From positions 59,235,386 to 59,299,385 of the forward strand of contig NC_068990.1 of the NCBI RefSeq assembly GCF_001194135.2: a DNA stretch of 64,000 nt, given 5' to 3'. The number at the start of each line of letters is the position of its first letter. Positions within the stretch are counted from its first letter, which is position 1. Below, piece after piece: positions 1 through 64,000 of the stretch. Origin of the DNA: Octopus bimaculoides. Taxonomy: Eukaryota. The notes under the pieces were generated by a model. It was given only the letters and a program-made list of their open reading frames with translations. It was not told where the DNA came from and searched no databases. The translations under genes were made by a program, and so were the position numbers.

Positions 1-172
1 TACTCTGAAGTGAACATGCTGAATAAAACTTTGGCATGGAACAAAGTATGGAAAGCAAAAATGATGGAATGGTCTTTACTACAATAACACCAACATCACC
101 AACAATAATCTGGTTTACAGTTTTCGCTTTATGGTACTTGTTCCAACCCTTTAACCATTCATCCACCCATTG
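1..172 (-). CDS. candidate exon of an unidentified antisense gene, runs off the window edge
   Basis: Strong acceptor (tttttttcctttttttacag|CAA). Only the phase-0 frame stays open to position 1: QWVDEWLKGWNKYHKAKTVNQII... Confidence 0.4.
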
Positions 173-332
173 CTGTAAAAAAAGGAAAAAAACAGCAATT
201 ATTATTACAAGGTATTTATAGATTAGTTATATTAGAAACTGTTCTCCAAGAGCAGAGAGATCAAAAGGCTTTGCCACATTTCATTTGTGATAGCTTTGAT
301 ATTATGAATTTGGTTCATTCATTGCCTAAAAC

Positions 333-454
333 CTGATGTTGGGCAGGCAAAAATTCATTCCACCATCCATTGAATAATAGACAATCAATAGTCATAACAA
401 AATTTATTGGTACATTAAATGATTGGAGTATTGATCTTAATTGTCTTAAAAACT
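333..454 (-). CDS. candidate exon of an unidentified antisense gene
   Basis: attcag|AG...CATCAG|gtttta (weak donor). Open frame EFLRQLRSILQSFNVPINFVMTIDCLLFNGWWNEFLPAQHQ, phase-compatible with the candidate exon at 1-172. Confidence 0.35.
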
Positions 455-566
455 CTGAATAGATGTGGCAAGCAACAAATAGTGCAGCAGAGCTATGTAT
501 ATATATATATAAATATATATATAGTGTGTACATATGTGCATGCATGTGTTATATATGTATATATAG

Positions 567-814
567 GCATGGGAGTGGTTGTGTGGTAAGAAGCTTGCTT
601 CTCAACCATTGGGTTCAATCCCACTGCGTGGCACCTTAGGCAGGTGTCTTCTACTATAGTTTTGGGCCCACCAAAGCCTTGTGAGTAGATTTAGTAGGTG
701 GAAACTGAAAGAAGCCCGTTGCATACATATGTATGTATTTGTGTGTCTGTATTTGTATCCCCACCGTCGTTTGACAACCAATGTTGATGTGTTTACGTCC
801 CTGTAACTTAGCGG
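567..814 (+). mobile_element. tRNA-derived SINE family A (representative; many more copies, e.g. 17290-17925, 18053-18612, 19170-19630, 22630-23210, 37838-38140, 46430-46760, 51530-51865)
   Basis: GGCATGGGAGTGGTTGTGTGGTAAGAAG head, GGTTCAATCCC B box, GCACCTTRGGCARGTGTCTT CORE-like block, recurring throughout the window. Confidence 0.85.
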
Positions 815-848
815 TTTGGTATATATATATATATATATAGATATAATG

Positions 849-896
<48 letters not shown>

Positions 897-1334
897 NNNN
901 NNNNNNNNNNNNNNNNNNNNNNNNNNNNNNNNNNNNNNNNNNNNNNNNNNNNNNNNNNNNNNNNNNNNNNNNNNNNNNNNNNNNNNNNNNNNNNNNNNNN
1001 NNNNNNNNNNNNNNNNNNNNNNNNNNNNNNNNNNNNNNNNNNNNNNNNNNNNNNNNNNNNNNNNNNNNNNNNNNNNNNNNNNNNNNNNNNNNNNNNNNNN
1101 NNNNNNNNNNNNNNNNNNNNNNNNNNNNNNNNNNNNNNNNNNNNNNNNNNNNNNNNNNNNNNNNNNNNNNNNNNNNNNNNNNNNNNNNNNNNNNNNNNNN
1201 NNNNNNNNNNNNNNNNNNNNNNNNNNNNNNNNNNNNNNNNNNNNNNNNNNNNNNNNNNNNNNNNNNNNNNNNNNNNNNNNNNNNNNNNNNNNNNNNNNNN
1301 NNNNNNNNNNNNNNNNNNNNNNNNNNNNNNNNNN

Positions 1335-1382
<48 letters not shown>

Positions 1383-2832
1383 GCTGTATATGTGTGTATA
1401 TATATATGTGTGTGTGTGTGTATATAATTATATATATATATATATATATATATAATGTATGTGTTTGTATATCATCTCATTTAATGTCCGCTTTCAATGC
1501 TGGCATGGGTTGGACGGTTTGACTGAGGACTGGAGAGCCAGATGGCTGCACCAGGCATCAATCTGATCTGGTAGAGTTTCTACAGATGGATGCCCTTCCT
1601 AATGCCAACCACTCTGAGAGTGTAGTGGGTGCTTTTACATGCCACTGGCACAAGGACCAGTCAGGCGGTACTGGCAACTGCCACGCTCAAATGGTGTTTT
1701 TTACGTGCCACCAGAAGCACTGGCAATGACCTCACTCGAATGTTGTTTTTCACATGCCACCGGGACAAGTGCTAGTAAGGCGATGCTGGCAACAATTACG
1801 CTTGAATGGTGGTTTTTACGTACCACTCGCATGGGAGCCAGTCAGCAGCCCTGGCAACGGTCATGCTTGGATGGTGCTATTAGCACTCCACTGGCATGGA
1901 TGCCAGTCATGCGGTGCTGTCATTGAATTTGATTTCGATTTCATTTGCCTCAACAGGTCTTCGCAAGCTGAGTTTAGAGTCCAATGAAGGAAAGGTATGT
2001 ATAAGTGGGCTGGTTACACGCCTAGCATAGGCCACAGGCTATGGTCTCACTTGCCTTGCCAGCACTTCTCAAGCACAGCATATTTCCAAAGGTCTCGGTC
2101 ACTGGTCATTGCCTTAGTGAGGCCTAATGTTCGAAGGTCGTGCTCCACCACTTCATCCCAGGTCTTCCTGGGTCTACCTCTTCCACAATGTATGTGTATG
2201 TATATGTATATAATGTGTACATATATATATATAATGTGTGTGTATGTATGTATGTATATATATAATGTGTATGTATGTATATATAATGTGTATGTATATA
2301 TATGTGTATGTATGTATGTATGTATATATAATGTATATATGTGTATGTATATATATATAATGTATTTGTGTATATATATATATATATATATATATNNNNN
2401 NNNNNNNNNNNNNNNNNNNNNNNNNNNNNNNNNNNNNNNNNNNNNNNNNNNNNNNNNNNNNNNNNNNNNNNNNNNNNNNNNNNNNNNNNNNNNNNNNNNN
2501 NNNNNNNNNNNNNNNNNNNNNNNNNNNNNNNNNNNNNNNNNNNNNNNNNNNNNNNNNNNNNNNNNNNNNNNNNNNNNNNNNNNNNNNNNNNNNNNNNNNN
2601 NNNNNNNNNNNNNNNNNNNNNNNNNNNNNNNNNNNNNNNNNNNNNNNNNNNNNNNNNNNNNNNNNNNNNNNNNNNNNNNNNNNNNNNNNNNNNNNNNNNN
2701 NNNNNNNNNNNNNNNNNNNNNNNNNNNNNNNNNNNNNNNNNNNNNNNNNNNNNNNNNNNNNNNNNNNNNNNNNNNNNNNNNNNNNNNNNNNNNNNNNNNN
2801 NNNNNNNNNNNNNNNNNNNNNNNNNNNNNNNN

Positions 2833-2878
<46 letters not shown>

Positions 2879-3565
2879 ATTTATTAAAAAGATTACATAC
2901 AAATGTTTCAGCGTTTTATAAAGGTGAATTATAACTGTATATATGGAAGTATATATAAATATGTTTGTGTTTGTGTGTATATGATGTTGAGTGAAAAAGT
3001 AGGAGTAAAAGAAAGACAGTATTGACATAGAAAATAAGAGATAAAAATAGTTTTTGTGAAAGACTGGGTAAAAGAGTTGTAGGGATTAGTTGAGAGAGAG
3101 AGAGAGAAAAAAATAGAGGGGAGTGTTGAGATGCATTGAATGTTCAAACCTAGCTTATTACACAATATTTATTAACTGTTTTACATAAATCAATAACATT
3201 TTCTTTCAAAAGTCTCAAAATTGTTTTCTGCTTTAAATAACTTTTGATGACTTGTGCATTTTTATTATTTTGAATCTGCACCTCCCTCCCATCCTACCCC
3301 CAACCTTTCTGTTGTATCTGCAGGTTAGTAATGGTGGTTGTCTGTGAAGAAATACAAAAGTAGGGTGATATATATTGATCAGCATATGAATTCTCTGGTT
3401 GTCTGTCGAAAATAGATGGAGATCAAAGAAGAAGAAGCACAACACTGGGAACTGAGGACAGTTTTTTTTCACTAAGTTGTTTAACACTCAGTAGTCATGT
3501 TATGATTTTGTTTTTCTAGCTGGTGACCCTGTTGGTACTGGAGCAGGGTTAAAGATCACTGGTGA

Positions 3566-3970
3566 TGGTGTTGTTAATAAACGCTGGTGATGGTGTCACA
3601 TAAAATACACTGGTGATGGTACCGTTTAAAAAGCATTGGTAATGGTGCCACGTAAAAATCACTGGTGATGGTGCCACATAAAAAGCACTAGTGATGGTGC
3701 CACGTAAAAATCACTGGTGCTGGTGCCACATAAAAAGCACTGGTGCTGGTGCCATGTAAAAAGCACTGGTGCTGGTACCACATACAAAGCACTGGTGCCA
3801 GTGCCATGTAAAAAGCGCTGGTAATGGTTCACATGAAAAGCACTGGTGATGGTATCATGTAAAAAGCCCTGGCAATGATGCCATGTAAAAAGTGCTGGTG
3901 CCACACAAAAAGCACTGGTAAAATGCACTGGAGATGGTGCCACCTAAAAAGCACTGGTGATGCTGCCACC
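3566..3970. repeat. minisatellite, about 27-bp unit CACTGGTGATGGTGCCACATAAAAAG
   Basis: About 15 degenerate units; the unit resembles the GTGCCACGTAAAAAGCAC segment of repeat family C. Confidence 0.85.
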
Positions 3971-4656
3971 TAAAGCATTTTCTTCTGTAACACAATGAAA
4001 TAATACTCTGCTGCAAGCATTTAGGCCAGGTGTCTGATCTATGGATAACAGTTTTTGGAGGCCATGAAAAGGGCCACGAGCAATCCTCTAAGTCAGGAGA
4101 CCCTAAAAACTAAGCCACAGACCAGTATTGGACTGTGGATTATTTGGTCCTGTGCTGTACAGAAAGAATAAATTGTAAAATTTATTTCGATTTTTTTAAC
4201 TTTTGCAGTCTGTAGAATATTTTTGCATTTTATATGTAAAAATTGAAATTTATATTATGCACTTTGTGTTTTGTTATGCATGTGATCCCCTGGACCATGG
4301 AAAAATTGTCTTGCATGAAACTGGTTCATGGTACAAAGAAAGATTGGGTACTGTTTCTCTAAGTTATGTAAAGAAATATATATGTATATATATATGTATA
4401 TATATATAAAGTAAAGATTTAAAAATAATTTTTTTAAAAATTTGGTTTCTAACTTGGTATGGCTAGAATTAAATTGCTTGTAATATCAAACATAACAAGT
4501 GTTATGATGTATGGAGCTAGGAGTCTGTCATTCAATATGAATAATATCAAAGCTTATGTATATAAATAATATTAATCCTAATACTTTTATAAATCAGGTA
4601 TTATTCTAGCTGTCAGATAGGAGTTGAAACATATATTTTCTGCTGGTAGAGAAAGA

Positions 4657-4730
<74 letters not shown>

Positions 4731-5261
4731 GATATATATATTGTAGAGTAAGTGGATGTGTGGTAAGTAGCTTGCTTACCAACCACATTGCTGCGAGTTC
4801 AGTTCCACTGTGTGNNNNNNNNNNNNNNNNNNNNNNNNNNNNNNNNNNNNNNNNNNNNNNNNNNNNNNNNNNNNNNNNNNNNNNNNNNNNNNNNNNNNNN
4901 NNNNNNNNNNNNNNNNNNNNNNNNNNNNNNNNNNNNNNNNNNNNNNNNNNNNNNNNNNNNNNNNNNNNNNNNNNNNNNNNNNNNNNNNNNNNNNNNNNNN
5001 NNNNNNNNNNNNNNNNNNNNNNNNNNNNNNNNNNNNNNNNNNNNNNNNNNNNNNNNNNNNNNNNNNNNNNNNNNNNNNNNNNNNNNNNNNNNNNNNNNNN
5101 NNNNNNNNNNNNNNNNNNNNNNNNNNNNNNNNNNNNNNNNNNNNNNNNNNNNNNNNNNNNNNNNNNNNNNNNNNNNNNNNNNNNNNNNNNNNNNNNNNNN
5201 NNNNNNNNNNNNNNNNNNNNNNNNNNNNNNNNNNNNNNNNNNNNNNNNNNNNNNNNNNNNN

Positions 5262-5304
<43 letters not shown>

Positions 5305-5491
5305 AAAAGTGTATGTATATATATATACTCTTTTACTTGTTTCAGTCATTTGACTGCGGCCATGCTGGAGCACCGCCTTTAGTCGAGCAAATCGGCCCTG
5401 GACTTATTCTTTGTAAGCCTAGTAATTCTTCTATCGGTCTCTTTTGCTGAACTGCTAAGTTATGGGGACGTAAACACAGACATGATGGGGA

Positions 5492-6300
5492 CAAATCAGC
5501 TTTCTATAATAGCAAAAATCTAGCACAAGTTATAGCTGCACACAACAATAGTAAATTTAAAAGTCCCCATATGGATAGTAGCAATAGTAGTAACCAGAAT
5601 TGTAATTATAGATCAATAAATAGCAACAATGTCAACATGAGTGGACAAACCATGTGTGACACAGCTGGGTATCAGGATAGGAAGTATAGTTTGACAACCA
5701 ATGGAGTTGAAGAGACCTGAGGGAGCTTCACAGTTGGCCTGGAAGTAGTGGATATGAATCCTAGAGGGCAAAGTACTCGGTGTTGTCTCTATGGGGAGGA
5801 CTAATAGCTTAAAAGATAGACAGGAGAATATAAAAATCACATTTAGAGTAGGTGAAGTGGATGATAGTGATGGAAGTACTAGAACTATTAGTTGTGATTG
5901 TGCAAGGTACAGGGCCTGTCTGCTTAGCTCTGATTATAAACAAAAATATTGTATACAGGTGTAAGATTATCTCAGAGAATAGAGAATATTTCTATAAAGG
6001 AGTTGGCTCATGTAATATAAAGCAGAGAATTGCCACCCATTTAAATTTGTTTAGAAATAGGGACAAAATGAATACTACCAACCTTAGTAAGCTAATTTGA
6101 GCACTTAAAGATAGTAACAAGTGTTTTCAATTGCTTGGGAAATTATTAGTAAAGCAAAGCCTAAAAAAATAGGCGATAATAGATGTAACTTTTGTGTGGA
6201 GGAAATGTACCAAATTTTCTTTTCTAAATATGCTATTATAAACACTACACAGGAACAGGCTATGAGATGACCACATTGGATTAAAATATATGTTTAAACA
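5492..6300 (+). mobile_element. degenerate Penelope-like element (Naiad-type) GIY-YIG endonuclease remnant
   Basis: Translates to KSAFYNSKNLAQVIAAHNN...KNIVYRCKI...YFYKGVGSCNIKQRIATH...NTTNLSKLI*ALKD / IAWEIISKAKP...RCNFCVEE...IINT...MR*PH, matching the PLE GIY-YIG with C-terminal CxxC...CxH; has stops and a frameshift. Confidence 0.75.
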
Positions 6301-6832
6301 ATTTTATAGAAACAAATTACCATCTATAATAATTATACTAGTTAACATAATGACTGTGGTGATTAATGATATTTTTGCAAACAATACTAAAATGATTTTA
6401 ATAATAATATTAATTGAGGGTATAAACCCAAACATAAATGAATTACCTCTGAATAAATAATGTACTCCATACAGTAAAATGTAAACAAAACTGTTACAGT
6501 TGATTGTAATATGAATGAACATTTTAGAAACCATGATTCAATTGTAATACCAGGAGAGGTGATTGTAAGACCAGAATTCAATTTAATTTAAAAAATAATG
6601 CTAAAACCTTTTAACTGAATACCAATGCAGGCAGCCTGTTTGAATTTGTTTACTTTGAAAATGTCCTAATGGACCCTTGATAAAATTGCAGTGACTAGGA
6701 TGCATAATGGCATATGGAGCAATGTGTAGTTGCTGCGATTGAAACATGGTCATTGTTATATATGCTGTAGAAAACGTTTTTAATAGAAAAATTTTGGATG
6801 TGAATTTCCACTCTCCTCTCTTTGTTTTCAAT

Positions 6833-6868
<36 letters not shown>

Positions 6869-8559
6869 AGTGCAAACACACTTAGAAGATATTTGTGTGT
6901 GTAAATATCTATGTATGCATTATATAAAATATGAATAAAGATAAAAATATCATTGAAATGTAGATATTTGTCTAAGATTTATTAATGTATGTGTTTAATT
7001 AATAAAGCAATATGAATGGTGTCAAAAGTATTCAGATGGATGTATATACACAAGTGACATTTCTCATGCATGTGTGTGTTTGTGTGTGTGTATGCACGTG
7101 CAAGTGCAGACAAAGCTATATGGTTCAGTTTGCAAACCAGATACTTCCAGGCATGATGGGAGTGGGCACCACTTTGAGTGATTGTCTCTTCCATTGTAGT
7201 CTTAGTTACACTAATACCTTGCGCGTGGAACTGAGATGATGAAAACTGTATGGAAGCCTGTCATGTATGTGTGTGTTTATGCTGTATCCATGTTTTGTCC
7301 TATTATGCTCTTAATGAATCTACAAACAGAAAAATAAAATAAAACCTAAACTGAAAGTGGAGTCAATAGGATCAACTAAAGCCTTTTAAACTTATGCCCC
7401 AGCATGGTCATGATCTAGTAAATAAAACCTTAAAAGGATCACAAGAATATATTAAATGTATGTAAATATGTAGAATACATGGTGTATTCCTGTAGCTATG
7501 TTTTGAACCTACTTTTTCTGATTGCTTTCACTTTACATACAATACCATTGAAATGTTGCTGGGGTTGACTTTGCCATTCATCGTTTTGAGGTTCATTAAA
7601 TAAGTACCAGTCAAGCACTAGGTCAGTGTAATCAATATACTCCCTCCTCTGAAATTGTTAGCCTTGTGCCAAAATTTGAAACTATACAATATCATTATGA
7701 AATGAACCTATTGTCACACTACATGTTGTTTCTCCGTTGATCATTCTTTGAAGCACCTGGACACCTCATTGGGGATGTTTCCTAGGAACGTTAGGTGTTT
7801 CAGGTCTCTCAACATCAGGGATCCTCACGTAGCTGACCCAGTCAGTGTTGATCAAACCATGTCACCTATGGCCCTTGAAAGGATTTTGATTTTCCCAGGA
7901 ACAAATATTAAAGTTTTTTGCTTAGTTAACCCATAAACATAATATAAATATCATTGTCATTTACAGTTCGCTTTCCATGCTGTATGGGTTAGATTGTTCG
8001 ATTGGAACTGGTTAGCCGGAGTGCTGCATCAGGTTCCAGTCTGATTTGGCATGGTTTCTATAGTTGGATGCCTTTTCTAACACCAACCACTCCAAGAGTG
8101 TAAAAATAAAACAATTATATTTAGAATATAATATAAATATGATTCTGTTTTACATGATCACAATACACTATATATGGTGTCTTGAGTCCAAATTTCCACT
8201 TTGTGTCAGTCCCAGGAAGTAGGACCATCTTATATGTATTAGATACTTTCTGTGAGGGCACGTTTTCAGATGAAATTGTTCAAATGTGTAAATAAAAACA
8301 GTATCACTATGGTTTAACAAGAAATCCATGCTAATTACCTTCTCATTAAAAAAAAAAAGTTTTCTTGTAGGGTATGTATTTTTTCAAATCTTTGGTGCTT
8401 AAACACAAATTTAGTAATTAAAGACCTGCTAAGGCAACAGTTTATGCATTGTCATGTGTCTTCTTAACATCTTAAATAATGATATTTTATATAAACCAGA
8501 TATTTACAGGCACTATGATACTTGTTGAATAATTTGAGTTTTGAAATTAAAAAAATCGA

Positions 8560-9198
8560 TGAAAATCTCCCATGGGTATGAATTTCAAAATGAAGATGGT
8601 AAAAGCTGCTGAAATTTTCAAGATATTTGAATACAAGATCACTTCTTTATCAAGCACAGTGGGAAACCATTTTGTCTCATCTGCCTAGAAAATAGCATTG
8701 TGAAGACTAGGAAATAATAGGCAGACATTATAAAATCTGTCATAATGAAAATTTTAACAAGTTTATGGGGCTGGTGAGAAGAGATGAAGTTGAGTGACTG
8801 GAAGCTAGTTTTAGAGAAGTGACATCACTTACAGCATAAATAAAAGAAATATTTGAGTCAACTAAAAATTTTCAAAACGTTTTGCAGAAAAGATGAAATC
8901 TTTTAGAGACGGTGTTTGTCAAAAAATGTTTGCTGGCAGTAGCAGATAGGGTTTATCCTGAAAAGAAGTTTTTTTATTTGCATATAACAGCCTGTTTGCA
9001 AGATTGATTACATGACGAGTTGAAGAAACTTCAGCAGATTTTAAAAATTTCTCTGAGGGACACTTGCAGCCAGCTGCAATTTTTTGTTTTTCAATTGCAC
9101 TTGATGAGAGTACAAACTTGAGAGACACTGTTCAACTTGCTATGTTTGCGCAGGCAGTGACCTTAGATTTTCAAAATTTTTAAACTTTGAAAATAATA
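8560..9198 (+). mobile_element. hAT transposase remnant (SPIN/GTF2IRD2-like)
   Basis: Fragments FIKHSGKPFCLICLE, KSFRDGVFVKKCLLAVAD and FSIALDESTNLRDTVQLAMFA; boundaries approximate. Confidence 0.75.
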
Positions 9199-9474
9199 CA
9201 GTTCTATATTTAAGAGATGAAGAATTATGTACATTATTTACATTTGACGAATATTTGTCTTCATCTTGTTTGTTGTTAACACAACGTTTCGGCTGATATA
9301 CCCTCCAGCCTTCATCAGGTGTCTTGGGGAAATTTCGATCCTGGGTTCTCATTCCTAAGGTATTTTTCGATGTTGTTATTATTATTATTATTATTATTCA
9401 GGTCACTGCCTGGAATCGAACTCGGAATCTTGGGGTTAGTGGCCCGCGCTCTTAACCACTACACCATATGCCCA
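9199..9474 (-). mobile_element. tRNA-headed SINE-like element carrying a hammerhead ribozyme module (copy 1, intact core)
   Basis: A box TGGTGTAGTGG, B box GAGTTCGATTCC, internal (AAT)n, then about 180 nt shared with the copy at 27058-27339. Abuts the end of a hAT remnant. Confidence 0.85.
9278..9323 (-). ncRNA. minimal type-I hammerhead ribozyme
   Basis: GACAC-CUGAUGA-A-GGCUG(GAGGGUAUAU)CAGCC-GAAAC-GUU-GUGUU: stem I GACAC/GUGUU, perfect 5-bp stem II, palindromic AACGUU stem III. Confidence 0.75.
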
Positions 9475-9677
9475 TATAATGACAAATATTGCAAATAGTG
9501 AAGAACAGAGTTAGCAAATTATTTTAATACTTTAGTTACACCAGTTTCATCATTATTTAATATAATCAGTCTTGCATAATGCTGTAATCATTCCAGCAAC
9601 TATTGATTAATATTTATATGCTATGTATGTTTGAATTATTTCTATTTTCCCCATTTTCTCTCTTTTCTGTTTTTTAG

Positions 9678-9989
9678 CTTTCATCTATGCGACTGCTGCA
9701 TTGGGTCCTGTTGTTGGTTATGCCCTTGGAGCTCTACTCTTGCAGTTTTATGTTGATTTGTTTTCCTACAATGTTTCTCTGACCCCTTCAGATCCTCGTT
9801 GGATTGGGGCCTGGTGGGGTGGCTTCATCATCTGTGGAGTAGTTCTAATCCTTATGTCCCTTCCATTTTTTGCATTCCCAAAAGTCCTCAGTAGAGAAAA
9901 GCGCAAAATTTTGGAAAACAAAAGCAAAGAGCTTCTTCTTAATGAGGAAGATCAGGTAGCCAATAAAGAATATGGCCGAACCATAAAAG
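9678..9989 (+). CDS. SLCO: SLCO/OATP organic anion transporter (SLCO5A1/3A1-like), first exon visible in window (internal exon)
   Basis: Acceptor ttttag|CT, donor AAAG|gtaagt. Encodes (A)FIYATAALGPVVGYALG...DPRWIGAWWGGF...FFAFPKVL, including the OATP signature DxRWxGAWWxGF. Earlier exons were not found in 1-9677. Confidence 0.95.
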
Positions 9990-11379
9990 GTAAGTTATTA
10001 ATATTTACTGCTCTTTCACCTCTCTTCAGCTCCATTATTGGTAAATATTATAATAATTTTTTTCATTTATATACATAAATACATGTATTTTTTTTACTTC
10101 TTTATTTAATTATCAAAATTTCTTCCTCTGAAGAAGGTGCTGGTTTCTAACAAAGATATAAAGCTCCATCTATGGAATGTAGGTAAAGACAACAATGTTA
10201 CATTTTAAACCCAAGGAAAGTCTTGCATAGATTTTACTGTTCTATTTACAGATTGTATTTGTAATGTGTGAGTCAGTTGGTCGATTTCTTATTCTGAAAA
10301 TCCTACCTTATCCAGACTGATAGTTATGTATTTATGTACAAAAACCAAGTGCACCAATTATTATTGGTACAAATGTAAATTTGTAATCCAGATATAAAAG
10401 CTGGGGATTTCAAAGCAGTTTATGCATGGATGGATGGATCGATGTATGGATGTGTATAATTATGTATGTAAATATGATTGTGTATATGTGTATCATCATC
10501 ATCTTCATTTAACATCCATGTCCCATGCTGCCATGGGTTGGATGTTTTGACAGGATCTGATGGGTCTAAGGACTGCCTCATGCTCTAGTGTATGTTTTGG
10601 CATAGTTTCTACAGTTGGATTCCTTTCCTAATGACAACCACTTCATAGCATGGACTGAGGGCTTTTTTTTCATACTGCTAGCACTAGTGATGTTGTGGTG
10701 CAGTGCACATAACTAAAGAGATATCCTGGGATGGGTGGGGCACATTGGCAAGAAAATTATAAAGAAACTGATAGTTGAAATAACGCTTCATAGTATTTAT
10801 TGTCAAAGCTGCACAGACACTCCTTTGTTGGTTTTGTCATCAAAAATGCAATAAACCAATGTTGGTGCATTGCAAACCTGTAACAGAATTGTGCTCTTGT
10901 TTACAAAGGACATGATATATAAACAGTACAAAATAAAAATATAGTATAGATACAACACCAACTTTTCAGGTGCTGATAGTCTAGAACCTCTTATAATCTG
11001 CTCTGATTTAAGAGCAGGAATTTCAAAATCCCATGGCTGTCAGATCAGTTTACTGAGTGGCCCTGTTTCACAGTACCTTGCACAGTACAGTATTAATAAA
11101 CTTTATACTAATGTACAAGTACTTATATTTCATTTAATTATTTAAGTAAATTTTGCATTTAATTTAAAGGTGACCACCCCCGGTTTGGAAAAATCAGTAA
11201 CTTGGAATGGCTTTGGAAGCAAAGGTTCCAGAAAATCAATGTTATATACCTGGTGTTATGTATAAAGCACTGGTGATGGTGCCACATAGCAAGCACCCAG
11301 TATACTCTGTAAAGTGGTTGGTGTTTGGAAGGGCATCCCACTGTAGAAACCATGCCAAAGTAGACAGTGGAACCTGATG

Positions 11380-11436
11380 CAGCTCCTGGCCTTATCAGCT
11401 CCTGGCCTTATCAGCTCCTGGCCTTATCAGCTCCTG
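11380..11436. repeat. 16-bp tandem triplication CAGCTCCTGGCCTTAT inside a family C repeat
   Basis: Three exact units plus a partial unit. Confidence 0.9.
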
Positions 11437-12104
11437 TCAAACTGTTTAACCCATGCCAGCATGAAAAATGGAGTTAAATGATGATGATGTTGCTGGTTGT
11501 ATTTAGAGAATCTTGTTTTTTTTTTTTTAGCCAATTTATGTGGAGACTCTTTCAGGATCGGTTCAGTTTTATTCAATTAAAAAATCTTATATCAAAGAAT
11601 TACCAGAAGACTAATAATCAACCTTATTTGATGTTAGTTGCTATGGCTATTTTGGCCACAAGTCAGCTCCGATTGAGAAGACTTGTGATCAAAGCCATTC
11701 CAGTTGAAACTATTCCATCATTTTCCCAGGAACACATCATCTGATGTGTCCTTCATTCATGTTTTAAGACCACATGTAACTTGAGGTAGTTATGGCTGCT
11801 GTTTCTAACAAACTGGTGAAGTCCAGAGTGGATTTCATTTACCTTTATACTCTTTTACTTCTTTCAGTCACTGGAATGTGGCCATTTCAGAGCACCATCT
11901 GGGAGGATTTTAACTTAATCCTTTTGATCCTAGTACTTTTTTTTCTCTTTTTAAGTCTGGTACACTTTGTTGGATTATGATATATTGTCAAAGATCACTG
12001 CTTTATGAGAAGCATTGACTTAAAAACAGTCATCGAGACAAGCATAAACAAACGCTCTCTATCTATCTATCTATCTGTCTATCTATCTATCTGTCTATCT
12101 ATCC

Positions 12105-12138
<34 letters not shown>

Positions 12139-15100
12139 TTCTCTCACACACATGCATGTGTGTTTGTGTTTGCCTTCCCTCACCACTTAGCAACTAGTGT
12201 TGGTTTGTTTACATTTCTGTGACAGAGACTCAGAATAAGTACCAAACTTAAAAAAAAAAAAGAGAAAGGAATGAGGTCAATTTTGGTGGGATGAAACCCC
12301 TTCAAAATGGTACCCCAGCATGGCCAGAGTCCAGTGACTGAAACAAATAAAAGATAAAAAATATCCAGACTATGACCCTCTCAATTTATGTTGACTTGAT
12401 TAAAAGCCATAATAAGAAATGGACTAAAAATAAAAGCGAATAATAAAAAATCCAATTATTTAAGTTGCCAAGCTATGTTATTCATATTGACGTCTGAAAA
12501 TGGATGTAAAAAGTGGTAAATGGGATGAAAGAAAAGTTTCAAAAAAAGTATGTAGTTATATTTATTAATGAAAATAAAATGAGAAAAAAATTAAACTGCA
12601 TATACAGCATAAAGGCTGGAGGAAATATTTAATAATAGCTGATGTGGGAATTTTGTTTAAAAATAAACATTGAAAATTAGGGTGTGAGATATATACAGCT
12701 TCTCTGTCTGTATGTCTCTCTCAAACCATCTATCTATCTATCTCTCTGACTGTCTCTCTTAGAAGTAAGTAGAATGGAATAATATGGTTTTGATATGAGA
12801 CATTATTAGCGAGAAATTAAAATTAAACGATGTTGCAAAGTCAGCAAACTTTCAACAGATATTGTGTATGCACACACATCTCTTTCTCTCTTTCTCTCAC
12901 TATATATATGTGTGTGCATGCATGTATGTACATATAAATATCTATACACACACAACTCTCACCCACACATATATCTAAGTATACATATATGTACATAAAA
13001 ATATTCATGCACACACACATACATATATATATGATGATGATGTAGTATGTATGTATATGTATGTACATATAATTATTTATACACACATATTTCTATGTTA
13101 TGAGAATGTACATATAAATATTTATATACTTGCACAACACACACATATTTATGAATATATATATATATATATGTATATGCACATATAAATATTTATACAC
13201 ACAATACATATACCTGTGTGTGTGTATATATATGTATGTGGATGTGCATATAAATATTTATATACACACATTATACACATATCTATGAATATATACATGC
13301 ATGTGAAGACGATTTAGTTAAACAATTTTGGTGAAGATGGAAAAGCGACACAATCACACCAAAATTGGAAGTGTATTGTGATCAGCAGTGTATAACAGCA
13401 TCTGATGGTCTGGCTGATACTGTGATGTGTATGAACATATGAATATTTATACACACAACACATATATCTGTGAGTATATATGGATGTGGATATACATATA
13501 AATATTTATATACACACACAGCAGACAAATATATGACATGCATATTTATATACATAATATTTCCATTCTTTCTTTCTTTCTTTCTTTACCCAATTTTTTT
13601 TTCCTAATTCTTCTCTTTTCTTCTTACCTTTTTCCTGCCCATTTTCTATCTGTCTTCTTACTTCCTCTTCTCATGTTTCCTCATCAAATTTGCTGTTTTA
13701 TGACATATATATTTTTTTTTACATTGTTGCCTGACTCCTGCTATTGTATAATGTATAATGTATTCTTTGGAGCAAAATAGTAAATGGTTTCCGTTCAAGA
13801 TGCACATACACCACCACCACCACCACCACCACCACCATCGTCATTATTTAATGTCCATTTTCCATGCTGGCATGGGTTGGACAGTTTGATAGGAGCTGTC
13901 AAGCTGGAAGGTTGCACCAGGCTTCAGTTGTCTGTTGTGGCAAGATTTCTGCAGCTGCATGCCCTTCCTAACGCCAACCACTTAAAAGAGTGTAATGGGT
14001 GCTTTTTACATGGCAACAGCATTGGTGTGTGTGTATAACATTATATATATATATATATCAACCAATGCCAGTATAGAAAACGGACGTTAAATGTTGATGA
14101 TGTACACACACACACACACACACACACATGTTTGTGTTTCTCTTTGTGTTTGCTCCCCACCACTACTTGACAACTGGAGATGGTTTGTTTACATTCCTGT
14201 AGCTTAGCATTTCAGCAAAAGATCCCTGACAAAATAAATACTTGGCTTAAAAAAGAAATAACTACTGGGGTCGATTCGTACAACTAATCCTTTCAAGATA
14301 GGAATGGCTGAAACCAGTAAAAGAGAGATAAAAGACACATGCATGTGTATGTTTTTTCTGTCTTATTTTTCTTCTTCTATAGTTTATCTTAACAAGGAAA
14401 AGGTTGACAGTGACTTCAAAGTGTTGGCTTAATTGATTTTGCCAGTCATTATCATTATCATCATTTAACGTCTGTCTTCCATGCTGGACAGTTTGACAGG
14501 AGCCAGCCAAATAGAAGACTACACCAGGTTGCTCTGTCTGTTCAGCATGGTTTTTATGGCTGGACACTTTCCTAACATCAACTACCGTGTAGAGTGGACA
14601 GAGTGCATTTTACGTGGCGCTAGCACAGGCAAGATCAGTTTAGGCCTAGTTTTTACAGCTGGATGCCCTTCCAAATGCCAATCACTTCACAGTGTGGAAC
14701 GAATGCTTTTTATGTGGCACCAGTATCGGCAGGGTCACCAAGTAACTTATAAGACAAGGAATTTTGAGAGGGCATTGGAGGAGATGATCTTGTGTCAAAT
14801 GATGAAAGGTTAGAGTGTGACAGAGAGACAGAGAGGCAGAAACAGGTGTCAGTTTGTCAAAAAAGCAATTGAACCAAAAAATTCATAGTCACTTCAACCT
14901 TTTCCTTGTTCAAATAAATGTTAAACCCTGCTTAAATGTATTGAACACTCATTCAATTGATGATTTGCTTGTTTTTATACATCTTTTGTCTTTTACTTGT
15001 TACAATCATTAGACTGCAGCCATGTTGGGGGAACTATCTTGAAGGATTTAGTCAAATACATTGGCCCTAGTGCTTTTTAAAACCTGATTGGTTTCTTTTG

Positions 15101-15201
15101 CTGAACTGCTGAACTACTAAGTTACAGTGACATAAACAAACCAACACCAGTTGTCAAACAGTGGTGTGACACAAAAATAAACACACACATAACAGACAGC
15201 C

Positions 15202-15242
<41 letters not shown>

Positions 15243-15484
15243 CAGAGTTTCACATTACTGTACATCAGACTGTTGTGGTCACAACTGTCTGGCAAACAGT
15301 AATGTGAAATTCTGAGTAACTATATACATGCACATGCACACACACACACACACACACATATATGAAAGGCTTATGTCTACCAGATCCACTCACAGTAGAA
15401 AGCACTTGCCCAAGGTGCCACACAGTGGGACTGAATCAAGGAACCTTGTGTGAGAGTGAGTGTGTGTGCGTGTGTGAATTTATA

Positions 15485-16342
15485 TGAGGTCTGATCAATA
15501 AGTATTCGGACTGTCACCATAGTAATGAAACTAAAGCATGCAGAGTGAATCCACTTAGCAAAAAATTGACATTGAACTCTGCTGTGCATGTGCACTAAGT
15601 TTTAACATTCTAGCTCACTTCCGCTGTTTATAGCAGTGCTTAGAAGGAACGTATGTAGCATGTAACTGTCGCATTGACCGTGACAGAGAAAACTGTCATG
15701 GCGATATCTGGTCAGTGGCCTACACAAAGTTGCAGAAAATTTACGAGGAGAAGGGTATGAGCCACACACAAGTGTACAAGTGGTTCAGAGGTTTCCAAGA
15801 TGGCAGAAAAAATGTCGATGTTGGCAAACATTCTGGGAGAACTGCAACCAGCAGAACTGAGAAAAACATCGCAGATGTGTGCGCAGCTCTGAAGGGAAAT
15901 CATTGAATCAACATCCGTGAGTTATCAGAGGATGTGCAGTTTAGTTACAGTTCAGTTCAGTCCATTATCACTGAAGATTTGGGTATGAGATGCATGTCTG
16001 CCAAGTTTATGCCAAAACTGCTTTCAGCTGACCAAGAAGACACTCAGGTTTCAGTTGCACAATGAAAACTTTCCGTAGGCCTCTGAGCAGGTATCACCAA
16101 ACTTTTGGCAAAATTTGATGTAGATTCTCTGCTCAGTATTCTGTGTCTTGGTCTAGGTAACGATCACATGCTACACACCTTCCTTCCAAGCACTGCTGTA
16201 AACAGCAGAAGTGAGCTAGAACATTAAAACTTAGTGCACAAGCACAGCAGAGTTCACGGTCAATCTGTGCCAAGCAACTTCACTCTGCATGCTTTAGCTT
16301 CATTACTATGGCAACAGTCCGGATACTTATTGATTGGACCAC
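15485..16342. mobile_element. non-autonomous mariner derivative with two inverted 5' ends
   Basis: About 200-bp inverted arms (TGAGGTCTGATCAATAAGTATTCGGACTG... / ...CAGTCCGGATACTTATTGATTGGACC). HTH-region peptide AYTKLQ...VYKWFRGFQDGR...HSGRTATS on +, and EQRIYIKFCQKFGDTCSEAYGK on -. Confidence 0.85.
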
Positions 16343-16384
16343 TGTTCTTTTAAATCCCCTTGTTCAATCACAAAATCAATCTGT

Positions 16385-16443
<59 letters not shown>

Positions 16444-17396
16444 TCTTTCCAATTGCATGTGTGTGTCAACTGAAAGGCAGTAGAAGAAGGGTTAAAATAT
16501 ATGATCCAATTGCTTTAACATAGCATTAGGTCAAATGGAATGTCAGTTCTGGGATATGATGTTTAATGAGTTCTAAGGCTCCAGATTATGATGCAAATTA
16601 CTGAATAATTCATATGCACTGTGGGAATATTAGAGAGTTGGTCTTGATTTCATTGCCTTTTGGCTTTCAGCAATTTCACAATTGTTTTGGTTTGTGTCCA
16701 TTCTTATTTTATAAACCAACAATATCGTCTTAAGTTTCACCACCATTGTCATCATCATCACTACCATTATAAGCATCACCATCATTGTCATCACCACACC
16801 ACCACCATCATCATCATCAGCTCATCATTTTTATGTTTACTTTCCTGTTCTGGCAAAAGATTTGTATGTATGATTCAGCATTGCATCTTCTCACTTATCA
16901 TGGTGCTTCATCATTTCTTTTGTGATGCTAAGCATCCTCAGGCTGGAATTCACCACTTCTTCCTACCAACTTCTTTGATTTTCCTCCTTTTCTTCCACAG
17001 GCTTCTTCCTCTTGCATCATTTCACACTTTTTTCTTCACTCTCATCCACATGGTCCATAATCTTCTCTCTTGCACACTACAGCTGATACCTGTAATACAC
17101 AGTTTTTCTCTAAGCACAAGTGCAGCCCATCACTCACACAGGCTGACTCTATACATTGAACAAAGCATACTTGCTTCATTTCTTTCTAAGCTTGAGCCAT
17201 GTGGCAATAAAAATCAAAGTACTATCATAATTTTCCATTCATATTTCACTATTTTATAAGTATTTAACTTCCTTTATAAGTTAAGTCCTGCTGCATAACA
17301 CCTTGGGCAAGTGTCTTCATATATATAGCCTCAGGCTAACCAAAGGCTTGTGAATGGATTTGCTAGACAGAAACTGAAAGAAGCCCATCTTAAATG

Positions 17397-17441
<45 letters not shown>

Positions 17442-18311
17442 CTTCATTTGTCCCCCACCACCATTTGACAACCAGTGCTGGCATATTTACATACCCATAC
17501 CCTGTGGAGGCACGTGGATTAGTGGTTCGGGTGTTGAACTTATGATTGTGCTTTTGATTCCTGCACCAGGTGACACATTGTGTTCTTGAGCGAAATACTT
17601 CATTTCATGTTGCTCCAGTCCACTCAGCTGGCAAAATGAGTAATCCTACGACAGACTAGCATCCCATCCAGGTGGGGAATATATATGCTGTGAAACTGCG
17701 AAACTGGCCCTTATGAGTTGGTATAACTCAAGAAGGAAACTTTACCTTTACTCTTCTTTATCCCCATACCTTAGCTGTTTGGCAAAAGTGACCAACAGAA
17801 TAAGCACGAGGCTTAAGAAAACAAAAAGAAAGAAAATACTGAGGTCTATTAATACGACTAAAAATTCTTCAAAGCAGTGTCCCAGCATGACTGCACTATA
17901 ATGACTAAAACAAGTAAAAAATAAAATATAACATTATAATGAACTGAAATCTTGTAATTATTGCCCTCTCTTTGAATCCATGTTATAATTTGACCTGCAT
18001 AATGGACCTTCTTTTTAGAAAAAAGCTAAGAAAAAAATGAAAAGTTCTATGTTTCACTTGCTTCAGTCAATAGACTGTGGCCATGCTGGGGTACCACTTT
18101 GAAGGATTTTAAGTTGAATAAATCGATCCCAATATTTAGTTTTCTTTAAATTCTGGTACTTGTTCTAGCAGCCATTTTTGCTAAACCACTAAGTTATGGG
18201 GATGTAAATACACCAACACCAGTTGTCAAGCAATGATAGGGGACAAACAAAAATGCATGCACATAGACATCTATACCTACACACACACACACACATGCAC
18301 ACCACACACAC

Positions 18312-18379
<68 letters not shown>

Positions 18380-19529
18380 NNNNNNNNNNATATATATATA
18401 TAGGTAGATAGATAGATAGATAGATAGATATATGTATAGACACACACACAACGGGCTTCTTTCAGTTTCCATCTATCAAATCCACTCACAAGGCTGCTGC
18501 GAGACTGAGGCTTTATTAGAAGACACTTGACCAAGCTGCTGCTTAGTGGGACTGAACCTGGAACTATGTGGCTAGGAAGCAAACTTCTTAACTACAAGGC
18601 CACACTTGTGCCTCTATTTTCTGTTCATTCTCTTAAACTAAGTGTATAAGCTGAATGACTCACTGGTTCTGAAAATTTATTATAAACAATCTCCCAGCTG
18701 TTTTGAGCTCAGGATACTTTGGATTGCTAATAATACATTTCCTTTTGGGTACCAATTTAATATTCCTGACAGCAACCATCACCACATCCACCACCATCAC
18801 CACCACCACCATCAAACTATCACCACAGCAACCAGCAGAATAGAACTGCAGCAACTGTAACAACAACAAACAGTCACAGTATTCAGAGCAACAACAGAAA
18901 TAGCAACTGTTGCAAATATAATAGCGAAAATGATAAAAAGTTGTTCCACGAACCATGTATAAATAATTTTCAATAGGGTGATATGGATATTTTGTGGTCA
19001 GATATCTTTTATCAGATATGGTATGAGTCAGTTTTCTGTGTTCTATTATAGTCCGATAGGCTGACAGATGTACTGTGATTAGTCACTTGTTGGATTATGG
19101 TAGCTGGTAGGTAGCTTTACTAGTAAACATTCACCCCCAAGCTACATTCATATATTTGTGTGTATGTGTAGGCGTGGGTGTGTGGTAAGAAGCTTGTTTC
19201 ACAACCACATGGTTCCAAGTTCAGTTCCACTGCATGGCACTTTGGTCAAGTGTCTTCTACTATAGCCTCAGGCTGACCAAAGCCTTGTGAGTGGATTTGA
19301 TAGATGGAAACTGAAAGAAGCCGGTTGCATATATATATATGTATGTATGTATGTATTTATGTATGTGTGTCTTTGTTTGTCCCTGTAACTCAGCAGTTTG
19401 GCAAAAGAGACTGATAGAATAAGCACTAGGCTCACAAAGAATAAGTCCTGGGATCGATTTCTTCAATTAAAACCCTTTAAGGCAGTGCACCAGTAAGGCT
19501 TGCTGCCAAATGACTGAAATAGGTAAGAG

Positions 19530-19571
<42 letters not shown>

Positions 19572-19985
19572 CATGTATAAAGTGGTGCTCCAGCATGGCC
19601 GCAGTCAAATGATTGAAACAAGTATAAGAATAAAAGAATGTATATATGCCAATAAATAAGATTTGAGTAAAAACTTCATAGAAGCTTGTCCAGTTATTGG
19701 TTACCCGATATCATCATACAGTGGAAATGCTCCTGCTCCAGGATAAACATCAGGCATTCCATAGTATACATTGGATTTATATAGAGTTTATATATTTTGG
19801 AGTAAGCATTCTCACCAAGTGAAATGGTGGTAGGGTCTAACAAAGGACTTATTTAAATTGTCACTTAAAGAAGTGTGTTTTTTATACCTTGTTTTTTTTT
19901 TATACATCTCACCAATGTACTATGAGTGTAAAAATGTGTTGAAACAATTGTAATGATTTTAAATAATGTTATTCATTCCATTTTC

Positions 19986-20027
<42 letters not shown>

Positions 20028-20237
20028 TCTTTTACTTGTTCCTGTCATTTGACTGTGGCCATACTGGAGCACTGCCTTGAAGGGTTTTAGTCGAACAAAT
20101 TGACCCCAGGACTTTTTTTTGAAACCCTAGTACTTATTCTATCAGTCTCTTTTGCTGAACTGTGAAGTTACGGGGCACAAACACACCAACACCAGTTGTT
20201 AAGAGGTGGTGGCGGGGACAAACAAAGACACACACGC

Positions 20238-21346
20238 ATATACAAGATGTGGTGAATAAATTGTTGTCTAAATTATACAAAAATAAAAATAACACTGACA
20301 GAGTAAATTTATTCACTAAAATTGCTATTGGCTTCAACCATGGTCTCCAGATGACTTCGGAATCTCCTGCAACTCTCCTGGATGGTCTCCTTGTTAAGGT
20401 TGGTGAATGCTGCCATTATCCTTGCCTTCAGTTCATCTTTGGTGTTTCAAGGAGTTTCGTTGGTCTCTCGCTCAGCTGTGCTTCACCAAGGGGTTTGCAG
20501 TCTGGGGAGTTAGGTGGCCAGATGTTAGGGGTGATGTGGTCACAGAAATTGTCTGACAACCATAATTGGGTTCTCTTGCTTGTATGGCATGGTGCAGAAT
20601 CCTGTTACCAGACATAGGATCTTCCAGCAGCCACCCAGAGCAGCACTACCTCTTCCAGGCATTTGATGTAGGCCTCCATGTTGAGTCTGAGGCCATGTGG
20701 GAAGATGAATGGAAGTATAACGTCGCCATCACTAGTGATCACTCCAAATACCATAATGTTGACTGGATATTTGATTTTTATCACTCTCGGTGCATGTTTT
20801 TGGGACACGGTAAGCTAGTGGTTGTTCTGTGTGTTCACCATCTGATCCTGGCAGAGATTTTTCTCGTCTGAGAAAAACCAAAGCATGTTCATTTGCAGGG
20901 GATGCTAGAGTTTGTTCAAAAACTTTATAGCATGGTCTTTCCTCTTGTCTGTGATGGCTTGGGACAAAAATTGTCCCTTTCTCATCTCGTATGAGGAATA
21001 CCGAATGTCTTCATGCACTATCTACCTGATAAGAAAATCAGATACTCCCATATCCCTGGCAATGGACCTGATTGACTTGGAAGGATTGTTGTCAATCATG
21101 GTCTGGATCTCACCAACAAATTCGGGAGTTCTTTTGTTATCAGAACGATCAGGGTGAGTTTTGTGAGCTGCCGTACCTTCGTAACCTTATCCAACTCTTT
21201 CCAAATCCTCTGCACTGTCCTCAGAATGACACCCAAGCACTCTGAAATGTTCATATTGGTGCTTCTGGTGCAAATGCTAAGCAGAACAGCATGTTATTTC
21301 CAAATTTCTGGCAGAGTGAATTGCTGTTTTTCTCACAGATGATGCC
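20238..21346 (-). mobile_element. degenerate Tc1/mariner-superfamily transposon (maT/DD37D-like)
   Basis: IMVFGVITSDG...WQQDSAPCH...WPPNSPD motifs with stops and frameshifts; 5' end lost in or near the gap at 21347. Confidence 0.8.
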
Positions 21347-22403
21347 NNNNNNNNNNATGCAGAATAACATTTACATATATACACATACACACACAAACAC
21401 ACAGCAGGCTTCTTTTAGTTTCCATCTGGCAAATCCATTCACAAGGTTTTGGTCAGCTCAAGGCTATAGTACAAGACATTTGCCCAAGGTGCCATGCAGT
21501 GGGACTGAACCCAGAACCATGTGATTGGGAAGCAAGCTTCTTAAAATAGCCATATGTTTTGGAGTAGTGGATCTCAAATCACAAAGCTATAAATAATAGA
21601 ATGTAAATTGAGAAACCCTAGTGGATAGAAAAAGTTAAAGACTACCCATGGGACTTGAACCTACATCTCCTGTAGATATGACAGTAGTTCTGCCATTAGA
21701 ACCTAAAGCAATTCTTTGAATGTCCTTATCCATTTTAATAACTTTATTCTTACCAACAAGAATTGTATGTTGTCAATGTCATAAGGATTTATAAACTTTT
21801 GAGACGGTGAAATAATTCTTTTTTTATGTGGAACAGTGGATCTTGAAGCACATAAAGCTATAAAAGAAATGCATGTAGATATTGGGCTGAAAAATCTTTA
21901 TGGGTGGAAAAAGTCAAAGGTATTTAGCCTGTAGCATGGAAAATAGATGTTAAATGTTGGCAAAGATCTGAGCTGCCCTATGGCTGCAAAAGCAATATAT
22001 AACATCTTCAGCAAACATTTGTTTACAATCATCCAAACATAAAGGTTGTACAGAAACACATTTAACCTTGGTATTTGTAGCATCTTATCAGTTTTATTCT
22101 TTTTGCTTCTAACTCACAGTATCTTCTATAAAATGCATCAAAACAGTACCCTAAAAAAAAATCATATATCATATTTTCCAGCATACAAGTCAACATACTA
22201 TATAGAGTAAACATTCAAATACTGTTACTATTTTTCCTAATCCTGTTGCATTTTTCATGGAAGTTTTGTTCTTTCAAAGCTGTCTTGGTGTATAAGTTGA
22301 CCTACCTTTTTTGGCTGTATATTTTGGCCAGAAAATATTGTAATTTTGTATTGCTATTTGTTTGATTTCCAGATAAAATAATTGAATGTTCTTTTGTTTC
22401 TAG

Positions 22404-22568
22404 ATATACCAAAATCTATTTGGCTCCTTCTAAAGAATTCCATTTACCTCATCACTTGCCTTGGTATATGTTGTGAGTTCTCAATTGTCAGTGGATTTGT
22501 TACTTTCCTGCCAAAATATTTTGAAACCCAGTTTGGAAGTTCTACCTCAGTCGCTAATCTATTTACAG
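22404..22568 (+). CDS. SLCO: SLCO/OATP exon
   Basis: tttctag|AT...ACAG|gtgaga. DIPKSIWLLLKNSIYLITCLG...FVTFLPKYFETQFGSSTSVANLFTG; phase 1/1 is consistent with neighbouring exons. Confidence 0.95.
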
Positions 22569-22731
22569 GTGAGAAACTTTTACTGTGATGATTCAATCTT
22601 GTTTTAATTGGGAAATCATTTGAAAGTTTGGTTCAGTCCCACTGCATGGCATCTTGGGCAAGTGTCTTCTACTGTAGCCTTGGGGCAACCAAAGCTTTGT
22701 GAGTAGATTTTGTAGACAGAAACTGAAAGAA

Positions 22732-22952
22732 AGCAGCGAGCTGGCAGAAACGTTAGCACGCCAGGCTAGTGGTATTTCATCTGCTGTTATGTTCCGAGTT
22801 CAAATTCTGCCGAGGTCGACTTTGCCTTTCATCCTTTCGGGGTCAATAAATTAAGTGCCATTTACGCACGGGGGTTGATGTAATCGACTTAGTCCCTTTG
22901 TCTGTCCTTGTTTGTCCCCTCTGTTTAGCCCCTTGTGGGCAATAACGAAATA
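22732..22952 (+). mobile_element. Nin/Deu-type SINE family B inserted in a family A SINE (other copies at 26415-26612, 30545-30750, 43255-43870)
   Basis: GAGCTGGCAGAA head and GCCTTTCATCCTTTCGGGGTC core; 14-bp TSD AGAAACTGAAAGAA at 22718-22731 and 22953-22966. Confidence 0.85.
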
Positions 22953-24060
22953 AGAAACTGAAAGAAGCTAGTTGTGTGCGTGTCTCTCTCTCTCAGTGTG
23001 TCTATGTTTGTGCCCCATTGCCACTTGACAACCAGCGTTGGTGTGTTTATGTCCCTGTAACTTAGTGGTTCAGCAAAAGAGACAGCTAGCATAAGTGCCA
23101 GGTTAAAATAAAAATAATAAGTACCGGGGTCAATTCATACAACTGAAAATTCTTGAAGGTGATACCCCAGCATTGCCACAGTTTAATAACTGAAACAAAT
23201 AAGATAAGATATTCCATGCTATCCATGAGATGATCAGCTTGGCCTGGTTGACTGGAGAAAGTATGTTACAGCAGAATAGCTTCCTTTAGTGCTAGTCATA
23301 TTATTTGAACATGTTACCCTAATTTCCTGTTAGGTTTATTGCTGTCTGGAATGCAATCTAAAATAGAAAAGACATTTTACCTTTCACTCTTGTAGTGTTG
23401 GGTTTAATGGGGAAAATAATGACGTTAAGTGGATTTAGCAACAGGAAATGTTTTAATAGTAAAGAATATGGTATTGATATGTTTTAGATGAGGTATCAAC
23501 GCACATTAGTCAGCTGTGCCATTATGTATAGCTCAGAAAGAAATATGTTGTGTCAGTTGATGCTGGCTAAGGTGTGTATTCATTTAAACTACGATGGCTA
23601 CAAACAATTCTTTCATATTGGATTGTGTGTTTTCCAATTTTATCACAGTCTGAATCTATCATTATACTATAATGATATAATGAGCTTATTGCATACACTA
23701 CTCAGGAGCACTACAACTCACCAGAAAAAGTAGCCATAAGTGTATGAACAGTACCTAGAATAATGCAAAGGAAGTGAGTCATAAAAAGAAAGAAGAAAAA
23801 AAGGGGCATCAGGTGTACTGTTGGCAAATTTCAGGGAGCATGGAAGTTTTGAAGGATGTAGTGTCCTGACTGCTAACAACTATTTATAAGGACTTTTCTT
23901 AGACTCCTTTGTGAGTTGTTTAAGTAGTATAATTTATATTTCAGTTTTAATTCATTTTGATTTCAAAACTAAAAGCTACATGATTACTGAAATTGCCATA
24001 GACATGACATTCTGTTTCCATTCAAAGTTACTTTACAGCAAAAGTGAAGCTGAATTTCAT

Positions 24061-24442
24061 CCCTTTTGATACCAACCCACCTGAGACTGCCTCAGGTCTC
24101 ATGACATAAACTTACTGTTTTAAAGTGGTCTAAGTAAAAATCTTCCTTCAAAATTTTATATTAATTTGTTCCAGACCCCAGCTTAATAACGAGAAAGGTA
24201 TTTTCGAAAATCTTCATTATTTAAAAAATTAATTGGAAGAAAGGCAACAATTGATGTTGGTGTGTTTACATCCCCGAAAGTTAGCGGTTCAGCAAAAGTG
24301 ACTAATAGAATAAGTACCAGGCTCACAAAGAATAAGTCCTGAGGTCAATTTCTTTGACTAAAGGCGGTACTCCAGCATGGCCACAGTCAAATGAGTGAAA
24401 CAACATGTTGACAGAAATATAGTAACAAAAGGGTTAATCAAG
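24061..24442. mobile_element. piggyBac-type MITE remnant with a SINE fragment inside
   Basis: Left end CCCTTTTGATACC and right end TAGTAACAAAAGGG-TTAA resemble the termini of the 36832 element. Confidence 0.5.
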
Positions 24443-24987
24443 GATGCTTGTTGTTAGTATGGCTGTAATCAGATCTGGTATTACTGATTTCTTGTTTGAT
24501 GCAGTTTCTGGTGATTCTTCACATTTTCTTTAATCTATGTGCTATGAACACCAGCCTTATGGAATCAAATACACATTTTAGTCCAACCACTGTTCTTCTA
24601 CTGCCAGTGAGTCAGTAACACTTTTCTGTGGATCTTTTATGGCTGTAGTCTTTTTTATGTCTCTTCCTTCTTCAAGTAAATCCTCTGATCAAGGGGCTTT
24701 TCTCCTTGTTTGCACAACGTTTTATAAATTCCTTATAACTGACATGAGATTTAAATTATAGTCAGGATTAATGCTAGACTGGCAATGTTGAAGTAACAAG
24801 CAGTTTGCCATAACAGTCTACTTGAGATATTTCCAGTTCAGGCAGAACTACTTCAGGCGTGAGCTGTCTGTTTCAATTTTCCTATGCAAATGAAATGAAA
24901 TTCGATCTTGAATGGTAATTTAAAATTTTGACATTTGGTCGTCTCTCTTTTCTTAAAATAATTTCCTTTGTTCTGTTAACTTTACAG

Positions 24988-25068
24988 GTGGAATTGGTAT
25001 TCCTGGTGCTGTTGTTGGAATCCTTATTGGAGGCTGTGTACTTCGTCGTTTTCAACTCTGTCCAAAAG
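24988..25068 (+). CDS. SLCO: SLCO/OATP exon
   Basis: tttacag|GT...AAAG|gttaat. GGIGIPGAVVGILIGGCVLRRFQLCPK. Confidence 0.92.
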
Positions 25069-26626
25069 GTTAATGTAATTCGATTTCATTTAATTAAACC
25101 CTTATGATTATTATGTATGTTTACAGTTGTTGGAGTCATTTTGTAATGAAGTTAAACACGCAGTTCAAAATAAAGGGAAGAAACTGTTACCAGTTAAAAG
25201 AGTTAGTTCCCTTCGTATTTGATTGCGTGTAAGACGCATACATTTTATCCAAAAAAATCATCGCAGGTCCTGTGCAAAGTTTTGCCTCCTATAAGTTTTA
25301 ATATACTAAAAAAATTTTCCTGAGTATGCGCTGCAGAAATTAGAAAGCATATTATCAGTACCGTCTTCAGTGGCCTCACACAGGCCTATGTATGCTGGGA
25401 CTTGTCTCTAAATAAATACTATAGGGCCCACTACATAGATTTGCTTAGGAGCCTACAATGCTGCTAGGACAATATACTCCTCTCACTTTCAGTGTCTTCA
25501 TGTTCTGGTCAAATATAAAAACTGAGTAGGAGAAAAAAAAAATCTATAAGCCCCTGAGGCTGGATGCTGACTGTAAAGAATAAATAAATGTTATTCCTAA
25601 AAATTTCCAGCAACTTCATATTATTCTATCTTTAATGATCTAAGAATGATAAAAAAGATTCTATATAGTAAACGTTTTCTTTTATATTCAGTGACAACCA
25701 TTTCGACTAATACTAGTAATCTGTAATGTTCTTGAGAAAAGTTTGAACATCACACAGTCCCATTTTAGGCACCATTTTAATCCTTACACAACTTTGACAT
25801 TAAGAAATATGTAAAAAAACCAAAAAAAAAAAAACAACCTATATTGACTTCTATATTTTAAAAATGAATGACATTCAATTGCTTTTAATTGATTGGTGCC
25901 GACATTCTGGGTTCATATTCTGATGATGTCAACTTTGTCTTTCATCCTTTCGGGGTCGATAAAAAAAGTACCAGTTAAATACTGGGGCCAACGCAGTCAA
26001 CAAGACCTCCTCCTCACAAAATTTCAGGCATTGTGCCTATAGTAGAAAGGATTATTATTATTAATATTATTAAGGCGGCAAGCTCACAGAATCATTAAGT
26101 GAAATGCTTAGCAGCATTTTGTCTGTCTACATTCTGAGTTCAAATTCTGCCTTTCATCCTTCCAGGGTTGATAAAATCAAATACAAGTAGAACACTGGGG
26201 TCAATATTATCAACTTACTTTGTCCCTGAAATTGCTGACCTTATGCTAAATTTGAAATCATGTCTTGCAGCTTATGGTACCATGCTATATGTTCTCTTCA
26301 ACTATCTAATACTTTCTCAATGATTCTGGCCATGCCAAGGAGGCAAGCGTTTGGCAACAGCTCTATTGTGCACCCTATTCCCATTTCTTTTATATTATTA
26401 TAAAGGTTGAGATCTGGCAGAATTGTTAGCACACCGGGTCGTCTGTTGCTATGTTCTGGGTTCAAATTCTGCCAAGGTTGACTTTGCCTTTCATCCTTTC
26501 ACGGTCGATAAATTAAATACCAGTCAAGTACTGGGGTCGATGTGATTGGTTGTCCTCCTCCCCCCAAAAAATCTAGGCCTTGTGCCTATAGTAGAAAGGA
26601 TTATTATTATTACTTTGTTTTTACAG

Positions 26627-26744
26627 GGGCCATACAGATGACTCTTATTCTTGATATCCTTGCGCTGAGTGGATATATCCTTTTCTTCTTCCTTGGATGT
26701 GATAATTTAAAAATAGCTGGTGCAACATTTCCATATTTCAATAG
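26627..26744 (+). CDS. SLCO: SLCO/OATP exon
   Basis: tttacag|GG...AATAG|gtcagt. GAIQMTLILDILALSGYILFFFLGCDNLKIAGATFPYFN (OATP GC...AG motif). Confidence 0.93.
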
Positions 26745-27057
26745 GTCAGTGATATTTTGTTTCTCTTTAAAGATAATTAGTCATTATAAATCTTTATTTC
26801 ACTTTTTTGCATTTTTCAGGCATCTAATTAGAAAACATTGTTTATTTTAATTATATATTCTTTTACTCTTTTACTCATTACAGTCACTGGACTTCAACCA
26901 TGCTGGGGCATTCTTTTATTCTTTTAAGATGGTATGGTGTGAGTTACGGAAATTTGGTTGCTATTTCTAGTAGATTGAATGATCATCTAGTTGTTCTTTT
27001 GTGAACAGTAGCCTATGCTCTTGACCATTATGAGCCCATGCTCTTAACCACTACGCC

Positions 27058-27124
27058 ATATGGCATAGTGGTTAAGAGTGCAGGATACTAACCCCAAGAT
27101 TCTGAGTTCGATTCCAGGCAGTGA

Positions 27125-27174
<50 letters not shown>

Positions 27175-27339
27175 TCGAACAATACCTTAGGAATGAGAAC
27201 CGAAGTTCAAAATTTCTCCAAGACACCTGATGAAGGCCGGAGGGTATATCAGCTGAAACTTTGTGTTAACAACAAACAAGATGAGGATAAATATCCATAA
27301 ATAATGTACATAATTTCTCATCTCTTAAATATAGAACTG
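27058..27339 (+). mobile_element. tRNA-headed SINE-like element with hammerhead module (copy 2, more decayed)
   Basis: Same layout and sequence as copy 1. Hammerhead core at 27222-27267 has a stem II mismatch and GAAAC-UUU in place of GAAAC-GUU. Confidence 0.85.
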
Positions 27340-28797
27340 AAAGGTTTACCATGCCTGATCTATATTATTTTACACTTGGTTTATTAGTAAGTCCACACAG
27401 TGAAAAGATTGGTTGGGCTGTGGTCTATGAATGCTCTTTTCTGTGCCCTTTCAATATAAACAATTCTGAGAGAAAGATGGAGAAGTTAACTCTGATACTT
27501 GACCAGTCCTTCATTTAGTAACCTAAAAGAACATAAGGCAAAACTGGTTTCAGTTGGATTTTGAACTTAGTCTAGAGAGCCAGGACAAGTTCTGCAAAAC
27601 ATTCTACCTGATACTTTGTCACTTAACCACTTCACGAAACATTTGCAGTGGCAAGTCAATGAGTAAGCCTATACATGGCCAATTTATCTGCTAGAAATAA
27701 AAACTAAATATCCTTTAAATCACACCTTATCTTGTTGGATGATGCCATTTTAGATTCATCATCTTTGTTTTAACGTCCACCTGTCCATGCTTGCTTGGGT
27801 CAGACAGAGTCTTATTAAGGCAGATTTTCCGCCATTACAAAGGAGTCTAAAACCAGCTGTTCTTTAAACTTCTGTTTGACAGAGTTCTCATTACTAAATC
27901 TATCAAAGAATTAAAGAAGAATTTGCAAAAGTAAAAGTCTAGAAATGAATGGTCTTCAAATATAACCAGTCAACACAAAAAGTTTATTTAGCAAGAAAGA
28001 ATACTTGACTCTAAAGTAATGTTTCTCAGCTGGGGCCCATATAAAATTTGTTTTTTGTTAAAATTTATGTGCGATAAAGTGGTTATACTTCTACAATGCA
28101 CAAAATATTTCAATCTTTTTTATATAAATCCTAATATTTAATTTTAAAAATACAGTGGATTTTTGAGATCACGTCCTGTTCACTGAGGTCGCGGTCTCAA
28201 AGGGACGTAAATATTTTGGCAAATTAAATTTAAGTGTTGAAGTGAATCTCATGGTTTTTGTGTGTTTTTAAATGGCTTATAAAAACCTTCCACGCTGCAA
28301 TTGTTTTTGTCTCAGCACACGATCTCAGATCAGATCACTTGCTATGCAAGTACATTTCCATAAATAGGATTTTTTAAATATATATATATTGAATGGCTAT
28401 GGAGATCCAGTAGAAATGGTTGAGAACTACTGCATTAAGGAATACTTTACTATTGTCCAACCTATGTAAGCATGAAAAAAATGTATATAAAATGATCATG
28501 TATATTCGATGGGATGATAGAATTGGTGTATCTAATGAAAAAAAAACAACTCTTAGAATACCAAAAGACTACACTCTTTTCAGTCATGTTGTCTTTGCCT
28601 TTCCTCCTCGGTCAATATAATCAACAAAAATCTTTTGCAACAGTGCTCAAGCATGGCTGTAGTCCAGTGACTGAAACTGGTGAAAAAAGGAAGAATTAGA
28701 AATGTAAATTGTCTAGGGTTGAAAATGGTTTTGTTTTCTGCAATTTTGTTATCTGAGATTCAGTTTTCTTTTCTTTTTTTTTTTTCCTTATATTTAG

Positions 28798-28972
28798 CAC
28801 TGGTCACAAGATAATGGAGGCAAACTTGACATCAGCTTGTAACTCTAACTGTGACTGTTCTCCAAATCACCTCGAACCAATCTGTGGAATAAACGGTATC
28901 ACTTATTTCTCACCCTGTCACGCTGGCTGTACCAATTATTACGTCAATCATAACAATGCATATCATTCCACA
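28798..28972 (+). CDS. SLCO: SLCO/OATP exon, Kazal-like extracellular loop
   Basis: atttag|C...ACA|gtaagt. [31 protein letters not shown] is the OATP Kazal domain. Confidence 0.96.
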
Positions 28973-29334
28973 GTAAGTACGATTTACCTCCCTTGATCTT
29001 CTAAATATTTTTTTTTTTTAACAAAATATTTTCAATGACACAACAAAGCACTATAATACAAACAATGGACTATAATAACTGATATGATATTTTGGAATAA
29101 AATTCCTTCTTCAGATATCCCTAGGAATTGATGGAGTCGCTGCTATAATCGGTTTTCCTTTCTTGTTAGCTAATCATAATGGTTGTTAGATCGTTACGTC
29201 ACTCTCTTCTTTAGAGAATTGTCAGCACCATTTACTTATAACTTAGACATCTTTTGCAGAATTTGATACTGTGTTGTTCAACATATCCATTATTGACTAT
29301 CCTGTTTCATATTTTTTTTTCTATTTATACTCTC

Positions 29335-29484
29335 TGAGTGGTTGGCGTTAGGAAGGGCATCCAGCTGTAGAAACTCTGCCAAATCAGATTGGAGCCTGGT
29401 GTTGCCATCCGGTTTCACCAGTCCTCAGTCAAATCGTCCAACCCATGCTAGCATGGAAAGCGGACGTTAAACGATGATGATGAT
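29335..29484 (+). mobile_element. repeat family C ending in GGACGTTAAACGATGATGATG (other copies at 1472-2190, 7960-8100, 13840-14010, 33895-34260, 39385-39540, 52420-52595)
   Basis: Recurrent GGTTGGCGTTAGGAAGGGCATCCAGCTGTAGAAAC...CCCATGCYAGCATGGAAA module with a (GAT)n tail. Confidence 0.75.
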
Positions 29485-31196
29485 ATTAAATAGCACAGTT
29501 AAGGCTGAGTTGGAATATTGCTTTCTTATTTCATACCACATTTGTTTTTTATTTTGAAAATGACTCTCCCCCACAGAGCTGTCTTAGTAACATTATAGGT
29601 CCCTGCACCATTTATTGCACTGGGCTCTAGTATTTACTTACTGATAACACACCACAGCATACATAGATCAGAACCAGGCCCCCTAGACCTGTGAGTGTAG
29701 CACTTCACATACTTTTTTTTTGTGGGGGGGGGGGGTCAGTTTCTGTCTCTTTTATCAACATAATGTTTTTCTTTCTAATTTGGTGCCTTTACCAAACCAC
29801 GAAGCACTTCTATCAGTGACAAACAAGCTTTTAGTGTGAAGTTTGTTCATAATATCTCTACTAGCTTTACATGATATATTTACAATACTTCTGAGACAAA
29901 TCATGTGGGAACACAGAAATATTTGATTCCAAAATATTTTTAGCTAACATAAGAATCTTCTCCAGCTTGGTGTCTTGTATTTTAATTAATCAGAGACAAT
30001 TACCAAACTCTGCTAATGAAGGATGTGCTCTGACTGGCTGACTTAATCTTGGTACTCAGAGAGAGAGGAAGAAGGTGAAGCCACTATGATTTTTTAATGG
30101 AGCTTCACTTCATTCTTGACTCTTTTCCTTGTTTCTGTACTGGTCAGTTGGTTAAGTAAAATAATTTTGTGATAGAAACTAGATCACTTCACTAATGATT
30201 GGTTCCATATCTAAACGGAAAATCAGTTTGAAATTTGAACCTGTCTGTATTTTAGGTCTGAGTTTCATAATCACGAAAGACATTTCATCTTGGAAATGTG
30301 TTTGTGGATTGCTGATGTGCATAGGCTTTGGAACAGGAGATGCAAGGGGTGCGAATGCATCCCCTAAACTTTTTGAGGAGCAATGAAAACACTTTGAACA
30401 TCACCAAAACGAATGAGTGTAAAAACATTTTTGGACTGATTTGAAACATTACTTTTCCCATTATTGAGTTTATCTGGTTTGATTGATGTGCAAGTGTAAT
30501 AATAATAATGATAATAATAATGATGATGATGATGATGATTATTGCAGTGAGCTGGCAGAAAGGTTAGCATGCTGGGTGAAATGCTTAGTAGTATTTCGTC
30601 TGTCTTTGCGTTCTGAGTTCAAATTCCGCTGAGGTTGACTTTGCCTTTCATCCTTTCGGGGTTGATAAATTAAGTACCAGTTGCATACTGAGGTTGATCT
30701 AATCAACTGGGCCCCCTCCCCACAAATTTTGGGCCTTGTGCCTAGAACAGAAGAAAAAAGTCATTAGCACGCTGGGCAAAATGCTTAGTGACATTATGTC
30801 CATCTCCACGTTCTGAGTTCAAATTCTGCTGAGGTCGACTTTGCTTTTCATTCTTTCAGGGTCAATAACAATCGACTGCCCTACCCTTTCCCCCAAATTT
30901 CAGACCTTGAGCCTATAGTAGAAAGGAGCAAGTCCTGGGGAGCAGAGTAAGTCAGTTACATTGACCCCCAGTACTCAACTGGTTCTTATTTTATTAACCT
31001 CAAAAGGATGAAAGGCAAAGTCAACCTCAGACCATGAAGATGGATGAAATGCTTCCAAGCATTTCGCCCAGAATGCTAATGATTCTGCCTTACAGTGTTT
31101 GTTTTGATATCAAGATCAAAAAAATTGACCATGTTCATTGAAAAATTTTGAACCTGGGTTTGCACCATCTAAGCATATTTTATTCCCACACCTATG

Positions 31197-31227
<31 letters not shown>

Positions 31228-31387
31228 GGCAACATGCAACAATCTATCTGACATTAAACACATTCCACATAGAAATGACACCCCCACCAGGTGGATACCT
31301 TTCTTAATGATAAGAGATTCCCTCCAGTTTGTAGAGACGTCCTTAATATTATTATATCTAAAATGTTGCTTGTATATTTTTTTACAG

Positions 31388-31575
31388 AACTACAGTGGCT
31401 GTTCCTGCATACTAGACAACCACCTTGCCAGTTCTGAAGTTGTTGTGCTGCCTCTAGCCACAAGTGGTCCATGTAAGACTACCTGCAAAAATTTGCTACC
31501 ATTTCTAATCTTGTTGGTTGTGATGACATTTTGTGTTGCTGGGACACAGATGCCACTATTGATGGTTACTCTCAG
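31388..31575 (+). CDS. SLCO: SLCO/OATP exon
   Basis: tttacag|AAC...CTCAG|gtaaga. NYSGCSCI...ATSGPCKTTCKNLLPFLILL...QMPLLMVTLR. Confidence 0.95.
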
Positions 31576-32403
31576 GTAAGATGTTACTCCTGTGATTTTT
31601 ATAATGCTACTTTGTTGATATTTCATTTCATGTTGCTCTGCAGAATCGTTGGCAGAATCATTGTCATGTTGGCAAAAATGCTCTACAGCAGTGATTTCCA
31701 GCGTGTGGCCTAGGAAAATTGTGGTAGGGTATAGGATCCATAATTTTTTTTTTTTTTTTTTTTTTTTGGTGGGACATGAAATTGTGAAAATCTTTTTCTA
31801 ACAATAAACATACTACACCTGTACTTTTTTCCAATTACCAGGAAAATTATAGTGGAGCTGGGGGGAAAAATAGGTTGGGAAACACTGCTCTATGGTATAT
31901 TTTCTGGCTTTCTACATTCTTAGTTCAGATCTCATCAGTCTGGAAAAGGCAATGGAAAACTACTCCAGTATTCATCTCAAGTCTAGTTATGGTGACCAAA
32001 GTTCCTGTAATCTACATAATGGTGGTAGGGGAGGGTATGGACCCTACCATGTTGTTTGGAGAGTGTTGGAGAAGGTTCACATGCACAAGACCTGTTAGAC
32101 TAGACATATTTGATAGCACTGTTTTTTTTATATATATATGACATAGAAAGAGGAAGAAAGTTGCATTTGTAACCTTCTCAGGACCTCTGAGACCAGCAGG
32201 TGGAGGAGGAAGGGTGAAAGTGAAGAAAACTCGTGGATATTAATCTCTTATTGGTATATGACAATAAAATCAAACACAGTGTGTCTGCATTGAGCCAGTT
32301 AAGTTGGCAAACTCATGGACTTAAGTTGGCAAACTCATATATATAATATCGGTTATGAAGTAAGTACTATATGTTACTAAAGGTAAACAGTGTTAGTTTA
32401 GTG

Positions 32404-32655
32404 TTGTGGTTCTCAACCATTTTTTTTTTACTTATGGACCCTTTTGATTCTTATTTTTATTTGGGCAGACCTTCATAGCCATTTGATGTTTAAAAAAACT
32501 CCCATTATATTTTATATAATTAAATGTTATTGAGGATTGTATAAAATATTTTGTGTATTGTAGAAGTATAACCAATTTATTGCACATAAAGTTTAAAAAA
32601 CAAAATCTTACATTGGACCCTCAAGGGTCATATGGGCCCCAGTTGAGAACCACTG
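32404..32655. mobile_element. hAT (Charlie-type) MITE
   Basis: TIRs (TT)GTGGTTCTCAACC / GTTGAGAACCACTG; 8-bp TSD GTTTAGTG / GTTTAATG. Confidence 0.75.
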
Positions 32656-33405
32656 GTTTAATGCTACACCTGTTACTTGCTAGTGAGATCCACCTAGCCA
32701 GGCATTGCAGAGAATTTCTTGGAAATGATTAGATATGCTTTAATACTGTCAATAGGGTGAATCAAGCTAAACACTTTATCACTTAAGATTTGTTATAAAC
32801 ATATTGGTGAGTCGACATAATTATTTCATTTCTAGCAACTCGAACACTTAATCACTGGTAATGTAACTTAACCCTTCACCATTCAGATTACTCAGTCAAA
32901 TGTAATGCTTTCTTATTCGCATTGTTTTGAATGAATCATGCATTATCTTTATAGCTTTGAGATTACAATGTGATTGCATATTTTTAGAATGACATTGTAA
33001 GGTAGGTGTGAGAGGCTGGATCTGGCTGGTTTGAACATAAAATAGGTAGAATATTTGGGCCGGATATGGCCAATTTAAATGCTATGTTCCATCTAAACAT
33101 TTCATTAGTGGTGGCCCTGCATAAAATATCTGTTCAGTATTGATTCAGTCTAGACTCATTATTCATTAGTTCCCAAACCTGAAAACATCTGATGTGTTTA
33201 GAATTTATTCCCCTATATCAAGAGTATTCAATTTGAGTGAACTCTGAGAATATCTTGTATCCTTTATTTTTTAAGCTTTACTTCTTTTGGTCATTAGACT
33301 GTGCCCATGCTGCAGCACCTCCTTAGAGAATTTTAGTTAAATGAATTAAACACCAGTACTTTTTGATCTTTCTTTAACTAAACTCAATCTTTCTCTTATT
33401 ATTAG

Positions 33406-33470
33406 GTCAGTTGCTGAAGAAGAAAGAGCTTTTGCTCTAGGAATGCAGTTTGTTTTATTCCGGCTCTTTG
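33406..33470 (+). CDS. SLCO: SLCO/OATP exon
   Basis: attag|G...TTTG|gtaaga. SVAEEERAFALGMQFVLFRLF. Confidence 0.94.
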
Positions 33471-34269
33471 GTAAGATATTTTTGCTGTAATTTTTATATT
33501 TTGTTAGTTATAATACTTATATATTTCTACATATGTACTATAAATAGAATAGCTGTTTTGTGTGTGCATGCGTGGTGTGGCAAGGAGGTTCCAGTCTGTT
33601 CATGCCTGTCTCAAGGACATCAACACTATATTTTACATATTATCTTAAAACAGGTAAAATGGTCAGGTGGACTACCTGGTCATTAGGCCATATATTCAAA
33701 TTCACTAGTTATTTCATTGCCATTTTGGGTAAAACACTTGATTCTGTCTTCCCTTACTTCACTTAGTTATCTGAAATAGTTAGGAGGACATCAAGGAATA
33801 TGGCTGGATGCTAAACTAGTGTACTATCCAGGTGGAGATTTATTTCTCACTTTCAAAAGGTCTCTCTCAAGGCCTAGCAGACATTCATCATCATTATCAT
33901 TTAGCATCTGCTTTCCTTGATGGCATGGGTTAGATGGTTTGACTGAAACTGGTAAGCTGCACTAAGTTCCAATCTGATTCGGCATGATTTCTACAACTGG
34001 ATGCCCTTCCTAATGCTAACCACTCCCAGAGTGTAATAGTTACTTTTTATGAGCCACCGACATGGGTGCCAGTTGCATAACACCAGCATTGGCCACAACT
34101 GTGATTTCACTTGGCTTGAAGGGTCTTCTTAAGTATGGCATATTCCCAAAGGTCTCGGTCACTAGTCTGCTCCTCCATGAAGCCCAATGTTCTAAGAGTG
34201 CTCTTTACATGCCTAGGGCATGGGTCCCAGTTATGTGACAATTACATCGGCCACGACTACAATTTCGCA

Positions 34270-34332
34270 TTAGGACTTAGTGGGAGACTATTTTTGTCAT
34301 AATGACAAAAATAGTCTCCCACTAAGTTCTAA
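34270..34332. repeat. near-perfect palindrome (31-bp arms, 1-nt spacer)
   Basis: TTAGGACTTAGTGGGAGACTATTTTTGTCAT-A-ATGACAAAAATAGTCTCCCACTAAGTTCTAA; one mismatch. Confidence 0.95.
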
Positions 34333-34416
34333 TTTTAATGTAACTTTCTAAGAAAATTTGAAGAACTTCTTAGCTTTTGATGATCACTGAGTGTTTTTTT
34401 GTTTGTTTTCTTTTAG

Positions 34417-34545
34417 CCTATATTCCTGCCCCAATACTTTTTGGTAACATCATAGACACAGCTTGTCTCTTGTGGAGAAACAAATGTGGAAACAATGGCT
34501 CTTGTCTTGTTTATGACATTGTACAGTTCCGAAACAAATATGTTG
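34417..34545 (+). CDS. SLCO: SLCO/OATP exon
   Basis: ttttag|CC...GTTG|gtatgt. [34 protein letters not shown]. Confidence 0.95.
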
Positions 34546-34685
34546 GTATGTAACAGTATTATTTCTTGATTGTTTACATTCTAATATGTAGCATATGTGT
34601 ATATTTGCATGAGTGTATATCACTGCATAATTTCACGTTAGCACTGTTTGTGCAAAATTGTAATTTTCATGTCTCTCATAACCAA

Positions 34686-34793
34686 GGCACAGGTGTGGCT
34701 AGAGGTACAGGCACAACTAGAGGCACAGGCATGGCCAGAAGTGCAGGTGTGGCCAGAGGCACAGGCATGGCCAGAAACGCAGACATAGCTGTG
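34686..34793 (+). repeat. 18-bp tandem array derived from a SINE 5' end
   Basis: Five GGCACAGGCATGGCCAGA-type units followed by a sixth that runs into a family A SINE. Confidence 0.8.
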
Positions 34794-35545
34794 TGGTTAA
34801 GAAGTTTGCTTCCCAACTAACGTGGTTTTGAGTTCAGTCCAGCTGTGTAGCATCTTGGGCAAGTGTCTTTTTGCCGTAGCTCCCAAGTCAAGTGAAGCCT
34901 TGTGAGTGGATCTGCAAGACAAAAACTGAATGAAACTCATCATTTAACATCTGTTTTACATGGGTCAGACAGTTTGACTGGAGCTGGTAGGCCACTGAAC
35001 TGAACTGGACTCCAGTATGTTGTGGTTGTTTCTACAGCTGAATGCCTTTCCTAATGCCAACCACTTTACAGAGTGTGCTGGGTGCCTTTTACATGTCACT
35101 AGCAGTGACCACAACCATGATTTCACTTAGCTTGACATGTCTTCTCAAGCACAGCATATTGCCAGACGTCTTGATCACTTGTTATTGCCTATGTAAGACT
35201 CAACTATATATACATATGTTTGTGTGTTTTTGTCTCCTTATCTTGACATCACATGATAGTTGTAAATGAGTGCCAGTCAAACAAACAGTAACATTTATTT
35301 CCAATACTCTGAGAACATGTCTGTCTGTGGGGGTACAAAAATTGTCTTACTTGGAAATTGGTGAGGGTTGGTGACAGGAGAGACATCTAACTGTTGGAAA
35401 TCTGCCTCAGCAAACTCTGTCCAACCCTTGCAAACATGGCAATGACAGATACATTATCCTGCAGTTCAGCAATTATATTAGTTTTCAATATCTTAATGAC
35501 CAGTTGAAAAACATACGGGTTTATGGGAAGGAAAATCAAGTTATA

Positions 35546-35671
35546 CAGAGTGTCCACAAAGTCTGGGTACATGGAATTAACATATACTTTAAGAAATTAT
35601 TATGTCTTATATTTAATTGTTTATGTTATGATTTTATTTACTCCATGTACCCAGTCTTTGTGGACACCTTG
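35546..35671. mobile_element. Tc1/mariner-type MITE
   Basis: About 30-bp TIRs CAGAGTGTCCACAAAGTCTGGGTACATGGA, flanked by TA on both sides. Confidence 0.8.
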
Positions 35672-36536
35672 TAGAATACTGCTTCTGCAAGTCTCAGCAA
35701 ATCCATGTGTTCATGGAAAAAGCTATGGAGATGAGGACAGAAGTAGAACTGGTGATGGTGGTGGAGCAGTAGTACTAATATAAAGAGTTGATTGTTGTGA
35801 GATGAGAGGTTAACAGTGTTAGAGGTAGGGCAAAGAGAATTTGGGAAGGAATTAGTCAAACTTGGGAATACAGTTGCTTACAAATGGAAATATTTTTCAT
35901 TGCAAACCCATCCAACCTATGCCACAGGATATAGCAAACACTCTGAGGATGACAGCAGCAGCAGCAGTTGTTGTTGTTGTTGTTTAGCCCTAGGTCAACA
36001 CAACCATTCTGTCTTTGTAAGTATAGAAATGTTTACTTGTTACTTAATATGTTCTTCCTTTATAAAATGTTAGGGTATCATCTGAAGGAATTTGGTTGCT
36101 ATTTTTAGCAGGTTCAGCAACTGTAAAAATGCTCCTTTGTTGATGGTGGCTGTAATGATGGCAACATTAACAAGATGATGAACCAGTTGGGTGATGATGT
36201 TACGGTTAGAGAAGAAATGATTTCATTAATCCAGTTAGGATATAGAGAGCAAAGAAGATAGGGCCGTCTTGAGTGCTAGGTTTTAGTAGATGATGGTGTT
36301 CAGAGTGACTCATTTACTCGGGAAAATGTCTTGTGGTAACTAAGTTTTAGTTGGAGATAAAATTATTTAGGATTTTGATGGGGAAATTAGAGTCCCTCCA
36401 AAGTTTTTCATTTTTTTCATAGACGAGAACTAAAGTCATCTCTTTAGAGTATTGAACTCAGAACATTCTGATATCCATTGTGCTTTTCTTTCTCCTGACT
36501 GATATATATGTATATATATCCTTTGTACTTCTCCAG

Positions 36537-36637
36537 GTATCTCTGCCGGACTGAAGGTTCTTGGAACTTTGCTGTTTTTTATTGTCTGGTTATTAATACG
36601 CAAGAAGATAGGTGATGATTCTAAGTTTACTATGGCA
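36537..36637 (+). CDS. SLCO: SLCO/OATP exon (last TM helix)
   Basis: ctccag|GT...GCA|gtaagt. GISAGLKVLGTLLFFIVWLLIRKKIGDDSKFTMA. Confidence 0.9.
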
Positions 36638-36831
36638 GTAAGTATAATTTTTGATTTTCTTTCCAGGAACAGACTCTATTAGTTACAGTTCTGTTGCTAC
36701 CTACAGAGCTGCACTATAGCTCTGCATGGTACTTATATTTAACAACATAGTTGCTGTTACTTATATATATAAATTTTTTATTTTACTTGTTTCAGTCATT
36801 TGACTGTGGCCATGCTGGAGCACTGCCTTAA

Positions 36832-37833
36832 CCCTTTCGTTACTAACCTGGCCGAAGAATTTTTTGATTCATAAGACTAACCCAGCCGTAGCCGGCCGAG
36901 CATACCCATTGTTATTTAAATGTATATTTGAACCCAAATCTCGTTAGTACATTCGTTAAAACACCTGATTTCACTTTGCAAACAGTTAAGTTATTGTCTC
37001 CGACATTGTTTGGTGTGATATTTGAACTCAGTGAATTTTGGAAGATATTTTTCCACATTTTTTGCGGCGTTAATTTTTTTCAACTTTAAAGATGGAGAGA
37101 AGTTTCATGCTATCAAGCAGTGATTCTGAATTTGAAGATTTTTCAACAGAAGATATGGAGATATCGAAGAAAAGAATGAATGAGCTACAAAAGCACGTGG
37201 TGAACGGTAATGAATCGGATATGTCTGTATCCGAAACTGAAAGCAGCGACGGCGACAGCGAGGATGATTTTACACCAGAAAAAGATTTTTAAAATATTTT
37301 TATGAGGAGACAGGGTCTACCCATAGTCTTTCTCAGGAAGTGAAACCTTTAGACTTATTTTTCATGCTTGTTTGAAATGATTACTACGGAAACAAACCGT
37401 TACGCAGAATGTAAACAAACCGGAAAAAAAAAAGATAGCTTGTGGTTTCCTGGAACTGTAGATGAAATACGGGCATTTTTTGCCATAAATATTATTATGG
37501 GTATTAGACAGTTACCCAGAATAACAAATTACTGGAGCGATCAGGAACCTTTTGGCGATGAATATATTTCCAGTATTATGAACGAGTACGATTCGTGAAG
37601 CTGAACCAATATTTACATGTGAGAGACACTAGTAGTACCCGAGAGACAAAAATTATGCAATAGAATTGATTAAGAACCCTTTCTTTAATTATGTTCCAAA
37701 TATCACATTAATATGTTGATAAATAAAAAAGTTACAGGTGTTTAATGAGACTAGTCTAAATTCATGATTATTTTAGAATTTAATTGAAACTCATGAGGGG
37801 TGTATTTTGGTCAGAAATATAGTAACGAAAGGG
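36832..37833 (+). mobile_element. internally deleted piggyBac element nested in a SINE
   Basis: TTAA TSDs (36828-36831, 37834-37837) and perfect 14-bp TIRs CCCTTTCGTTACTA. PGBD-like peptide ITTETNRYA...DEIRAFFAINIIMGIRQLPRITNYWS. The host SINE resumes after the right TSD. Confidence 0.92.
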
Positions 37834-38686
37834 TTAAAGGGGTTTTAGTCAAAGAAATCAATCTATTCTATCAGTCTCTTTTGCTGAACTTCTAAGTTAC
37901 AGGGATGTAAACACACCAACATTGGTTGTCAAGCGATGGCGGGGAACAAACATAAATACAAAGACAACTCATAAATATATACATATATATGTATATATAC
38001 ACACAAGACAGGCTTCTTTCAGTTTCTATCTACCAAATCCACTCACAAGGCTTTGGTCAGCCTGATGCTATAGTAGAAGACACTTGCCCAAGATGAACCT
38101 GGAACCATATAGTTGGGAAGCAGGCTTCTTACCATACAGCCTTGCCATAGTCTACATTTTCTCTTTTACTTTTATGGTAAATACAGCATTCTGCCATTAT
38201 TCTTGGGAGAGTCATTGAGGTAGAGTCCTTGATAGGCACCGCCATCATTGGACTTACTCCAACCATCTCATTCTTGGTTTACCCCAGGTCTCCTGTCAGT
38301 TGGCTCAGAGTCTTGTGATTTTTCACTGTGACATTCTAATAACATGTCTGTAGTATTGGAGCTGTGACCTGTCAATGTGGAAAGACTTTCTGATCTTCAA
38401 TCTATGAGTAACATTACTCTGATAACTCTTTGGGGGGAAACCCACTTCAGTCACTTATATTCAACGCTGCAGAATATTGAATATATGGAATAATAAAACA
38501 GGACAAGAGGAGACACATGGGACAAAAAGTCAATGATGAGGTCACAGAATGTGTGATGAAAGAACTTAGACGTATGTATAAACTAAAAATAATACAAATA
38601 AAAACTAGAGTGAAGATCACATAAATAGCGCATGTTTAATTGGTAAAAAAAAAAAAAACATCCCCAAATATAACATCTGTTTAAAC

Positions 38687-38929
38687 TAGGGCTGTGGAGT
38701 CAGAGTCGGAAACAATTAAGGAGTAGCTGGAGTCGGAGTCAGTAAAACTATACTGACTCACAATATCTTTATTCTTTAATATAAACCAGTTATAACATAT
38801 AGGCCTGCTTAAAGTACATGCATATGCTTTATGAGATACGTAGACCACAATCACTTAATTACATAAAGAGGAGTCAGAGGTACCAATAGTAGAGGAGTCA
38901 GAGGTTTTCGTTTTGACTCAACAGCTCTG
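38687..38929. mobile_element. hAT-like MITE with GGAGTC subterminal repeats
   Basis: TAGGGCTGTGGAGTCA / TGACTCAACAGCTCTG inverted ends, repeated GGAGTC(A/G)GAG units, imperfect 8-bp TSD. Confidence 0.6.
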
Positions 38930-39795
38930 CTTTCAACACACGATTTCACCCCAGGAATCTTGCAAAATCAAATACATTCTTTCATTCTTTTACTTGTTTC
39001 AGTCATTTGACTGCAGCCATGCTGGAGCACATACCAATTGTATATATTTTCATATATATATATTTTATAAGTTATCTTTTACTTGCTTCAGTCATTAGAG
39101 TGTGGCCATGCTGGGGCACTGCCTTGAACAATCTTTTAAGTTGAATGAATCAACTTCAGTACTTATTTTTTTTTTTGTTAAGCCTGGTACTTATTCTTTT
39201 CAGTCTCTTTTGCCAGACTGCTAAGTTACAGGGACGTAAACATATCAACACCGGTTGTCAAGTGATGGTGGGGGACAAAGACACATACACACACACACAC
39301 GTCTAGTTGTACACTCAGTATACGTATATGTTTTTTATCTGTCGTTTATTTACAATGCATTTTTTCATTTATTTTATCATCATCATCATCGTTTAACGTC
39401 CGCTTTCCATGCTAGCATGGGTTGGACGATTTGACTGAGGACTGGTGAAACCGGATGGCAACACCAGGCTCCAGTCTGATTTGGCAGAGTTTCTACAGCT
39501 GGATGCCCTTCCTAACACCAACCACTCAGAGAGTGTAGGGTATATATATATATACACACACAGATATTTGACAGACTTCTTTCAGTTTCTGCCTACCAAC
39601 TCCACTCACAAGGCTGTTTGGCCTGAGGTTAGAGTAGAACACACTTGCCCAAGGTGCTACACAGTGGGACTGAACCTGGAACCATGTGGTTGAGGAGCAA
39701 GCTTTTTTTTTTACGGCACTACTACAGCATGGTCTTTATCTGTAATGGTTGAAACAAACTGAAAAAACCCTGAAATTTCTAATGTCTTTTTGCAG

Positions 39796-39975
39796 GTTAC
39801 TCAGTATGTGGACCCAGTATATTCCATCAACAAATTAGCTAAACTGCCTGAAATTCCAGCCACACAAACAGACCCTGATTCCACAAACAAACCAATGCTG
39901 ACAGAGCCAACATCGGTAATGGATCCTGATGAGGGACAGAGTTTCTCTTCACAGACATATGAATCTCATGTATGA
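39796..39975 (+). CDS. SLCO: SLCO/OATP terminal coding exon (cytoplasmic tail)
   Basis: ttgcag|GTT, phase 0 matches the previous exon; open to TGA at 39973-39975 (VTQYVDPVYS...YESHV*). The ten exons total 1514 nt = 2 + 504 codons. Confidence 0.82.
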   Translation, partial: VTQYVDPVYSINKLAKLPEIPATQTDPDSTNKPMLTEPTSVMDPDEGQSFSSQTYESHV

Positions 39976-42900
39976 CACTTTGCAAATCAGTCAGTCGAAA
40001 TGTTATTGATGACATTTTAAGTTCTTCAAAAGTATTTTCATTTGTTATAAAGTCGTAACTGATCAAAATACATCCATTTCCACCTATCTAAATAACATAT
40101 CTCTATACATAAAAAAAAAAAAGTATGTCCATTCAATGTTAACATATATCTTTACGTGTATATATAATATATATTGACGAAACAGTTTGGTTATGAGGAA
40201 AACAATTTTACTCAATGGCAAGTTATATTGTAATAGCAAAAGTCTGCAGCCCAAGCTAATAGGCTTTTATCTGTTTTATTGTTATTTTAGAAACAAAGGT
40301 CAACTTTGCCTTTCATCCTAAACAGGGTCGATAAATAAAGTACCAGTCGAGCTCTGGGATCCAATATAATCAAGTAACTCTTCCTCCTCCCCTTAAATTT
40401 GTGGCCTTGTGCCAACATTGCTCTTTCTACTTCTATTACAACAAACTCCATCTATGAATGTGCTTGAGTTTCTGTGTAATATAAAAATAGATAACTTTAA
40501 CGATAGTAGCTAGAGGTTATTCAAATTACAGCCCTTCATGAAATCCAACAAGGTTTTGCACCAAAAACCTGTTGAGCCTTGTCTGGTTTAGTAAATTTGG
40601 CCATTTCATGTAATGTCTAATTTGTTGTAGATTTTATGAAAGCTCTCAATGCTGTTTTAATAGTCATGCAAGAAGGTAGTCATTGTTAATATTTACACTT
40701 ACATAATTACCCACCAACAATGTATGAATATCTGTTGTTAGCTACCATTATATATAGTACAAGCATGGCCATGTGGTTAAGCAATTCACTTTGCAGTTGC
40801 ATGGTCCTAGGTTCAATTGTTGCACAGCACCTTGGGCAAGTGTCTTTATCTATGCTGTCAGGTTGACCAATACCTTGGTGAAAGGAATTTGGTCAATGGG
40901 AACTGTGGGGTATCCTGTTGTACAAATCAAGTCCAGTTAATCCTATGGGATAGATTGAATGCTGAAAGAAGGTAAAAGCACTTTACTTTGTTATGAATAG
41001 AGACCATACATCAACAATTGCTATTGATTCATTATTTATGAACTGACAGATGTTTTTTTTGTATGAAATTTTTCCAACAAAATTAAATGCCTCTAAAATC
41101 TAGCTTATTGATTCCACCGTAGGTCCATTTTTACATTTGATATTTTAGAATCATTTTAAATGTAACCCAAATGAAAATGAGAAATCAATTTGTACAACTA
41201 TTAACCTAGATTTTTTAGCTTCAGCATCAGTGGTTCTCAACTTTTTAAATACCCAGGCTANNNNNNNNNNNNNNNNNNNNNNNNNNNNNNNNNNNNNNNN
41301 NNNNNNNNNNNNNNNNNNNNNNNNNNNNNNNNNNNNNNNNNNNNNNNNNNNNNNNNNNNNNNNNNNNNNNNNNNNNNNNNNNNNNNNNNNNNNNNNNNNN
41401 NNNNNNNNNNNNNNNNNNNNNNNNNNNNNNNNNNNNNNNNNNNNNNNNNNNNNNNNNNNNNNNNNNNNNNNNNNNNNNNNNNNNNNNNNNNNNNNNNNNN
41501 NNNNNNNNNNNNNNNNNNNNNNNNNNNNNNNNNNNNNNNNNNNNNNNNNNNNNNNNNNNNNNNNNNNNNNNNNNNNNNNNNNNNNNNNNNNNNNNNNNNN
41601 NNNNNNNNNNNNNNNNNNNNNNNNNNNNNNNNNNNNNNNNNNNNNNNNNNNNNNNNNNNNNNNNNNNNNNNNNNNNNNNNNNNNNNNNNNNNNNNNNNNN
41701 NNNNNNNNNNNNNNNNNNNNNNNNNNNNNNNNNNNNNNNNNNNNNNNNNNNNNNNNNNNNNNNNNNNNNNNNNNNNNNNNNNNNNNNNNNNNNNNNNNNN
41801 NNNNTATATATATATATATATATATATATACACGCACACATACACCTGTGTTTGAGTAATCTTCAAGGTATACATTCATAAGACATCATAGTCATATTTC
41901 ATCACCATGGCAAAAATGATCACACTGGATGATAAGACCTATATGCTTTAAGTTGATGTCCTACAAGGTGACACATTGGAGCTCTTCATCTTCTTTCTTT
42001 GTGGTTATGAACTATGAAGAACAAGGTTTCATCATTATACCAAAGTCTAGGAGGGTTGGGTCAGGGACACAGTCCGATCTAGGTTTTGTCAACAACATTG
42101 CTTCGCCATCTGATAAAATTACAGATGCTAAGGCTAAGGTTCTGTCAATAATAAAATCTGGATATAAGAAAAGCTTCACCTCAATGCCAAGAAAAGACAA
42201 TACATGATCTCCAATAGCTGATCACAAGCCACTGAGAGCTGCTGGAAGTATCTCATTCAATTTCTAATGCTAGAAATCAGAATCTAGCTTATGTGTTGGG
42301 GCCTGGAAAGAATCATTCAAAGTGGATAGAAGCCTTGCATGGAAACTGCTCATGAATACAAAGAACATTTGGATGTTCAACTTTTCCAAACATCTTAAGA
42401 AGAGACTCTTCATAGAAGTGATTGAAACAACTCTCCTTTATAGTTGTAAAACTTGGTCCTTCACTCAGTCAATGACAGCTTTGATTGCTGAAAGTGATTA
42501 ATGAGCAAGTCTATGGTAATTTCTCCCAGTTGACCAACAAGAAAGAAGGAAGGAAGGTAGCTGCTATCTGCTGGGTATTGTTTGAGACACCCAAAGTTGC
42601 CCTCCTAAGCCGAGTCATTGCCTGGAAACTAGCCCATGGGAAGATGAATTGTGGGTGTCTTTCTAAAAACAAAATCAAGCTTTGATAAACTTTGGACATT
42701 AATAATGATGGGATTTGTAGCACATCCATCATTGCAACTTGTAGGTATGTGTGTGTGTTGAGTGTTATAGGGATTCAAAAACTTAAAAAAAAAAATTTTT
42801 TTTAAACTAAAGATAAGAAAATTGGTGAGCTGGGTACGGCTGAAACTTTTTTTTTTTTTGAATACTGCCCATTTTTCTTGTTTAAGCTACAAAGCAGCTC

Positions 42901-43318
42901 ACTGGTTTTCTTAAAGAATTTATTTCAGCTATCAGTGTCTATGTAGTCAGACATACAACTCTCTTAAACACAGGTAACACACTGCTATTTTATATCTGTC
43001 CTTCAAAATGACTCCAAGTGGAGTGACATCATTCAGTTATCAAACTAGAAATAACAGATGCACTTTGTATTCCTTTGATCAAACAAGTCATATTTTATAC
43101 CAACATCTTTCAAAAATTATCAAACTTCAATGATTTTACTATTTCGATGTTTTATAACATTACATATACTGCCATAAAACTCTGTTGATACTGCTTCTTG
43201 CTTTCTTTGTTGGTTTTGTTCCTTTTGTTTATCATTTCTTACATATTTGAAGGCAGTGAGCTGGCAGAATCATTAGCATGCCAGACTAAATGCTTATTGG
43301 TGTTTCATCTGTCTGTAC

Positions 43319-43715
43319 CAGTGGTTCTCAACCATTTTTTTTTTTACTTATGGATCCCTTTGATTACTGTTTTATTCTAGTGGATCCCCCATAGCCATTT
43401 GCTAATTAAAATCTAGTTTTATAGGTACTTCTTTCAAAATTCCTATTTTGTTTTTCACCTATTTACTTGCGTAGGTTTGTAACAGCACTCTCTAAGTGAA
43501 CCTGTTTCAGTGGCTAGAAACATGCTGAACTATGTAAAACATAAGAGAAAGAAATGTAGCTGTTTCTTGCAATAAATATATCTAAAGCAAAATATTTTCG
43601 TGGATCCCTTAAATACTACTGTGGATCCCCAAATTTACAACTTTGATTACAAAGACCCTACAAAAATCTTATGTAGACCCTTAGTGGTCATATGAGCCCT
43701 GGTTGAGAACCACTG
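43319..43715. mobile_element. hAT (Charlie-type) MITE nested in a Nin/Deu-type SINE
   Basis: TIRs CAGTGGTTCTCAACC / GGTTGAGAACCACTG; TSD GTCTGTAC / GTCTATAT; same family as 32404. Confidence 0.8.
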
Positions 43716-44844
43716 GTCTATATATTCTGAGTTCAAATTCTGCCAAGGTCCACTTTGTCTTTCAGGGTTGATAAAACGAGTCCCAGTTGAGCATTGGAGA
43801 GAAAGGGTCAATGTAATCGATTTTGCCCTTCCTCTGAAATTACTGGCCTTGTGCCAAAATTTGAAACTTTTATCTCTAATACAGGCACAAGGCCAGGATT
43901 TACAAGGGGAACAGTCGACATTATCAACCTAATACTTTACTGTTTGTTTTTTTATTGATTTTAGAAGGATGAAAGGCAAAGTTGTTGACCACACAGAGAT
44001 CAGAACACGAAGTTCAAATCTTGCTGAGGTCAACTTTGCCTTTCATCCTTCCAGGTTCAATAAAATAAAGTACCTGTCAAATAATAAGGTTGATGACGTC
44101 GACCACTTCCCTTCCTCTCAAAATTGCTGGCCCTGTGCCTAAATCGGAAACCACTGATATTTTCTATCACACAATTAAATGATGTAATTTGGATTACAAA
44201 GAAACTAGTGATGGCCTGTCAGCAAATACCATGAGTACATAAAGAAGAGATGAGTGTGGAATCTGGCATTTCAGGCCCTGGCCATTTGTCAGAGTAGAAA
44301 GGGGAAAGTTGTAATGTTTGAATGGACTATAAGGCCTGAAATGTTAGCTTTTTTTTTCTCTCTGGTGTGCTTAGAACATTTAATTATTATCTGAAATCAA
44401 ATCCTGCAACAACCAATTCTGCCTTTAAGGATAAATAAAATGAATTACCAATCAAATACTGGGGTCAGTATAATCCACTGGCAGAATCATTCGCTGTATT
44501 TCATCTGTCTTTACGTTCTGAGTTCAAAATCTGCTTGAGGTTGACTTTCATCCTTTCATGGTTGATAANNNNNNNNNNNNNNNNNNNNNNNNNNNNNNNN
44601 NNNNNNNNNNNNNNNNNNNNNNNNNNNNNNNNNNNNNNNNNNNNNNNNNNNNNNNNNNNNNNNNNNNNNNNNNNNNNNNNNNNNNNNNNNNNNNNNNNNN
44701 NNNNNNNNNNNNNNNNNNNNNNNNNNNNNNNNNNNNNNNNNNNNNNNNNNNNNNNNNNNNNNNNNNNNNNNNNNNNNNNNNNNNNNNNNNNNNNNNNNNN
44801 NNNNNNNNNNNNNNNNNNNNNNNNNNNNNNNNNNNNNNNNNNNN

Positions 44845-44876
<32 letters not shown>

Positions 44877-47131
44877 GAAATTATTGTAAAATCATCAGTG
44901 GTTATTATAAGTCACTAAAAAAAAAAAAAGCTCCCCTTTGGTCATGAATGACCACGGGACTGCACCCAGAAAGTTCCCCTCTGAGGTACAAATCTAGGCA
45001 AGGTTGTTTATGGAAGACCAGCAGTCACCTATGCATACCAGTCTTTCCTCTCCATGCCACTGATGTTATCCAAGGGAAAGGCAAAGGTTGATACAGCTTG
45101 GCAGCAGTGATGTTGCAACTCATTTCTACAGCTGAGTGAACTGCAGCAACATGAAATAAAGTGTCTTGCTTAAGAACACAACACACAGCCCAATCCAGGA
45201 ATCAAATCCACTACCTCATAATTATGAGACTGATATTCTAACCACTGAGCCATGCACCTTCACATTACTTTAGTAACTTTGGATCTTTTTCCAACACTAA
45301 ACACTGACCACTAGATGGAGGGAAAAAATAGAGGGCTGGGGCTTGATTTGTTGCTTGATAAAATGCCTAAAACTGTAATTAAAACTTTTAATGAATGTAG
45401 ATGTCTCATTCCTCTTTCTTCTGGTGGATATCAGTTACAAAATTTAGTTAATTTAATGAATGGTTCTGTCAGTGTATTATTTGATCAACAGAAACTACAT
45501 TCATGGTAGCAGTTGCATGTACATTTTATATATATATATACATGAAATTATTGTAAAATCATCAGTGGTTATTATAAGTCACTAAAAAAAAACTGTAAAG
45601 AAAACAGTTTCAGTAGGATTTATAATTAAAACTTACAAGCAGGATTCTTTGTTAATATCAAATAGCAAGATAACGAACTGGCAAAATTGTTACCACACAG
45701 GAAAATTGCTTAGCAATATTTCTTCCAACTTTACATTCCAAATTCAAATACTGCTGGTATAGACTTTACTTTTCATCCTTTTGGGGTTGATAAAATAAGT
45801 CCTGAAAATATCTAAGGGAAGACATCATTGAAGAATCATGGAAGGTATTATTGAGAAATCCTGAATAAGTCAAGCATCAAAATTAGACCCACCTTAGTCT
45901 AGTTCGAGACCTCACATTGCACTTTGACTCATTCATCCTGTGTTTGATAAACCTATTTGCTTTGTTGGTACTCTAAATGAATGGGAGTAAAACCACTTTT
46001 AGGACAGAATGTAAAGATGACAGAGCAGTTTTTACAGGAAACCTGTTCAACTTGCCTGTGACTGACGTCCAACAATGGTCAAAATGAGGGACGCTCATGT
46101 ACCGTGGTAAAGAAAATCTACAAGTCTAGTGTCTCACTAGGACTGAAATTTAATGAAATAGAGTTGTCTCCTCTCCATTGCACAAAAATTTATCCCAATT
46201 TTATATTTTCTTTTTAACTCTAGCATTTAGATTACTCTGTCAGATGAAGTACTTATTTATTCACATTGTTTTGAATTAATTAATCATGGCTCATCTTGTA
46301 GCTGTGAGATTGTTTATTTTTAGAATGTCATTGAAGGGTAGGTGTGACAGGCTAAATCTGGGCAATTTGAACAAATAGAATGTTTGGGCCAGTTTAAATA
46401 TATATTTATTTGCTATTCTGCTACTTGTTTTAGTTAATTGACTGCAACCATGCTGGAGAACTGGTTTTTAGTCACAGAATTCAAATCCAGGACTTATTCA
46501 CTGTAAGCCTATTACTTATTTTGTCGGTCCCTTTTGCCTAACCACTAAGTTACAGGGACATAAACACACCAACATTAGTTGTCAAGTGATGGTTGGGGGA
46601 CAAACACAAATAAATATATATATATACGATGGGCTTCTTTCAGTTTCCACCTACCAAATCCACTCATGAAGCTTTGGTCAGCCCAAGGCTACAGTAGAAG
46701 ACATTTGTCCAAAGTGCCAGGCAGTGGGACTGAACCTGGAACTGTGGTTGGGAAGCAAGCCTGCATATTTTAAAAACTGAAGTGTTGAAAATAAAATAAG
46801 TAAATGAATAATCAAGATTATTGCAGAAATATATTTTCGTGGTGGAATTTCTTTTCTATTAGTAATCTGTAATATCTACACATTGACAAAAATGAAATAA
46901 CAGTAACGTGAAATAAATTTGATAAATATTTATTTAAAGAAAAAAAAATCTAATACAAATAATTTTGTTTATATTTTGTCAGATTGTACTGACATTTATA
47001 TCTGTACATTATTTTTATGTTGTGTTGCCAAGTCGTTGTGTTTTACAGGGAAGATATATATACATATATAAGCATCTGTTACAAACTGACTGCCTCAAAC
47101 TCTTTATAGTCGTTATTACCATTCTACATGT

Positions 47132-47168
<37 letters not shown>

Positions 47169-50100
47169 AAGGATAAACTATCAGCTGGCAAACAAAGCTT
47201 GGTTGGGGAAAAGAAATTAGAAATCAATTTTAAAAATAAATAAACCCCACNNNNNNNNNNCTTTCTACAATCAAGCTTCATTCTGTGAGCAAATGTCTTA
47301 GCCTATCATTTTAAAAGACACAAAAAAAAAAAAAAAAATTTAAGGATCTTTTTCTTTCATTCATTTATGGACATGATCTATATTTACAGTTTTAAGTCCT
47401 GATACATTTGCTCATATACGCTTCCTCTTGCGTCTATGTACACACTCACACGCACAACACAAAGTCGAACTACCAACAGCAAAAGATGGCTTCATATTAG
47501 ATTTGGAATTATGAATGGAAACTACTTTAGAAAAGACATACACCCGATTATGGAAAATGTATCAAGAGCTTTCGCAATCTTGGATGGCATAATGCAATTT
47601 TTTCTGCAGTTGGCTCATTGCAATTCTCATTACATACCAGGATGTTTGAAACTGGATGTATTTTGCAAGATTCCTTTAAAAATATTCTTTAACAAAAAGG
47701 GAGAGAAAAAAACAAAACAAACACTAAAATATAAACAGGATATATGCTAAAATAAACACATTTAATCTTAACTAATTTGCTTAATTACTAAGAGCTGGTA
47801 AATAAGTAATAAGAAATTAGCATTTATACGAAACGGGAATTCTACTGCCCATGAAAACAAAGTAATATTTATGAGTTTCCAAGATATACCAATTAAAAAT
47901 TTCAGTAGAGAAAGCTTTATTGTTCGTCTAACAAGTTAGAGATAAAGAAACAACAAACTGCCCATTTCTATTAGCTGTTATAGAGAGAAGTAAACTTAGG
48001 CAGGTTGAGAAATGGAACAGATGAAATCAATTCCTTGACATCAAGTTATAGAATAGCAGTGTGCAGAAAATCTGCTGAACATCAGAAATATGAAATTGTG
48101 AATAATTTCATCTCCCAACAGAATGCAATAGAACTTTACAAAAAAATTTACACCTGAGAACCTGATTATGACAAGCAAACGAAATGCAAGTTACACTGAA
48201 AATCTCCATAGAATATATCTTACATTTTGGTTGTAATGGATTGTTTTCTGTTTATGCCAAAAACATATAACATTTTCTCTGAGGCACTGTATACTATTTA
48301 TAGTGTATGTGTGTGAGTATGAATGTATATATATAAGTGTGTGTATAGACACAACACACATACATGCTATTTCACATCTAGATTTAGAACAAGTTTTTTT
48401 TTTTTACAGTGGAACTTTAGAGAAAAAAAAAAAAACACTATCAATCAATCGCTTGTTCTGAGAATTTATTTAAAAATTCACATAAAATATTAAAATAGTA
48501 TTTTGCTATGTTATTGATTTCATTGAAATCAATATGCCAAAACTGTTTCATAAAGAAACTGAGGAATTTTCAGTTTTCTGAGCAAATGAAGATTTAACAA
48601 CTGATGTATAAAGTGTTCAACAAGAAGGGGATTTGAAGGATAATCCCTTTACCAGGCTTAAATAAACATTAATATTTTTGTTTATTTTTCTGTATTTTCA
48701 TAAATGCATTCACTAGATTAAGGAATGGTGGATCAGGGGAATCCTTTAAAGTAGAAAACAGAAAACTGCAGAAACACCAGTCATATTGCTATAGATTCAA
48801 TTAAAAAAATAAAGCTTTTAACCCACGAACCAGTCCCTCTCCCCTTTGTTGTAGGGGGTTAACTGAGATCTCTCTAGATTAGACTGTCCAGAAAGTTTGA
48901 GGATTCCCTATTTTGTAAATATACCCTCTTTGTAACAATATCACTGACAGCGTTATACATGTAGGCCAATACAGACACCTTCCATCCCACCATCATCAAC
49001 AACTACATTATTATTATTTTTTTTTTTTCCTCCATTCTTTAGCATCAATTTGATATTTCTGCAAATGTGAACATGTATGGGTTTTCTGGATTTTGTGTTT
49101 CTTCAAACTGAATGCTTTTCCTAACACTAAACCACTCAACAATGTCTTCACAGAGAAGAATTAAATTCCTTTTTAAACAATAAATACTGGGGAATTTGTC
49201 ATTATTATTATTATTGAGTTTCTTCTGTCAGACAATCAGAAATAAACAAAGAAGATAAAAATGGTAAAAGTAATTTAAAATAACATTCATTTGAAGATAA
49301 AATGCTGGAATAACTAAGAGTCAACTGTAACTTATTTTTGATGGTTAGGAAGGTAATAAGGCTAGTAAACAGACTCCTCTACTGGAAAGGCTGTAACCAT
49401 AACAATTAAAAAAAAACATTCAGGCCTTGATGATGGTGATGATGATCATGATGATGATACTAAAAGGAAGAAAGTGTGAGAGCATTGTTGATTATATTTC
49501 AGCACTGATTGTATGCCTCCCTTCCGAAAATGAAAACTTAGATTAGCAAGACTTTTGAACAATCTCAAACTTGATTTAACCATCATCAAATATAGTTTAT
49601 CAACTGACCAGCTGACAGGTATAAAAAAATAGATTTAACTTAGAGAAGGTAGGGAAAGAAAAGCCAACAACGATACTAGAAATGAAAACAGCCATATTAG
49701 TTTAAACTGCTTTAGTAAAGGACAGAAGTCAATTTGGTGAACCAAAATAGCCTGATGGTTGGTTCCAATTGATGCTATCACAGTCAAAAGTTATCTTTAC
49801 AGTGCACAGCCAAATTAATCAGCTCATTTCAAATCTGATAAAAAAAAAAAAAGCGAAATAAAATCCAACAACTATGTTTCATTAATTCATGTATGGTTTG
49901 CATTCATTGAATCTAGATCAGCAGTGGATAATCCTCATACCACAAGACATCTGGGATGACATGGATAAGGAAGGTAACCCTGCTCGTTTTGCTTCCTTAC
50001 TCTTAACTGTTACTACAAGAATAAAGTGGAAATTTCTAGAAGCCCTTTCCACTTCTTTCTTCACCAGCACACGCTTATTTACACACGCACTTACACATTT

Positions 50101-50914
50101 TTATGCAGGATGACCACCCAGAAATGATGTATAGATGCAATACAGTGAGAGTAAGGATATCAGTCTATTTAGTCTTATCCATGAGAATAATATTGCATCC
50201 ATTATGAAAGGAACAGAAAAAAAAAAAAAAAAAAGAATCTAACAAAAAATTATATGATGCCAGGAGTTATGCTGCTTTTCAGGCACTAATAGTGTTAGGA
50301 GTTATGTGAAGCAACAAGAGGAGAGTTGCAACTACACATCAGGAATTGGTCAGTGGCAAGACACCTTTCATTGCAAACAGCTTATAAAATTGACCAAACA
50401 TCAGTGCCAAAGAAACATCTCTTTGCACTTGGACAAATTCGAGATGTATAAACTAAACGAGATACCAATGGAGACTGAGGTTAGACAGAATAATAATTAA
50501 CAGTGTAAAAGCATCAGTAAGATAAGAATGGCCTAGGGAACAGTTTACATTCAGATATGAGGATATGCACACATTACAAGCTTGGTCACGACAGAGTTTG
50601 AGCTGCTGTGCAGATTGATTTGAGAAAGTCCTGCAATATAGTTTACACGCTGGCAGTTTGTTGTTTCTGATTGTCCAGCTACCCACAAGTAGCTACTGTA
50701 GTTTCTTCTTCAATTATTTTAGTCAATACCACACCCCTTCGGCACTGAGGTCGACACTTGTTCCAGGCATCGAATGATGTCCGAAATAATGTCATCTGGC
50801 GAGCAGTATTTTATAGCAAGAGTAAACAAAACAACAGTTGCAAACATCTTGCTATGTGTAGGTGCAGCCTGAGAAGATAAGTTGGAGCACCAAGCTCAAT
50901 GCTGCTTCAAAACA

Positions 50915-51007
50915 TCATTTTATACGCCGATACTGTAATATGAGGTCTCCACCTTGCTTCCAAATAAAATGCTTCACTGTCCGCAAATCCATGTTGGGAT
51001 CAAGAAT
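50915..51007 (-). CDS. WDR48: WDR48 terminal coding exon
   Basis: ttgcag|[33 protein letters not shown] matches the WDR48 C-terminus. Confidence 0.96.
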
Positions 51008-51167
51008 CTGCAAAAGAAGTTTCAAACATTTTCAGATGTTTTTTTTTTTTTCCCCCCCACCTGTTAAGAAACTTGTATCTCTTAATGCAAAACATAACAA
51101 ACACTTGTTTATTGCAATATTAAACAAAATACTGAAACACAATTAGTTGAACTGTAATTTCTCTTAC

Positions 51168-51394
51168 CTGATCATTACAAAGGATTTCCACTTTCTCCTC
51201 TGCGATAGAAGTTACATCTTCGGAGTCTTTCTCTCCATCACTTTTCTCATGATTGCTGTTTGCTGTTTGAGAACCTGCATCTGAGCCCTNNNNNNNNNNN
51301 NNNNNNNNNNNNNGAGCCCTGACCAAGAACCTTTTCATACACGTGTTCAATGACTTTCCGAACCTGAATCACATCACTGGCAGACAACCGGTCT
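51168..51394 (-). CDS. WDR48: WDR48 exon interrupted by a spurious N gap
   Basis: ttatag|A...CAG|gtaaga. [32 protein letters not shown]...[12 protein letters not shown]. In frame (196 nt) only if the 24 Ns and one copy of GAGCCCT are removed. Confidence 0.93.
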
Positions 51395-53154
51395 CTATAA
51401 TGTACAAAAGAACCACTCATTTATTAGAGAAGATGATAACAATGATGATGATGATGATGATGGATACAGTAACACAATTATTTCTCTCTTCTCCAAATAA
51501 CTGAAATCATAAGGTTCAGTAAAAATAGGCGCAGGCATGGCTATGTGGTAAGAAGCTTGCTTCCCAACCACATGGTTCTGGGTTCAGTCCCACTGTGTAA
51601 CACCTTGGGCAAGTGTCTTCTACTATAACCTTGTACCGACCAAAGCCTTGTGAGTGGATCTGGCTGAGGGAAACTGAAAGAAGCCCAACAGGTGTTGATG
51701 TGTTTACATACCCGTAATTTAGTGATTCAGCAAAAGAGACTGATAGAATAAGTACTAGGCTTAAAAACAATAAGCCCTGGGGTTGAATTGTTCAACTAAA
51801 ATCCTTCAAGGCAGTGTTCCAGCATGGCCACAGTCAAATGGCTAAAACAAGTAAAAGAGTAAAAGAATATATTCTATGGCTTATAACTAACTCTGAGCCA
51901 TTCATTTGTGTTCAGCTTGATGCAGTTGTTTGACCCAAGGTCAGCCATGATTGAGCAGCTGTATACTAAAAAATGTTCCTGCCATGATCATTTGGGGGTT
52001 TTTTCAGATGCAATGTATCCAGAGCTACATTAAGCAATGTATTTTCTATTTTATTACTTTTATACAAAGTAGTGAATGTTTTAATTGAGCAGCTGCTTTT
52101 CGTGTTGTCAGCATAATAAGTGCTTTTGATTAGTCTATGTCAGCCCTATTGTTTTTAGTACATGCCAATCATGAAAACCAACATCATTTTAAGATGGCAT
52201 GACTGTAAATTGGAACAGCAGAACACAAGAAATTTAATGGAGAAAACTCACATTTGAATGTAACATAATTTAAATTCAAACATAATGCAGGAGACATAGA
52301 GCTGAGGTGTAACTAATAATAACTGAAGTATCTGGAATCTCTGAAGTAAGAACAGAACAGAGATACTAAGTTAATTACAAACTGTAAACAATATTAGAGA
52401 CCTTGCCAGTGCTGGTGCCACATAAACAGCACCAGGTCCACTCTGTAAAGAGGTTGGCATTAGGAAGGTCATCCAGTTGTAAAAACCATGCAAAAACAGA
52501 GACTGGATGTTGGTGCAGTCCCTTGGCTTGTCAGCTCCTGTCAAACAGTCCAACCAATACCACCATGGAAAACAGATGTTAAATTATGATGATGAAAAGA
52601 CACTACAAAAAGCTAGATAAACACAGGCAAGTCTGTGTGGTTCAGAAGTTTGTTTCACAACTGTGTAGTTTCAGGTTCAGTCCCAAAGTGTCTTCATCTT
52701 AACTCTGGGCCTTGCAAGTGAATTTGGTAGATGAAAATTCAAAGAAACTTATTGTGTGTGTGTGTTCATGTCTTTTTGCCTTGAAGTTGCACATGTTAAT
52801 TGTAAAGAACGCACCGTCATAGATGTGGTGATGTCCATTCACCATCTTTCATGTAAACATGTGATGAATTTAACACTATATATTTCAAGCAATCTGATCA
52901 ATGACAAACTCAAGGTGCCAGAAAAATAAATAAATAAATGTATATATGTCTGTCTTCATGCATGCATGCATCTATGTATGTAGGAACAGAGCAAAGGTAG
53001 ATAGCCAAAGGTTGGGCCAACTGAAAATATAAAACCCAGAGATGTAAATGATGATTTTAATAACCTCCAGAAATTAAAATCATAATTAGAATGTTAAGCT
53101 TCCCAGATGGCATAAGAAAAAAAATAAAGATATATCAATGAAAAAGTTGCTTAC

Positions 53155-53231
53155 TTTTTAGGTAATTTTATTCCCATACTTGCATGTGGTTGGAGAAAAA
53201 ATGGAATTTTATTGAATTTGGGAGATGCTCT
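53155..53231 (-). CDS. WDR48: WDR48 exon
   Basis: ttacag|AGA...AA|gtaagc. RASPKFNKIPFFLQPHASMGIKLPK. Confidence 0.95.
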
Positions 53232-54224
53232 CTGTAAATGAGAATCAGAAATGTAACACATCACAAAAAGTAAAGGAAAGAAATAATACCATTCTCTTTC
53301 AGTCATTACCAAACATCTATGACCATATGTGAGCAGAGGCATAAACATCAAATTAATCTTTTAGCATTTAAACCGGCCATATCCAGCCTAAATATTCTGT
53401 TTTATGTTTAAACTGGCCAGATCCAGCCTCTTACACCTACCCTATAATATCTTCTAAAAAAAAAACTATTACAACTGGACATCCTCTTCACAAAGAACTT
53501 AAACCACAAATACCCACCCACTGAAACCTTCTCAAGTCATACAAACTCACAGGGGCTGATTTCCTGATTTTCATGGCATGTATATTCCCCACTTGGACAG
53601 GACACCGGTCTGTCGCAAGATTACTCATTTTCGCCAGCTGAGTGGACTGGAGCAACAGGAAATGAAGTGTTTTGCTCAAGAATACAATGTGTCACCTGGT
53701 CCAGGAACCAAAACCACAATCTTATGATCATGAATCCAACACTCTAACCACTAAGCCACATGCCTTCACTGATACACATAGACATGATTGGTATAAAGAG
53801 CATGGTTAGAATGCTTTTTTGCCATGTAAAGCATGAAACTATATATATATATGTATATCACTTGACCAACCAGACTATCAGATGTTGTTATACCTTGCTG
53901 GTCACAATGCATTTACTTGCATGTTTTAGCATTTCAATGATGTCAATTGAAACCACCTTCAGCTAACAGTCATGTAGTAAATCTATCACTGATAAATAAT
54001 TGATGACATGAAGACACAGACATTAGGTAGACATAAGTTTCTCTTTTCTAATGTCCTATATCTCTTTTTCAACTACTTTTTCCCACCCCTATATAATGTG
54101 GGGTAGCCACATTATATAGGAATGGGAAGACACCTGTGGGTATTCCTCTACCATACTTTAACCTTTTAATATCTGACAAAAAGCCACCTCTCTGTTTTAA
54201 ACACTCCTCCCCACCACTGGGGAG

Positions 54225-54545
54225 GCACATGGCTCAGTGGTTAGAGCATTGGGCCCACAGTCATGAGGTAGTGAGATTGATGCCTGGACTGGGCCATGTG
54301 TTGTGTTCTTGAGCAAGGCACTTTATTTTATGTTGTTTCAGTTCACTCAGCTGTAGAAATGAGTTGCAATGTCACTGGTGCCAAGTTGTATCAGCCTTTG
54401 CCTTTCTCTTGAGTAACATTGGTAGCATGGAGAGAGGAGGCTGGTATGTATGGGCAACTGCTGGTCTTCCATAAACAACCTTGCCGAGATTTGTGCCTTG
54501 GAGGGTAACATTCTAGGTGCAATCCCAAAGCATTCATGACTGAAT
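54225..54545 (+). mobile_element. tRNA-derived SINE family D (also 44931-45260 minus, 53500-53765 minus, 17505-17725)
   Basis: TGGCTCAGTGGTTAGAGC A box and TTGTGTTCTTGAGCAAGGCACTT core; the body is shared with the reverse copy at 44931. Confidence 0.75.
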
Positions 54546-55009
54546 GGGGTCTTTACCTCCTTTACTCCACCACTAATTTGTGGGAGCTTTTTTCCTTTTC
54601 CCCTGTTCTTTTTCTGCCTTGCAAGTTACTTGGCAACCTCTCTAGTGCTGGTGGTGTGGGAAAAAGCACCCAGTACACACTGTTATGTGGTGGTTGACAT
54701 TAAGAGGGGGCTGTCAAACTGTTTAACCCATGCCAGCATAGAAAATGGAAATTAAATGATGATGATGATCAAGTGAAGATGACCAATTGAATAAAGTGGA
54801 AGACAACCAAACAATAACAATTGGTGGTTCATAACATCAAATTTATGAATATTTCATTAAGATCTGGTAAAGAGCTCAATTCCCATGGTTATATACTAAA
54901 CTGATATTTTGTCTCACTGATATCACTTCTCTGCAAAGTGCACCCTGGTTTTTGGCATGATCTCCAATCCTGAGACATGAAATGGAAGAAGTCTGGTTTT
55001 AATACTTAC

Positions 55010-55124
55010 ATTTACTGCCACGTCAACTACCCATGGTGGGATAGTTTCGTTTAGTAATAGCTGCTCTGTTTCTCCGCTAGCATCACGGCAAAGTAAACGA
55101 AACATGGTCCTTCCCCCTGCCTCA
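55010..55124 (-). CDS. WDR48: WDR48 exon
   Basis: atgtag|T...AAT|gtaagt. [38 protein letters not shown]. Confidence 0.96.
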
Positions 55125-55203
55125 CTACATTAAAACAACAAGGTGTAGAAAATAAATATTAACACAATAATAATTCATCACTGATAAAGGTAATTCTTAA
55201 AAT

Positions 55204-55338
55204 TCTTCTGCATCAAGCAGACTGGCGTTTCCCCACTATCTGCAATAGCGTCATCCCTTCTTAACTCTGATCACTAATCTGACCCTCTTCCTCTAAACCT
55301 TAATATAGCCTCATTGCCAAGATCTTCAAGAGGGGCCA
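55204..55338 (-). ncRNA. candidate intronic H/ACA-like RNA in a WDR48 intron
   Basis: Hairpin UGGCCCCUCUU...AAGAGGGUC followed by AGAUUA (ANANNA), a second hairpin, then AGA instead of ACA; 135 nt, same strand as the host gene. Confidence 0.3.
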
Positions 55339-56188
55339 AATAAAATGTGGTGTGGTACTGCATGTAAAGGAGTTGTTTGATCCTAGTTTCATGTAAAAAA
55401 CACTGGTGCTGGTAGCGTTGGTGCCACATGAAACGCACTGGTGCTGGTGCCATGTAAAAAGCACTCAGTACACTGTAAAGTGACTGGCATTAGAAAGGGC
55501 ACACAGCTACAGAAATCAAGCCAAAACAAATAACCTGGTAAGGCTCCTGGCTTTTCCAGCTTCTTTCAAACAGTTCAACCCATGCCAGCATGGAAAATGA
55601 ACATATGATGATGATGATCTAATGCTGCTAGTCTCTTTAGCCTTGTTGTGGTAGTCTCCAGTTGGAATCAACCAGTGCACAGTTTATAATTGGAAGAGAA
55701 GGATAGAAGAATCATTTCTATTACACTACCTCCAATAGTGATTACTTAATGAATATCAAAAACCCAATCAATTGATTCTACTTACATTCATTATTGCACC
55801 AATTCACTTTTCAGCAATAAAATCAATAGCTTTTATTTCCTGTATTATTTACGAAGAGAAAAGAATTCTCATCACAGTCCATTCCCTTCCCACACTTTAC
55901 AAGCATTATGCCTTTCTGATTATGTAATTATTCTCCCTCTCTAGTCATTCCCTGCTTCTATTCACAAACAATGAAAATAATCGATACACAGATAAAGGAC
56001 TAATTGATACAGTAATGTGAACTGACAAGTAACCATATATCTGGATTCCATTTTACTTTGTTTCTCTATATAAAAGTTTAAACAAAACAAAAAAAACAAA
56101 CAAAAAAAAAACGAATGTGTTACATGTAAACAAGTGCATTATCAGACAAAAATATATTACAAACAGAATGCAGTATAAAAAATACTAC

Positions 56189-56276
56189 CTAAATATAACT
56201 GGAGTATGTCCTGGTACACTAAAATATGGACCAGTTCCCCGACGCTCCACACATTCACTGCCATTCATGTCCATTT
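56189..56276 (-). CDS. WDR48: WDR48 exon
   Basis: ttccag|AA...TTTAG|gtagta. MDMNGSECVERRGTGPYFSVPGHTPVIF. Confidence 0.92.
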
Positions 56277-56639
56277 CTGGAAAGAAGAAAGAAAATGTTA
56301 TCTATTAACAGTACACAAAAATGAAATATCAATAATCAGTTTCATACCAATCATCATCATCATCACTGTTTTCATGTCCAGTTTTCCATGCTTGCATGAG
56401 TCAGATGGAATTTATTGAAGCAGATTTTTGATGGCTGCATGCCCTTCCTGTCACCAACCCTCATTTGTCACCAAGCGAGGTAATATATGTTCCCAGGGCC
56501 AGACATGTTCCCACAGAATAATGAAAATAAATGACACAGCTAGTATGACAGTGACACTTGTTTACAACTATCCTGTCAAGTGATGTCAAGACAAGGAGAC
56601 ACAAACATACCCATGCTCATATATATATATATATATATA

Positions 56640-57914
56640 TTGGGTTGCCAAGAAAGTAATTTCGGTTTTTTAGTATGAAATAAAAGTCATTCTTTTATGT
56701 ACAAAGAATGGCCGTTAATAAATTATACATTTTCTATTTTGTTCGATGACCTTTTGCCATTTTCCTGGCAACTTCATGATTCCGCACTCATAGAACTTCT
56801 GGTCCTTATTCAGCCAAAAACTAAAGCAAGTGCAATTTCAGGTCATCATCATTATTGAAAGTTTTACCATACAAAGTATTTTGCAAACTTCAAAATAAAT
56901 GGTAATCTGATGGTGCAAGGTCAGGGCTATATGGTAGATGTGACAACACTTCCCAACCAAGCTCCAATAATTTTTCACGAGTTAGCAAAGACGTGTGTGG
57001 TCTAGCGTGGTCATGATGGAATACGATTCCTTTACAATTTACCAATTCTGGCTGTTTTTCTTTGATTTCTTCCACCAGTCTTATTAGTTGTTGACAGTAA
57101 ACATCTGAATTGATCATTTGGTTCCTTGGAAGCAACTCAAAATACACACCACCTTTGTAATCCCACCAAATTGACAGCATGACCTTTTTTTGATGCAATC
57201 CAGCTTTCAATGTGGTTTGTACTGGTTCATTATGCTTGGATCATGATCATTTTCGATTGATGCTATTGTAGACAATCCATTTTTCATGACCAGTGATGAT
57301 TCGTTTAAAAAGAAAGATCAATTTCATTGCATTTGAGATGCATACTGCAAATATTGATTCACTGTGTTAAGTGAATCTCTTTCAATTTATGTGGAACCCA
57401 AATAGCAAGCTTCTTAACGAGCCCAAGACAGTTTAAGTGATTTTCAATTGTTGTGTGTGATATATTTAACCTCTCTGCAATCTCTCACACAGTTATATGA
57501 CAATCAGATTCAATTATGGTTTTGATTTGGTCATCATCAACTTCAGTTGGTCATCTTTGAGTGGAAAATCTCCAGAAAGGAATTTTTAAAACCATTTCTG
57601 ATGTATGTTCTTTTAAGCAATCAACACCATAAACTTCACATATCTCTTTGTGAGCCTCAGCAGCTTTCTTGCTGCCTTTACAGAAATAAAAAAGCAAAAT
57701 ATGGTGAAAATGTTCATTTTTTGCACTCCATGTTAAAATTGACACTGAACTAACAGCTGTAAACAAAATTACGTGCAATTTGCTTCTAAAGTAAGCTAAA
57801 AGTAATAACTATCAAATGTCAAAACGAAAAAAATCATAGCACTGACAAAAGTCATTCAAAAAAATTGTAACTCTATCTATTTGTGAAAAGCAAAATTACT
57901 TTCTTGCCAACCTG
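56640..57914 (-). mobile_element. near full-length degenerate mariner (DD34D)
   Basis: TIRs TTGGGTTGCCAAGAAAGTAATT / AATTACTTTCTTGCCAACCTGA about 1.27 kb apart. KVMLSIWWD...FHHDHARPH...YSPDLAPSDYHLF. Confidence 0.92.
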
Positions 57915-57923
57915 AGATCATAG

Positions 57924-57969
<46 letters not shown>

Positions 57970-59419
57970 TGTGTGTGTGTGTTTGTGTATATATATATAT
58001 ATATATATATATACATACACACACAAAGTAGAAAACACTTAGTAGTGCTCAAATGATTTAGACTTACACGTCTAAATGTTTATTGAGGACTGAATCCATA
58101 GGGTAAAGAGTGTCTATCAGAGGAATCCAAGGGAACACCCCCCTCTCTATATATAGATGCACACACACACATGATGCTTGCCAAAGTACCACGCAACTGG
58201 ACTGATCCCAGAACCATGTGGTTGGGAAATAAACTTCTTGAACATATAGCTATGCCTGTGCCAACTATACAATGATTTATCTTTAATCTAGGTTACAGAT
58301 TTTCATGTGATATTCATAAATGTAGAGCAACTAATTGCTCACTTTAAAGAAATAGTGAAATGCTTTCAATACAATCCTAATGTTACCAAACCAAACCGGA
58401 AATGGTTAAACTGGCAGTATGTTATCAGAGAATGAAGCCCCAATCACTATATTGCCATTGATATATCTTTTGAAACATTCATCAGTTTTGTCATGTCTGA
58501 GTGACGTGGTCTGATTGCATAAAATACTGACAATTATCGTTATGTAGCAGAAGGGATTCATAAAACAGATGCTTAACTCTAAATTCTGTCATCAACCTGG
58601 CTATCATTACTGACAGTGTACTTGAGTCAAAATATCATACTTCATCATCATTTAACATCTGTTTTCCATGCTGGCATGGGTTGGACAGCTTGACGAGTGC
58701 TGGTAAAGTCAGGTGCTGCATCAGGCTCCAATGTCTGTTTTGGCATGGTTTCTAATGCCAACCACTTTACAGAATGTACTGGGTGCTTTCTACATGGCAT
58801 TAGCACTAGAAAAGCTAAAGAGTGACTTGTCTTTTCAAGGATTTCTTAGAGTTCAATAATAAACTTAAGTTCTGATATTACAATGTTAAAATGGAAAAGA
58901 CTAGAGACGTTTCTTTATCCATTCCATATTCTGTTATAGCCTTGGGGACCAACAGATATTTTGTGAATGGGATTGGTAGATGGAAAATGTATGAAAACCT
59001 CTGTGTGTGTGTGTGTGTGTGAGAGAGTGTGTAAGTGCATGTTGATTTCACATTACACCATCTGAGCAAAATCGTAATACCATGTTTACACTCCCTGCAG
59101 ACAACACATTATGTCACTCTGTGCTTTCAAAGACCAGTAGGATAAAGTAATATATGTTACTTGGAAACAATGTAAGGGTTGGCATCAGGAAGGACATCCA
59201 TCCATAAAATACTGCCTCATATAGACATCAGTCTAACATGGGAACAGACTCAAAATGAATTAAAATAGCATTTTATTAACAGCTTAAATTTTAAAAAGGT
59301 CTTAAAAAAATACTCTTAAAACTTCTGACCAAAAGCTGAAACACTCAGAACTAACATTAATATAAGACCTTGGTTGCAAATTTAACATGGCTATCATACA
59401 ACATGTGCTATGTAAACAA

Positions 59420-59745
59420 AATTGACTGCAGGTATATAGAATTCAAAAGGTCCAGTCCTTGTGGTGTTGTGGCGTGTATGTTTCAATGAACCTGAGAACT
59501 ATGCAAGTGAAATGCAAGCTCCAGGTAGGGCTTCTCATGCTGGACAGGTCAAAGAATAGGGACCAGAAGTGAAAACAGGCTTGCACACCCCTACTTAGAA
59601 AAAAAAAAGCAAAATTACAGCAGTGGTGACAATTCAAAACCAACAAGAAGTAGGAGAGGAAGCAGAAAAGATAGCCTGGAGTCAAGAGCAATGGAGAAAA
59701 GTCCTTGATGGCCTGTGCGCCATAGAGAGTGATGTGCTTAAATGA
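59420..59745 (+). mobile_element. RTE-type LINE 3' remnant
   Basis: Degenerate translation ...EKIAWSQEQWRKVLDGLCAIES resembles the RTE ORF C-terminus. Confidence 0.4.
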
Positions 59746-59777
59746 GTATGTATATAAAATATAAAATGAAATAATTC

Positions 59778-60075
59778 CAACGACTCTGCATCCTGCTAGA
59801 TGACATTGAGCTTCTAAAGATCTTCCCCAATCATGTTCAGCAATCCAGTGCAGAGCTGCTGCGTCAAATGAGAGTAAAGCCCTGGTAGGATGATCTAATG
59901 GGAAATGGAGGACATATCCATACAAGCAGGTGAGATGGATGTCTATGAGGTGAAAGGCTGTGGGCTGATATGCACATGCACACACAGTTCTTTGCTGGAA
60001 ATGTGATGGTACCATCTGACGTTCTTGATGGTTCTGAAGGGCTCTGCTATCAAAACTGTGAATCCTTTTTTGACA
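59778..60075 (+). mobile_element. Gypsy-type gag remnant
   Basis: QRLCILLDDIEL...SSAELLRQMR and downstream WYHLTF resemble invertebrate Gypsy gag (QRLQQLL..EEL...PSQLLRRM; CWYH..FG). Confidence 0.4.
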
Positions 60076-60232
60076 GGGTCTTCAAGAGGGGCCACAATTC
60101 TGTTCCACAGAGCACTAGTTGACCTGGTCGGTGCTACATATGGTGACATCTCTGGGACCACTAACCTGGGATGACCCCAGCCCCCATCAAGCAAGAGTAT
60201 GAAGCAAGCAAGTAAGTATTCCAATGACTTAC

Positions 60233-60304
60233 CTTGACCATCATCAAAATGAGTTCGAGGCCAATATTCCAATAGAGCTTGCAATAGAATTACACCAATA
60301 TTTA
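60233..60304 (-). CDS. WDR48: WDR48/UAF1 internal exon (first found in window)
   Basis: cttcag|TA...CAAG|gtaagt. VNIGVILLQALLEYWPRTHFDDGQ matches WDR48 LLQALLEYWPRTH. Confidence 0.93.
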
Positions 60305-60749
60305 CTGAAGAAATAAAGAAAGTAAAAACATAATAATGACGTAGAATAATAATTTCTTAATATAAAATAAGAAAAAAAATCAATAAAAACCAGCTCAAAA
60401 TAAAGAAACAAAGAAGGTAGTTAGCATAACTAGGAAATAATTATATGTAAATAGAGCTGTGAGGAATAAAGAAAAGAAACATTTAGTAAAAAGAGGATGT
60501 AAAAAAAAAACAACGCATGTCTGCACTGCTTAAGAAGTACGCTTTGCTACCATGTGGTTTCAGGTTCAGTCCCACTGTGCAGCACCTTGAGCAGGTATCT
60601 TTTACTATAGCCTTAGGTCGACCAATGACCAATGCCTTATGAGTGAATGTGGCAGATGGAAACTGTGTAGATGCTGATTGTGTGTGTGTATGTGTGTGTG
60701 TGTGTGTGTATACATACATGCATGTATGCATATCTATTTCTCTCTCTCT

Positions 60750-60870
<121 letters not shown>

Positions 60871-63800
60871 ATGTGTGTACCTGTGTTTGCTCTCCACCAC
60901 CAACACTTGACAACCAGCAATGGTTTATTTACATCCCCTAAGTTAGCAGTTCAGTCCCTCATGTGTGTGTATGTGTAAGCCCCTTGTAGATATACTTAGA
61001 CAAGTGTCTTCTACTACAGTATTAAGCTGACCAATACCAAGTGAGTGAATTTCATAGATGGAAACTGTGTAGATGCCAATCATATATATATTTAGATAAC
61101 TTAGGAGTTAGTTATAGGTTTACTTATTGAATTTATTTACCGATACTGTTGTACATATAGGAAATGTGTTTTTTTGTTGTAGTTTAATTAATAATGTTAG
61201 CGTTTAATCCTTCCTAAAATTAAGATTGAATGAATGTGGTGATATCTAAAGTATGTTTGTTCCCAAACAACACTTATTTTAGTGACGTTGACACCGCCAG
61301 ATTGAAAGGTGCTGCCCAGGTGTCAAAACCATAGTGATATCCGTGGGGCAGCTGATGATGAAGGTATGTTGGATTGTTGGTATGACTGTTATTGTATGTA
61401 CGGAATAGTAGTTTTATAACACATCCATTTGATGTAATATATATACACACACACACACACATATATATATAATGATAAATAGTTTTACCGATAAAGGTTT
61501 TTTTCATACTGAACTACTTGGCAAAATTGTTAATTATTAATTCTATTATTAATTGACGATTCTCTGCCCTTATTCTTGNNNNNNNNNNNNNNNNNNNNNN
61601 NNNNNNNNNNNNNNNNNNNNNNNNNNNNNNNNNNNNNNNNNNNNNNNNNNNNNNNNNNNNNNNNNNNNNNNNNNNNNNNNNNNNNNNNNNNNNNNNNNNN
61701 NNNNNNNNNNNNNNNNNNNNNNNNATTACACGCACACATGTATGTCTTTGTTTGTCCACTTGACCACCGGTGTAGCTTTAGGTCCTTGTGACTCAACACT
61801 TCAGCAAAAGAAACTGAGAGAATAAGTACCACTCTTTAAAAACTAAGTACTAGGGTTTGATTTGTTCAACTAAAGCCCTACAAGACTGTAACCCAGCATG
61901 GTCGCAGTTCAATGACTGAAAAAAGTAAGATACAAAAAGATGAGATGTTTCTTATCTGAAAACAAACAATTGACAAATTAATCAGTTGAATGGCACAGAC
62001 AATTTATCATATATATATATTATAACAGAATATTTATTGTTCAAAGACAATGGAAGATGAAAATATTAATTAGAATGAAAAGTTTTACCAAATTATTCAT
62101 GAAATAACAGAGTTTTTAACTTTGCATAAACAGATGTAACTAAATATAGCAAGGCATTTCGTCCATTATACATACTATCAATTCTGCCAACATACTCTTC
62201 TTCATAATGAATAATGCAACCAACATATCAAAGAGCTGTAGTGAGACGCAGAAGACGAAACCCAGCAGAAAGTCACTAATAATGAAAGAACTTATTTTCT
62301 CTTTGGAGTTTGAAAATATGAGGACTGCAAACAATTTGGAGTAACTAGACATGCTTTTAAGGAATATTAACCACAAAAAAGAGGTGACTATCTCTGAACA
62401 TTACCACAGAATAGAGGAGTCACAGAACAATAAGGCTTTAAACATAAAGACAGAGACAATTATGTAGTGAAAATGGCCTGGAAAAAATTGAAAAGAAGTC
62501 ATCTGAATATCTATGTATAGGGAAGTTAATAGCTCGATACAATGGCTTATAACAAATGCTAATAAATAATAAATGGCGATGGGTTGTAACAAATATGTAT
62601 CAAATGATAGACTGAGAGAATATGAATAAGTAGGGGCATGAATAAATGAATAAGGAAAAAAAGATGAGTAGTAGGAAGAATATAAAATGTAAACTGATAT
62701 TTGGAAGTGAGAAGCACAATAAAACTATAATCTTTCAGCACATTTAATCCCATGGTCTGGCTAGACTATTTCATTTGTTTCTTAAATAGAGGAAATGAAA
62801 AAATATTTTAACACTATATTTCTGTCACCTAAGTACACACTAAGTAACATGTTCATCCAAAATTATCACATAAATATAACAGATAGAAACATTAAATGGA
62901 ATATTGGGCTGATCAAGTCTGTTTGGTTTCTGGCGGCACTAAACCTCAAGGACTCTAATACATAGCTAACCTCAGTCTGTCCCTTGCGCATAAGCACTCT
63001 TTAGTTACTTGATGTGAACTTGTAATGAGACTGGTTGTATTTGGTATGCTTAGGATCATCCTGAGAATGGAAAACTCTGGTTCTATGATATAAACTTACC
63101 GTTTAAAGTAATTTAAAACCTTTCCTCAACATTCCATGTTAATTTATGTTCCAAACTCCAGCTTAATTGAGACATGGTTATTTTGATAATTTTCTCATTA
63201 TTTTCATAATTTAGTGAAACAAAGACCATATGTTATCAACAGGAATATGGCAATGAAATGGTTAAGCAAGTCATGAAAGTCACAAACGAATCTGATAAGT
63301 CTAAATTGAGAGATCCCAGACTTTCAGTATTCCTACACATAATAAAAATGAAAAACAGTGATGTAGCACTTGAGTTTAGCTAAAAGACAGTATGGATGTG
63401 AGAATAGCCACAGCAAAGGTTGAATATTTGGTAATTAAAAAAAAATAGCGCTCAAAGTGGCCAAAAATGTAATGTTATAGCAACAGCAACAATCATGATA
63501 TAACAACATAGTAAACAATGAAAAAATTGAAAATATATATGATATTGTAAATGGTTCACATGATATACTCACTAAAACGTTATCGAGTGGTGAATAAGTT
63601 AGCTGAAAGCAAATATGACATGCAAAGTATATATTTGATTATCTCAGACGTAAATCTAAATGATAATCGATTCAGCAAAAAATCTGAAGAAGGTAACTTT
63701 GAATCATGATAGTGCCACTTTATTTTCAATCTGGCAAAACCCCATGCTAACAAACTGAGATCAATTTTAAAACAAATGGTGATGATTAAAGATATCATAA

Positions 63801-64000
63801 TGTACCAAACACACACACACACACATTGTGCTCCAATCAGAAATAAACAATCTCCCAACAGAATATAAGCATTTATCAGCCCAAGCTTAACAATGGAACA
63901 TTAGACCAATTGGGGAATGGCAAATGATGTTTAAAATAAACAAGGCAACAAATTTCGGATGAGGAAACATGCGGAAAACATGAGAACAAGTTAAATAAAA

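What the first reader, a model, noticed from the sequence alone, without database searches (positions are those of the whole stretch)
9199..9474. Chimeric tRNA-SINE carrying a Penelope-type hammerhead ribozyme
Seen: on the minus strand a Pol III tRNA head (A box TGGTGTAGTGG, B box GAGTTCGATTCC) and an (AAT)n run are followed by a module of about 180 nt containing GACAC CUGAUGA A GGCUG-loop-CAGCC GAAAC GUU GUGUU (9323-9278). A second copy with the same layout lies at 27058-27339, so head and module move as one unit. The microsatellite is internal rather than terminal, and there is no poly(A) tail or clear TSD. Established: Penelope-like element pLTRs carry minimal type-I hammerheads with a very short palindromic stem III that cleave as dimers (here AACGUU). 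An extra A between A9 and G10.1 is a known functional natural variant, and GUU fits the NUH rule. Inference: this is a SINE that captured a PLE pLTR end and uses ribozyme cleavage (predicted between 9283 and 9282) and PLE enzymes to move. Known SINEs usually borrow LINE 3' ends, so a PLE-dependent ribozyme SINE would be an unusual system.
Basis: partly seen in the sequence, partly recalled or inferred. Interest (0 to 1): 0.9.

Follow-up and report, generated by a model that had tools for sequence, protein, structure and literature searches.

The report
Octopus SINE carrying a hammerhead motif
Two copies of a roughly 275-base octopus jumping element combine a tRNA-like promoter with a small hammerhead-ribozyme motif of the kind found in Penelope-like retrotransposons; the motif is real, but a similar design is known from schistosomes and nothing here shows that the ribozyme drives movement.

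Summary
Window 9199-9473 (-) and 27054-27339 (+) are two independent insertions, 83% identical, of one discrete element. It has a tRNA-like head with A and B boxes, an internal (AAT)n run and a body of about 175 nt. There is no poly(A) tail and no TSD.

Copy 1 carries a complete minimal type-I hammerhead at 9323-9278. It shows every hallmark published for Penelope-like-element (PLE) hammerheads. My descriptor found it once in the window and never in 400 simulated windows. Copy 2 and a third copy, a spurious Octopus bimaculoides UniProt ORF, keep the core but carry disabling changes.

- The cleavage site lies 84 nt inside the element, and all copies share the same ends. Cleavage therefore does not define the mobile unit and would cut the promoter off the 3' end.
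- Descent from a PLE pLTR is plausible, because octopus has active Penelope families. I could not test it: the window holds no long RT or GIY-YIG reading frame, and no octopus genome was reachable.
- tRNA-derived SINE-like elements with hammerheads (Sm-alpha, Sj-alpha) and PLE-linked retrozymes are already described.

Verdict: a new variant of a known kind, of moderate interest.

The parts
9199..9473 (-). SINE copy 1, full unit: head, (AAT)7 and body
   Evidence: The alignment to copy 2 breaks at both ends. Coordinates were verified.
9399..9473 (-). tRNA-like head of copy 1, with A box at 9466-9456 and B box at 9423-9412
   Evidence: Read from the sequence. Each box matches its consensus at 10 of 11 positions, with tRNA-like spacing. 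ARAGORN and the Rfam tRNA model do not match.
9378..9398 (-). Internal (AAT)7 microsatellite between head and body
   Evidence: The run has 14 units in copy 2.
9278..9323 (-). Intact minimal type-I hammerhead motif. Helix I is 9323-9319 with 9282-9278. The core CUGAUGA is 9318-9312. The bulged A is 9311. Helix II is 9310-9305 with 9296-9291. GAAA is 9290-9287. The palindrome ACGU is 9287-9284. H17 is U at 9283, and the predicted cleavage lies between 9283 and 9282.
   Evidence: It is the only descriptor hit in the window, with 0 hits in 400 simulations. The minimum-free-energy fold recovers helices I and II. The double-hammerhead fold scores -24.3 kcal/mol against -26.0 for two monomers.
9199..9277 (-). 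3' part of the body downstream of the hammerhead; candidate recognition end for the reverse transcriptase
   Evidence: It differs from copy 2 at 6 of 72 aligned positions plus a 7-nt indel. The same 3' boundary is seen in copy 2 and, by inference, in P0024.
27054..27339 (+). SINE copy 2, full unit with (AAT)14 at 27129-27170, A box at 27061-27071 and B box at 27104-27115
27222..27267 (+). Decayed hammerhead motif of copy 2. The core is kept, but helix II has a C-A mismatch, C11.1 has become U, and the helix III palindrome is lost (ACUU).
   Evidence: The same double-hammerhead structure scores only -9.4 kcal/mol.
27003..27066 (-). Inverted, internally duplicated fragment of the same head, joined head-to-head to copy 2 through the palindrome GCCATATGGC
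   Evidence: nhmmer matches head positions 3-37 and 12-44 on the minus strand. The sequence is shown.

Best explanation
This is a family of tRNA-derived SINEs of Octopus.

Shown:
- The unit is a degenerate tRNA-like head with an internal Pol III promoter, then an (AAT)n run, then a body of about 175 nt.
- The body carries a minimal type-I hammerhead of the Penelope-like-element type.
- The unit occurs at independent loci with fixed ends.

Inferred:
- The sense strand is transcribed by Pol III from the head through the whole unit to a T-run in the flank.
- The body was captured from the 3' end or pLTR of a PLE, perhaps by insertion into the (AAT)n tail of a simpler tRNA SINE. It now serves as the 3' recognition module for a PLE reverse transcriptase and endonuclease acting in trans.
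- The hammerhead came along as part of that module. A monomeric SINE RNA cannot form helix III, so it stays uncut, and only uncut RNA can give a full-length copy. Cleavage is therefore not a step in mobilisation.
- The genomic copies here are old, neutrally decaying insertions. Only copy 1 still has an intact motif.
For: Discrete unit:
- Two copies are 83% identical with unrelated flanks.
- A third copy in O. bimaculoides, P0024, appears to have the same 3' boundary.

Pol III features:
- The A and B boxes sit at element positions 8-18 and 51-62.
- Neither copy has TTTT on the sense strand, while AAAA does occur. Only 15% of 276-nt windows in this sequence lack TTTT.

Hammerhead:
- It is the single descriptor hit in the window, with 0 in 400 simulations.
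- It shows all four hallmarks listed for PLE minimal hammerheads (PMC4209133).
- The majority sequence of the three copies equals copy 1's intact motif, except at the CpG site at position 11.1.

PLE link:
- In animals, hammerheads are reported in PLEs, Terminons, retrozymes and the schistosome SINE-like elements (PMC7761336, PMC6765202).
- O. vulgaris has 30 recently active Penelope families and 893 unclassified SINE families with recent insertions (PMC13282606).
- The element has no poly(A) tail and no TSD, and an inverted partial copy sits at the 5' end of copy 2. These features are reminiscent of PLE insertions (PMC8557442).

Cleavage is not used to define the unit: the site is 84 nt inside the element and the ends are fixed elsewhere.
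Against: - There is no sequence comparison with any octopus PLE, so the PLE origin rests on motif architecture alone.
- Only three copies were available. They show no compensatory changes, and the hammerhead is not significantly better conserved than its flanks (3/46 differences against 22/199 elsewhere).
- Rfam hammerhead and tRNA models and ARAGORN give no match.
- The fold is not significantly more stable than shuffled sequence (z = -0.74).
- Head and module were seen joined in only two copies.
- Absence of TTTT is weak evidence. Shuffles of the element itself lack TTTT in 36-51% of trials.
Confidence: 0.5

Rival explanations
1. One reading: the ribozyme is an active step in the life cycle. 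SINE RNA is cut by hammerhead dimers, as in Sm-alpha multimers or retrozyme circular RNAs, and the processed RNA is the template for PLE enzymes.
For: - Copy 1 has an intact core, and the palindromic ACGU can form a 4-bp intermolecular helix III. The double-hammerhead fold is nearly iso-energetic with two monomers.
- Schistosome SINE-like elements and retrozymes do use hammerhead cleavage (PMC6765202; PMC7229834).
Against: - There is no tandem arrangement. The two copies are about 18 kb apart, solitary and in opposite orientation.
- The ends of the element do not coincide with the cleavage site.
- Cleavage would separate the promoter-bearing head from the 3' end.
- PLE minimal hammerheads have very low activity in vitro (PMC4209133).
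Confidence: 0.15
2. The hammerhead-like motif is a chance resemblance in a SINE body of LINE or unknown origin. The element is an ordinary LINE-dependent tRNA SINE.
For: - No Rfam hammerhead hit.
- The fold z-score is not significant.
- No covariation, and 2 of 3 copies have a broken motif.
- A scan of many windows of a genome of roughly 2.7 Gb (my estimate of octopus genome size) gives a handful of chance descriptor hits by my arithmetic.
Against: - The descriptor hit has 5-bp and 6-bp helices.
- All four PLE-specific hallmarks are present, and chance gives no reason for them to co-occur.
- The motif sits in a repeated element rather than unique DNA.
- The majority sequence of the three copies restores the intact motif.
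- The element has no LINE-type tail, neither poly(A) nor a terminal microsatellite.
Confidence: 0.15
3. Head and module are not one mobile unit. A PLE-derived hammerhead module has inserted independently and repeatedly into the (AAT)n tails of a simple tRNA SINE, because PLE endonucleases prefer microsatellites.
For: - PLEs show an insertion bias for microsatellites (PMC8557442).
- The microsatellite is internal and its length varies (7 against 14 units).
- Most minimal hammerheads are dispersed single motifs (PMC4209133).
Against: - Both copies share the same junctions on both sides of the repeat (CCTG-(AAT)n-AACATCGAA).
- Head and body diverge to a similar degree, 13% against 8-12%.
- The window has no head-(AAT)n copy without the module and no module without the head.
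Confidence: 0.12

Closest known systems
[quoted passage not shown]
   Same: A tRNA-derived Pol III promoter is followed downstream by a type-I hammerhead in a short, non-coding, high-copy retroposon. These are non-autonomous elements in a genome that also carries hammerhead-bearing PLEs.
   Different: - Sm-alpha carries a canonical, efficient type-I hammerhead and often occurs in tandem arrays, from which cleavage releases monomers.
- The octopus element carries a minimal PLE-type hammerhead with no helix III of its own.
- It occurs as solitary copies with fixed SINE-like ends and has an internal (AAT)n run.
- Sequence homology between the two was not tested.
[quoted passage not shown] 2017)
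   Same: [quoted passage not shown]
   Different: The motif is not inside a pLTR next to an RT/GIY-YIG ORF. It lies in a 275-nt unit behind a tRNA-like promoter. Homology to an octopus pLTR has not been shown.
Animal non-LTR retrozymes (PMC7229834; bioRxiv 10.64898/2026.07.22.740005)
   Same: These are small, non-coding, AT-rich, hammerhead-bearing non-autonomous elements proposed to depend on PLE enzymes.
   Different: Retrozymes are tandem repeats delimited by hammerhead sites, have no promoter of their own (PMC7761336) and move through circular RNA. The octopus element is solitary, has a Pol III-type head, and its ends are not at the cleavage site.
Classical tRNA-derived SINEs with a LINE-derived 3' tail (for example mollusc SINEs, PMC4758252)
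   Same: The composite has a head, a body and a tail, an internal A/B-box promoter and a modular origin.
   Different: The borrowed module carries a ribozyme motif that points to a PLE rather than a LINE partner. There is no poly(A) tail or terminal repeat, and the microsatellite is internal.

Membership tests
Hammerhead ribozyme, minimal type-I (PLE type) | Conserved core C3-U-G-A-N-G-A9 and G12-A-A14, with A15.1-U16.1 and H17 not G | tested here: met
   Present in copy 1 and copy 2. The P0024 codons P-D-D and L-K are consistent with the core being kept.
Hammerhead ribozyme, minimal type-I (PLE type) | Helices I and II base-paired, closed by G10.1-C11.1 | tested here: met
   Copy 1 has a 5-bp helix I and a 6-bp helix II. 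Copy 2 and P0024 have U at 11.1, which is decay at a CpG site.
Hammerhead ribozyme, minimal type-I (PLE type) | [quoted passage not shown] | tested here: met
   Copy 1 has the bulged A at 9311 and ACGU at 9287-9284. The hallmarks are taken from PMC4209133. The palindrome is lost in copy 2 and in P0024.
Hammerhead ribozyme, minimal type-I (PLE type) | Match to a curated hammerhead covariance model (Rfam) | tested here: not met
   No hammerhead family matches, even at E<=10 on 216 nt. By my understanding, Rfam type-I models expect a real helix III, so this says little against a minimal variant.
Hammerhead ribozyme, minimal type-I (PLE type) | Covariation supporting the helices | tested here: inconclusive
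   With only three copies, every change is disruptive and none is compensatory.
Hammerhead ribozyme, minimal type-I (PLE type) | Self-cleavage at the predicted site | not testable with these tools
   This needs in vitro transcription of monomer and dimer RNA.
tRNA-derived SINE | Internal Pol III promoter: A and B boxes at tRNA-like positions | tested here: met
   The A box matches 10 of 11 positions at element positions 8-18, and the B box 10 of 11 at positions 51-62, in both copies.
tRNA-derived SINE | Recognisable homology or cloverleaf of a tRNA | tested here: not met
   ARAGORN finds no gene, and the Rfam tRNA model has no hit at E<=10.
tRNA-derived SINE | Discrete unit at independent loci with the same ends | tested here: met
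   The two copies have unrelated flanks. P0024 appears to share the 3' end.
tRNA-derived SINE | Target-site duplications and an A-rich or repeat tail | tested here: not met
   No shared flank k-mer of 7 nt or more. The element ends at ...AGAACTG with no tail.
tRNA-derived SINE | High copy number genome-wide | not testable with these tools
   No octopus genome is in reach. The metagenome, viral, prokaryote-genome and protein-library searches were all empty.
PLE-derived non-autonomous element | Sequence homology of the body to the pLTR or 3' end of an autonomous PLE of the same genome | not testable with these tools
   I saw no RT or GIY-YIG reading frame by eye among window ORFs of 55 aa or more (no Pfam scan was run). 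No octopus PLE sequence could be fetched.
PLE-derived non-autonomous element | Active PLEs present in the host lineage | tested here: met
   From the literature only: O. vulgaris has 30 Penelope families with 329 recent insertions (PMC13282606).
Non-LTR retrozyme | Tandem repeats delimited by hammerhead sites | tested here: not met
   The copies are solitary, about 18 kb apart and in opposite orientation. The cleavage site is internal.
Sm-alpha / Sj-alpha | Pol III promoter followed by a hammerhead in one short retroposon | tested here: met
   The layouts match (against PMC6765202). Sequence homology was not tested, and the hammerhead type and genomic arrangement differ.

The most novel reading that the evidence does not exclude
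This would be the first clear case of a Pol III-driven tRNA SINE that rides on Penelope-like-element enzymes by means of a captured pLTR end. Elements of this kind, rather than truncated PLEs, would then account for part of the thousands of orphan, dispersed minimal hammerheads seen in animal genomes. The requirement for a dimer would keep monomeric SINE RNA uncut. It could even work as a dose-dependent brake, with RNAs cutting each other in trans when the SINE RNA is abundant.
Probability: 0.25. Interest if true: 0.65.

Novelty: new variant of a known kind. Interest (0 to 1): 0.42.

Why it matters
SINEs are defined by the partner whose 3' end they borrow. All well-documented partners are LINEs. 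PLEs are a separate retroelement class whose non-autonomous dependants, the retrozymes, have no promoter of their own.

A tRNA-headed SINE with a PLE-type hammerhead module in a cephalopod would have three consequences:
- It would extend the schistosome precedent to a second phylum and to the minimal class of hammerheads.
- It would offer a concrete candidate for a PLE-mobilised SINE in a genome where SINEs make up about 12% of the DNA and most families are unclassified.
- It would give a testable alternative origin for dispersed orphan hammerheads.

It also bears on annotation. One copy of this SINE is listed in UniProt as a protein (A0A0L8FV75_OCTBM).

Tried and rejected
Searches for more copies, all empty:
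- Exact-pattern scans of metagenome contigs, twice.
- Scans of viral contigs, twice.
- A scan of prokaryote genomes.
- A profile search of 1.84 billion protein representatives, using the antisense ORF shared by both copies.
- A word-indexed protein search with the sense ORF. It gave one hit, P0024, which served as the third copy and identified the genus.

Attempts to reach octopus genomic DNA through proteins:
- OATP exon homologues gave only 1-kb Logan contigs of a relative that is 93% identical. These diverge upstream of window position 9601, so no empty or filled orthologous site could be called.
- They also gave two 20-kb loci of distant molluscs, with no SINE.
- A mariner transposase search returned no protein above 82% identity and no contig identifiable as octopus. 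The one contig fetched from it (L016, 85.6% DNA identity to the window's mariner) holds no SINE.

Other checks:
- Rfam at gathering and at permissive thresholds, and ARAGORN, gave no hammerhead and no tRNA.
- A relaxed core scan of the window found no other structured hammerhead.
- nhmmer profiles of head and body found no further body copies, only weak tRNA-like heads of other SINE families.
- A literature search for sequence strings of the motif found nothing.
- The supplements held for the papers I checked contain no repeat libraries or sequence files.

Rejected:
- Segmental duplication, because the flanks are unrelated.
- A retrozyme, because there are no tandem copies.
- A real protein-coding ORF, because the open frames lie in a repeat and have no homologues.

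Not done: a systematic Pfam scan of all six reading frames for short PLE remnants.

Full report
**What is there**

On the minus strand, window 9473-9199 reads as follows:
- a 75-nt tRNA-like head, with A box TGGTGTAGTGG at 9466-9456 and B box GAGTTCGATTCC at 9423-9412;
- (AAT)7 at 9398-9378;
- a body of about 175 nt ending in ...TCTCTTAAATATAGAACTG at 9199.

A second copy lies on the plus strand at 27054-27339 with the same layout and (AAT)14. BLAST and MAFFT give 83% identity over 290 nt. Similarity stops sharply at both ends and the flanks are unrelated. These are therefore two independent insertions of one discrete unit, not a segmental duplication. nhmmer profiles of head and body find no further body copy in the window.

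**The organism**

The window comes from an octopus. The sense-frame translation of the body hits a single protein in 5.8 billion, the UniRef entry A0A0L8FV75_OCTBM of Octopus bimaculoides. That entry is evidently a spurious ORF called on another copy of this SINE. An exon of an SLCO/OATP transporter lies 190 bp from copy 1. It is 99% identical in protein and 93% in DNA to short Logan contigs of a related species.

**The hammerhead motif**

Copy 1 at 9323-9278 reads GACAC-CUGAUGA-A-GGCUGG(AGGGUAUA)UCAGCC-GAAA-CG-U-U-GUGUU. Its parts are:
- helix I of 5 bp;
- the full core;
- one unpaired A between A9 and G10.1;
- helix II of 6 bp, closed by G10.1-C11.1;
- A15.1-U16.1 enclosing the self-complementary CG;
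- H17 = U, with cleavage predicted between 9283 and 9282.

My descriptor for such minimal hammerheads found this one hit in the window and none in 400 Markov-1 simulated windows. Simple arithmetic from base composition gives about 1e-9 per position. That amounts to a few chance hits in a whole genome of roughly 2.7 Gb (my estimate), and fewer with helices this long.

It is in fact one of these published hallmarks.

The minimum-free-energy fold recovers helices I and II, but the fold is not more stable than shuffled sequence (z = -0.74). The double-hammerhead dimer scores -24.3 kcal/mol against -26.0 for two monomers. Rfam gives no hammerhead hit even at E<=10 on 216 nt. By my understanding its type-I models require a real helix III, so this says little.

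**Conservation**

Copy 2 keeps the core but differs in three ways:
- GGCCGG replaces GGCUGG, giving a C-A mismatch in helix II;
- C11.1 has become U;
- ACGU has become ACUU.

The same dimer structure then scores only -9.4 kcal/mol.

The third copy, read through the codons of P0024 (...PKTPDDGWRVYQLKSCINNKQ...), keeps CUGAUGA and GGCUGG. It has a pyrimidine at the bulge, U at 11.1, A at 15.2 and a G-to-A change in helix I.

The majority of the three copies equals copy 1's intact motif, except at the CpG site at 11.1, where C is the likely ancestral state. All changes are disruptive and none is compensatory. The hammerhead differs at 3 of 46 positions between the two window copies. The head differs at 10 of 76, the pre-hammerhead body at 6 of 51 and the post-hammerhead body at 6 of 72. 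That is not a significant difference. This pattern fits neutral decay of inserted copies and says nothing either way about selection on master copies.

**SINE features**

- The boxes sit at tRNA positions, but ARAGORN and the Rfam tRNA model see no tRNA. The head is tRNA-like only by its promoter boxes and their spacing.
- The sense strand has no TTTT in either copy, while AAAA occurs. In both copies the first T-run follows in the 3' flank. Only 15% of 276-nt windows of this sequence lack TTTT, but shuffles of the element itself lack it in 36-51% of trials, so this is weak support for Pol III read-through.
- There is no poly(A) tail, no terminal repeat and no TSD of 7 nt or more.

**How it most likely works**

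The predicted cleavage site is internal, 84 nt from the 3' end. The copies share a 5' end at the tRNA-like head and a 3' end at ...AGAACTG. The mobile RNA was therefore the uncut, full-length transcript. Cleavage would detach the promoter-bearing head from the end where target-primed reverse transcription starts.

A minimal hammerhead that cannot form helix III as a monomer, and that cleaves poorly even as a dimer (PMC4209133), is the kind of ribozyme a SINE could carry without harm.

My best reading is that the body is a borrowed 3' module of a Penelope-like element, used for recognition by PLE enzymes in trans, and that the hammerhead came along with it. The internal (AAT)n suggests that the composite arose when such a module landed in the microsatellite tail of a simpler tRNA SINE. 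PLEs do prefer microsatellite targets (PMC8557442).

The PLE link has the following support:
- the motif architecture;
- the restriction of animal hammerheads to PLEs, Terminons, retrozymes and the schistosome SINE-like elements (PMC7761336, PMC6765202);
- the presence of 30 recently active Penelope families in O. vulgaris (PMC13282606);
- the PLE-like insertion features: no tail, no TSD, and an inverted partial head joined to copy 2 at 27003-27066.

It is not supported by any sequence comparison with a PLE. I saw no RT or GIY-YIG frame among window ORFs of 55 aa or more, only mariner-, Tc1- and piggyBac-like remnants. No octopus genome could be reached.

**Comparison with what is known**

- The closest precedent is the Sm-alpha/Sj-alpha family of schistosomes. 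These are tRNA-derived (tRNA-Gln for Sm-alpha), Pol III-type SINE-like retroposons in which a promoter is followed by a hammerhead (PMC2770079; PMC6765202). They carry canonical, active hammerheads and often sit in tandem arrays that the ribozyme resolves. The octopus element has a minimal PLE-type motif and solitary copies with SINE-like ends.
- Animal non-LTR retrozymes are hammerhead-bearing, PLE-linked non-autonomous elements. They are tandem, have no promoter and move through circular RNA (PMC7229834, PMC7761336, bioRxiv 10.64898/2026.07.22.740005).
- Full-text searches combining octopus or cephalopod terms with hammerhead, SINE or retrozyme returned no paper describing a hammerhead-bearing SINE in octopus or other cephalopods, and searches for sequence strings of the motif found nothing. 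Repbase and Dfam could not be consulted.

**Verdict**

This is a new variant of a known kind, a hammerhead-bearing tRNA SINE, here with a PLE-type minimal ribozyme in a cephalopod. The PLE partnership is plausible but untested, and a role for cleavage in mobility is unlikely. Interest is moderate. The decisive work is a genome-wide consensus and an alignment to octopus Penelope pLTRs, neither of which these tools could provide.

Noticed in passing
window 27003-27066 (-): An inverted fragment of the same tRNA-like head, with an internal duplication of the A-box region, joins copy 2 head-to-head through the 10-bp palindrome GCCATATGGC (27057-27066). It could be snap-back synthesis at the 5' end during insertion. 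It recalls the inverted partial copies described next to PLE insertions.
   Followed up: partly
window 9665-9990 and 28818-28934 (+): These are exons of an SLCO/OATP organic-anion transporter gene: an OATP-domain exon and a Kazal-domain exon. Both SINE copies sit in its introns. Copy 1, with the intact hammerhead, is antisense to the gene. Copy 2, in sense orientation, has a disabled hammerhead. With n=2 this is only an anecdote, but it fits selection against active ribozymes in pre-mRNA.
   Followed up: partly
window 9280-9474 (+) and 27053-27265 (-); also 9143-9397 (-): The antisense frame is open from the hammerhead to the head in both copies (65 and 71 aa, Met plus poly-Leu). The sense frame is open in copy 1 and is annotated as a protein in UniProt (A0A0L8FV75_OCTBM). 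The antisense-frame profile found no homologue among 1.84 billion representative proteins, and a word-indexed search with the sense ORF found only that UniProt entry, so these are almost certainly spurious ORFs.
   Followed up: yes
window 56657-57808 (-), 20431-21010 (-), 37074-37595 (+): These are remnants of a mariner, a Tc1-like transposase and a piggyBac-like transposase. The mariner is 85.6% identical over 1.08 kb to a Logan contig (L016, SRR32934427).
   Followed up: partly
window 30611-30702, 30927-31030, 22792-22897, 26454-26543, 44015-44140, 45745-45800; L001 60-194: A different, more abundant short repeat, probably another octopus SINE family, occurs at least six times in the window and also in the related species' contig upstream of the OATP exon.
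   Followed up: no
window 9151-9163 (+): A 13-nt exact inverted match to the 3' end of the head (CAGGCAGTGACCT) lies 36 bp beyond the 3' end of copy 1. The nhmmer E-value is 2.8, so it is probably chance.
   Followed up: partly
window ~900-1350, 2400-2850, 4810-5260, 41280-41800, 44570-44850: Runs of N (2342 in all) are flanked by (TA)n and (TG)n microsatellites. These are assembly gaps at simple repeats.
   Followed up: no
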